Shown here piece after piece: positions 1 through 64,000 of a DNA stretch of 64,000 bases (within the stretch, counting starts at the first letter, position 1; each line of letters begins with the position of its first letter). Both the position numbers and the translations under genes were made by a program. This DNA comes from Lama guanicoe (Eukaryota), in contig MU056760.1 of NCBI GenBank assembly GCA_013239625.1, positions 2,795,493-2,859,492 on the forward strand, in the 5' to 3' direction. The notes beneath the pieces are model-generated. The model was not told the origin of the DNA, ran no database searches, and saw nothing but the letters and a program-made list of their open reading frames with translations.

Positions 1-496
1 TGGGGGCGGCTCCCGAGAGGAGGGGTGGTGACACCTGCTGAGCCCCTGCTCACACCAGGCGTTGTGTTAGGTGCTTCCAGAAGATACCTCCTTTAATGTG
101 AGGGGGGATGAGTGGTCTCTCAAGTTCACCAGTGAGGAAGGTGGGGCCGAGAGAGGTAGGTTTCGGCCCAGGGTGATGCAGGGTGTGCATGTTGGGCCAT
201 CATGGGGGAACCCAGGCCACCGAGCTCTGAAAGTGCCTGCTGTCGGGTCCTGTACCCCTTACCTCTGTCACCCTCACCCGCCATGACCATGACCATGTAG
301 TGCATCCTGGCCTCACATGCTGGCTTCTGCCTCTTTCACATGGAACCACTTCTGCTGGGGACTGTCAGATCTCACAGGCTGCCCCTGACTTGCGGTGGCC
401 CAGGATTGAACAGGCCCAGGGAGCAAATGATTTTTCTCCAGGGTTGTAGAGGAGAGCAGAATGAAGCCTGTACTTTTGGGTGATGTTCTGTCCACG

Positions 497-699
497 GGCT
501 TTGAAGTCAGTCAGCTTTGCCTCTTATCAGCACTATGACTCTGGCAAGTCATTCAAGCCTCAGCTTCCCCATCTGTGAAATGGGGGTAACTAGATAACCC
601 ACCCCACACAGTTGTTGGGAAGAGTAGATGAGTTAATACACGTAGAACACTGAGAATGGTGCCGGCACAATGGTAAGAAGAAATGTCAGCTGTTATTAT
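497..699 (+). mobile_element. MIR SINE
   Basis: gcctcagcttccccatctgtgaaatgggg ... atgagttaatacacgtagaacactgagaatggtgccggcaca ... gctgttattatt. Confidence 0.8.
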
Positions 700-997
700 T
701 TTTATTGGACGTTCACATTTTGAAAGCACTTTCACAAATCTCATTTCACTCACTTGTATCCATCATCCCATGAGACATTCACAGGTAGAAAAGTGGGAGC
801 CGAGGGCCAGAGAGGGCGAGAGCAGGCCAGTGGCAGAGACAGGTTATTCCTGGCGTTTTCTAACAGGAACCAAGTACAAGCCTCTGGCAGCCTCCTGTGG
901 GAAGCAACTTGGGCAGTGATTACGCCGGATGGATATGGGGGGGGCTGAGGGTGGGAGGACCCTGGAGGGGAGGTGCTGACCATCTCCCTCTCCCCAG

Positions 998-1081
998 TGC
1001 CTGGAACGAGCCATGAAGTTTGCCTTTGGAGAATTTCACCTTTGGTACCAGGTGGCCCTCTCCATGGTAGCTTGTGGGAAG
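998..1081 (+). CDS. TTC7A: TTC7A coding exon (human exon 10 equivalent): [28 protein letters not shown]
   Basis: Acceptor ctctccccag|TGC, donor AAG|gtaaga; 84 nt, phase 0/0. Confidence 0.96.
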
Positions 1082-2352
1082 GTAAGACACAAGGTGTGCT
1101 GGGGGCTCTAGTCTCTCCCAGAAGTGGGCAGAGGGCGGTGCAGTGATTCAGAAATATTGTCCAGCAGCTGATTTTAGTCTCCAGGAGAGTGAGGGGCACG
1201 GGAGGGTCACACACAGACCCCTGTGTGAATCTGGTGTCTACTTGTAAGTTACAAGTGTGCCGGATGTGCAGGTGTGAGTCCATGGGTGCTCTTCTCTGAG
1301 TATATGTGCATGTATACGGGGGCATCATGGCATTTCTATCTGTGAGTTGGTTGGTGTGACTACATGAGACAAGCATGGACGTGGGTTCCATTGTTCCACT
1401 TGGGCTGCATCTCTCTTCCTGCCCACGGGCTTGGTGTCAAGAAGGAACCTTCGCATAAATCCAGGACTTGCCTAGGAGGGAGGGGTTGAAGGATAGAGCA
1501 GAGCCCCATGAGGGAGTTTGGAGGAGCACTGCGAGGTGGGCGTGGTGGGGTGATCAGGAGGAGTTCTGCCCGGAGCAGGGCTGACCTTACCCCCGTCTCC
1601 TGAGCTGCATTTGCTCTCTACCCACCCAGCCCCATCCCCGCACCCCTTGGTTTTCCTCCAATGAGAATCACATAATTACATAAGCCTCTATTCTCAGCAG
1701 TGGCATGAAAGGAAACCTTTCCGGAGCTGGGTGCTGAGGGTGTTGGGGCTGAGGATGCTACGAGTGCAGGAAATAAGGTGGCATGGGCTCACAGATCGTT
1801 CTCAGAGCTATAAACACCCACAGCCCGTTTGTGGGGCTAAGGGAATTCCTCCCCCAACCCATCTGCGCCACCTGCCATTTCGAGCCTCGCAACCAGGGCC
1901 CTCCTGGGCTTGCCAGCACCTCCTCCACGAATGGAGGGTGTGCTGGTCAGGTCCTGGTAAGGGAGCAGGCAGAAGAGCAGGTGCTGCAGCCTGACAGGTG
2001 GGAAGGGACTAGGGAAATACAGCCGAGCATCAGGTGAGGAGCCTTTTCTGCACCCCCCTTACCTTGCTAGGCATTTGTCTTTCCAAACCTCTTCCCCTTG
2101 CCATCACATTGGCCACCTCCTAGGGCATCCTGAAGTCATGCCACAGTGTCCCCTAGCTCTGTGCTCAGCAAGGTCTTGTCCAGGCTCAGGGAGAGTTCAG
2201 ACACAGATAGCACGAGACCTAGGGCAGGGGCAGGGGTCAGGCTGGAGCTTACTGGAGCCTGGCCTGCAACAGCTTACTGCCTCTGGGAAACAGAAAATGC
2301 CTCTAGTCTTGTAATAGTGCACATGGATCAGGAGGAGAGGCCCAGGGCCAGG

Positions 2353-2485
2353 ACAATGGTTCTCACCCTTCTGTGGGTCATGGACCCCTTTGAGATGCTG
2401 ATGAATGATGGGCACCCCTCCTCAGAATAATGCACTGCACATGGAAGTTTGCTTTAATTTCCGGGGGTGCTCCTGGAAGCCCCCA
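2353..2485. mobile_element. Ancient hAT-Charlie-type DNA transposon fragment
   Basis: TIR-like caatggttctcaccctt followed by gggtcatggacccctttgag; family not determined. Confidence 0.55.
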
Positions 2486-2769
2486 GTCTCTGGAGATGAT
2501 GTCACATTAGCCTGGGAGGTCTTCAACCTCCTTACTGAGAAGAGCCAGGCTCAGAGAGGTCCAGATGCAACCTGGCACATCCCAGGATCCGGGGTACTGG
2601 TATCCCAGTCCAGCTCCTTCCCAGGCCAGCAAGGTGGGCTCAAAAAATGGACTTTTAGGTAGGAAGTTGGGGTGATCAGTGAATTCCTCATGTATGAGGC
2701 CCCACAGGCTGGAGACACGGATTACACCCATCCCTGCATTTGATGCAGCAGGAGATTGTTCTGGAAGTA

Positions 2770-2804
2770 CACTCTCCACTCTCTACTCTCCACTCCCCAC
2801 TCCC
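2770..2804. repeat. Short 7-mer tandem repeat (YACTCYC)x5
   Basis: cactctc cactctc tactctc cactccc cactccc. Confidence 0.7.
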
Positions 2805-3924
2805 CCAGGATCCCTGCACACCAGATCAGTCTGCCTGGTTGGCCCAGGCAGCCCTTGGAAGGGTGGACAGACCTCACCTTTGCCAAGAGCCTAAGGTGGG
2901 AGTCAAGGTTCTGTACCTACAATTGTGCATAGAAGGTCTTCTAGAAGGTGAGGCAAGGCAGATATAAATATATCTGGCACCTCAACCTGCAGGAAGAGAG
3001 AATGAGTTCCATGGCATGATTTAGGTAGCTCCTTCTCCATCTCTTTGGCAATCACGTTGGCTGTGTTGCTATGTAACTAGCATGACAAAAAAAGAAAAAA
3101 AAAGAGCTGCAGCTCCGACTGTGGAGTCCTCAGATGGCTCCTTAAATAGCAGTGTTTTGTGGTCGGGGAGGAACGTGGAGGGTCCGGGCTAGAGAAGCTG
3201 TATTTCCAGGGTGCAGAGGTCAGCAGCCAGGAAAGGAGGCCAAGGCTTGCTGGGGTGCGTAGGCAGAGGGGACTGTGAGTGGCCTTCACAGGAGAGAGTC
3301 TCTCTCAGAAGACGGGGATGGCTGCCCTCACTCCAGCCCAGGCCCAACACCCCCTGCAGTCTCCCAGCCTCCCAGCTGGTCATATACTAACAGTCTCTTG
3401 GTCTCGGCCTCATACCCTTGTTTCCTGAGAGAGCAGCGGGGCAGGGCTTTGTCCTCTCTCCCCATCCTTTCTCTGAGCTCCCCTTCCTGCAGTCACCCCT
3501 CAGCCCCCAGCCCTATGCTTGGTGCAGAGCAAGCCCTCAACCTGAGCCCTGAGCCCAGAGCCCAAGGAAGTCTGTCGTGTCTGGGCTGAGAAAAGCTCTT
3601 CCTCTCTCAACAGGGAAAGGAGGAGGAGTGAGAGACAGGCAGGGGTCCAGGATGGGCGGGCACAGACCAGTGGGGCCCTAGGCCTGCATATCCCAGTCCT
3701 CACACTGTGCTGTGGATAGGGGAGCCCTCCAGAGCCCCCGTTTCCTCAGCAGGGCCACCGGAGTGGTTGGGGAGGGTGAGAGCTAGTTAGTGATGGGGAG
3801 TTCAGTCCACAGTACAGCCCTGCCTGTGGGAATTGTAGTTACATACACTTGCTCCTGCCTCTGTGTGTGTGTAGCGGGGAGACAGAGGCTTCCCCTCTGG
3901 CCAAAGCTGTCACTGCAGAGGCAG

Positions 3925-4395
3925 GATAGGTCAGTGGTTACAAGCTTAGAGCAGACTGTTCAAACTTCAGCTCAGCTACTTATGGGCGAGTGTGACTTCA
4001 GACGGGCTACTTCTCTGCATTTCAGTTTCCTCATTTGTAAATAGGGACATAGCACCTGCCTCATAGGAGAGCTGTGAAAAGTAAACGGCTTAATATTTAT
4101 AAAGCACCTAGAACAGGGGTCAGCAGACTTTCTGTAAAGGGTCAGGTAGTAAACATTTTTGACTTTGCAGGCCAAACAGCCTCCACTGGGAACTACTGTA
4201 CTCTGCCTTTGCATCAGGAAAGCAACCGTAGACAATACCCACATGAACGGGCATGGCTGAGTTCCAATAAAACATTGTTTACAAAAGCAGGCAGAGGGCC
4301 AGATGTGGGCTGGGTTTTGCTGACCTCTGACTTTACAACAGTGCCTAGTGCCTAGTAAGACGCAAATCAGGGTTAGCTGGTGTTCTTCTCATTAT
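3925..4395 (+). mobile_element. MIR SINE split by MER58A
   Basis: MIR core ttcagtttcctcatttgtaaataggg...aaagcacctagaa, resuming as acagtgcctag after the MITE; boundaries approximate. Confidence 0.75.
4114..4329 (+). mobile_element. MER58A-like hAT-Charlie MITE inserted into a MIR
   Basis: Terminal inverted repeats caggggtcagcagac ... ttttgctgacctctg; internal ctgtaaagggtcaggtagtaaacattttt and gttccaataaaac. MIR sequence continues on both sides. Confidence 0.85.
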
Positions 4396-4963
4396 TGTGA
4401 TTGGTGATGGGCCTGCCCGGCTCTAGTGCTTCCCCCCGGCCCTCCCTCTGCGCTTGGGCATCCTCAGCACTGCTGGTGTGGCCCCATCTCCATGGCTTGT
4501 CTCAGGCTCTTTCCCGACTAGCTTTTATGTTCCGCCTACTTCCCACCACCGGCCCTGCATCCATGTCCCTAAGTAGGTTTGTCCTCATCTTATCACCTTT
4601 AAACCAAGTGTGTTGAACTCAGAGGTTTGAGGGAGCCCCTTTCTAAACCTCTAACATGTCTCTGGTTCACATTTGGAGTCCTTTTGAAGAGCTTCCCTCT
4701 GCTGACACCTTAGCTCTTGTCACATTGTCTCTGGGCAAAGGTCACAGCCTCCTTTTTCCAGGGGAGGAAACTGAGACCCAGGAGGGACTTGGCTGCCACC
4801 ACTGCCGGGGCTCCTCCCGCCTGGCCTCTTCCTGGCTTTGGAGGAGAGGTGTGCAGAGCAAGGGCTGATTGCTTGGGAGCTGCCCCCACTGTGAACTTGA
4901 GGTATCCAGTCTGTCGCAACCCAGGGCCGTGAGTGACAGTGTTGCCTGCCATTTCTCCTGCAG

Positions 4964-5068
4964 TCATCCTATGCTGTGTCGCTGCTGCGGGAATGTGTGA
5001 AGCTGCGGCCCTCTGACCCCACCGTGCCCCTGATGGCTGCCAAGGTCTGCATAGGGTCCCTGCACTGG
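4964..5068 (+). CDS. TTC7A: TTC7A coding exon 11: [35 protein letters not shown]
   Basis: Acceptor ttctcctgcag|TCA, donor TGG|gtgagt; 105 nt; overlaps ORF 4976..5320. Confidence 0.96.
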
Positions 5069-6198
5069 GTGAGTGAGCTACGGGGTCAGGGGTGGGCAGG
5101 GCCCAGGTCCTGGCAGCCTCCTGTGGCAGGTGGGCATGAGGTGGGGGTGGGCGCATCTTGCCGTGTATGTAAAGGGTGGGGGGAGCTGCGAAGCAGACAG
5201 GCTTGCGGGGGAAGGGGTGGAGAAAGGCTTCTGAGAAAACTCCAGCCGCTGTCCCCTAATGCAGAATGGTGCTGGGTTGTTAAGTTCAGCCTTGAAATGT
5301 CTCCAGGGAGCCAAATGTAGTCAAAAGTCCAGATGCCCCCACCCGCCCAGCTGTGGAAAGTAGGCAGGACCTTGGAGTTACCTGGGTTAGCCCATCTTTC
5401 AGAGTCAAAACTAGCTCTGGGCAGAATGGGAAGGCATCCTCTTCTGTCGGCCTCAGGCCTTGCCTCGGTGCTCTCTCCGCCCCACAGACTACCTCAGCTG
5501 CTGATCCAGGCCTGGGCAGGGTGCGTCTTGAGGCAGGGCCTCTACATGGATGTCTTCTCTCATTGGGAGCTCCCTTGCTGACTTTCCTAGCTTCCTAAGG
5601 TCCACGTCAGCCTCCTGATGTCAGGGGCGGTCCCATTGCCACTCTCTTGAGCAACGTAGAGCATAGAACAGTGCACATCTCTCTCGCCTGTTGGCTGTCA
5701 GCCCACCCACCTCTCCTCTCTTCAGGCTAATAGGCCCAGTTCCTTCATTGGCCCAGGAGTTTCTCCCATATATGGTCCTTCCTACCCTCACTGTCATGGG
5801 CCCAGCTTGTTCCAAGGCAACAGGGGCCCAGGTACATACCGCAGGCACTTTAGAATTAGCCTCTTCCACTCCTCCAGCCCTGGAGATGGAGACTCTAAAT
5901 TCTAACCCTTTCTGCCTGAAGACCCCCTCTCTCCTGAGTCCCTGCCTCCCTGCCAAGTGGGCCTCATCCCCTTTCTGCCGTAGTGCCTCCCTGGCAGGAG
6001 AGTGTGGAAACAGCACCTTCCCCTCTGCTCCCTGGTCCTCAGGTCCCCATGTATGAAGTGCCCTTAGGGCCCTGCCTTGGCTCTTCCGGACTGTGAATGA
6101 TGGAGGAGGGGGAAGCTTGGCTTTTGACCCCAGGCTTTGTGATGTTGTTCTATAAGATTGATTTGCAATAGGCTCTAGGCGTTTAGATGAGGCAGCCT

Positions 6199-7361
6199 GA
6201 TGAGGTGGGTAAGAGTTTCACTGATCCTCATATGTGTCATAAATGACAAAATATGGAAAGAGCTGGACGGCTCAGGGAGGCTTCCAGGAGGAGGCGGCCG
6301 TGGCCCAGGCTCAGAGACCAGCCGGTAGTGGGCCTTTCTGTTGCAGCTTGCTTTCCTCAGCCCCGTGATTAGCAGGCAAACTCCTTGATCCTCAGGTATT
6401 TTTAGGGAGACTGTTGGCATCTTGCGCCGTAGAGGGTAGGGTGCCGTTGGGATGTGTGCAGTGTATGGGTGCTGGCAGAGTAGACACCCAGGCTGAGCAC
6501 GTGCAGCAGCAGGTGGTGGTGTGAGCCAGAGGATACAGGGGGTGGGCTCACTGAGCCCGTAGCTCACACCCCTGCGTGTTCCCAGAGCTCCTGAGAAGGG
6601 CCTTAAACTCATCACTGGGATGAGGCCCAAATACCCAGTGAGGGTGGGACGGGGAGAAGATCTGTGCTCCCAGGAGCTGCCGGCTCTGAGGTGGCTGTGA
6701 GTCCACCCAGCCAATGGCCGCCCCTGCCAGGAAGCCCTAAATTTAGGTCNNNNNNNNNNNNNNNNNNNNNNNNNNNNNNNNNNNNNNNNNNNNNNNNNNN
6801 NNNNNNNNNNNNNNNNNNNNNNNNNNNNNNNNNNNNNNNNNNNNNNNNNNNNNNNNNNNNNNNNNNNNNNNNNNNNNNNNNNNNNNNNNNNNNNNNNNNN
6901 NNNNNNNNNNNNNNNNNNNNNNNNNNNNNNNNNNNNNNNNNNNNNNNNNNNNNGAGTTGTTTAACCTCAGCAAAGAAGCACATTTGGGTTTGGGGGCTGG
7001 TTTGAGCCAGAGTTTAAATCGGGCACAGGCTAGAGCAAGGTCCTGCTGGAGGACTGGGGTGGGTTCCCGGCAGCCTTCACTGCCCTGGAACCTCACCTTC
7101 TGTACCTCCCTAAAGCCCCGTTTATACTTGCCTCGGACACTTGGCACATGGCATTGTATTTCTCATTGCATGTGTTTCTTGAAGATAGGAACTAGCTCTC
7201 CTTCTGGAAACCCCAGCCCAGATAAGGTGGGTTAAGAGTTTCCCTGTTCCTTATATGTGGCACAAATGACAAAGTATGGAAAGGTCTGGACAGCTCAGGG
7301 AGGCTTCCAGGAGAAGGAGGCCTTGGACTGGGCTTGAAGGCCAGCCGGTAGTGGGCCCTTC
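6199..7361 (+). repeat. Diverged direct repeat of ~140 bp (copies at 6199-6338 and 7221-7361) on either side of the gap
   Basis: Shared blocks aggtgggt(t)aagagttt, aaatgacaaa(a/g)tatggaaag, gctcagggaggcttccaggag and ccagccggtagtgggcc. Confidence 0.85.
6750..6953. other. Assembly gap (204 N)
   Basis: Run of N. Confidence 1.
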
Positions 7362-9983
7362 CAGCCCAGAGTTAATGCCTGGTTCTTGTTGGATAGATCC
7401 CACTTGCCAATGAGCACAACCACTGGGCAACGAATTCTGCCTTATGGTGCCTTTCCGTCTAGATGGGGAGCTTCTTCACCTACTGTGTCTTATACCCTGA
7501 GTCCTTCTCCCCTACAGAGAACCCTGCACATAGCAGGTGTTCAAATATATCTTACAGAATGACACCCCCACCAGCTGGCTGCAAGGGAAGGTGAGGGAAG
7601 CCTACATCTGGTTCATGGTTCTCCCTGGCCCCCAGGGTTGGTGCTGGGCCGAGAGCAGGCCTGTGGGTAGCCAAGAGCAGCCTGTTCTAGGAGGCCAGGA
7701 AAGGGGTGGCCCACCACTCTGTCCTCAAGGCCTAGAGTAGGAGGAATGGGTCTGACTGGTGGGCACATTGGTGCTGGTGCTCGGGATGGGGCACAGATCC
7801 TGAAAGGCATCTGACACCACCTCTATCTCCAGCCTTCACAGCTATCTGGGCTCATGTCAGCCCCAGCAGGCCCAGCCATTAGCCAGCCAAGCCCCATGAG
7901 CAAGGGATGGAGATTTGGGCTGGACAATTCGGCCTAGGTTGCAGGAAGGGAGGCTGAAACTGGGACATGGGAAAAACGAGTTGTGCTGAGTGAAACCAGA
8001 CTAGGTGGCCACGTGCCCAGAGGCGGAGCACCTGCTGTCCCTGCACCCCGTCCTCATGCCCAGAGCCAGTGTAGGACGCCCCAGGTTGGATTTGGGTGAG
8101 AGCAGGGTTGCCCCTGGGTACGGGTGGGTGAGGAGGGGGCCGGGCAGAGAGACCTGCGTGGTCACCTGCTGGCTGTTGTGGGGTTTACAGCAGGACGGGT
8201 TGCGTGTGAGAGCACTGGCCCCACAGCTTAGCCTGAGGCTTGCCCAGGTTGGGGAGGGCATCCCGGGCTCTGACCTGGTGACAGCTATGTGGCAGCCTCT
8301 CGCCTCAGCATGGCCAACATCTTGCCAAGGTCCCCAGCTGGTTATTTGGGGCAGAATATCTGTAAATATTTTTTCATATCCCTCCAAACACCATTAGTTC
8401 AAGTTCATTTAATTTAAAAAGTTAAAACCTTTCTAGGAGGATAGGAGATGGGGATGCCATGTGTGCTGTGTGTCACACACAGCAGGAAGGGAGGCTGTGG
8501 AATGGAAAAGCAGGCTGTACTCATCTGTGGAAAGGTCTATGGTGCTGTTTCTCAGCCTCTTCCCCTAAGGGTTGGTCTAGGGTGGTGGAAAAAGTGCAGG
8601 CTTTAGCAGCTGAGAGGAGAGGAAATCCCTGCCCTCCCACTTAGAAGCTGTGTGACTTTGGGTGAGTAACTGACCCACCCTGTGCCTCATCAGTAACCTG
8701 GAAACAGCCACAGTTTGCAGGGTGGCTGTGACCACCAGAGCTGAGGCAGGTACCTAGCACATGGGAGGTAGCTGGGAAATGGCAGCTGTCCCTGTGACAG
8801 CCCCTGCAGAATAGCTGCCTCTCACACAAGGCATGCTTTTGTGCTTTTGCCTTCATTTTTCAGATTCAGGGGTGGAGAGGGCCAGGAAGATGGATTAAGT
8901 ATTTAGGAGGCAGGGAAGAAAGAATGCCAGCTCTCCTGCCACTAGCTTGTGGAAATTAGAAAGAGTGCCTTTTCCTTCCAGGAAGAACAAAGTGCGTTTT
9001 CACTAGAGCAGATAACAGCAGGTCCTGGGCCCTAGGGCAAGCGACTAAGGAGAAACCAGAGGGGCTGTTTAAACAGAGCCCTGCGGGCTCCGACATGACC
9101 TTTCTCTGGTTCCCAGGAGGGGAGGAAGAGGTGAGGATTCCAGGGGGACAACCTCTTTGGCCCACTGCAAGATGAGCGCGGCAGGCCGAGCAGGAGCAGA
9201 GTGCAAAGCCAGGAGCCTGCCTGTGTGGGGACCAAATTAGGAGAACTGGAGAGATGCAGGAACTTGGAAAGGCATGGGAACATTTTCCTTACTTATGAAA
9301 AACAAAAGCAAAGAATCCAAATGTTACATCCTTCCGTGCATCCTTTTCCCAAAGGGTCAGAGAGGAGGAGAAATGCAGAACCACAGAGGGCTGCCACGAA
9401 TCAGGTGGCTCAGATAGATTCAAATGTAGGCTCAGGAGACCTGAGTTGGAAGCTCGATTGGCAGCTTACTTCTAGGTTGGAAACTCGATTCTGGCACTTA
9501 CAAGCCGGGTGACCTTGAATTGGTCCCCTAAAATCCTTGTGCCTCAGAACCCTCTATTATGAAATACCCGTTCCGTGATGTGGCTACAGTGCTGTGACAT
9601 GCCAGGTGAGCACCAAACCGTTGGAGAATTGCGAGGGAGGAAGAGGGGGAGGATCTCTACCTGGGTCTTGTGGCAGTTACATGGCTGCCACAGGTAAAGG
9701 AAGTATTAAAAAGCAGTGTAGGAGGAGAATGGTTGAAAGCTTTGAAAACCCCTCCCCCTAGAAGTATTTTGATGAGAAGGAAGGGCCCAGTACTGTAACC
9801 TGAGTGAATCTTGCGAAAGCAGTGGCCACAACCCCAGAGCCATCAGCTGTTAACTTTGGGGGCCACAGGAGGAAGTGCAGGGAGATGGGAAAGGGCAGAG
9901 GAGGTCCTTGGCGGGGAGAAAGACGGCGAGGGTGTTGTAGATGGGCAGGTGCTTGGCAATTCAGTCAACAACTTGCTTTTCCG

Positions 9984-10080
9984 AATATATGTATGTATAT
10001 GCACGACTAGGACGTTGTGCTACACAGCAGAAGTTGACACATTGTAACTGATGGTATTTCAATTAAAAAAACAACAACTA
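9984..10080 (+). mobile_element. L1 3'-end fragment with A-rich tail
   Basis: tatatgtatgtatatgcacgactaggacgttgtgctacacagcagaagttgacacattgtaactga...tcaattaaaaaaa, typical of artiodactyl/camelid L1 3' termini. Confidence 0.7.
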
Positions 10081-10559
10081 AACTTACCCTTTTCACATCA
10101 CAGGTTGAGGCCCATTAGCAGGTTGTGAAGTAGAACTCTTTTTAAAAATGGAAGTAGGCAATCAGAACAGGATAGGAAACATCCGAGTGTATTACCCACA
10201 ATAGACGTGAATCTTGTAACAAGGGTAGGTGGGTGGTTGCACGTATGTATGTCCCAGACCGTGGGGAGGGGTCAGAGAGTTTGACCGACCCGGCACAGCT
10301 GCAGGGACCCTGTTATCCTTGTGTAGAGTCAATCCTTTTCTGGGACTGAGGGTCAGGCCAGAGACAAGGCAGACGGTACTATCCCCTCTCTGGATTCCAA
10401 GAGGGTCTTTGATGCCACTTCCTAATTTGTCAGTGAGCTCATGTAGCTATAGGGGACAAGGACTCTCCTCTCTAGACGGCATTCGCCCCATCTATTAGCA
10501 TGGGACTTAAAAAAATTCTGGGGGATTAAATTAATTATAGACCTAAAATTACAACTAAT

Positions 10560-10785
10560 AATAATTGTAGTTACATTTGTTCAAGCACTGGTCTGAGCGT
10601 TCTCATGTTATTATCTTATTCCATCCCCCCGAAACCCTATGGGCAGACTCTTGTTATCCGCATTTTACAGAAGAGGGAACTGAGGCAGAGCAAAGTGAAG
10701 TGACCAGCCCGACGTCACACGGTTAATAGCCAAACTAGGATCTAAGCCCAGGAAGTCCGGCCCCCGAGCTTGTGTTCTTAGCTGC
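10560..10785 (-). mobile_element. MIR SINE
   Basis: cattttacagaagagggaactgaggcagag...aagtgaccagcccgacgtcacac (reverse MIR core). Confidence 0.78.
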
Positions 10786-11329
10786 TAGGCTGCCCTGCTG
10801 TCTGCGTGGAAAACTCACTCACGGGTGTGGCGCTGACTCTGGATTTGGGTGGGATTCTCGTACTTCAGAACAAAAGTGGAAAAGCCCTATTTTAGGATTT
10901 CTACTCTTGTCTTAGGTGAAGGGGAATTGTGCACTATATGTAGATTTTTTAAATATGCTTTCTGTTTCTAAAATATATTTTTATATTTAAAATACTTATA
11001 TATTTGGGGTTTTTGTTTTTGCTGTGACAGCATTTTTCTCTTTTGCTGGCTACGGCACCCATGTATAAACGTATTACTACTGTATGTTATATTGTGTATT
11101 GTCATATTTGATAGAATCGATTAGACTTCTTTTCCTTTGCAATCATTACATTGACTCCATATGCAAACAACTGTTTTGTGGTAGGTAACTGAAATCAAAA
11201 TAGTATTGGCCATGTAGGAAAATGGTCCACTGAAGCCTTGTGGGTTTGATTTGAGACAAATACCAACACTGTGTTTAGAGACCATTTTAAACTACGTGGG
11301 CAAGGCTGGCAAGTACTGGTCAGGGAAAG

Positions 11330-11560
11330 CTACTAACCTGGGGTCAGAGAGGACCACAAGCTGGACAAGCTACGGTTGTATGTTGTCACGTTTTAAAGCT
11401 GAACGGTGGTGCGCGCTATTAATCCAAAGTATGATGTGTCTGAATAGGAGAGTAACTTTCCCCTGTTTGCCAGTAATTGCTCCGCTTTGTTCCTGGCACC
11501 CTCTCTGCATGGGTTGCAGGAGATGGAAGCTGGCATTTGCTGAGGAGAAGGACATGGCCA
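11330..11560 (+). mobile_element. Probable L3/CR1 LINE relic
   Basis: aaagctgaa...gctattaatccaaagtatgatgtgtctgaataggagagtaactttcccct...ttcctggcacc resembles the end of CR1 ORF2; heavily diverged. Confidence 0.45.
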
Positions 11561-12538
11561 TGAGGAGAATGTATATACATGGAGTGCAGTAGGTTTCTGG
11601 ATTCTATTTATAACTCGTATTTGGTGGTTTATTAAAAAAAAGCTCGCATCTGTTTGAATAGGTCATAATGATACTTATAGACAGTTGGAAGACGAGAAGT
11701 GGCAGATTAGGAAGTGGGCAAGGGGCTGTTTGCTCACTTACCCTTCCCTTATTGCCTCCAGTACCCGCTCAGCTATGCAGCCTCCTTGGACAACCCCAGC
11801 CAGGTGTTTGCCCCTCTCTTGGGGCTCCCATAGCCCCAGGCCAGCATCACACAGCAGAGCCTTGATTAAGAGCCCCCTTGCCCTGCGGGGCCTGGCCCTC
11901 CTTAGTGTCGGCTCCCAGGAGTTCCATGCATGCTCATCCAGGCATCTGCCTCCTCCTCACTGGGCCTCCCCAGCCAGGCCAGCATAGAGCCTGGTGCTGC
12001 AGAAGACTCAGTGGAGGTTTGTAGGGAGAAGCGGTTGGAGTAGGGGGGAGGTGAGGACCTCTGGGACACAGTCTGTCAGGCACTGAGCCTGTGTCAGAGG
12101 GCTTGTCCTGTGCTTGCCTTTCAACCTGGCTCTGACTTCAGGGCCCCACAGCTCTCCTGAGTGCTGCTGGCCACATGCTCCAGGAGATGGATCTCAGTGT
12201 CTATAGCCTAAGTCCGCCCAGACAGCGCGACTGGGCAGCGGGCAGCTGTGGGGTTTCCTGAGGTGCTGCCTCCCCCCAGCCCTGAGACCTCAGGCCTGAT
12301 GGTGTTACAGGCCCAACTCCCCAGACTCCTGCATCCTTTCGGTGACCAGTCCACTGATCTGGAGGTGGCCCACTGCCCAGGCTGGCAGCTTGAACTTGAC
12401 CGTGAGGGGGCTGAAAGGCTGACCTTGTCAGGGATGTGGTAGAGCCACAGGGATTCAGCCCCTCTGGCAATCTGTCTCTGGGCTGTTAGCTCACCCGTTC
12501 TGCCTTTCTTGTACTTTGGGTGCTTCTCTTCTTTATAG

Positions 12539-12653
12539 CTGGAGGAGGCAGAGCGCTTTACCATGATGGTCATCCACCTTGGGGATGGAGTTCCTCTCCA
12601 AGGGCACTCTGGCTGGGGTACCAGAACCCAGCATAACTTTTTGGGCCTCTGTG
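12539..12653 (+). pseudogene. Degenerate tandem copy of TTC7A exon 12 (pseudo-exon)
   Basis: ctggaggaggcagagcgctttaccatgatggtcatccaccttgggga versus real exon ctggaggaggcagagcgctttgccatgattgtcatccacctcgggga. Homologous acceptor, ~8-nt deletion, decayed 3' part. Confidence 0.9.
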
Positions 12654-13553
12654 GCCCACACAAGGAGGCCTTGACATTGGGCGGTGGTGGGGCTTTGTGT
12701 GTGAATCATTCAGCCCCTTGCTGAGGGTTGTACCAATCACTGTTCTTAGTGATGCTGCCACACGAGGCATGTGGGCAGATGACACTCCTGGGTTGTGGGG
12801 GTGGCTTCTGGAAGGCCTGTGGGCCAGCTGCCCACCCCCACTCCCCACCTTCCACCAGGCCTGACCACCCTGGGTGCCCCAGGGGGCTTGTGAGGGCTGC
12901 TTTGTGTATCCCCTTTTCATGTCACGTGTTGCATGTGATGTGTGCACATGTGACCTGTGCCAGTTGGCCCCTTTCCAACTGGAACAGTCCCTCCTGCTCC
13001 CAGGACAGAAATAGCCCCAGGCCTTTTTCCCCTGAAAATTTGGAGCTTCCCCCGGGTCAGGGAGGGAGCTCAGAGCCGGAGCCTTAGTAGCAGCCCGCTC
13101 CACTCTGCTCCGCAGGGTTGGCCGTGTCCCCGAGGCCCAGTCCTCAAGCCCTGCCCACCCCCGATCCCGGCTTCCCTCTGTCTGCTGAGCAGGGGAGGGG
13201 CAGACACAGGCACTACCGATGAAAGAGGGAGGAAAGGAGTCGGCACAGACTGGCCTGGCCCCGGGTCCATGCTCTCAGCAGAGCAGCTGTTGGAGAGCCG
13301 AGGTCCCTGGAGTGAGGGCAGCCTTCCCTGTGAGAGGTAGCACCCTGGGACCTTTCGCACAACCCCTCGTTGGGGGGAAAGATCCAGGGAGTTACTGGTA
13401 GAAGAAAGGTAATCCTTGCATTCTGTGGCTGTGTGGCCTTGGACAAGCTGCCCAGCCTCTCTGGTCAGGTGTAAGGAATTGCAGTTCTGAGGGCCCCAGG
13501 CTGGTGACTGGATACCTATCCTCCCCAGTAACCTTTGCCTCTCTTCTCTACAG

Positions 13554-13671
13554 CTGGAGGAGGCAGAGCGCTTTGCCATGATTGTCATCCACCTCGGGGA
13601 GGAGGCCGGGGAGTTCCTCTCCAAAGGCTACCTGGCGCTGGGTCTCACCTACAGCCTGCAGGCCTCCGATG
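13554..13671 (+). CDS. TTC7A: TTC7A coding exon 12: [39 protein letters not shown](A)
   Basis: Acceptor ctcttctctacag|CTG, donor GATG|gtgagt; 118 nt, ends in phase 1. Confidence 0.96.
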
Positions 13672-14809
13672 GTGAGTGCCGAGGCCTGGGAGCCTCTGCT
13701 GGGGCGACTCAGGCCTCCTGATGGCCTCCCAGTGCCCACCCCCCAACACACCTCCATCAGCTTCTCTGAGATACATGTGCACATGCACGTGAACACACAT
13801 ACACACCCCTCAGTCCATCCTCGCTCTTGCTCAGACTTCACCAGCCTCAGACACGCTGCCTTCATGGGCCCAGTTCTTTCTCCCTCCCAGCCCCAGCTCC
13901 TGTCCTGGCCCACGCTGACCTCCGCTCCCGTGGTGCTTGTCGTCTTGAGATGCACCACCAGCCCCGACCCCACAGTGTCTTCCTTCTGGTTCACCTTTAC
14001 CCTCAGCACCACCGTCAGCTTCCCTTTCAGTGCATGGCATAGAGCTGGGTACACAGCAGGCATTTAATTAAATGGTGCATGGGTTCCACTCCTGCTGCCT
14101 GGAGCCTGGCATTCTCTCCCCAACCTCACCAGCTCAGCTGTGTGTCCCCCTAGGGGTCAGCAGCCACCTGCCTCTGAATCTTTCCCTAGCTTGAGGGAAA
14201 GGGAGGGATGGGCCCCCACCCAGACCCAACCCGGAATGCTGATCAGCTCCCACCCACACCTCCCAAATGCCAGCCCCCAGGAGCAGGCTTCAGAGGCCCC
14301 ACACAGTGAGAGGTAACCACAGCTAGCACTTGCACAGGAGGGGAGGGAGGGGTGCCGGGGCCCTGCTCCTTGTTCTCTAGTGACAGTGGTTGCTGTTTCT
14401 TCAGGACATTAGTGAGCCTCTGACAGGGAACCTTGGGGTCTCCACACTCTGGTCAAGTGAGGGGGATCATGAATCCCTTCATCAAAATCCAGTTTGCTCA
14501 GAGCAAGAGACCTGCCCTGTGACTTTAATCCTCTGGGATTAAAGCCATTCTCTACCCCGCCACATATACGTCAGAAGCCAGGACTGCTTTATAAGCTGGG
14601 GACCTCTGACATCTATCCACACCTGGTCCTGCCAGCAGCATTCCGACCTGGTCTGGCTGGAGCCTGGGACGACAGTCATTTTAAAGCTTCCCAGGGAGTT
14701 CAGCACCCGCTAAAGCTTTTAATGCCTTTCCTACTGCATTTAAAGTCAGGTTCAATTTACCAGAAAGGTGCCAGCTTTGGATTAAAGTAAGAAACCTCGT
14801 GGAGAAAGT

Positions 14810-14982
14810 ATGATAGAGGTTTCTGGTGGGCTAGGAGGAAGGGATTTAGTGTTCAGTGGGTTCAGACACTCTGCTAGAGTTGGTAAAGTTCTGGAAATGG
14901 ATGGTGGTCATGGTTGTACAACATGGTGAATGTTCTTAGTGCCACTGAATTGTCCACCTAAAATTTGTTGAAATGGTTAAAA
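14810..14982 (+). mobile_element. L1M (L1MB/L1MC-type) 3' fragment
   Basis: aaagttctggaaatggatggtggtcatggttgtacaacatggtgaatgttcttagtgccactgaattgtccacctaaaa. Confidence 0.78.
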
Positions 14983-15353
14983 GAGGAGAAGCCACATGAG
15001 TGAGGAAACCCAAGGAGGCATGTGGCCAGGACAGAGATGGTAGCTTTTCTCTCCAGGTGTGGGCCTTTGGAAGGGTCAGGTTGACCCAGGTGGCAAAGAA
15101 GGTGAAGGAGAAGAAGGACCTCTTGTGCCTAGAAGCAGGCCGGGAGATTGGGGCCAGGGGAAGACCCATACCCTCTACCCTGGTAACAAGGGCAAAGGGT
15201 GGCACCCGTTAGGAGCTGCTTGAGTGCAAGCACCTGCCAGGCAGGGTCCCGTGGGGCCTCTCCCCACAGAGCTCTGTGCCCCAGGTGGGGTGGGGCTGGT
15301 TTGGCCCCCTCCAGCAGCCCCTCATGGCTCTGTCTCCACCCTCTCTCCTGCAG

Positions 15354-15411
15354 CAACTCTGAAATCCAAGCAAGACGAATTGCACCGGAAAGCACTGCAG
15401 ATGCTGGAGAG
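15354..15411 (+). CDS. TTC7A: TTC7A coding exon 13: (A)TLKSKQDELHRKALQMLE(R)
   Basis: Acceptor ctctcctgcag|CA, donor GAG|gtaagg; 58 nt. Confidence 0.96.
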
Positions 15412-16427
15412 GTAAGGAGGTGCCTCATTCTCACATTTTCTCAGAGGACCCTCTGGCATGGATAGAGCAAAGATTTCTGTCCCCATTTTATTGCCCAGCA
15501 AACTGAGACTCTCAGAGCTCACATGGGAAGCAGGAAACCAGCCTTTAGGGTTGGGTGGGCAGGTTGAGGGCTCCCTCCAGGCTAGGCTCCCGCCCTCCCT
15601 GAGCTCAGGGCTCTAAAAGGGAACAGTACCCCTTTATTGCTGTGATAATTACATGAAATAAAGGGAGAATGCACCTTGACCTACCAGTAGCAGGGGCTCC
15701 AAAAGGGTGTTTGTCTTTTCCCAGCCCCTCCACCAGTGAGGCCCTCCCTCCCTCGGGCGTCCTTGCTGAGCCCCTCTTCACCACAGCCCCCTGAGCTCCC
15801 TCCCCTCTCCTTTCTCTGGCCCATCGAAGGGCTCTTCTCCCTGAGCCCTGTGTGTTTTGCTCTGTCAAAGCACTGGTGGGAGCTGCTGGTTGGGGGCCTG
15901 CCCCAGACTCAATATGTGGGCTTCCTTGGAGCATCCAGCTCCCCTCTCAGGCGGTTTGTTCTCAGACCCAGTGAGGTAGGAGAGTCCTATCCCAGCCAAC
16001 TCCTTCTAAGCTCCCAGGGCCAGAGGACATTTCCTCCCTTCTCTCACCAGCTTGTCATTCCCGCGCTTCTTTCGCAGAGGCTGTTCCCAGCCCCTCCATC
16101 CTCGGGGGTGTTCTCTCCTATCCCACAGTGGAGCGGGCAGGCTCCAGGCTCCGTACAGGCCAGACCCAGGCCAGAGGAGAGGGGTTTCCCCACCCCTAGT
16201 CCTACCCTCCCAGACAACCCCCACCTCAGCCAGAGCCAGCCCTCTTGGAGCCCACTGCCCCCTGCTGTGGCTGCCCTGATGCGTTCTGCCCCAGCCATCA
16301 TTTGCTGAGCACCCTTCAAAGCAGGGGTGGGCGGAATCCCTGACACTTTGCCGCTTGGTGCCCAGCACGGGCTGGCATGCTGGAAGCCCTCATCGCTCAC
16401 TGGTTGATCAATCCTAGGTGACTGTGA

Positions 16428-16547
<120 letters not shown>

Positions 16548-16589
16548 TAACACACAAGTCCCTGGGGCTGCTGATCTCCTAGCCCCACT

Positions 16590-16705
16590 GCTTTTATCAG
16601 CTGTGTGACCCTTTGCAAGTGACTTGACCTCTCTGAGCTTCTATTTCCTTATCTGTTATGTGAGCATTCATACTCCACCTCACAGGGATCTAGTAAGAAT
16701 TAAGG
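16590..16705 (+). mobile_element. MIR SINE fragment
   Basis: gctgtgtgaccctttgcaagtgacttgacctctctgagcttctatttccttatctgt. Confidence 0.75.
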
Positions 16706-19490
16706 CTTAAGTCAGCTAGTGTGGTAAAGCCCCTGCCCATGGTGGGGACATAGGAGGGGGTTGTTCTCTGCTCTCAGTCCCCCTACAACATGTCAGTTGA
16801 GACATGACATGAAAAGTTGACAGGTGACCACAATAAACATCTGTTTGCATCCTTGCCTTCTGCTGAGCTTTGCCCAAGGGTCTGGGGGAGCAGAGTGACT
16901 GGTACATGGAGCTATTTCTGCATGACCCAAAGCTTTTCCCTGACCCTGTAGATGCCAACATCAGGCTCGGCCTCTGGGGCCTGATGGGAGCCTCCCATAC
17001 TCTGACCACCATTGCCCTACTGGGACCACCTATGGTTCTCCACGCCGACCTGCATCCTTCCCAAGCTGAGCAGCTGAGTTGTCAGGTTGTGGGACCAGGC
17101 AATCACCCACCCAGCAGGTTGCCTTTCAGAAAAGAGCAAGGGCTCCCATCCCCCAGGCTCTTCCAAATTGCTGATGTCACATGTGCTTGGCCTCTCAGGC
17201 TGGTGGTTTGTGCACACACCTGGCCTGTAAAGCAAGACCTCTCAGTGGCCTTGACCTGGTGAGTGTGGACCCTGGACTGCTTGGGGACAGCAAACAAGCC
17301 AGCATGGACACAGGCTGGGCTCCAGACTGTGCGAGAGGAGTCACCAGAGCCCCCATCTACTTGTGGTCAGGGTACAGGCAGCCCAGCTAACGAGGTGCTG
17401 CTGCGCCGCACACTGGCCTGGGGGAGCCCTGCATCTGATGACGAGGGCGCCATTGGCCCTGATTTACACCTGAGGTGCTGACTTCCCTGAGCTCAGGAAC
17501 TGGAAACTGGCCAGGCCAGCACAGTCCACTCTGCTCCAGAGTCCACTCTGACCCAGTTAAGAAACCCCACGTGGCTCTAAGTATCTTATTCCCCTGTTGC
17601 ATTTGGAAACAGGGCACTTGGAACCTTGTCCACCAACCTGGCTATTGGTTTTACTGGTCGGTGTCAGCTTCTGGCCCCTGGTCTGGTCTTCAGGTAGTTC
17701 GGGGAACTGTGCTCCCCTGAACTGTTCACCTTACTGTCTGCTTCACCTTCCCCTCAAGCCCAGTGTCAGCCTGGCTCGTCCCCTCCCTGCCCCTTTACTG
17801 TGGGACCCCTTCCCTCTTGCCCCACACCTGAACCCAGTGCCCATGTCCACCCTGCCCTGACTTGTCTCTTCGTGAGTCACACTCTCTCCCTCTCCAGGTC
17901 CTCCTGTCTCAACCATTTTTCCCCCAGCAGCCCTGTTGACCTTCCCTCAGCCATTCATTGCTTCTCTCCTTTCCTCTTGCACCCATCCCTCCCCATGGTC
18001 ATGCCATACCTCTCCCCAGTCGCTCCATCCCTCCTCTGCCTCCAGGCTGCCACTGCCTGTCCCAGCCCCTGTCCCACTGTGCCCCTGGCTGCTGACTTCC
18101 AGGTCCTGGAGGAGGCACTTGGTACCTCTCTGCCTGTCTCCCTAGAAACATCAGTCTGCTCTGGTGCTCCCAGGAGTATGGACACAGAGATACTTGAGAC
18201 CACTTTATTTTTAGCCTCTGTAAAAGAGCCAGTGCTTTGCTTGCCAGACAAGTTCCTGATAAACCTCTGGTGATACATTTTTAAATATCTTTAATTATTC
18301 AGCCACCTCTGATGAATGGCGTCTGTCCTCCCAGAGAGATGGCTAGGCCAGGCCAGTGGAACCTGGTACCCAGTTTCCTTGAGGACCCCAGAACTTGGTA
18401 GCTTCAGGGGGGTGAGGGCCCCTAAATGAATTCTAAGCCAGTCCTGCCAGCTTAGGTCTCTGAGGCCCTCCAGCCCATCCTGCCCAGAGCATGCACGGCT
18501 GCAGATTTGGACATGCAGCCCAGGATAATGGGGTCCACTCTGGAGAATCACCAGGGCAGGAGTAGCCTTGGAGAGACTCAGGCAAGGCAAGCTGTTGGCC
18601 CATAATGACCCTGGCTTCCTCCTTTACTTCCCTTGACCTTTCCCCATGGGAGGACTCTGGGCCTGGCAGTAGTGCCTACAGCCAGTACAGAGGCCAGATG
18701 GAGACCAGGCGGTGGCCAGGCCCCAGCCTCCCTGCACTGTAGGCCCCTCAAGGAGCATTGGAGACTGGAGACCGAGGATTGGTAAGGAGCAAGACTTTCT
18801 GAGAAAGACTCTGGATGCTCCTAGGAGGGCAGGGCCCTGTGTGGATAGAGTCACAGGAGCTGACACGATCCTCGGGCCTGAGCACCTGAGAGAACACATC
18901 CCTCAAAGACTGGAAAGAAGAATCTTACCTGTTCGTTAGTTGCCTGAGTTTTGGAGGCTTCAAGACAGAAACTCACATTTTCAAACACACTTGGTACTCA
19001 AGACAATTCTACCTGTCTCACCCTCTCAGCCACTGTCATTTTGTAGCATAAGAACTGCAGCTCAGAAAGGTGAAGTCCTCTGTCCTGGGTGCCAGCTAGG
19101 AAGTGGCAGAGCTGGGATCCATGCCCCTTCTGACCCCAGAACCTAAGCTCTTGCCACTGTGAGCCTCTGAGTAGGAGGTGGCATTTATCTGTCGCCCCAT
19201 CACTGCATGGACAGGTTCAGAGCAAAAATGTGTAGCTAACGGTCTGGGTGCCCTGTCCTTTTAGCCCCTACTCCTCCAGTTTAGGAAATAGCACCGGCTT
19301 CCCGGGCCTGACCTGGGGCAGCAGATCCTTCCAGCGTGTTATTTGAAGGTGTATTTTCTCACCTGAGCCCCAGTGCCCAGGGTCTCACTTGAGTCTGCTG
19401 TGCCCTGGTTGGTTGGCTTGTGGCCCCAGAGTCCTGGGGAGAGGCACAGGCCTTGGGGAAGGTCGCTAAGCTGGCAGTTCTCTCTGGCAG

Positions 19491-19651
19491 ATCTCCAGCG
19501 CCATGGAGCAGCTGCAGGAGGCCCTGAAAGTGTGCAAGGATGACGCCAATGCCCTTCACCTGCTGGCACTCCTCTTCTCCGCCCAGAAGCACTACCAGCA
19601 TGCCCTGGACGTCATCAACATGGCCATCGCCGAGTATCCAGAGAACTTCAG
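19491..19651 (+). CDS. TTC7A: TTC7A coding exon 15: [53 protein letters not shown](S)
   Basis: Acceptor ttctctctggcag|ATC, donor CAG|gtgagt; 161 nt. Confidence 0.96.
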
Positions 19652-21306
19652 GTGAGTTCCCTGTGCACACCCCGCCTTGCCACGTCGCCAGCCAGCACAC
19701 ACTGATGGAGCACCCACTGCAGGCACACTCCCTGGCTGGAGAGCCACAGTAGGGCGAGGACTGGTGGGGTCAGAGCATGGCACTGGCATTCCGTTCTATG
19801 CCAGGAGGGGCCATGTGGGGAGTGGGGCGCTCTCTGCAGTAACTGTGTGAACCACCGAGGAAACTGTGCTCCAGTACATGGGCCATCCCACCCTGGGCTC
19901 CTCATTTGAGCCTCATGGGGACACTAAATTGTGGAACCTAATCATAACCCTGGCACAACCAGCCAAGGATGGGATCTAACACTGGCTGCACTGGTGGAGG
20001 CAAGTGACCCATCCTCCTGTGGCTGGGCAGGCCATGGGCAGGCGGGGGGAAGGGGTTAACTTCCTCCAAGATAGTCCTGGCCTCTCCCTCTGTCTCTGTG
20101 TGGAGCAGGGTTCTCGCTGCACTTGGCCCACACATTGGTGCTTGGAGCAGGACTATACACAGAGGACCTACTGCCACCCACCCAGGACACTGGGGAACAG
20201 GAGCCTCACTGGGCCAGCTGTGGCAGGAGGGCGCAATGCTCGGTGACAGGGAATGAGAGGGATTTCTGCCCTCCTCCCCCAGCCAGGTGATACTGGGGGT
20301 GATAGACTTAGTTTCTCTGAATCCTGTGATCCCAGGGTGTGGGGCCACAAGCGTTCCCACTCCCACTGTGCCCCACCTTAGGGTCTGAAGGAGGGCCATT
20401 TAGAACCAGTCAAAGGCTTTCCTGCTTTGGACAGCAGGAGGGAGCACGGTGCTGGTACCCAGGGAGGTGACTCATGCTAGCAGCAGAAGCAGGTTCACAA
20501 AGAATTAGGGAAACTGGTGGGAGCCACAGACGTAATCGGTGATGGAGGGAAGCTGCAGGCTGCCCGGCCCAAGGAGGAGAGCCCAGGAGTCTCTCTGTGC
20601 ATCCTGCCTAGCAGGGGCGGCGCTGACCCTGAGGCCGAGGCTCAGGCTTCCCTGCACTTTTGGCCTCCTTAAGAGGCCGCCTCCATGGCTGTGCTTGTGA
20701 GTTTTGCTGGGGGTGGCTTCCTGCCTGTCAAGGCTCAGGCAAGGTGCTTTGGGAGTGACAGCGTCCTAACTGTAAGCTCCCCAGTGTGTCCTGCTGAAGA
20801 GGGAGCCCCGGGGGTAAAAGGCCAAGGGCAGGTGTTCATCCTGCAGGTCAACCCTGCTTACCCTCATCCAGACTGACTGCCGGCTCGCAGCACCCTGACT
20901 TCTGACCCACTGACCTGGCCCAGGTGGGTGCCAGCTGCTCACGGCCAGGTGTAAGCAGAGGCAGTGCGTGGCGGGCGCCACATAGCCAGTTCTTTGTGTT
21001 CGGGAGACAGCCCTGGCTCTTGGCCTCAACCCTGTACTTGAAAGATTATTAAAATCGAAATCAGTTCACTTTAAAAGATAGGTAGCTTAGGGAATGCTCA
21101 ACATGGATAAAACTGTGTGTGGATGAGGGATTAGTTACCTTGTCTCATTAATCCCAAGTACAATACAGTGAGACTTACTGTGTAGAAATTTTATTTTTTG
21201 CTTTTATGAAAATACACGAAGGACAAAGGTTCTCTTCTTCCCGTACCAGTTACCTGACTGTTTTTCCAAAGCTCTGTTCTCATGCTGCCTCTGGCTTTGT
21301 GTGGGC

Positions 21307-21336
21307 GTGTGTGTGTGTTTGCGCGTGTGTGTATGT
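21307..21336. repeat. Imperfect (TG)n / alternating purine-pyrimidine tract
   Basis: gtgtgtgtgtgtttgcgcgtgtgtgtatgt. Confidence 0.7.
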
Positions 21337-22649
21337 ATTGTCACTTAGGCTTCTGTAGAAAGAGAAACTGTCACCAAAAAAGGGTTAGAATCCTAGAGTC
21401 GGGAGGGGGTCAGAGCGTGTGTCACAGAAGAAATGAGAGGCTAGGCCAGGCATCAGACATCGTTTTTCAGCAAGTCCTTTTTCCGAGTGAAATCTTATCT
21501 GTAAATGGAGACGTAAGCAGATGGAATAGAGCTGCCCCATGGGAGCCAGGCAAGGGGTCCACACGCTGCCCCCTGGCCCCACTCCAACCCCATCCCAGTG
21601 GAGGAGGCTCCCAGTCCAGCATCTCCCATCTGACTGCGCCACGTCTCCTCCTAACTTCTGGGCTGCATACTTCCTACTGGCAGAATCATATCCCTGGCCT
21701 GATGTGGGGAGGCTGACACCACTTTCTCAAAGTCTGCTTGAGCCCACGCTCTGTGAGACACGGTGGGAGTGGGGTTTGTCTGGTACGTGGGGGCAGCGCC
21801 TCCCAGCCCAGCCTGAGGGGTACCGCCTGCCTCCCGCTGTCTTTCCCCCTCCTCCCAGGCTCTTGGGCTGGTGTGGGAATGTCTTCTCCATCTTCTCCCA
21901 AATGCACTCCCCACCCCACCTTTCTTCCCTCCTCATTCTGGTGCCAACTCCTTCAACAGGAAATGCTTCACTCACCAAAGCATCTTCATGGGGATGTGGG
22001 GGAGGTGGTCCTTGCTGTGAGGTTAGTGACCCCCTAGCAGGCCTGTGGGTGGACTTCTGGGCTTCCAGGAATGCCTGGACTGGAACTATGACATTTGCAC
22101 CTGTGTGCCTGCATCCATGGAAATGGCTTTCAGCAGAGCCTCAGAGGGGTCCTACACCCAAGAAAGGTGGGAGGCCCAGGTGCAGATTGTGCTGCTGGTC
22201 AGTGTGTGGGATAACTGCCACTCTGTGTCCCTAGTTCTGCAGGCAGGAGCCTTCTACAGGGGCAGCCTCTGCTGTGGGAATAGCACTCCCCAATCCAGCC
22301 CCGCAGAGCCACTGCAGGGATCTCAACAGCTCTTGGGGCCTGGGGTCACAGCCCAGGGAAGGACAACATTTGAGTCCCATCCCCAGAGGTCTCCTTGGGG
22401 TTCCTGTGTTTCTCTGTCACTGCAGAGAGGCCTCCCGTGGAGCATTTGGGAACCAGAGCATCCCATTCCCCAGTGGTGCCTCACTGTGTGAAGTCTGCCT
22501 GTCTAGGGGTGGCAGGGAGAGAGAAGCAGTAGCAGGGTCTTTATCTCTGAGCCACTGCGAGCCCCTCACCTCCGCGACCATGCGGAGCTCTGTTCTGATC
22601 TGAGCCAGCCCTCCAAGGCTGCAAAACTAGCCGGTAAAATTATGGGGGG

Positions 22650-22697
22650 CTTCTGGCTTCCAGAACTGTGAGAGAACACACTTCTGTTGTCTTAAGC
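22650..22697. mobile_element. MLT1 (MaLR) LTR end fragment
   Basis: ttctggcttccagaactgtgagagaacacacttctgttgtcttaagc. Confidence 0.65.
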
Positions 22698-22746
22698 AAA
22701 AAAAAAATCACCTTCATAAAAAAAAAATATATATATATATATATAT
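22698..22746. repeat. Poly(A) runs plus (TA)n microsatellite
   Basis: Two A10-like runs followed by tatatatatatatatatat. Confidence 0.85.
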
Positions 22747-24264
22747 TAATAGAGTTAGGTGTGGGGGTGGAAAATCCACCTGCTACATAGCACTGTGTAG
22801 TGACCCTAGGGTGTGACCACAGCTCACAGTTGCAAATAAGTCAATACTTTTCCCCATGGATGAAACCCAGGGATTAGCAGGAAATGTCACTGAGTCCATT
22901 ACCGGTCAGGGATCACTGAAGAATGTCATTGCTCTTCAACTGACACTGCCTCCTGCTTCTCCAGCTGCTCCCTGCTTTGGGAACAGACTGTGTGTGGCTC
23001 CAGCTGTTGCCACGGCAGTTCATTAAACCTTTGATTCAATAAATATCACTGCACCTAAGCAAAAAAGCCCAACCCCCTTCACCCTGACCTTGGCATCCCC
23101 AACAAGGTCTGTATTTCGGGCACTTAAAGGCTGCTGGTGTGGGTCTGTCTGCCACCCAGCGCCTTGCCAACAGCTGCCCCAGTGGCTGAGACCTTGTAGA
23201 GGCTCTTCCCTTCTGCAGAGGCTGCCTTAGTGAAGGAGAGGGCGGCGGGCCAGTGTCAGGGTTGGAGGAGGCCTGGCACAGAGGGGATGCTGGTGGGATG
23301 CTTTCCTGGTGAGCTTGTCCCCATGTGGGGGCCATAATAGGTCCCTGCCTGTCACTTACCTGTGCTACCTCCAGCAGCTTGCTCCTCCTTCCTGTGCCTC
23401 CGTTTTCTCTTCTGCTGAGAGAGTGACATCTGTCCTGCCTCCCTCTGCCTCCTAGGTCTATTGTGAGACTCAGACAAGAAAAGATTTCACAGCTGGTTTA
23501 CAACTGCATTCAAGGGCAGCAGTGTAGGGGGTCTGGAAGGTGCCCACAAATAGCAGAAGACCATAACGTGGGGCCTGACAGGGGCAGTGCACATGGTGGG
23601 CCTCAGGCATCCTGTGCACGAGGGCAGGGGAAGCTGTGAAAACGTGTTTAAGCTCCTTAGCTGCACAAGAGGTCACCATTCTTCTGGGCAGTCTCAAGAC
23701 TCCTAGAGAAAAACCCAGCTTTCGTGGAGTTGACTTTTAAAAATCCTCCTGAATTCAGGGATTAGACAGCAAAGCAAAGAGGATCTTGATTTCTGTGCTG
23801 TTGGGGTGACCTTTAGTTAATGGAGCTCAAGTTTAAAAAGGCAGAAACATGATGAGACAGAGACTGATGGCCCTGCAGGGACGGTGTGAACCTGGCACAG
23901 TGGGAACCAGACGCCCAAGCAGTTTCCTTCCGGAGGGCTTCCGACTAAGCCCTGGACACATGTGCTGGCCAGGCTGTTGCTGGCCAGCTTGCAGGGGGCC
24001 TCAAGGGGGCAGCAGGCTCCCTATTTGGACCTGGGTTCCCAGCCAGGCCAGGCCTCGGAATGCAAGAGGTCCCATGGCAAGTGCAGAGATGCCTTTGCTG
24101 GTCCCTTCTCATTCTGGGATTGAGAGGCAGCTGGGAGGCCCAGCTGGAGAGGGTCACAGGGAACAGGCCACTGATAAGCTTGGTTCCTGAAGCCATGGGC
24201 TCCGTGGGGTGCTGGTTTTAGGTAACAGATTCCTTGTGCTTTAGTCAGGCTGCTTGGAGGGAAG

Positions 24265-24278
24265 GTCGCCATAGTAAC
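24265..24278. promoter_or_regulatory. RFX X-box motif GTCGCCATAGTAAC
   Basis: Match to GTNRCC-N2-RGYAAC; function untested. Confidence 0.45.
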
Positions 24279-25574
24279 CAAACAACATTCCGGGGCTAAT
24301 GATGGGAGCTTTCCAATAACTAGTCTGTCAGTCACTGCTCCCACCCCAGGCCTGGCAGCCTGCCAGACTGGTTTTGAAAGTCCAGGCCATCGGGCTGGGG
24401 CTGTTGACAGAAGAGCAAACCAGTTTGCCCTTCCCCTCCCCACCCCTCTTGGAAGTTTCTGCCCTGCCCAGCTGAGGTCCTGGGGGACTTGGAAGAGTCC
24501 TGGGGGAAGGGATGTCAGAGCCCCAGGGGACGCTCCCCAGCGCAGGAACTGTAAGGCCCTCTCGACAAGCCAGAGCTTGCCAGTTGTAAACAAATGGAAC
24601 CAGTCATAGCATCTCCCCCAGGAAACCTGGGCTGTTTTGGAAAATGTTTTGAGCTGATAACTAGGTGTTAGCTGGAGCCAGACCTTGACTGAGTCTGAGT
24701 CTGGTGAAGGCCAATGTTGGCTTCAAGGGCACCACTCTGATCTCTACCTGGCCTTCCTCACCTTGTTCTCAGGTTGCATTGTGATAAATTTCTAATGGTG
24801 CCTTCCACCCAGCAGAAGCGATCAGAGTCCTGGGGCTTCTGTTAATATCTCTGACTTAAACCCAGTGACTTGTCGAAGATCAAAAGGACGCTTAAAATAC
24901 CAGCCCTCCAGTGAGGGGGCTGGGATCAGAGGTATTAGCACAGACGTAGTTTATCACTTTGCCAAGTTCATTAAACATTTTTGGCTGCCACAGCCCCTGA
25001 TGGGGACAGGAGCCACGGGGTAAACTCACAGGCCATGTGGTTGAGGGAAGTGTAAAGCCAGGCATAATCACTGGCACCGGCCTGCTCTTCCCAAAGGTCA
25101 GTTCCTCATCGACTAAGCCAGCCTGACATTCAGCATTTCCCTTTGCTGGTTGTTCTGGGGAGCCTCCTGTGGTCTTACTCCGTGTGACCCTGCTGTCAGA
25201 TGGCATCCTCCGATAGAAAGGTGGATAATCTAGGTTGTTTTGTTTGGGGAAGAGGAAGGAAAAGAAAGAAAGGTGATTTGCAGGGTTTTTCCAAGAGGAA
25301 TTCTTTGTTTTACAGTGGGTTTAGCCCTTTGCTCCCCGATCCTCACTCCCTGACCTCCCTGCTATCAGAACGTGTTGGAGGTAGGCACTGTGGCCTGGGG
25401 CCCACGGGTTTCCAGCAGGAGTGGCCCAGCCCTGAGACAAAGTCTTTCTGCCCCTGGGATGGGGCCCAGGAGGTGCATCCATGCCCATAAAGTAGAGCTG
25501 GACTCCCCTTTGCAGTGGGTGGGCAGTATAACACACCAAGAAGCAAACAGCTTGTATAACAGGACACCCAGCCC

Positions 25575-25960
25575 TGGCTCTGTGCCAGGCTCTTCTCCGA
25601 GCACTTCGCATGCATTAACTATTTAATCCCCTCAGCAGCCCTGGGAGGTAGAGGAACTGTTGTTACTCCCACTTTCCAGATGAGGAAACGGAGGCAGGGA
25701 GGACATGAGTAAGCAACCATACTTAACAGGGGCTAGGTCAGTAACATCCGATAGGGCACACGTGGACTGACCCCTCTAGCAAGTTCTAGGCCTTTTATGT
25801 ACTTTGTTTCCACATGGCAGTCCCCCCGAGCTAGTGATACTACCATTCCCCTTTTATAGATATGAAACTGATGCTCTGAGAAGTTAAAATGACTTCTCAG
25901 GGGCTCACATGGCTAGAAGAAGGGAAGCTGGAGTTTGAACTGGGGTCATCAGACTTGGAT
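25575..25960 (-). mobile_element. Two adjacent MIR fragments
   Basis: cccactttccagatgaggaaacggaggca (~25668) and ccccttttatagatatgaaactgatgctctgagaagttaaaatgactt (~25847). Confidence 0.7.
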
Positions 25961-28900
25961 CCGTTTTTCCGGAATGAAACCCACTTCTTGTAGAACCCCA
26001 CGCTGTGCACAGACTCTGGCTTCGTGGCTGAGGAGTTATACTTTCCAGAGGCGTGTCCGCCTGACTCAGAGAATAGCCTGCTTTTTCCACTCAATTATGT
26101 GTTTTCTATAAAAATAGAACTCTTTATTAAAACTGCACAGCACAGCCGTCAGCTGGAATTACTAATTACTGTCCTTTAAAGACAAAATACCTGCTTTGGT
26201 GCGCTCACCATACCTGCCGCCACCCCCTCCCCCACCTCGGAGGGCTCCCTCGATGGCAATGGTGGGGCACACAGATGGGGCAGCAGGACCAGGAAGAGCG
26301 GAGAGTTTCCACAGGACGCACTGCGGCTTTGCTTCCTTGATTCCTGGTCCTGGGGACCCTACAGCTTTCCAGGCCTCAGTCCTTGTGACTCAGCTTCCTT
26401 CTTCTGTTACCCGACCGAGATTTGTTAAGTGACATTAGGTGAGGCACTGGGCATATAAACATAGGAAAGACATGGTCCCTGCCTGAGTGTAGAGTCTTGT
26501 GGAAAAGACCAGTGGTGATGGAGCGATCTCAGGGTGACAGCTGGCCTCTCCTGATGGGTGGCACCAGGGCTGGCTGCCTTCTACTGCCCTTAGTCCTCCG
26601 ACAGCTGTCTTTGGTGGTGCCATTACTATCCCTGCTTTACAGACAGCCGGTAGAGCTCAGAGGGGCAGGAGCATGTGCTAGGAAGCAGCAGGGCCTGGAA
26701 GTCTACCCACATTGTCTGATGCCAAAGGCCATGTTTCAGCACGACATCCTCCTGTTTGATGGGGCATGAATCAGGGACCAGAGGTGGCTCCCTCTGGTAC
26801 ACAGCAGTTACTGTGTTCAGGTGTTTATTGCTCATGCTGAGTAAATTTTATAGGGAACTTCCTTCAAGGAGCACGGAAGTAAAAATGTGGACCTGCTGTG
26901 CTTGCCACCCACACAGCCCGTGTCCCTCTCTGCAGCCGACTCTGCTCTGCCAGCATCCGCCTGCCACCAAGAGTGGGGTGCTGGGGTGAGGAGCAGGGGC
27001 GAGACACAGGGGGAGATGATTGGAGGCCCTGGGTATGGGAGATGGACAAGGTGACCTCTGACCCCAGGACAGTGCTTGCTTAGCCAGAGTCATTGTTACA
27101 AAAATCCCCCATTTACAAAATACTTTTTTTTTTCAAGTTTTTGGAAAGGCTCATGCTCACACAGTTCTGAGGAGGCCCACCCTAAGGTATTTCCTCTTCA
27201 GAGCAGTGGAAAGAAATGATTTGTCTTGGCCTCAAATGGGAACAGCTCCAAGTCTTAATCCTTTTGACAAATAATTAACAGGCTGATCCTGCCTCAGGAG
27301 TTCAGGCCAGGCAGGGACTGGGAAGAGAGAGAAGAAGGGGCAGGTGCCAGACCCACCCATGCCTCCCCCGGGAACCTCCATCACCAGCCCCTGGCCAGAG
27401 CGATCAGGAAGATTGGCAAAAACCAGTGACCTGCAGCGACACACGAAGACACTGACCTCACTGGTCTCTGTCTTCCTCATGGGAAGAGTGCTGTCCCAGA
27501 TGCAGACAGACAGACTCTGCAGGGCTGAGATAGTTCACAGTTTGGCAGGAGCTGGTTCTGTTTAGGTCCCATGAGCGCCTGTCTGTGGCCCTGAGTGCTG
27601 ACCTGTGCAGGTGACTCTGGAGGTGGCAGGTCCCCACCTTGACCAGAGCACAGTGGTAGATGAGGTGTGTGGTGAGGACGGTGGCTGAGAAAGCACTGAG
27701 CCTGGGTGTAGGGTAGCCGGCGTGGGCTGCCAAGGCTCTGGTGGCAGCCAGGGAGGGCGTGGTCTCTTAGAGGGTGGGCTCGTGGCTGCACCGGGCCTCT
27801 TGCTAGCAACAGGGCACACGTGCCTCAGCCTCTGGACTGTGGAGAGTGCCAGGACCCAGGACTCTCCTCCCCGCATCCCCTGCAGCTGGAACAGAGGTCA
27901 TCGCGTTTACAATGATCTTGCTCCTTCGCCTTCCCCAGAGAGAATAATCACTTTCACATCTGCCTTCAGATGCAATGGCGAGGAGACAAAGGCATTTGGC
28001 CTTAAAAGACCTCCGTGTTTATTCTACCTCTTAAAAAACAGAGAGTGCTTGCAAGAGGGGGTCACAGCTGAGGTTGCTTTGCCCTGATGCGGTTGGCTGT
28101 GGGTCTGTCCATCCTCTCTGATCCTCTTTTCTCAAGCCCATCTTGGGTCCCAGAGGCTATGAGGAGGACCACCAGCCTGGCTGGATAGGCCACGAAGCTC
28201 TGCGGCTTTCTGAGAGCCTGCAGAGGCATCTGGCCTGGACACTGCTCTTAGGAGTCTGCTGGGCCTGCGTTTTTAGAGGAATCTCTTCCTGAAGCCTCGG
28301 GCAGGCCTGTGCTTGAGGGCTTACTACAGCTGTGGGTTTCTCAGCTGCTGCCTCTGGGTCATCACAGTTCATCCTGCAGGAGTCCCTGGGGCAGACAGGG
28401 CGGGAGACTTCACTCCTATTTCACAGGTTTGGAACCTGTGACAAGCCCAGCTGGGCGGCAGCAAAGCTGAGACTGGCTCAGGTTTCTCACTTCGGGGCCA
28501 GAGTCTGTCCACTGAATGACATCCGTGCCGGGTCAGGACAGCAAGGTGGCCATTCCTCCCTGGAATAGCTTTTGTCAGCAGCTTGGAGGGCTGCTAGATT
28601 CCAATATCACAGGCTTTCCTGTCTCAGAGACGTGCCTCTGTTGTGCTTTTGGCTCTGCCTGGGTGGTCGTGCTCTGGGATGAAGACCCCCTAGTCACAAG
28701 AAGCCAGGCACCTCCATGCCATGTCCAGAGCACCCTGTTCCTCCCCAGGTCCTGTGAAATTTTGTTTCTGGGCAGCTTAAAATGGCATCAGCCAGCACTC
28801 TGCTTGTTGGCTGTGTATTTCTGAGGTATCAAGTGAGCAGACGCCTCGCCTGCCTCCTAGCCAGGACCCAGCAGCGGCAAGTGGTGCTGTCAGAAGTCAG

Positions 28901-31900
28901 CTCTGATTTAACTTGGATTGTGAGACCCAGGACATGGCTGGCTGGTTGTCACAACGCACATTTTCACAGTAGTAAGCGGACACCATGTGCTCAGCTCTGT
29001 GCCAGGCCCTGGGAAAGCAAAGAGGACACTGACTGGGAGGGAGGTGGGGCTCTGTCCCACAGGCACTCACCATCCACGTGGGGACACCTGGCAGGACACA
29101 GGACAAGATAAATAGTAATTTAACCATCTACAGTCAGGATTGGCCACAAGCTGTTTCTAGAGTATCTGAATTTGAAAATGCTTGATATGAGCTTATCTTC
29201 ATCATTAAACACATAAGCCTTTGTGGCAAAAAGGAAAAATGTGAGAGGGAGGTAGTAATTAAGTGCTAACTGAAGATTGTCCTGAATATTCCGAGAGGAA
29301 CAGGGTGGTCACACTTCTCAGAGGAGGGCTGGAACTGTTGGATTAAAATAGTAGGTTTTTTAAGTCTCAGAATCCTTTCTTCAGATCACATTTTAGACTC
29401 ATTTAGCATATAAAACAGGTATGGTAGCGGCTGGGCTGGTTGAAGGTGGTGGGCAGCCCAGGCTTGCCGCCTCTATTCCCTATTCCCACTGCCAGCGGCC
29501 TCCCATGGCCCCACCCAGGAAGCGCAGTGTTCTGATGAGGCCATGGCCCGTTATGTGGGCCCCACCAGCCACAGGGCACCCTAGGACTCTGCCAGCCTTC
29601 TCATACCATTATTTAAAGAACTGGACCCACCCATCCTGGTGAATGGGATGGAGGGGGTCTGATTGTCTTAGAAGAGCGGTGTGGAGTGGAGTTGTTTGCT
29701 GACCCCTGTTGCCAGGTGGGAGAGGGTTCAACGGTACATTAGAGGCGTGCTCACTGTGTGCGGATGATCACATCCCCACGACGTAGTATGGGCCACCCTG
29801 GAACGGGGCTGTGTGCAGCCCCCCGTGGGGACACACAGAAAGTCAGGGTGACATCTGGTTAGCAGTTGAGCAGATGTCAGAAGGGAAGGGTGAGCCCCAG
29901 AGGGGCGAAAACGTGAAACAACGCACAGATAAGGCCAGGAGCCTGTCCTGCAGTCCAGGGAGCTGCTGACACCCCGTGAGCAGCGTGCAGGTGCCCAGGG
30001 TCACAGGGAGCGGCGGCAGGAATGGAAGGTAGCACACAAAGGTGTTTGGATTGACGTCACGGACAGTCGGGACAGGGCTCCTTGTTGAGGAAGGTTCTTC
30101 TGGTAGCGCTGAACAGCAAGACCAAGGAAATCTCAGGAACTAGTCTGAAACCTCCCAAGATTTGGGAGTGAAGGATCCGACCAGAGGGTGACAGTTGGAG
30201 TGCTTGCCTCAGCCCAGAAAGGATGTGGCTGGGTTGAGAAATTCCACTCTGGGTCACTCACACTAATGGAATGTCAGCAGCCACGAGGATAAGAAGCCAG
30301 CGTTGGTAGAAGTCACTGTACTGCCAGCTCAGCTTTTTTTGGCCACTTCTGTTCCAGGCACACGGTGTGGTCAGGGATGCAGGGAGCAGAAGCGGAAAGA
30401 GCCCTGGTAGAGAGGGGCTTGCTGAAGAGGAGATGTGTCTGGGGAGATTTGGGACCAGTGGAATGCTGCCGGGCTGGTCCTCCCAAGGAAATGTCCCATG
30501 AGCCATCCCCCAGTCGCCCTGCCCAGGGGCCTTTGCTGTTCTGGCTATAGACTCAGTGTAGACTGAGCGTGGATGTCCCCAGGAAAGGGCTTTTACTTAC
30601 ATCAACACCTACCCTTCCAGCCACAGGGCCCCCCTCCGCCCCCATGCTTCTCTCCCCTCCCCAAACTCCCAACCACATCCCACCCCACCCTCCTTTTCAT
30701 CAAGCACCAGTCCTGGCAAGACCCCTTATCTGTTCTTCCCTTGCACTGAGTCTGATCCAAAAATACAGCACTGGATTCTCTGGGCAGTTTGTCATTTTCA
30801 GCCCTATCACCTTGAAGGCAGAAATTGTCTTCTACTTCATGTTCCTAAAGCAAAGGCTCCTAGTACTTGTGGAGCATTGGACCTTTTGAGCATCTGAGGA
30901 AGTGGAGTGGGGATGGCTGGGCCTGTGTCCCCAGCAGCTCCCACTGGGGTACTGAGACCATGTTCCTGCCCGTGAGGAACACGCTTTCTGCCCTAGGGAT
31001 GTTGTAGGCCAGCGGGACGATTCATTAGTGAATGTTCTAAGAAAGGCACAGGGCATCCTGGGAGTCTGGGAGGGCTTCCTGGGGGAGGTGGGTTGTAAAG
31101 TTGGGCTCTGGGGAATGGATGAAAGTGGAGAGGCGTGGCCATGTGGGGATGGGGGAGGACCCTGTGAGCAGGGGCAGAGGAGGCACATGGCATTTTTGAG
31201 GGAAAATGAGGAAGAAAAATAACACTTGCCCAGAATTTAAACCCTGTCCTCTGAAAAGAGGACCAGGGTAAACTTCATCATATTTATTTTCTACCAGCAA
31301 ATCACAATCTGAGAAAAACATGGTGCGAGAAGAAAGGAATAGTGAGGCCATCAAAGTCCTTTGTGAGGCTGGAGGCCCAAGGCCCTGACTGAGGGGGAAG
31401 GTCAGAGGGGAGAGTGTCCAGATGGAGGCCTGGCCTCCCTATATGGGCCTGCCCCCTGCTGCAGCATCGGTCACGGGGACACACCCTCTCTCCGTGCGGA
31501 ACTCAGCTTTCACAAGGGCCTGTGTGCCACCCTCAGGTGGTCCAGCAGAGCCACCAGGCAGCTGTCAAATTCAGGGCCTGACACATGTAGGTTTGCCCAA
31601 CAGCAGTGCCGGGAATGAATGGGCCTCACTGCTCACCACCCAGTGAGAACCAGGAGTCCCAGCCTCATTTGACCCAGTGCCTCGGACAAGTTCTCTGCAG
31701 GCTGCCTGGATAGCTGGTGTGCGTCGGTGTGGCTGGCAGTCCCTGTGGTAAAAAGACGGCAGTAATTCCATAGTCGTTGGTAAATAGCCACTGCCTTGAC
31801 CCCCCCACCCCAGGACCCCAGACTCCTCGACCACTGAAGGTCTAGCACTTGGCACCACTGCCCATCCAGACCCCGCCCTGGCCCTGGCGAGCCAGCGTTC

Positions 31901-32820
31901 TGTTGGTCTCTGCTGTGAGCTGGGTGAAGGGAGGCAGCTATCAACCAGTCCTGTGGTCCTGCCTCCTGCGAGGACCAGCCCTGTCTTCCCAGCCCCTCTC
32001 AGGGCCACGTCCCCACCATTCTTACCCCAGAGGACTTCAGGTTTTGGGGTTGAAAGAGATTCTGAAGTTGCTGTCTCCCTTTGCACAGTAACTGTGTTCT
32101 TAAACGGTGACTGAATAGAACTGCATGTTGCTTTCATCCTGGTGAATGTATAAGGGTAACCAGCTATTTTAGGCTATTCACTGAAGAATCCTTTGATAAT
32201 ATAAAACCTGACTGTCCTCATGAATCCAGGGTCAGGAAACAAAGTTTGCAGTTCAATTTAGGAGATATTATTTGAGCACCTGTCATGTGCTAGCAAGGTG
32301 GGAGCAGAACTCTGCTCTTTCGTGACCTTTTCACAGTTCCTTGCTGAGCCTCATTCCTTGAGTCAGTTTCCTTCTGCGTCTCTCGTATACAAGGCCCCAT
32401 CGTGGGCCTAGGGGCCGTGTAGGTGAAAAGATTGCCCTGTGTTCAATGAGGATGCTGCAGAGCTGAGGTTGAGGAGGGGAGGGGCAAAGAAAGCAAGACT
32501 GGTAACCACCCTAGACAGTGCTTCAGGGGGTGGGTGGGAAAGTACGTGATCAGGGGACAAATGTGTGAGCGATGTGGACACTGACCAGTGCAGAAGAGTA
32601 CACGTGCTTTGGGAAAGAGGATGGAGAGACTGAGGCACAGAGCACATGATCCAGGGGTGCAGCCAAGGCTGCCCTGCTTGTGGGCATTCTCCCTTCTGAG
32701 GCTTGCAGATGTGGGCTGCTCTGAGGGGGCAGAATCCCTTGGCGTCACACCCTGGGAGGAAAGCCAGAGGACAGGGGGCCCCCTCAGGGACGTTCTGACT
32801 GCTGCTCTCCCTCCCCACAG

Positions 32821-32937
32821 CCTGATGTTCACCAAAGTGAAGCTGGAGCAGGTACTGAAAGGCCCAGAGGAAGCCCTTGTGACCTGCAGACAGATGCTGC
32901 GGCTGTGGCAGACCCTGTACAGCTTCTCCCAGCTGGG
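32821..32937 (+). CDS. TTC7A: TTC7A coding exon 16: (S)[38 protein letters not shown](G)
   Basis: Acceptor ctccccacag|C, donor TGGG|gtgagt; 117 nt; C-terminal part of ORF 32588..32941. Confidence 0.96.
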
Positions 32938-33000
32938 GTGAGTGGCTGGTCACAGTTCCTCGGGTTGCCAGAGGGTGGAGGACAGAGCTGGGAGGCAGTG

Positions 33001-33014
33001 GTTGCCGCGGCAAC
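33001..33014. promoter_or_regulatory. Perfect palindrome GTTGCCGCGGCAAC (X-box-like), 63 nt downstream of exon 16
   Basis: Two perfect GTTGCC half-sites in inverted orientation with a 2-nt spacer. Confidence 0.4.
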
Positions 33015-36000
33015 AGCCCACAGCTGAGTGGTCACGATGCCTGGTGGGCAGGGGTGGTGAGAATGAACGAGAACGTGACCTAACCCTCCTGGGGCCTTTG
33101 ACAGCCCTGGTCTAATTTTACCCTTTTGACGATCTTCTATGAAGGACATAAAGAAGCTGTTTAGGAAACTGAAGTTCAGAGGGGTAGGAAGGAAGAGAAA
33201 TCATTGTTAAGCATCTGAGCCAGCTGCTAGGCCTGTTGTTCTATCTCACCCATCAGCTGCTTTTATCTTATTCACTATCAGATTTTATCCTCACCCCAGA
33301 GAGTAAACTGAGACTCTGAGACCTTATATGATTTGCCAGAGCCACTCACCTGTAAATGGTAGCAGTGGGGCTTGAACCTGGGTCTAGTGAGCTCCAGCCT
33401 GGGAAGCTGTCACTTCTTTCCTGGTTCCATTTGAAAGCTAGGAGAGAAGCAGGAGGAGGAAGCCAAGTTCCTGAGAGCCCTCTCTTCTCTCTACTTACCT
33501 ACTGTTTCCACACATCCTGTCTCCTGCTCCCGTCCCCAGCCTGAGCTTGAGATTTTCCTGGGCCAGAGCGCAGCATCCTTGTCCAGGCTGAATCTGCCGA
33601 AAGTCTGCTCAAACTTCCTGGGATGCCTGGGCTCAGCCTGTGCAGCCCAGAGCAGACGTGGGCCTCCTGTGGGGCAGTGTACTGCCTCTCTCTGGTCCTC
33701 TGGTACCACCCCCTCCCCTTGCTGGGATTGCTGGCTGTGTCATCTCCCCAAGGCCTCCGGAGACCACACTCTCGTGGGTGTTTGCATTTTCACAGGGACT
33801 CTGGGAGCCCAGCAGCCTCTTATAATTCCCAGAGGAATGTCCCTAAAGGTGTGATTTACAGGGGAGGCCCCGAAGTCATCCTTCAGCCCTTTCTTTGCAG
33901 GCCTTTGGGCCTGGAAGATTCCAGGGCCCAGTGGGACCGGTGGGTGGAAACTGCGAGAAGGAGGCTCTGGGGTTGAGGGACTTTTCAGAAAGAAACTGGG
34001 GAACCACCTGGCAGCTGGGTGATGTGAGGGTGAGGGCAGTCTCCAGTGTGAGGGGGACCTGCATTTAGATGCCCCACTGTCTGCCACTCACAGGCTGTGA
34101 CACATCAGGCAGATGCACAGTCTGGCTCCCTTTGGGGAGAGGAGCTGTCCCCAGAGCTGGCAGAGAGCGCCTGTTCGCTGGGTGGCCGGTTGCCTGCTAT
34201 CCACGCGGTCCTGGTGGGACCCCTCTGAGCTGAAGCCTGCTCTCCTGGTGTGTAGGGCTTGGCCTCTGCCTCCCCTCCGGAAGCAGCAGCAGAGCTGTGG
34301 GACTGCCAGCTGCTCTCAGGGTTGGGGCCGTTGGGTTTGTTTAGGGGGATGGTCTTTTCAAGTCACAACCCACACCCTTATCTCTGGGGAATCTCCAGAG
34401 GGCTCAGCCTGGCCGGCCACCTAGAGACAAATTGTTGGGACCAGAGGGTGGGTCCAGTACCTAGCTCTCCTAAGAACAGGTAGCATTCTTTCTAAACCTG
34501 GAGCCCCAGAGCAGAAACTGGGGCTTGTAAAATCTGGTTTAGGGCAGTGAAGGATCAAGGCCAGAGTCCACAGCGTGAAGGTCTGGCCTGCCCTGCCCTA
34601 CCCAGCCGGCCCCACCTGCCACCTTCCTCTGTCTGCCTCCTTCCCATGCTCTGCCTGGGCCAGCCCACACTGGCCCTCGGCGCTGCTCAGATGCTCTCCT
34701 TCGGGGAACCTCCAGCACATCTGGGTCTTTGCTAAATGCTCAACTTGGACTGCCTCCTCTCTTTTCTGTCCAGGTCTTCTGGGTAGGGGCCGAGGACCAG
34801 GTGATGAGAGGTCTTGGAAATGGGCTATTTCTAGAGCCCTAGGAGAGCCCCCTTCGGGGACTGGGCTGGAAGGCAGGAAATATCTGTGGATCCGCTCCAA
34901 GCCGCACGTGTTGGGCACCTGCCCACATTGTCTCGTTTAGTCCTCACAGTGACCTTGTGAGGTTGACATTCTCATGCTCATTAACACCACACAGTAACCA
35001 TGCTAACTTCCAGAAGAGAGAGCTAAGATCTAGAAAGGTTATGTGGCTTTGCTGAGGGTCACACTGTTGAGGAGGGCGGCCCTCAGTCTTTCCCCGGTGT
35101 CCCTGCACGCAGGTGCCTCCCGAGAGTGGGAAGAGAGTGAGAGAGGAAGGGAACCAGCCCTGACCCACTGTGTTTTTGTGGGTGGTTTCCTCTCATGTCC
35201 ATGAAGATGGCTGGGCACCCACAGGCCCAGGTCCAGTATGAACCGGAGTTAGGATGGCAGGGATAACCCCAGCCCTGGCATTCTTTGTGGGGCCATTGTC
35301 TTCATGCTCCCCTGAAAGGAGGAGGCTTTTGGCCCATGGCTGGGCCGGCCTCCTCCTCTCCTGCCCTTTCTGCCTCAGTCCACTAAGCTTCCGCCGTCAG
35401 CAGGTTCAGGGCTGCGGTTCCTCCTGGCAGTGGGCAGGGGCTGCCTGGGGGCTGTATGTGCCCCAGCTGTGCTGCCTCCCTCAGCTGGCGGCTCCCTCAC
35501 GTCCCACTCTTGGCAGAAGAGGAGCCTCCCTAGCAGTGTGGGAGCTGCAGGGACCTGGGGAGTTGGGAGGTGGTGTTAGGATCGCAGTGCTTGTTTATCT
35601 GCCACCCCAGGATCCTCCCCTCTGGCTCCTCCAGGGCCAGCCCAGGGTAGGGGAGCCTGAGGCAGGAGTGGCACATGGGCTTCCATCCCTTGGCGGTGGG
35701 CTGGGGGGGAGGCTGGTCTGCAAAACCAGGCTTTCTTTGGAAGCCAGTCCACAGTGCCTACTGTGTGCCCAGCTCTCTGCTAGACACTGACAGGGCAGAG
35801 AAAGCTAGGAGAGGCCTCCCTCTGGCCTGGGGCAGCTTCTGGCCTCACCCACTTTGGAGGAGGAAATAGAAAGAGAGAGTTTTTCATCTTTGCTGTGCAT
35901 GATGCAGGGTCCACACTGATGGATAGCAGGGAGGGAAGGCAGCATGAGGGCAGGGAAGCTACACAAGGCCTCTATATGGATAAAGGGCCCTCGGACTGGA

Positions 36001-36344
36001 TTCTAAAGGATTGGGGTTTGGGGCGGACCGAGAAAAACAGTGAGAACATTCTTGGTGGCAACAGCGTGAGTAAGCGTGTAGCTTTGGAAACAAATGTGAC
36101 AGTGTAGGGACCTGCGGGGAGACTGATGGCCCCCAGGCACACAGCGGGATGTGTGTGTTTGTAAAGGAGGGGGGAGTAACATCATGCCAGTTTAGCCTCT
36201 GGGGCGAGCCCGATTCTTGAATCCCAGGCCTGAGCTCTGATCTGTCCTGCTGCTCTGCTTCTCTCCCTCCTTCCTAGTGGTTCCGGCTTTGGCTCTGATC
36301 TTGAGCTGGAACTCAGGCTCAGCCCTGGAGCCTGCCTGGTGTAA

Positions 36345-36545
<201 letters not shown>

Positions 36546-37589
36546 TGAGCCCACAGTGCCCTCCCCTCACCCGACCAAACCCACCCTGCCTCTGGCCGGC
36601 TGCTGTCTAAGGGCCTGTTTAGCACAGGCCTTAGGCATCTTTAGGGCTGATCTTGGCGGGACAGCTGCTGGCCCTGGGGCAGGAAGTGGGCAGCTGGAGG
36701 AGGCAAGGGAGGGACCCCACCCCCTGTGTAGGAGGGGGTGAAGAGAATGCGGAGATGGGGGTGGACAGATGGCTGTGGAGCCCAGAAACCGTTTCCCCTT
36801 AGGCTAAAAGCTCAAGGCCAAGGTCTGCTATGATAATGTCCTTAGTAGATCAAGTGGAAAGGAATGGGCTGAGCTTATATTTACAGCTCTAAGCCGGAAG
36901 GTGACTGTTGTTTCCTGGAAAAACTCATCCTAACATCCATGTCTTGTGAAATTCAAAACAAGTTCCAGATCTGCAAACTTACGTGTTTTAACCCAGGACC
37001 TGATTAAAGGGGATACCTTCCTCAGAAACAAAGCAGGAGAATTAGTCACGGGAGTGGAAGCAGGAGGGAGTTGTGTTTGGAAGCATTGCTCATCTTTTCC
37101 ATTTCGGTGGCTGCGATCCAAGTTGCGTCTTCGCTGTCAAGTGATGGAGCTGCTTTCCAAAGCCCGGCCCAGCACCTGCCTTGAGAGGCACGTCTGAGGA
37201 GCGCCAGGCCGGACATGGAGCTGCTGACTCTGAGGACGCAGTGGTGACAGAGGGCGAAGTGCCCTTGCAGTTAGAGAGGGAAGAAACCGGATGGAGTTAT
37301 CAGGACTCCACATACGCTCACCTTATAAACTGAAATTATCTGTGTTTTGCCCCGAGGACTCCTGAGTTTATTGGAGCCGTTACTGCCTCAGAGAGAGAAG
37401 TGCTCGCATTTCACCTGCATGTGGATTGTAAATGTCAACGGCTTTTATATCCTGAACAGGGACCCATGTCATTCAACTGCCATGAGGAGAAATTCTCCAG
37501 GGGGCACAGGATCTGGCCTGAGCTGCTCCCTAAAGATCCTTCTCAGCCCAACCTCAAATGGGACCTTCCTTTAAAGAAGTAACGTACAC

Positions 37590-37885
37590 TTGTGAAAACA
37601 GACAGTAACCATAGAAGACGAAGAAAGGAAAAGCCGTCCATCATTTCACCACCCAGATAAATGGCCTTCAGACTTTCAGAAACATGCTCATATTTTCTTT
37701 TTTATAAAAATGTGATCATACCCTTTTGCAATCTGTTTTTTTCCACTGAACTGTACAATGTCAGCATCTTTCTGCATCGATACCCCTATTTATATGTTAT
37801 TATTTTAATGACTACATAGTCTTAAATGATTACACTCTCTTATTTTTAATCAGTCCCAGTTGGTGGACATTCAGGTCATTTCTGT
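37590..37885 (-). mobile_element. Old L1 (L1ME-like) fragment
   Basis: AT-rich stretch with tttgcaatctgttttttttccact and ttggtggacattcaggtcatttctgtttt. Confidence 0.55.
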
Positions 37886-37955
37886 TTTCAGTATCACAGG
37901 CAGTGATAGAATGCTCACTGTTGCCAACATTCAAGGTTTTTTCCTTAGTGATTGA

Positions 37956-38228
<273 letters not shown>

Positions 38229-40169
38229 TGAAACCCACCTGCCTGCATGCCGCTAGGTTTTTGGAGCTGTGTCCTGTCTTGCGGAAAGGAGTGTGGGGCT
38301 GGGGGGACCCATGGGAAAGATCACACAGGCTGCAGTACTCGTGGAAAGGCCTGGGAATCAGGAACCAGGAGCTCTAATTCCAGCTATTTCTTCTTTGCTT
38401 GGCCGGAGCAAATCACTGAATCTGTCATTTGGCGGGTTTCCTTTTCACTAAATGGTGATAGTGCCTGCCTCCCTGGGAAAGGTTCTCTCATGGCAAATAC
38501 AAGTGTAAGGGGACTTGAGGGAAGGTTGCACAGACATAGTCTTAGTCTCAGAAACAGGCTGCATCCTTCCTCCTTGCCTACCTTCTCCTGAGTAGAAGTA
38601 GTTATAGGACTCAAATCCCAAGAGCTCATGGGGTAGCAAGAGAAGAAGCAATGTGCTGGTCCCCAAGAAAGTGAGGTCTGGTGGTCGAGTTCATTGAAAG
38701 CAGAGGGCTGGTAATAATGGGTCACCATTCAGGTAACAGTCTCTCTTGTTGGCTAATCGGCACCATTGCCACGGTGGAGTTTGAGCATGTTAGTGTCGGG
38801 GAGGCAGGCAGCTTTACAGTCACACGGCTCACTTCCTGCCTGTCCTGATCTAAATGAGCTAGTGCATATCAAGCAGTCAGCACTTAGCAGGTACTTGGCC
38901 AGTGGTGCTGGGCTTCTGTCCTGCCCACTGCAGTGGTGGTGACAGTGACAGCAAAGGCAGAGGGGTACCAACTGCAGTGAGGGTCCTCGGTGCTCGGCTA
39001 AGGGATGCTGAGGAGTGACCCCCAGAAGTGATGGAAAAGTTTAATCCAGTGGTGGTGTGAGAGCCAGATTAGAGTGAAAAGAGAGAATCAAGGCAGAGAT
39101 GTGCCTGAATGAGATAAAATGGCGGCAGCAGCAGGAGAAAGAGAAAGATGATAGGATAAGGGAAATCCTAAAAATGCTCCAGGCCAACATGCCCCCTTGC
39201 TCCTCACCTTTTTTCTGATTACCCTCCTCTCTGCCCCTTCTCCACCAAGTAGGTGGTGCCAAGAATCCCCAAGAGGAGATGGAGAAGAGACTGAGATAGA
39301 TATTCCATTCCTGAGACCTATGGATTTTTCAAGTCAGAGTTAGAATTGCTTGTGACTGAGAATCTAAAGGTTCCCTGCTGCATGGATTTCACATATGGAC
39401 ACATTAGTATGCAGTACGCCCCCACTCTCCCCTCCACAGGTTCTAAATCTAGGGGGAAAAAAATTGGACCAGGATCCACAGAAAGACTAGACTGGGAAGC
39501 ATGTTAATAATGCAGACACTGCCCCAGTTAGCATATCAGGCTCCCTTAGGAGGCTAGGATGTGTGGGGGCTGTGTTTCACGGTCAGCTTGTTGCTTCTGA
39601 AGTAGGAAGAGGAATGTTGAAAAATCCAGAGGGATAACAAACAAGGCCTCCTCTTAGGCAAAGATGCTTCTGTCTCCTTCCAAGACATGCAGCTGGAACA
39701 GCTCTCAGTGGGCACACTGGGCCCCCCCCACCACGGGCCTGGGATGCTGCCCCCACACCGGGGGGCTTGGCCAGCTTCAGGGAATGGATCAGTGTGAGTG
39801 ATTGGTTTCAGAATTGTATGTTGCCTACTCTGGAGCTCCCAAGACCTTTCGTTTTAATGATTTGCCGTGTTTACTGCTCTCAGCAGATGACAGGGTTTCT
39901 GTGTTTCACAAGGCTGCTTGCTTTCTCAGAGATGCTGCTGGATGCTGGGGATGCTAGTATGTGCTGGTGACTCCACGTAAGGTTAAAGGCCTTCCGGAAG
40001 CCCATAATTAGACTTGGGAATTTCAGTATAAACACGCCCTTCAATAATTTGCACATTAACCTCTCTTCTCTGGACATTATCCTGGATGTTTAGCCCACAC
40101 AGAACTCTGAGAACAAATCCAAATGCTTGGAACATGGTGCCAGGGAAAGGTTGGGCAATGTGGCATTAG

Positions 40170-40640
40170 GAGACCGGTTTGGCGGGGGGTGACTAATCCA
40201 AAATAGCAGTGGCTTCTAAAGGTAAATACTTCTTTTTTCTCCTGTAATAATTCAGAGATGGCAGCCTTGGCTGGGATGATGGCACTGCTCTCCTGGTCTG
40301 GAGACCCAGGTTCCTTCTGTTTTGCTGGCTCTGCTCTCACTTGGGTGTCACTCTTGTCCTTGTGATCCAAGGTGGCCCTCCACCACACTCACATTCCAAG
40401 GCATAGCTGGGAAGAGTGGGAGAAGGGGACACCCCCTCCCTAGAAGGACATGTCCTGGAATTTGCATACATCACTTCCCCTCATGATTCATTGGCCAGAA
40501 CTTAGTCACATGACCACACCCAGCTGCAAAGGACTCTGGGAAATGTCATTATTCTGGGTGTCCATATGCCCTGTTAAAAGTTAGGGTATCTGTCATTACA
40601 GAAGGAAGGAGGGATCAACTGGTGAACAGTTGCCACAGCC
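40170..40640. mobile_element. MLT1-family MaLR solo LTR
   Basis: cacttcccctcatgattcattggccagaacttagtcacatgaccacacccagctgcaaaggactctgggaaatg and gacccaggttccttctgt. Confidence 0.75.
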
Positions 40641-43489
40641 AGAAAGGGAAGCCAGAAGGTGTCCTAGGTCTTTGGTTCTGAGCGTGGAAGGATTCTGGAG
40701 AATCTCACTCCTTGAGCCCTCTCCCAGCCCCTAGCGACCACCATCACCAGCACACATGTGCTGAGCACCATTGAATGAAGGTCTGCCTGGAGCAGATGAC
40801 CAAGGCAGTAACTTCTCCCTAAGCCCCCACCCACTGCCTGGCCCAGGCTGAGTATTGTCATCAGCACTCCCCATGCCCACCCACCCCGCCTGATGATTCC
40901 ACCAGCTGCAGCAAATTTCCAGGAAGGGAAAACTGTCCCCCTTTATCATTTTGGAATGAGCTCACCCCCCTGGTTTAGTTTAAGATAAATCGCATCCCAG
41001 TCTGTTTTGGCAGTAAGTTCCATCATTAACCCACTCTCAGGTTGGGAAATGTCGTTATCGGTCCTCTCCCAGCCCTCGTCCTCCTCCCTCCCTCTTCAAG
41101 CCTCCTTCTCATTCCAGTCTGATGTGAGAAGCAGCGTCACAGAGGGTTTCCAGAGACGAGTTTCAAAAATGTTACTTCTTTGGCAGTGGGTCCGTGTGAA
41201 AATGGGAGAGGCCCCCAGCCCCATAGATGCTCCAGGATCCTGAGTGTCAAGAGGTACTTTAAAGAGCAGGATGGCCCACCCTCCCCTCTCACTGCAGCTC
41301 ACGTCTCTGGGAGCTGAGGGAGATGATGTCGGGAGAGTTCCCCTGCACTCTTGGTCCTGGAGTGAATCCCGAATGGCAGATTCACATGGGCTGGGCACTG
41401 GCGTTTTAGGTGGCCCTAGAGGCAGAATCTACCCCTGCTGTCTGCTGGGCAGCCTGGGGACCTGGGGTGGGGCGGTCAGGGTTGTGTTTAAGGAGCATAT
41501 TTATTATAAGATTATAGTCAAGGCAGAAGTTATGTCTGAGCCTGGGTCCCACGTGCTCCTCTGACTTAATGGATTTCCCTCATTCCTCCTCATTTCTTCC
41601 GTTATCTTCCTCCCTTCTCTCCCGGCCCCCCGCCCTTCTCCCTCTGGCCGCCTGTGCCTGCTTCCCACGTCCTCACCTCCCTTGCTCCTGCTTTCCCTGC
41701 TTCCCTGCTCTCTGCCCGTCACCCCCTCCTCACTCCCAGGACAGGAAATTGGGAGCCCAGGCCCCTACAGCCTTGATGCCCACGTGGCCTGAAGCAAACA
41801 ATGCTCCAATTGGGTCCCAGGGGTGGAGGCTCTCAGAGCAACCCAAAAAGTCCCTTCAGACCTTTGGATTCTCTGTGTTTCTCTCCTGGTCATTCTCCCT
41901 TCCACTCCACCCCACCCCACCCCTCTGTCATTCCTCCCCCGCCCTCCTCCACCCTTCCTTCTCCTTTATTCTGGGCCTCCTTATGTCCTGAGGGTTTGTT
42001 CCATGGGCAAGTGCTGTTTCCTTTAGGGGAAAGTTTAGGGGCTCAAGATGGATTCTTTTGAAGGCCTAACCTCTCCTGTCCTGAGGGGCTTCTGTCCTTT
42101 TAGCTTCAGTGACCCCCTCCTTTCTGGGGTTTCAGGGCTTCTAGGAAACACAGCTCACCTGGGGAGGCTCCCAAGAGGCCATTGGTGTGGCCTGGGCCCT
42201 CCCTCACCTTGCTTCTCAGCCCAGGATGAGCCGATCAAGGACCTCCTCCCTGTAAAGAGGGCTCAGCGTTGGCAAGGTTGGCAGAAAGGATAGAGCCAGC
42301 TCTGGGTGCAGGGTTAGATCAGGATGCCTCAGAAAAAAATAATAAGAGAGACTGTTGCAAAGCTCCAGGGAACAGATGTTTTCCATTTGGAGCATGCTGA
42401 GAGAGAGCATGGAGGGGGCGGGTGGAGATGGAGGGAAGAAAGAGAAAAACTGAGAGAGACCAGAGAGGAGGTCGGGAGCAAGCAGAGCAAAAGACGAGAG
42501 AAGTGGGAAATCAGAAAGGAGGGAGAGGGAAGGAACTGGGGATCAGAGGGGGCCTCTGACACTGAGGGCCACAAAGCCCCTGTTTGCTGGAGTGAGGACT
42601 CGACCATGAGAATTCAAGGAAAATCCAGTAACAGTGATTGCTCCTCTAGCCCTGGCCAAGGGAGTCCGGGATGGGTGTGGGCACCTCGGGGCCCTGGCAG
42701 CCAGGGCTGGGAGGTGGAGGATCGGGCAGTGGGCGGGCACAGTGCCATGCCGCTCCTGCTGCAGCCCAGGCCAGCTGTCTGGGGAGCACCATGTTTGGTA
42801 AAACAACTGTTCAGGGACACTAAGGCTAGGAAGAAGGGGTGCATTGCAGCCCCCTCAGATGTGTGAGGCTGGGTGCAGGTTAGGGGCCCCATTCTGGAGG
42901 CTGGGCCTGCCAGGGGCTGTCTGCACGGTGGCCAGGAGACCTCAGGAGACCTCACTTCTCTGGCTCTGTTCTGTGTCATCTGGTTTCCTGCCTAACTGGT
43001 AATGAAGTCCATCGGAGCAAAGCAGCCCTACCTATTTTTCAGGCATGTTCTCTGGTGTGTGGCCAGGACAGGGCCCAGGGCCCTGAGGAAGGTGGGGGCT
43101 GGAGATCCCTGTAATTGAAATCTGTTGGTGTGAAGGCACTCTGAGAAGTTCCCAAGGGAGGGACCAGGCACAGCCTCCAGAGATGGGGCTTGGGAGAGAG
43201 GGCAGCAAGTTGTAAACAGCTTAATGAGCTGTGCCAGGACCCGGTGGGCTGGTGGGCCAGGCCTGAGGCGGGCCTGCTGGGGCAAGGTCTAGGGGAGTGG
43301 ACAGCCTTGCCTCTGAGCTGAGCTCCTGGCGATGGAGGAAGCAGCCACAGGGCTGGTGCAGGACAGGCCTCCCCACCCCCAACACACACCACAAACTTCC
43401 TTCTTTCGGCTTCTGCCTTCTCCTCCAGGACCCTGAAAGTTCTGCCACCGTGGGGCCCAGCCCTTTGGGTCGGCACAACCTCCCTTCTC

Positions 43490-43575
43490 TCTGCAAGTCC
43501 AAGTGCCTCTATGCCTTCAGGCCCCAGCTCAAATGCCACTTCCCCCAGGAAGACTTCCCTGACCACACCAGCACA
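43490..43575. mobile_element. L2 LINE fragment
   Basis: ccttcaggccccagctcaaatgccacttcccccaggaagacttccctgacc. Confidence 0.65.
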
Positions 43576-45134
43576 GCTGACCTGACCCCCACCTGGGTGC
43601 ACGGAACACTCAGAGCTGGCACTTGTCATTCCACTGCCCTGGGTCCCTCCAGTGGTTTGATGGCTCAGCTGCTCCACTCCCCCACCTGTGATCTTTCTCC
43701 CTCTCCAGGGAGGGCCAGGCACACAGTACTCAGCAGCTGGACATGGTGCACTCAGGTATGAAGACCGCCTGCTGGGAGCCCCAGGTGGCAGCTCTAGAAG
43801 GGGGCATAACAGCAGAGCAGAGAGCTCAGGCTGAGACAGCCAAGCCCCTGACCCACCTTCCCTGCAAGGCCCTGGGTTCAGAGCCCACCCCTCCTGGCCT
43901 GGCCTTCCTGAACTTTCCGCCTTGGGAGTCTCCATTTCAGGCTGTCTCCAAGGACAAGAGCCTGTGTTTTCTCTCTTTCACCTTATCATGGGAGCCTGGC
44001 TCCTCTGTGTTCAATTAATTCTCTGATTCTCCCCAGTTCTCATCTCCAGTAGAGAGTGCCCGTCTCAGAAAGCCGTCGGCAGTATTTTAGAATGTGGTGA
44101 GCTACTTTGCTTACACAGTGGACCTTAGGTAATGTCTGTGCCGAGTACCCCAGTGCTGTGTGCTACAGTCAAGGCCTTCCTGAGGTCTCCTCCCTGCTTC
44201 TTGTTGGAACAAGATGGGGTGCCTGGGTTCTCCACCTCTTTCTGGGCGCTTCCTTTGGGAAGTCTGTTATCCACGCTCTACCCTAGACCTAATCTGAACT
44301 AGTGGAACCTCAGCTCTCGGCAAAGTCACCAGCCAGGCTCTGCTCGCCCTTTGTGCCCCCTCCCACCTGTGTGGTACACCAGCCCCAGAAGGGGCAGCCA
44401 AGCTGAGGGCTGGGTGGGCTGCACGGCCCCTCGAGGAGCCGCGTTTCTGAAGGTGCCTACGGCAGGTGGGTACCTGCGCGGTGTGGGTTTGAATGTGTGT
44501 TTGTGTGGGCTGGCCCAGGGGTGGAGAAACTGCCGCATTTTGTACTGATCTAGGGGAGGAAGGCAAACCGGTTGTGGGGCAAAACTTTCCTGCCTGTTGG
44601 AGGAAAGGCGTGTGCGTCCCCTGTTCTCCTACATGCAGCAGACAGTGCAGGGTTTGGAGAGAGGCTAGGAGCTGCTGGGGAGCCCCTTCCACTGCGGGAC
44701 TAGGGTGAGGGCCTCCCTCTCTCAGCCTGGTGTGTTAGCCTGGGGTACATGAGGGTACCTGCTTCCCTCCCAGACACATGTGGAATAAATGAGAGAAGAT
44801 GTTTCCGGTAAGTGCAGGCGGTTTTGTAGTTGTTACCAATACTCCTTGGTGTGAACCCTGCCCATTCGCAGGCACCCCCTAGGCCTCCTTCCTCCTCATC
44901 CCCCCACCTGTCCCTGGCAGCATCACCTGGCTCCCCTCTTCCTGATCACGTGGGTGGAGTTAGCTGTTTGGTCTGCTGCCCTTCCTGGAGAACCACGTCT
45001 GTGTCCAGTTCGCTGTCCCCAGACACATGGTGAACAAATGGAGTGACAGGACACTGGAAAAAGTCAGTCTACCTGAGTAAATGCTTAGCCGCAGGAGGAC
45101 CCCCCCACCCCACCCATGTCCCCACGGCCAGGCT

Positions 45135-45325
45135 CTGAGGTCAGACAGCCCAGTACAAACCTGGCTCCGTCACTTCCTCTCCCCGTGGCCTTAGGCGAGT
45201 TCCTTATCCTCTCTGTGCCAGTTTCCTCCTCTCTGAAGTGGGTGATAAAAGTGCTTGCTCTGTGGGGTTTTGTGAGTGTTGGCTGAGATGGTCTGTGTGG
45301 AGCACGTAGCAAAGGGCCTGACACA
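45135..45325 (+). mobile_element. MIR SINE
   Basis: gtggccttaggcgagttccttatcctctctgtgccagtttcctcctctctgaagtgggtgataa. Confidence 0.72.
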
Positions 45326-45436
45326 GAGCGAGCGCTCTGAAACTATCGCTTGGTTTCTCAGACCTCACCCAAGAGCAAGCCCATCCTGGGCTATGACTCA
45401 GTGGGATGGTTTCCATCACCCAAGACGAGTTCCTGA

Positions 45437-45856
<420 letters not shown>

Positions 45857-47108
45857 TGACGAAAAAATCTAGGATTGGCTGATACCTTTTGCCATGTTTC
45901 TGTAAGGCCGTCTAGCCCTAGAGGTTGTCACTGTTACACATCAGATCCTTGCCCTGGAAACGCTAGACAAATACCAAAATGCCTTTTCTGGGGAGGCCTC
46001 CAGGCCCTCTCTAGTCACTGGGCTGCCTCCCCCATTTCAGAGGAGCTCCATGCCTCATTGTGGGATTCAGGTGGTATCCTGGAACACACTGTCATGTCAG
46101 GCCCAACTTGAGCACCCTTTGAGAATGGCTTCGAGGGTGCCAATAGGGGCTGGCAGCCCCTAATCCTAGGACGTGGAGCCCAGGACTTGGGTGCCCAGGG
46201 CTCAATGACTCTCCTGTGGGAAGGTTTGGAGGCTGGGGGCAGGATATTGGTGCTCTGGTCTTGGCTTTGCCATTCTCTTCCTGGGTGATCATGGGCAAGT
46301 CAGCCCCTTCTCAGAACCTCAGTTTTACTTCCCTGTGCAGTGGGCATTCTCTGGTCCAGGGAACACCTCTCTGACAGGTGATATAGTAGACCCAAGGTTT
46401 TTTCTGCCTTCTTTAGCTGCTTTCAGAGAGGAGATACCAGGATAGGTGTAATGATCTGAAAGCGTACAGGCCTGCATTCGCACAGTGATTTCTGAGGTAT
46501 CATTTAGGAGCCCACAGCGACACAGTCCTCTCCTGTTGCAGTCTAGTTTCCACATCAGATGTCCCACTGTGAGAGCTCTTTGAGGAGAACTGTCACGAGG
46601 GCATCACTGATGTCTGCCACATGGAGAACACAGAAGCATCCGGACAATGGCTCAGATGGCTGAAGGGTTGTCGTTGTCGAAAGGGGTCTGATTTGTTTAG
46701 GAGTAGAAGCTAAGAAGAGTTGGACGTCAACTCAGTATCAGGAAAAATGGTTTAACTCGTAGCATAGTCCAGGCACAAACTCAGGAATCACCTGGTGAGG
46801 ATGTCGCCTGAAGAATGTAAATATCACGTGGGAGAGGAGCTCAACCAGGTCATCTTTACAAGGTCCCTGCTGACCCCGAAAGTCCTTAAAAACAGGCCAG
46901 AACAGAGATTCCCTTTTCAGCCCTTATTCCCACTGCCCAACTTCTTAAAGGATTTCTGGCTCAGGCCCACGTGAGCGAGTGGTCAGAGTCAGGGAGAGGA
47001 AGCCCGCTCAGTGGCATCACACCTCGGCCCAGGTTCCCCTCCGCGTGGCTCCTGTTGCCTTCCAGTCTGCTCAGCAAATGTTTGGTTTTTGCAAGCCTCA
47101 TCCTCCTT

Positions 47109-47272
47109 CCTCCTGCATTTCAGACATTAGCTCCTCTGATAAATGCCTCCCGGGAGGTCACATCCAGAAACTTGATTAGGGAGCTGGTGACCTCCTGCAT
47201 TTCAGACATTAGCTCCTCTGATCAATGCCTCCCGGGAGGTCACATCCAGAAACTTGATTAGGGAGCTGGTGA
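47109..47272 (+). repeat. Tandem duplication, 2 x 82 bp, one mismatch
   Basis: Units 47109-47190 and 47191-47272; they differ only at gataaatg versus gatcaatg. Confidence 0.95.
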
Positions 47273-47478
47273 GGAGGATGTGGGCTCTGTCTTCAGGCCT
47301 GCAGCCAGGCAGACGGCAGCTTCCTGCCATGCTCGCAAACTTGAGCCTGCCGTCTCAGTGCCGAAAACTTGACCAAATCCAATAACGAGTACAATTTTGA
47401 AGCAGCAGTGTACCGTTTTTCATTTATGCTTATTGTTTGTAGGTATTTTCTTGAAATTGAAGCAGTTTCCAAGGGTGG

Positions 47479-47492
47479 GTTTCCATGGTAAC
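47479..47492. promoter_or_regulatory. RFX X-box motif GTTTCCATGGTAAC
   Basis: Near-palindromic match to the RFX consensus GTTNCCATGGNAAC; function untested. Confidence 0.45.
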
Positions 47493-50400
47493 TGAATAGC
47501 TGTCCAGAGTGGCTCCCTACAGCTGTTTCTGAAGTGGTCCCTCTTCTCTTCCCGGGGTGCCTTGCTGATTTGATGCAATTGGAGCAAGGACTGCCCACTG
47601 TTAAAGTGACAAGCAGCCAGAGGGGCCAGTCGGCTCCAACGTGGGCAGTCCAGCCCCTTCTCACCCTCTCTTCCTGCCAGCATCCCACACATATGCATAA
47701 AGAATAGCACATTGCAGGCCTGGGAAGATTTTCTAAGCACTCTTTTCCCAAAGACAGGCAAACACTTTGGTGTGCTGATCTCCAGCGTTCCCTGATCTAC
47801 GTGTCTTCCCTGTACTGGCCTTAGATTCAGGACATCTGGGACCTAACCCTGGCCCTGGAATTCACTTGGGTGATGTAGGAAAAGATATGCTTGACTTTCA
47901 TGCTTCTGATGTCTCCATTTGTAAATGAATAATACTCTCTGTATTCCTAGACCAGCACTGTTCTAATCAAATGAGGTGATGCACGTGAAAGTGCTTCTAA
48001 AAGCCTGCAGTGCAATATCAGAGAAAGCAAAACACAGCACATGCGCTACCATGCCCCATGCTTTAGTCCCTCACCGGTGACAGGCATCACTAATCAGCAC
48101 TTTTTCCCACCAAGCACAGATGGGACTTTAGGATCTTTTTCGCTGTGGTACTACGTGATGAGAGCTACTCTACCCATTGGTCTAAGCTTGCACTTCTGTA
48201 AGGGATTCATTGTAAAAATAGTAGAGAATCAGAGAGAGAGACATAGCAGTTGTCTCAGCTTTGTGAACTCCAGAGGTTGGTGCATCCTTGAAGAATTATC
48301 CAGAGCAAGGAATATGGAGGTGAACCGGTAACCCTCCCCACCTTGGAGTCATTGCCAAGGTAAGTTGCCAGGGAGGACATCCTGGTCTTACCACACCCTG
48401 TGGCTCTGTGAGGACATCAGCCTCTGATAGGTACGAGGAGAAGGGGACACATGGCCACCCAAAGCCTGGGCTGGAAGAGCTCTAGGTCCCTCAGTGAGCC
48501 CTCTGATATGCTGGCTGAGTCCCGCTCTCTGAGGTCTTGGGAGAGGAGGGCAGAGCTAGACTCAGCTGGGTGGGTGCCACTTTCTGCCCTGCATTTCTCA
48601 GGGCGGGATGGTCAGATACCAGGAGGCTGGCCTTAGGGCCTCTCTGTGGCTGTGTACAGGAGATGGGACAGGAGATTTAGAGACCAGCTAGAGAAGAGCC
48701 TCTGGGAGGGAAGGCTGTTGCTTTCAGGACCCTGGTTCAGGCATCCAGGAACATGAACTTTGGCTCAGAAACATGTTTTCTGCTCTCCCTGCCCTGCTGC
48801 CCTCCTGGCCCTGGGTGTAGGGGGACATAGGTTCCAGCTCCACCCTGGGCTCAGCTCAGACTTTTCCATCCAGATCAGGCAGGAAAGAGACACCTCCTTA
48901 GCAGGGCTGTGCCAGCAAAGAGGCCCCACTGTGCACGCAGCAGGGTCCCTCCAAGAGGATTCTGTGCTGTCAAGCTCTGGTCTCTCAGGCTGCCTCCTCC
49001 ATCAGGCTCAGGGATGGCCAGGTGGCTTCAGGAGACTGCCAGGAGTGGAAAGAAAAAGGCATGTTCTCTGCCAATGGAAATGCCCAGTGAAAACCCAGGA
49101 GCAGGGCCTGATGGTCTCTGCCAGCTCAGTCTCCGGGTAGGTGGAAACCATACTTACTCAGCCTAGATGTTAAGAACTTAGTTTTCTGGTAGAAGAATCT
49201 AGTTAAGAAGGGGAACCTGAACTTTACCTGCCTGCCCCCGAGGAAACCTGAGAAAGGAAGCAGGGTCCTTCCCAAGATCAGCAGAGGAGCTGGCCCTCAG
49301 GTGACAGTGCTTTTCCAAGGCGGCTCCAGCAGCTTGGCTGAGAAGGGACCTCCAAGGGACCAGGTTTGCCTGGGGAAGGCAAGGAGCCCAGGATCGACTG
49401 ATGGAGTCAAGTCACGGAGAGCCCTCCCAAGAAGGGGTTCCTTTGAGGTCACCTGACCTTGATGGTGGGAGGATCACACTAGCCCTGGCCATGACTGACT
49501 CACTCTCCCTGCTCTCTGCTGGGCTGAGTTGGGAGGGTGGGTGCTTTGGTGCAGCCTGTTTCACTGCAAGTGACAGCTTGAAAGCCTCAGCCAGGAGTAG
49601 GCAGGTGCGGCTACGTCCTTGCACCTGTGTCTGTGGGTGGCGCCCCACCCTCCTCTCCCAAGAACAGATGCTGGGGGTAAAGTTTTCTGACCCCTCTCTG
49701 GCCAGGCTTCCCTGCTTCTCACTGGCCCCTGCCCCTGGTCATGCTTTCTTCTTGAGACAGAACTCCGGGTTCCTACTGCCCCGTCTCCCCAGAATGCTTT
49801 CCTTCTCAGGCAGCAGTGGGGGTACTGCCTTGCGTGAGCTTAGGCTCCTGTGATGTGGTTCCCAGGGATGTGATTCCTAAAGCAGTCCTGGCCATGTGAT
49901 CTGGCCTAGTCTCTCCAGATGCCCCTGGAAAGACAGTGTTTCTGTCATCCATTGCTCTCTGATGAGAGCTGGCGATGAACTATTCCCTTGTAATCTTTCC
50001 TTGCTTGCAGAGTAGCTGTTGCTAAGTGGGTTTGGGGATCAAAGGTATGGCCACCTGCAGATGGCTCCAGAGCCTCTTGCCTCCCTCTCTCCAGACTGGG
50101 GCATGCCACTCAAGTCCCCAGAGTCTTCCCACTACCCTCACTCTCCCTCCCCAGCTTGGACAGGGCTCTGCCCCATCCAGCCCTAAGGTTCTGGGTAGAG
50201 CCTTTTGCTCCAGGAATCCAACCAGAAGGCTCTGCTCTCTAAGGTCCAAGACGTGAACTCTGGCTGCACAGAGCTTCCCCCACCCTGCTTCCCTGACTGG
50301 CCCCATCCCCAGTCCTGGAGAGTGGGACAGACTGGAGAGGTGACTCACCTGAGACAGACAACCAGCCCTTGAGTTGTGGGGGCACTTGGAGATTACTTCC

Positions 50401-50814
50401 CTTTGCTGGTCAGTTTCTCTTTTATCAAATGGGGATAGTAATTCAGGCCTTTGTGACCTTAAGGGGTAATCTTAGGGCTCAGATGAGCTGGGGGTTGTGA
50501 AAAGATAAACCAACATTAGGTATTTTGGGTGTCCTTTGAGTAGCAGACGTGGTGGTGGGTAGCCTGAGCCCTACCTTTGACTGGGCAGCTTGACCTCACT
50601 GCTGTGGGGCGAGGGTCATGGGCCCAAATCTCCTTGTGCTGTTGGGTGGCCTATGGTGCCCGCACGGTGCTGAGAAAGCAGGAAGGGGGTGCTGGGCAGG
50701 GACTGGGGACCTCAGCTACCTTTGGGGTCGCCTTTGGCACTGGTTTGCTGGGAGGGTTTTTAAGCCCCCAGTGTCAGAGCTGGCTCGTGCCTGGAGGTTG
50801 GAGCACATCCTTCG

Positions 50815-50985
50815 AGTCTGACTGACCTGGACTCGGGTCCTGCTGTGCCTGTACTCACTGTTTAACCCTGGCCACGTTCGTCAACCTCTCAGAGCCTCAG
50901 TGTCCTCGTCTGTAAACTAGGAATCGTGATGCCAAGCACCTAGGGCTCTGGTTAGAATGAGGTTTAAGGATTTTGTAAGCGAATG
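50815..50985 (+). mobile_element. MIR SINE
   Basis: aacctctcagagcctcagtgtcctcgtctgtaaactagg. Confidence 0.7.
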
Positions 50986-51028
50986 GCCCCGGGGCTGGGG
51001 TGACTTGGACATTGTTCATTTTGAAGTG

Positions 51029-51166
51029 GTTTTTTTGCACTTTGTTCTGGGGGGAGGTAGTTAGGTCTTCTTATTTCTTTCTTTATGGAGGTACTGGGGA
51101 TTAAACTCAGGACCTCATGCATGCTAACTAAGCATGCACTGTACCACTGAGCTATACCTTCCCCCC
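51029..51166 (-). mobile_element. Camelid tRNA-derived SINE (vic-1-like) with ~20-bp target-site duplication
   Basis: Reverse complement reads GGGGAAGGTATAGCTCAGTGGTACAGTGCATGCTTAG...GAGGTCCTGAGTTTAATCCCCAGTACCTCC...CCTAACTACCTCCCCCC plus an A-rich tail (Pol III A and B boxes). Flanks: acattgttcattttgaagtg (51009-51028) and acatttttcattttgaagtg (51168-51187). Confidence 0.88.
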
Positions 51167-54100
51167 TACATTTTTCATTTTGAAGTGTGGCACCCAGGCT
51201 GGGTTCAGACACTCGTGGTTTGCAGAGGCAAGTGGAAGCTCAGAGCCAAGGCCCAGACCGCTCCATCCTCTCTGGGCCCACCTGCGACTCTGGCCTGGTG
51301 CCGAGGTACAGGACCTCAGCTCCAGCCGGCCTGTGGATGGGAGAAGAGCGTGCAGTGTGAGGCCATGCTGCCCCGAGCCGAGAGTGAGGGCAGCCAGCCC
51401 AGTGGGCTCGAGTCTCGGTTGAGGGGGATCTGAGACCCACTCTTGCCATCTCGTACGTGGGGTGAGACTCTGCAGCTAAAGGGGTGTGCTGGGCCCAGAG
51501 GCTGCTAGAGAGGAGGGACAGGGATGGCCAGGCCCTGGCAAGGCCCCGCATGGTCCTGCATTCTGGCCGGTAGTTGAGTTAGGCTGGTTCAGCCTTTGCT
51601 TCCTGACCTGAAGAGCATCTGAGATGTGAAACTCAGTGCCCGGCCTTCTGGATGTTCCCTGACACTGGATAGTACAGAGAACAGCCAGGTCTCTGGTTCC
51701 AGGACCTCCACCTGCTCCAGGCTGCTCCCCACTTGTTGACTTCCTGAGCTGGAGTGGGGGCTCAGAGGCAGCCTGAGCGAATGGGGGGTCTTGCGCTGTG
51801 CTGTGTAAATGTGTGAAGAAGCTGTGTCCACACACAGCCCCTCATCAGTGGGGTCTGTGCCTGCCCCACCACCTCTAGTCAGGGCAGAATATTGCTTGTT
51901 TGGCAGGAAAATTCAATAGGAATGTCTTGGTGTGGTGGTTACATGGTGAGTTCTCTCTTCTTGTCCATCCCTAGTCCTGCCCGAGGTCTGCATCCCCTGA
52001 TGGGAAAGTGGAGGCTCACCGGGTTGGGGGGGGAGTTGCCCAAGCATCCCGTCAGCGTGGGCCTCACTGTCCAGAGGCCCCTCCCCAGCCCGCCTCATTC
52101 CCCGGCTGGCACAACCCCAGCACCTACCCTGAGCCCACATCCCAGGCTCATGAGGGTAGAGGTGGGTCCCCCTGCCTCTGACCCAGGATTCTAGGTGAAC
52201 TTTAGGCTGGCAGTGGAGTCCTGAAATGCTAATGAAGTGGATAGGAAGCTGTCAGTGTCACAGGGTGAGCAGAGCCCCCAGATGGCCCAGAGCCTGAAAC
52301 CCATGCTAGAAGGCTGGAGCAGGAAAGGCCCAGCTCCCTGCCTAGAGGTGGGGCTGGCAAGGGAGCCCCTCCAGGCTGTGACTCACCCTCTTACCCAGCC
52401 TGTGCTTGTCCCTGAGCCTGGCTGTGGGCCTCTGAAGACACACACCACCCCCAGCCGGCGGGTCCACTGGTGTTTTCCAGCACTCACCTGTGGAGGCCCC
52501 GGAGGAGGAAGGCCGGCGTGAGTTCTTGCCACATGCGAAGCATAGCCACCCTGCTACCCCAGAAGACCCCCACCTAGGCTGGGCTCTGAGTCTGGGGGCT
52601 CTCAGCAGGAGCCTCTTCCTATGAGAGCTGAGGGGAGCTCTTGGGAGCTGTGAGCCAGATATTGGGGGTGTCTGGAAGGAGCAGTCCCCACCCCCACAGG
52701 GAAATAGGACCAGCCTGTGGCCTTGGAGCTGCCCCAGCTCCAGGAGGGATGTGGCGATGTGTGGGCTAAGTTCTCATCCTGGAGAGATTCCTTATTCCCA
52801 GTCTGGTTGGACAGGTTGAGGCTGACACACCTGGGAGAATCCCTAGTGCGGGGAGAGAGCCTCAGTTTGGCGGCAATGTGGGCCTCGCTGCAGGGTGTGT
52901 CGGTGCCCTGGGTGGGTGAAGGGAGGCAGCCTTCCTTAGTGCAGCCTCAGAGGTGGCCCCTCAGTCCCCAAGCAGGAGGCTCCAGGGACCGGGAGGCGAC
53001 AGCAGCCCCCTAGCTGATTCCCAGCTTCCCAGCTGGAAAGGCTGTTAGAGAATCCCAGGAATGCGCCTTGAGCGCAGAAAGAAAATTCCCAAAATAACTT
53101 CTATAAATACTTGAGGGGAGGGGTGGAGAGGGAGCTCTCAGCCTGGGCTGCAGCTGGCCTAGCACTGCAGGCTGCTTCCCAGGGCAGCCCTCCCCACTGA
53201 AGAAGAAAAAGCTAGGACCCTCCTGCTACCCCTCTCCTCAGGGGGACAGTGTCCAGCACAGATTTAGTGAGATGGTATGCAGTGATAATTCAGAAAAAGG
53301 CAGGCAGGACCCTTCTGCCCCTTCATCCCCATCCTAGGCTGCAGCCCCTGACCCCACCTGTACTTCTGCAGAGAACCTGGGTTCCTAACCGGGAGGGGTT
53401 CCCCTCAGGGTCTCCATACAAACCAGAGACCAGACCCCAGCGAGTGTGAGGCCCCTCAGGCTGCCTGCCTTTGTGGCAGGTCACTCAGTACATGGAAACA
53501 CCCCTGCTGTGCCTGATTGTGCATCTAGGAACCCCCTACCCTGCTATCCTGTGGGGACTAGTGAAGCAGGCAGGAGCTAGGGTCCCTCAGTCTAGGAGGA
53601 ATGGGGCAGGGATGGCGTTGGAGAACCCTCAGTAATGAAGCACAATCTCAAGGTGCTGGTGTGGGCAGAAGGTGCAGTCCACCAGGGAAGGCTTCCTGGG
53701 GCAGCAGGGTACCAGGCAGGTGAGAGGGGGCCAGAGGCTCACTTCTCCCTGAGCTCCAGGAAGGGAGGGAACAGGGATTGGATGATGTCGGGAATTTCTG
53801 GGGGCTTTCCCCATAGCCCCGCTCCTTCCTGAGCAGCTGTAGTCACCCCGGCCCCATTACAGCCGCCATGCTTCATAAGCAACTTGCACTTCGTTCTAAT
53901 CCCCGTGGGACTGCACAGCTGTGGCGTCTCCCAGGTCAGGTGTCAGAAGCTGAGAGTCACTCAGTGGGTCTGGTCTCCTCTCTCTACATGGGTGCAGAGT
54001 AGGGAGGGGTCAGCATGGACTTTGAGATACAGGTTCTGTGTTCCCACCATCTCCTTGGGGCAGCTGGGGAGCCGCAGGCCAGGGGCAGAGCAGGTGAGAC

Positions 54101-54469
54101 GGTGCATCTTCCTGGGGCGGGGCCCCACCCAGTTGTCAGGCAACAAACAGCTCCGAGTTGCTACCAAACATGAACTGGATGGGCTGGTGTCTCGGGCAGG
54201 TGGCAGCAGATCCTGTTACAGGCCCTGGGCCTCCAGGCCCCAGCCTGACCCCGGTGTCTCCTTTCAGGCTCTCAGGTCAGCACCCCAGGGTGGGGGGAAC
54301 GTGATCCAACCCCACCCCAGCCCATACTCTTCCCCCAGAGGAAGCCTTGCCCTCCAGCGAAATCAGCTCTTCTGCCCACTTCTCCCCAACCCAGGACCCT
54401 CTGCTCATCCTGGGGTCGCCTCCACGTGCTGTCTGCCCACCATGCGTCCCGCTGCACAACTGCAAATTC

Positions 54470-54620
54470 ATCCTTGCAGAATCCTCATGCTAACTTACGA
54501 GGAAGGGCTGTTCTATTCCCCAGTTTACAGATAAGGAACTAGCAGCTCAGAGAAAATAGGCCACTTTCTGGTGTCACGGCCCTGTCAGTGGCAGAGCTGG
54601 GATTCTAACCTGGGCCGGTC
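54470..54620 (-). mobile_element. MIR SINE
   Basis: ccccagtttacagataaggaactagcagctcagaga...agtggcagagctgggattctaacctgg. Confidence 0.72.
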
Positions 54621-54681
54621 TTCCTCTCCCCACAACACGCAGAGGAGCCTGCCTCAAACCTACTAAACAGAGGAAGACGAA

Positions 54682-54715
54682 GACAGAGAGACAGACAGAC
54701 AGAGACAGACAGACA

Positions 54716-54757
<42 letters not shown>
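54682..54757. repeat. Compound microsatellite (GACA)n(CA)~20
   Basis: gacagagagacagacagacagagacagacagacagac followed by a perfect acacac... run. Confidence 0.95.
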
Positions 54758-54760
<3 letters not shown>

Positions 54761-55458
54761 TGGCTCCTCCCCACACACCTCCGTATCTCTTGAGATAGGG
54801 ATTTTCAAACTCATTGAAAAGAGTAGCCCTCTTTCCAAACAAGATCTCAGGTAGAAGCTCACTAGAGCCAAAGTGGTATGTAAAAGCCACTGCAGCCCCG
54901 CCCCCGCCCTGGGCGGCCTTCCCATCTGTCCTGTTGCTCCGCCATGGGCAGCACTAAGGGCCCAAACCTTCCATTTTTGGTGCTTAATTTTGGCGTCTGG
55001 CGGCTTGTTGTCTCGCCTTCTTACCCTCCTCCCTGCGGGCCCTGTTCCATCATGAATTGCTCAGGGTCCAGCTCCCAGGCCATGCGGGCAGAGCAACTTG
55101 GCCTGGAGCCCTGCTGGCCAGACTGAGCACTGACTGCCCTCTGGTCCTGAGCAGCCCTGAGTCAGCACTGCTCCCATCTGGCCAGAGCCAGGGACCCTGC
55201 CTGAGGCTCCACCCAGCCCCAGCTTCTCCTGTTCTCCCCATCCATCCCTGTGGTTCTCTGGAGACAGCTTCACCCTGGGATGAAGAGCTCCCCTTCCTTT
55301 CTTGATTCCTGGCCACCCGAGGGCCATCCAGCGCCTCCAGAGAAGGGGGGGGCCTTTCCTAGGGCTTCCTGAGTGCCATCTCTCCCTCTTGCCTAATTGG
55401 TCGTGTTCCAGGCCCTCAGAGGACTATGAAGTCAGGCGTATGCATCTTCCCTGGTGGG

Positions 55459-55472
55459 GTCTCCATAGCAAC
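55459..55472. promoter_or_regulatory. RFX X-box motif GTCTCCATAGCAAC
   Basis: Match to the X-box consensus; function untested. Confidence 0.45.
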
Positions 55473-56244
55473 AAAAGGCCTAGCTCTGCGGAGTGCGGTG
55501 AGGAGGAAAATGTTCCAGCTAAAAATGTACACGGTCGTCAGTGGGTGGGCACCCAAGGCTCCAGGCACATAGACGGCAGCTCCCCACCCCAATCTTGGCC
55601 CCTGCCTGTCCAGGAAGTTGGTGATGTTCAGACTTTACCTCGTATCTTTGAGCAAGAGGATGGCCCCCTGTGCTGCCATCCTGTGCCACGCTTGAGGGCT
55701 GGAACACAGATGCAACAGTGCAAAGCAGCCTTTCTAGGACTGGAGGCCAAAAGGGGGTCCTCGCCTCTCCCTCTGATCACCACCCTGTCCCCCTGCCTCC
55801 CCACACCCTTCCCAGGGTGGGTGGATGAGGATGTAGAGAGGATAGAGTGCCAGTTTCACTTCCCACCCTTTTTGTGACAATTCCTGTCACTTCCTCTGTC
55901 TCTCTGGTTGTTGGAGCCAAACATCAGGGCCAAGCTTCCTGGGCAGCCCTGACCCCTCCCAGGGGCCCCCCTTTCGCCCAGCATCCACCCCTGGTCCCCG
56001 GCCATCTCACTCTCCTCCTGCGATTCTGACCTGCCTGGCCAGGCTGCGGTGAGCTTTAGGTCCCAGGAAGCCCAGCCACTGATGCGGGCACCAGAGCTGT
56101 CCATCCAGCCCTCACAAGCTTACGGTCCTCCCTCCGTTTGGAGAGTCCCAAGCCGGTAGCATCCGCTCTTCAGTCCCACTCGTCGCGGGGGAGGACAGTG
56201 CCACAGTGCAGCACAAGGCCATGGGGTGACAGGCCCGTCAACTT

Positions 56245-56420
56245 GAGCTCACGCATGCCAGACACCGTTCAGAGGCTTTGCACATACTGACTCACGTGAA
56301 CTTAACCCTAGAGGTGGGCATGGCAGTCTTTGCCATTTGCAGCTGAGGAAAGTGAGGGCCAGAGACCGGTGACCTGCCCAGGTGTTAATGGAGCGACCCA
56401 AAGCCAGGTCTGCTGACTGG
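56245..56420 (-). mobile_element. MIR SINE
   Basis: ccatttgcagctgaggaaagtgagggccagagaccggtgacctgccca. Confidence 0.65.
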
Positions 56421-56560
56421 AAGGCTCATCCCTTGGGGCCAGAGCTCCCCCAGTGGGTGACCCAGGATGCTGGGCTAGAAGCAAGGCTGGGACGGACACA
56501 GGTGGGATTTGCATAGGTCAAGGGCACGGTCACTTGTTCCTTCCAAAGCTTGAGATGTAG

Positions 56561-56869
<309 letters not shown>

Positions 56870-58880
56870 TCCTGCTCATCAGTGGCTGGGAGGGAGGGAG
56901 GGAGGGAGCTGCCCAGCGTGGGTGGACAGGCAGGCAGCAAGTAGCGTGGGTCTGGGGAGGTGCAGGGCCTCAGGGAAATACATCTCTAGGGAACACTTCT
57001 ACAGGCTGCAGCCCTAGTTCTCGCCTCCCCCACCCCGCCCCTGCTTCCCTCCAGGGCCAGCTGGGTCTAGGAGCTGCTCAGCTGGAGCTGGGTGGACCAG
57101 GTTTGCATCAAAAACAAATCTCTTGTTCCTTGGGACTCAGACAAGCATCATGGTATTTGTGAGCAAGGAAGTAGCTGGGAGGCCACGTGGCCTCCCCAGT
57201 GTATCTGTGCCTCATCTAAATGTGCAGTAAGGCTCTGAGCCCCTCTCGACCCCCACCCCTCCACCTAGAAGCCCCTGTACTGTACCTGTCACTCTCCCTC
57301 AACATCCCAGACCCTAGATTTCCTGGCTTTGCACAAGCTTTAGTCTAGAACCTCAGCTCTCTGCTCTCCCATGAACGGCCCTTGGGCAGGGCCAAGAGGG
57401 TTCTCCTGGGTTCCTGCCTCAGCCCCTCAGGAGACAGTCTGCCTGAACCCTAAGTAACTTAGAGTCATGGTGACTGGACTTGTTCCCCAAGAGCACTGGT
57501 GGGGGAGTCTCACAGCTGTTCTTCACCCCCTGCCCCAGGCCTCTGTCTTGGGGAGGCCCCGGGCCCTCGTCTCACACCTTACTCTCAGGTCAGGTCCAGG
57601 GCAGTCCTGGCTTGAAGAATCTGCTGGCAAGTGGGAAGAGAGGGTAGACCTCTGGGTCCTTTCCCAGGTTTGGGGCCACGTGGCCTCCCAGCTAGCATTG
57701 CCCCTCTTTGTGTGTTGAGGCCAGTTGGGCCCCACTCTGGTCTTCCCCTCTGTTGCCAAGTGCCTTTGGGGCCTCTGGTGTCTGGCCAGGGGCACTGAGC
57801 TCAGCCCTAAGCTTTCAGTTCTGCCCACCCGCATCTCCCTGGAGACGTGCCCCACCCAGCAGCCTCCTGCGGCCCTAGGCCTTAGCCCCCAGGACTCAGG
57901 ATCCAAGCATGGCTGCTGGACCAACCCAGCCTTTCTAATGCTTTGCATCAACACCTCATTCCTAGAAACCTTATTTTTCTGGGAAATGGGTACAATGCCA
58001 ATCCCGCGGGGCGTTATCATGTGGAGATGGGCAGTCTGTAAGAGTGGCCTTCATACATCTCACCACCCACAGCCCGTTTTCACCTCAGGCTTTCTTAGGT
58101 TACACAAGCACCGACTACCACTCTGGCAATTGGCTTCCCCCTGTCTGGGGCCAAATGGGGACTGTGATTAGAGACCCAAGGAGGAGCGAAGCCTGGCCCC
58201 TCTGGTTGGGCAGGCCTTTGTGTACTGACAGCCTTCTCTGCAGGGGTGCTGGGGGGGTGTCTCCCCTGCTGGCCTTGCTGCACGATGCTTTCAGAATTCT
58301 CCCGAGGAAGTCAGCCCCCACGGGCCTATCAGGGAAGTCCTTTTTTATCTGCACTCTGGGTTTTAGTTTTAAAGCTCTATTTGGTACATCTCTCATTTGA
58401 AGGTGTGGGGAAAGGTCGGGCGAGGGCTGCCCTGGTTTGTCAGAGCCCCATTTGTTCCTCAGAGGGGAGGAGCCATTGGAGTCCCACCTGCTCCCGGCAC
58501 TGGCTCAGCACTGCACAGCCCCAGTGCCTCCAGCGGGAGCCTGCACCTCCTGGCCTTCCCCTCCTGGCTGAGGGACATTGCAAGGACAGCAGCTCCTTCA
58601 CCTCCTGGTTGAAGGATCCCTATATGTGTATGTGTGTGTATAAATATATATATAATAGAGATCTATTTTTTCTGGAATTCTATTAGAAAAAACTAAATAA
58701 GAAAAAGCAAGTGCTGTTGGTTTACCTTGGGATGGCCAAAGATGTTAGTAGTCAGTCCTTGGTAATAGGAAAAGGCAACAAATGCATTTTGATTTGAAGT
58801 ATTCCATAGAGGAAGCCTCTGAAGGTTTCTCACAGCTCGAAACAAAGGTCTTGAATAAAGAGACCCTTGAAGGGAAAGTA
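56870..58880 (+). other. TTC7A: TTC7A 3' UTR (about 2 kb; end approximate)
   Basis: Runs from the stop codon to the first canonical AATAAA I found, which has a downstream GU-rich element. Confidence 0.7.
58854..58859 (+). terminator. Polyadenylation signal AATAAA
   Basis: ttgAATAAAg, followed ~25-45 nt later by GT-rich ggtttgtgtg...gtgtgttc. A weaker ATTAAA lies at 59670-59675. Confidence 0.7.
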
Positions 58881-60559
58881 GGTTTGTGTGAAGCAGTGTG
58901 TTCATTTATCTAACAGTCACCCCTGGAACAAGCCTTGGCTGAGCCTTGGAGAGGAGGCAGTATTGCTGGAGGAGAGAGGCCTGAGAGGTGGTGAAGGCAG
59001 GGGTGGGGGTACACAGAGGGGAGGGGACACCCACTGGGGAGGTTGTGGTGAGGCTTTGGGTGATATGGCTCAAGCCTGGAGGTAGGTGGGAGGAGGCAGA
59101 GGGGTCCAGGCAGGGCCAGCTGAAGCGGGCCTCATTCTGGCCTGCCTCCTTCCCCTCAGGTGGGCCTTCAGAGTACTGCCGGAAGAGGCCGGGCCAGACC
59201 TGCCATCTGAACAGGAGAGCCCCTCCAAGGGCACTGCCAGTGGCGCATCTTCCCCCAGGGGGAAGATCACATCCAGATCAGCCACCAGCTCTGAGAAGTC
59301 CGTACCAACACTCCTAAGTTATGCCGCATAAGTATGCGTGACATACTGGACGTGTTAGAAGACGCGCTTCTTCACGTGCCCCAAGGCTGCACCCACCCAC
59401 TTGGAAGACGTTTGTCCTGAAGGCTGGCCTGGACAGAGCTGCCCACTCAGCACCCTGGCCTTCTCCACCCCGACCCCCCAGCCCTAGTCTCGGTGACAAT
59501 TCTGCTGTCCTCGTGAGGAAGGGCCCTTCTTGGGGCTGTTGGGTGCCCCGGTTCTCTTTCACAGTGATACCGTTTTTTAGAAAACACACAGTCTTTAGTG
59601 ATTTAACAATTAATATCAGATTACTGGTCACACACCCTCACGCCCAGCTCACGGCCCCCTGGTGTGAGAATTAAAGGTCCTTTAGGCTATAGTGGTGTCA
59701 CTTGTCTGCCAGCCTGGGAGAAAGGTCTAGAAAAGCTCATCCTACAGGGAAGAGGACAGGGAATGTGGAGGGAGGGAGGCAGGGGAGGCCTTCTGTTCCT
59801 GAGGAGGGCTTTGCCGAGCTGAGCTGACCTCAGGTTGGTCAGATGTTGGAAAGTGAAGCAGTGGTGGAAACACAAGCGTTTCCTGACCTCCAGTTCCCCA
59901 TCTGCAGATCCCTTATTCACACACAACACAAGCCCTCACTGGAGAGGGAGGGGGCCAGCTCCATGTCCAACGCATTGCACCAGAATGAGGGCTGGGGTTT
60001 GGGGATAAGACTCGGGGTTGCACTGTCACCCCCCGTGGACCTCCAGCCCACAGCCCTTCTGTATTGATAGTGTTTATCTGCAGGCACAAGTATGAGTGGA
60101 ATTTCAGCTGCCACCACCACCCAGACTCCTTTCTGGTACCAAAGTACTCATTGTTGCATTCACACCCCTCACCCAAGCACTCAGATGTCATCACCATGCA
60201 AGTATTTCTTGGCCTTGATTGGGATGCATCCAGCCGGACAAACCTCCCCCAGCCCGTGCCACCTGCTCTTAATGACAAACCCCAGTCAGCGAGCCTCACA
60301 CACAAGGACCTGTGAGACCAGCCCACGTGGTGCTGACTCAAAGGATTCTAGAGGCTAGTGAGGTCCTAACACAAAACTATCCTGCTATCCGCTGCCAGAG
60401 ATTCCTTTGACTCTTCACCAACCTCTTTTAGTTGCAAAAAGCAGAGACCCACTGGAGGTAACTCCAGGAAAGAGACAAGGGGAAGTTCCCTGGACCCCTA
60501 GGGCAGGAACTGGGGCCAAAGCAGTCGCCCATCGACTTTGCTGATGGAATGAGCACCCT

Positions 60560-60770
60560 GCCTGAGCTCAAAGGCCCAGCTCTATCACTGGCTGGCCCTG
60601 TGCCCTTGAGCAAGTCACTTAACCTCTCTGTGCCTGTCTCCTTGTCTGTCAAGTAAGAATAATCCTAGAATAGTACCCGCTTTGTGGATTGTAATGATTG
60701 CAAAAGACATGGAAAGAGCCTGGAACAGTGCCTGGCCCGTGGTAACCGCACAATAACAAGATACGTGTGT
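60560..60770 (+). mobile_element. MIR SINE
   Basis: tgtgcccttgagcaagtcacttaacctctctgtgcctgtctccttgtctgtcaag...ggaacagtgcctggc. Confidence 0.8.
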
Positions 60771-62049
60771 GATGATGTCTGTGCTCCACCTGCTCCATCC
60801 TCCTCTCCCTGCCAGCTGAATTTGCTCACTCAGAGAGGCTCCCATAGGACTACGTTCAGCCCACACACACCCTGATCTTCCACCTACAGTAGCGCCACAG
60901 CAACCTTCCTCTGCGCATCTTAGTTTAGAGTTTTGGATGAGAGGATCCCCTTGGTCACATTCATTTTTCCACAGGTCACTAAGCAGTCAGCTGTGACCAG
61001 AGGGCACAGGCCTCAGGACACAAAATACGGCTGCTTGAGCAGCTAGAGTTCTGGGTGAGCAGTAACCAGGCCCCTTCTGAGGCCCTGCTTCAGTCCATCA
61101 TCCCCTCAAGTCTTGCCCTCCCGGGCAATGGGTCCAAGGCAAGTCTCTCTTGAGGAACTCATGCTCCCTTGAGCACCTACCCCTTCCCCTATTATCGTCA
61201 CCTTATGGAGCACTCATAGGGGCTCTGTCCTGCCTCTTCTCTTGATGACAGTGACAATGCTAATATTCTCCCTGCACTGCGTTATGTATAAGGCTCTTAA
61301 CTTACTTGTAAATTCTCCTATGTTGCTCGTTTGGTCATCAACATCCTAAGGAAGTGGGTTTTGTCCCCCTGAAAGGTGACGAGATCCTGGTGCCTCCACT
61401 CACAGCCTTGGATATGGCAAGGCCTGAGAACCTAGGTCCTCACCCACAGAGCTGGCACCAGCTCACTGGCCGGTGGGAGAGAGGCAGGATGTTCCCATCA
61501 CGGAGGCAGAATGACTCGTCTGGGGTACATGGACATGTGTATCACCAGGAGTCCTCTGTGCAAGTGTCAGAGGGGCAGACAGAGGTCCAGAAGCCCTCTC
61601 TCTCTGCTGGCAGCTGCACCCCACGACTGGAGGCCCACGCTTCCAGTGGAGAAATGACTGATGTTCAATGCTGCCTGCCACCCTCGCCCCTTCTGCAGCT
61701 GGAGAGGAGGTTCCTTAAACAGAGATCACTCAAGAAGCTGCAAAGTCCTCCAAGAAGCAAGCAGATTTTAGAGATGCCAGGCAGCCCAGAAACAAGAAGA
61801 GGTCACCATGGGAGCTCTGCGCCGGGCCATGACCCCACTGCCCACCAGCCGACTGGACCACAGATTCAGAACCAAGTTCCTCCTCCGTGGACTAGCCCAC
61901 AGCCTATGAGGTGACCTGGGCACCCGAGGCAGAGGCTCCCCAGACTGGCGGTGACCGTCACTGCTCTCTTACCCTCTTACTCATTCTCCTCCCCTCTTAA
62001 CTGTCTCTTTGGAATTTGGCAAGAAGTCAGTCATTGTGGACCTCCTTTA

Positions 62050-62340
62050 AAACATATTTTTTTTCTGAACCATTTGAGAATAGAATGCATAAATCATGCC
62101 CTTTACCCCTTAATACTTTAGTGTGTTTTTGCCAAGAACAAAGGTCCTTATCTTGCATAACAGCAGCAAGTAAACAAATGAGGGGGGTTAACCTGACACA
62201 GTAATTTTCTGCTCTCCCATCCATATGCCAGCTTGTCAGTACTGTTCTTTGGAGCACTGTCTTCCTCCAGCCCAGGATCACAGATTCCACTTAGTTGTCA
62301 CATCTGTCTAGACTCCTTTAATCTGGAACCTCTCTTTGCC
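62050..62340 (-). mobile_element. L1MC-type fragment
   Basis: ttctgaaccatttgagaatagaatgcataaatcatgccctttaccccttaatactttagtgtg...tcctttaatctggaac. Confidence 0.65.
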
Positions 62341-64000
62341 TTTCACGACACTGACAGTGCTGGTAGCTGCAGACGGTCTGGCCTCTGCCGTCTGAGTGTG
62401 AGACAGAGAAAGAGGGAGGCAGTTGGTGGTGGGAGCAGAGGCTGAAAAGCAGCAGAAGCCAAAGTTCAGAGAGAAGAAGGGAGAACAGCTGACTGGAACG
62501 GGCAGGAAGACAGAAGCAAAAACGCAGAGGAGGTGAATCTCCGTAGGACAGAGCTCGCCAATCAAAGGAAATGGATGCCCGTTTTCAGGGCAGCAAAAGA
62601 TGACAGAAGCACGGGAGCTCCAGTCTATCCTGGATGACCACCTTTCCAGCTCCTGCAGCCTGACTCTGAAGCTAGGACTCCCACCTGATTCCTCTCATAT
62701 TCCTTGCAGTGACCCCCTGACAACTTAAGGGACCCTGGGTGTGCCTTTTCCTGGTGGCCCTGCACATCCCCCGAGAGGCCACCCTCTCCTTCGTTCCCTG
62801 GGTCTTCTCTCCACGTGCCCCCCTGCAGACCAGCCTTTTGGGGGGCATGCACCAGGGCACCCACCTATGGCTCTGCCCAGAAGCAAAGGGGTACAGGCAG
62901 ACTCGGTGAGAGCCCATCTCACAGGGCAGAGAAGTCAAGGTGCAGGCAGGCGAGGCGGCCTGCCCAAGGCCCCCAGGCGTTCTAGAACCTCTGTCTAGCG
63001 CACTCCTCGTGGGACACCCACCCTCCAGAGGAGGCGCATGTACACTGAAATTGGGGTCAGAATAGGTGTGGGGGGACACTGCAAAGAGGAACTGGCCTCA
63101 GGTGTCAGCTGTGACACCTGAGCCAGTCCTTTGTCTGCATAAAGGTCAGAGAACAGATGACTTCCCTAGCAACCTGTCCCCAGGTCCCAACAGCCTGGGC
63201 AATCTCTGTAACTGTGAGCTCAATCACTTCAGCTTGGGCCCAAAAGGAAGAGGCTACTGTAAGCTCCCTGTCACCTGTCTGGTGCCCAGGAGCCTGCTGC
63301 TCACTACCCCACCCCACAACAAGGCCCCCGGCTCAGTGACCATGGGTGGCAGCCCCCTACACAGTTCACACCCCCCGCCCCTGACAGCACCCTGCCAACG
63401 GTGCAGGGGCTTCAACAGCCTGGCCCAGTGCAGGCTGGTGTGAGCCCACAGAGGGCCCTTGCGGTCAGGGCCCTCTCCTCCATCCAGAAAGCTCCTCTAT
63501 TGAATTGGGAAAAACACCCTCCTGGGTTCTTGCCCTCTCTCCTTCCTCCTGTCAATCTGCCAGGTCTCCTGTGGCCTCAGTGACCCACGCCCTCCCATGT
63601 CCACTCCACTCCTGCAGGGCCTCTTCCCAGAATTTAAGACTCAGTCCCAGTTCCCACACCTTCCAGAAGTTTCTCTCCTTCCTCCCCACCTCCCATCACT
63701 CATCTTATGGGGCCCTTGTGCTTTGTCAGAACACCCAGGCTGGCACAGGCCCTGAGGGTTCTGCTTCCTGGGTGCAATCCCCACATCCCACACGCCCGGG
63801 CTCAGCCACACCTATGTGTGCCCTCATGAGGGGGGCACCAGCTGGGCTCTAGGGAGGCTCTCTGGCTACTGGGAGGCTTGGGGTACAAATGTGGAGTGAG
63901 GCCACCTTGGCCCCATCCACAGGCTGACCTTAGCCTTCCCTCTTGCCCAGCCCACACACCATCCCAGCGCTTTACCCTGGTGGTGTCTGCGACGGGGCTC

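Follow-up and report, generated by a model that had tools for sequence, protein, structure and literature searches.

Intron 11 of the TTC7A gene in the window (the whole 64-kb stretch of DNA that was analysed) carries, about 1 kb before exon 12, a short copy of the end of that intron together with the beginning of the exon. We put at roughly three in four the probability that this copy is a genuine and quite ordinary relic: a short local duplicate of an acceptor and a partial exon, likely repair-mediated and likely decaying neutrally.

The gene itself is readily recognized. Using tblastn with orthologues, 11 TTC7A exons were placed between 998 and about 56870. Searching with the translation of exon 12 returned 332 hits among 343 candidates; the names among the 120 listed are TTC7A, with a few labelled hypothetical. 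Exon 12 encodes residues 465-504 of the 858-aa orthologues, and its number agrees with the 'c.1479 delG Ex 12' and 'c.1510+105 Ex12 del' that appear in the excerpted text of PMC11775016. The exons around the copy are these (a slash within a motif marks the splice boundary).

4964..5068, + strand: TTC7A exon 11, 105 nt, donor TGG/GTGAGT, from tblastn with orthologues and splice signals
13554..13671, + strand: functional TTC7A exon 12, 118 nt, donor ATG/GTGAGT, from orthologues and splice signals
15354..15411, + strand: TTC7A exon 13, 58 nt, from tblastn with orthologues and splice signals

Exons 12 and 13 of the window match the Vicugna pacos record (MIVI and ALQMLER). The Camelus records that span exon 12 read MMVI in 3 of 3, together with ALQTLER, and the human protein also reads MMVI. 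These residues point to a South American camelid, or something very near one, as the source of the window. At the junction of exons 15 and 16 (32821-32823), the window encodes Ser (ENFS), as Camelus does, where the Vicugna pacos record has Asn (ENFN); this may reflect either a polymorphism or an origin in a South American camelid other than Vicugna pacos.

The similarity of the copy to exon 12 is real and far above chance. Positions 12521-12617 align to 13536-13642 with 86 of 97 bases matching, 11 mismatches and gaps of 8 and 2 nt, and blastn gives this pair 100 bits (E 8e-24), where the best score in 30 shuffled 43-kb controls was 29 bits. What was copied amounts to 18 nt of intron followed by exon bases 1-89 of 118; the copy lacks the closing 29 bases of the exon and its donor.

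12521..12617, + strand: copied block, made of the last 18 nt of intron 11 and the start of exon 12; 11 substitutions, two deletions (8 nt and 2 nt)
13536..13642, + strand: parent (template) block, 107 nt, source of the copy
12537..12538, + strand: acceptor AG retained in the copy (TAG/CTG; the parent has CAG/CTG)
12585..12586, + strand: point at which 8 nt (parent 13601-13608) were lost with a shift of frame, flanked by short GGA/GGG repeats

Much of this had been noticed in a first-pass annotation of the same DNA, and on these points its reading stands. It had placed the copied acceptor at 12539, 1015 nt before the acceptor of exon 12 at 13554, and the alignment puts it there. It had read the first 15 codons of the copy as LEEAERFTMMVIHLG, aligned to the start of exon 12; the 21 bases after the copied acceptor are indeed identical to the start of the exon, and the longest exact run between copy and parent is 23 nt. 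It had described a deletion of some 8 nt that shifts the frame, which corresponds to parent 13601-13608, and the loss of the parent's donor. A second gap in the copy, of 2 nt (parent 13635-13636), was without mention there. The 11 substitutions and two gaps are, we infer, too many for a mis-assembled duplicate, and an assembly artefact was rejected on this ground.

The same annotation called the copy a tandem duplicate of the exon and followed weak similarity as far as about 12653. Neither description survives. The 1-kb flanks upstream of the two acceptors align with a score of 30 (shuffle mean 27, maximum 41), and the 1-kb downstream flanks with a score of 37 (mean 27, maximum 38). Extension anchored on the core was compared with random intron at three gap costs, with 150 controls each; the p values were 1.0, 0.47 and 0.32 on the 3' side and 1.0, 1.0 and 0.61 on the 5' side. 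Thus, a tandem unit of the whole 1015 bp was rejected because flanks of 1 kb do not align above shuffles, and a tandem duplication of the whole exon was set aside as well, with 89 of 118 bases, no donor and no flank homology. The window holds a single copy of exon 12 and no copy of any of the other 10 TTC7A exons. In the last intron, at 47109-47272, two head-to-tail copies of an 82-nt segment agree at 81 of 82 positions; this duplication is either a recent event or an assembly echo.

These alignments bear also on a different history for the copy. A whole exon might have been duplicated earlier, its 3' part and flanks then deleted or decayed, and its 5' part refreshed by gene conversion from exon 12, all without function. 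As such a history would have it, identity drops from 59 of 65 in the 5' block towards a 3' end broken by gaps, and brief matches (GGCCTC, for example) turn up again beyond it. Against this, similarity past 12619, or before 12521, does not exceed that of random intron, and the 1-kb flanks do not align. We regard an older duplication of this kind as improbable.

Preferred here is a single short duplication made during repair, a route of origin that is likely and that we infer from the form of the copy. Retrocopying is ruled out by the 18 intron nt that were retained and by the absence of a poly(A) tail at either end; nor does the copy have a spliced structure. The size of the copy, its same-strand orientation, its 1-kb spacing and its retained intron bases fit the repair-mediated short local duplications described in the excerpted text of Pace et al. 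2009 (PMC2671141). That text gives 824 proximal duplications in human, with the template within 5 kb, having a mean length of 162, a median of 147 and a maximum of 619 bp. The distance to the template has an apparent peak near 1,200 bp, which the authors caution may be an artefact of method. Donors were 'partial exon/intron' in 4 of the 824 human cases, in cow there are 202 proximal duplications, and divergence in this class is as expected under neutrality (PMC2671141).

Set beside these, the copy has 97 aligned nt from a 107-nt template, within the range of 50 to about 620 bp; it lies on the same chromosome at an offset of 1015, which is >50 bp and <5 kb, with flanks that are not duplicated. 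It resembles the cases of Pace et al. 2009 (PMC2671141), as far as these are described in the excerpted text, in being a short copy near its template, the only one in the window, with unrelated flanks and a partial exon/intron donor, with a divergence compatible with neutral decay and with no poly(A). It differs in that their cases lie inside interrupted transposons and were checked against empty orthologous sites. A block of this size would, of course, seldom span an acceptor: in TTC7A the chance is 1-2% per event, so exon-spanning duplicates should be rare per event and yet expected genome-wide.

Under this reading, a broken DNA end in intron 11 would have invaded the nearby acceptor and exon sequence, copied about 107 nt, and then re-annealed, which is synthesis-dependent strand annealing. 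This would have happened about 40-50 My ago, after the artiodactyl change of Asp to His and before the alpaca-side change of Met to Ile, both of which are taken up below.

Doublets, which are reportedly same-strand pairs at a spacing of about 1 kb, offer a second comparison. Like the doublets of Thomas et al. 2004, the copy and its source in exon 12 are short, lie near each other on the same strand without being adjacent, and are separated by about 1 kb. Doublets are defined on identical or nearly identical matches, however, and the copy is old, with 11 mismatches in 97 bases and its longest run at 23 nt. The authors of PMC2671141, in the text excerpted, link repair-mediated duplications to these doublets.

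A further same-strand pair lies within intron 11, at 6196-6338 and 7218-7361; its members are 143 nt long, are 84% identical and touch no exon. Its offset of about 1022 is approximate, since an N gap (6750-6953) lies between its members; for the exon copy the offset is 1015/1023. Weak similarity between these members extends back to 6142/7170. Part of this pair resembles what is presumably an L2 fragment.

The age of the copy can be approached from two codons and from its divergence. At codon 10 the copy has ATG, as do human, ruminants and Camelus, and the live exon has Ile, as on the alpaca side. Ile occurs there in 2 of 33 distinct orthologue segments, those of alpaca and, independently, of horse. 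The first-pass annotation had noted that the copy keeps MMVI and had proposed that the change from M to I is lineage-specific and lies in the exon; comparison with orthologues bears this out and confirms, as far as sequences can tell, a recent alpaca-side change in the live exon. At codon 13 the copy has CAC (His), as do camelids, ruminants and pigs. Elsewhere the residue is Asp in horse, lynx, dog and mole, Asn or Asp in bats, Ser or Gly in primates, and Gln in whales. The His in the copy suggests that it is likely younger than the artiodactyl His. Read in this way, the change from M to I would date the copy by a late lower bound only, and His13 would give a useful upper bound. The His codon alone cannot separate the older, converted duplication from a younger origin.

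The 9-10 copy-side differences in 97 bases correspond to 42-47 My (95% interval 19-86) at a rate of 2.2e-9, a generic rate as quoted in the excerpted text of PMC2671141. The three-base TAC/ACT difference may represent fewer events, so the age could be lower. At the same rate the 6196/7218 pair comes to 39 My, an age similar to that of the exon copy. The copy is, from these counts, likely about 40-50 My old.

What has happened to the copy since then shows no sign, in the differences that it carries, of coding constraint. In the parent frame it has Ala8>Thr, Tyr26>Thr, an altered Gly19 codon, two frameshifting gaps and 2 synonymous differences; no excess of silent change in the copy versus exon 12 was found. 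All 33 distinct orthologue segments share Ala8, Gly19 and Tyr26, which for Tyr26 is partly built into the anchor. The TAC/ACT codon apart, the copy and its parent differ at 8 single bases; at 6 of these the parent's G or C is A or T in the copy, and one of the remaining 2 is the exon-side change from M to I. All 3 intronic changes in the copy keep a pyrimidine.

The first-pass annotation had remarked that the acceptor is intact and that the copy begins at the same splice position. Neither is evidence of use: the block simply includes the splice site, and with a divergence of 11-13% the chance that both AG bases persist is 75-87%, so that an intact acceptor alone shows nothing. The acceptor does more than survive, in that it has a TAG with 75% pyrimidine at -23 to -4 (real acceptors have 55-85%) and an AG-free zone of 47 nt. 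Background YAGs with an equal pyrimidine tract number 141 of 1793, and those equal on both tract and AG-free zone make up 0.3%.

12490..12520, + strand: pyrimidine-rich (74%), AG-free tract of 31 nt, with a CTCAC branch-point-like motif at -46

This tract is not homologous to the parent's upstream intron, and the branch-point-like GTAAC of exon 12, at -23, lies outside the copied block. Intronic 31-nt windows as pyrimidine-rich and AG-free number 1078 of 41500 (2.6%), a figure to be read with the tract having been chosen after the fact. The tract could reflect pyrimidine microhomology at the insertion site. Judged on these features, the acceptor at 12539 looks usable, which counts most heavily against a relic that is wholly silent. 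A recursive splice site has AG followed directly by GT; the copy acceptor reads TAG/CT, and this candidate was rejected.

The acceptor might also act without inclusion of the copy, as a decoy that binds U2AF or U2 and alters how fast or how faithfully intron 11 is removed, or the skipping of exon 11. Acceptors are known to function as decoys in this way. It would help such a decoy that a realistic acceptor stands 1 kb before the true one, and that exon 11 can be skipped in orthologue records. Primate and pig records of 823 aa do skip exon 11 (4964-5068) in frame, joining ACGK to LEEAE, so that the upstream donor for the copy lies on an exon that is alternatively spliced in other mammals. Yet this skipping occurs in primates and pigs, and is so independent of the copy as far as known, and the 141 of 1793 background YAGs have a pyrimidine tract that is equally good. 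We consider a decoy very improbable.

An acceptor makes an exon only if a donor follows. Donors were scored by U1 duplex energy, using a generic U1 motif, and by counts of matches to the consensus.

12618..12623, + strand: donor GGG/GTACCA proposed in the first-pass annotation, agreeing with the consensus at 4 of 9 positions and lacking a +5 G, with a U1 duplex of -5.3 kcal/mol
12687..12692, + strand: best nearby candidate donor GTG/GTGGGG, U1 -7.8, top 3.8% of background, with +5 G
12722..12724, + strand: in-frame TGA (codon 62) on read-through from the copy acceptor

Real donors in the window run from -8.2 to -12.2 kcal/mol and have a +5 G in 10 of 10. By these scores the proposed GGG/GTACCA is background-grade; 17.8% of 2236 background GTs are equal to it or better. 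It was correctly said to close a stop-free exon of 79 nt in phase 0/1. Among the 18 GTs within 320 nt, however, 5 are both phase-compatible and stop-free, about one in three being expected by chance, so the fit of the 12618 donor to the frame is chance. The better candidate, whose energy is inflated by G-U pairs, would close after 12686 a stop-free exon of 148 nt (12539-12686), also in phase 0/1, that had been without mention. At 13406-13414, 870 nt after the copy acceptor and 145 nt before exon 12, stands a fairly good donor-like site, AAG/GTAATC; a candidate exon ending there would contain stops.

What use of the copy would do to the message follows from the frame. The first-pass annotation held that the copy together with exon 12 shifts the frame, and translation agrees: reading would end early in exon 15 (161 nt), at a stop 51 nt from its start. 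With each of the phase-1 donors tried, further junctions follow this stop, which lies >50 nt upstream of a later junction as in a poison exon. Transcripts that stop in exon 15 or at 12722 would be targets of nonsense-mediated decay (NMD) under the standard rule.

A cryptic or poison exon is, therefore, a reading that must be weighed. In it the copy would be exonised from 12539 to 12686 (148 nt) or 12617 (79 nt) and included with exon 12 in measurable amounts, leading to the exon 15 stop and NMD. It draws on a realistic acceptor with a pyrimidine-rich tract upstream and on that stop, 51 nt into exon 15 with junctions downstream. Some unannotated intronic exon copies in human, according to the excerpted text of PMC9013439, have an excess of split reads, and that of PMC10515962 describes unproductive splicing as pervasive. 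Both candidate donors, however, fall short in strength of every one of the window's 10 real donors, and a frameshift with a downstream stop would come from two of every three random exon lengths, hence carries no signature. Measurable inclusion of this kind seems unlikely. Still less likely is that 12539-12686, or 12539-12617, became a regulated and lineage-specific poison exon by which camelids adjust the dose of TTC7A. Were it true, an NMD switch would have arisen in one dated step out of a piece of TTC7A's own exon, the repair duplicate having brought a ready-made acceptor beside a tract that was already there, rich in U, free of AG and containing a branch-point motif.

Under the preferred reading of a decaying repair duplicate, no strong donor lies in exon-definition range, and the copy would accordingly fail to be defined as an exon, exon 11 joining 13554. 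Rare use of 12539 with exon 12, or read-through, would lead to a premature stop and degradation, and the copy would be spliced at noise level at most.

It was further said that the copy, taken in place of exon 12, keeps the frame, and translation through exon 15 agrees. This is the basis for a functional mutually exclusive exon, which would give a TTC7A isoform 13 residues shorter in the helical repeat region, with the predicted peptide GDGVPLQGHSGW. By the filter for such exons in the excerpted text of Hatje et al. 2017 (PMC5740500), which asks for lengths within 60 nt in steps of 3, matching phase, no stops and AG-GT ends, the copy passes, having 79 versus 118 nt and thus being 39 nt shorter, a multiple of 3. 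Here the likeness to mutually exclusive exons lies in a neighbouring homology, the same acceptor phase and a phase-matching, stop-free GT. True pairs in that text (PMC5740500) have frame and homology along the exon as well as junction reads, whereas the copy is in frame for 15 of 39 codons.

The protein itself speaks against exclusive use. With the 79-nt replacement, residues 16-39 (24 residues) would be lost for 11 unrelated ones, and 20 of these 24 are invariant in 33 of 33 segments, 6 of the 20 by construction of the anchor. A 14-residue stretch in the lost region is common to TTC7B, for which structures are solved. In addition, Ala8>Thr falls at an invariant residue, the donor is weak, no feature that would enforce exclusivity was seen, and no such protein is among those fetched. 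The peptide of the copy scores 0.17 of the self score against that of exon 12 (BLOSUM62 global, which is not the WebScipio score), its similarity being limited to the first 15 residues. That use of the copy would shorten a TPR, as had been suggested, is plausible; the best-scoring TPR stretches in Pfam begin just after exon 12, from residue 511 onward. A useful alternative protein from the copy appears, on these sequences, very unlikely, and we give a mutually exclusive exon hardly any credence. Of the three options that had been named, then, the fossil is best supported, although it likely began as a short repair-type local duplicate and not as a tandem duplication of the whole exon; the protein makes the mutually exclusive option very unlikely.

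Searches of proteins agree with disuse as far as they reach. Five 5-mers specific to the copy occur in 0 of 194 fetched TTC7A proteins. Exon 12 has its canonical length in every protein in which both flanking anchors could be located (148 of 148), among them all 4 camelid records that cover the exon; this count was made on 173 long proteins, the 25 without one anchor being left out. Eleven proteins without an anchor were inspected and all have a normal exon 12, the anchor being missed through exon 11 skipping or upstream variants, anchor substitutions, or changes after exon 12. Searching proteins with the reading frame of the copy brought up no relative: there was no candidate at 33-107 aa and there were 6 candidates, none scoring, at 71-2000 aa; a hit to a repetitive protein of 2186 aa was spurious, with no matched stretch. 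These protein negatives are weak, since minor isoforms are hidden in 90% clusters and NMD targets are omitted or rarely annotated.

A metagenome scan gave 319 pattern matches at 2 loci, both distant (73-78% amino-acid identity) and one TTC7B-like, neither of which matches the copy region beyond the exon itself; a scan of viral contigs gave 0 matches. Sequencing runs holding part of 12300-13900 (19 of 24 found) were counted neither for expression, nor for conservation, nor for the presence of the copy. Among these 19, five of unstated type from one organism have shares of 0.85-0.92, and 14 that are RNA or guessed RNA have shares of 0.07-0.43. No earlier report of the TTC7A copy was found in searches of open-licence literature; the two papers found there that name TTC7A together with exon 12 are human and clinical, and TTC7A does not occur in the 20 top-ranked of 3,393 further papers.

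The 21 identical bases after the acceptor matter for any reading of RNA data. Reads with a short overhang past exon 11 could be mis-assigned and so fake a 5068>12539 junction; the first base that tells copy from exon is 12560. The problem of multi-mapping for homologues of exons is also raised in the excerpted text of PMC9013439.

In that text, Ivanov and Pervouchine 2022 (PMC9013439) count 4,027 unannotated intronic homologues of exons in human. The copy resembles these targets in being intronic and repeat-free, with a similarity of 80% or more to an exon annotated in its own gene. It differs in that a subset of theirs has support from reads or conservation, and in that the copy lacks the 3' quarter of the exon and the donor. 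On the preferred reading it matters little: every mammalian genome contains short local duplicates and look-alikes of exons within introns, hundreds to thousands in number, and this is one more. In people, loss of TTC7A leads to intestinal atresia and immunodeficiency, as the excerpted text of PMC11775016 reports. If RNA showed regulated inclusion in these camelids, the copy would be a clean and datable case of a repair duplicate that turned into an NMD switch.
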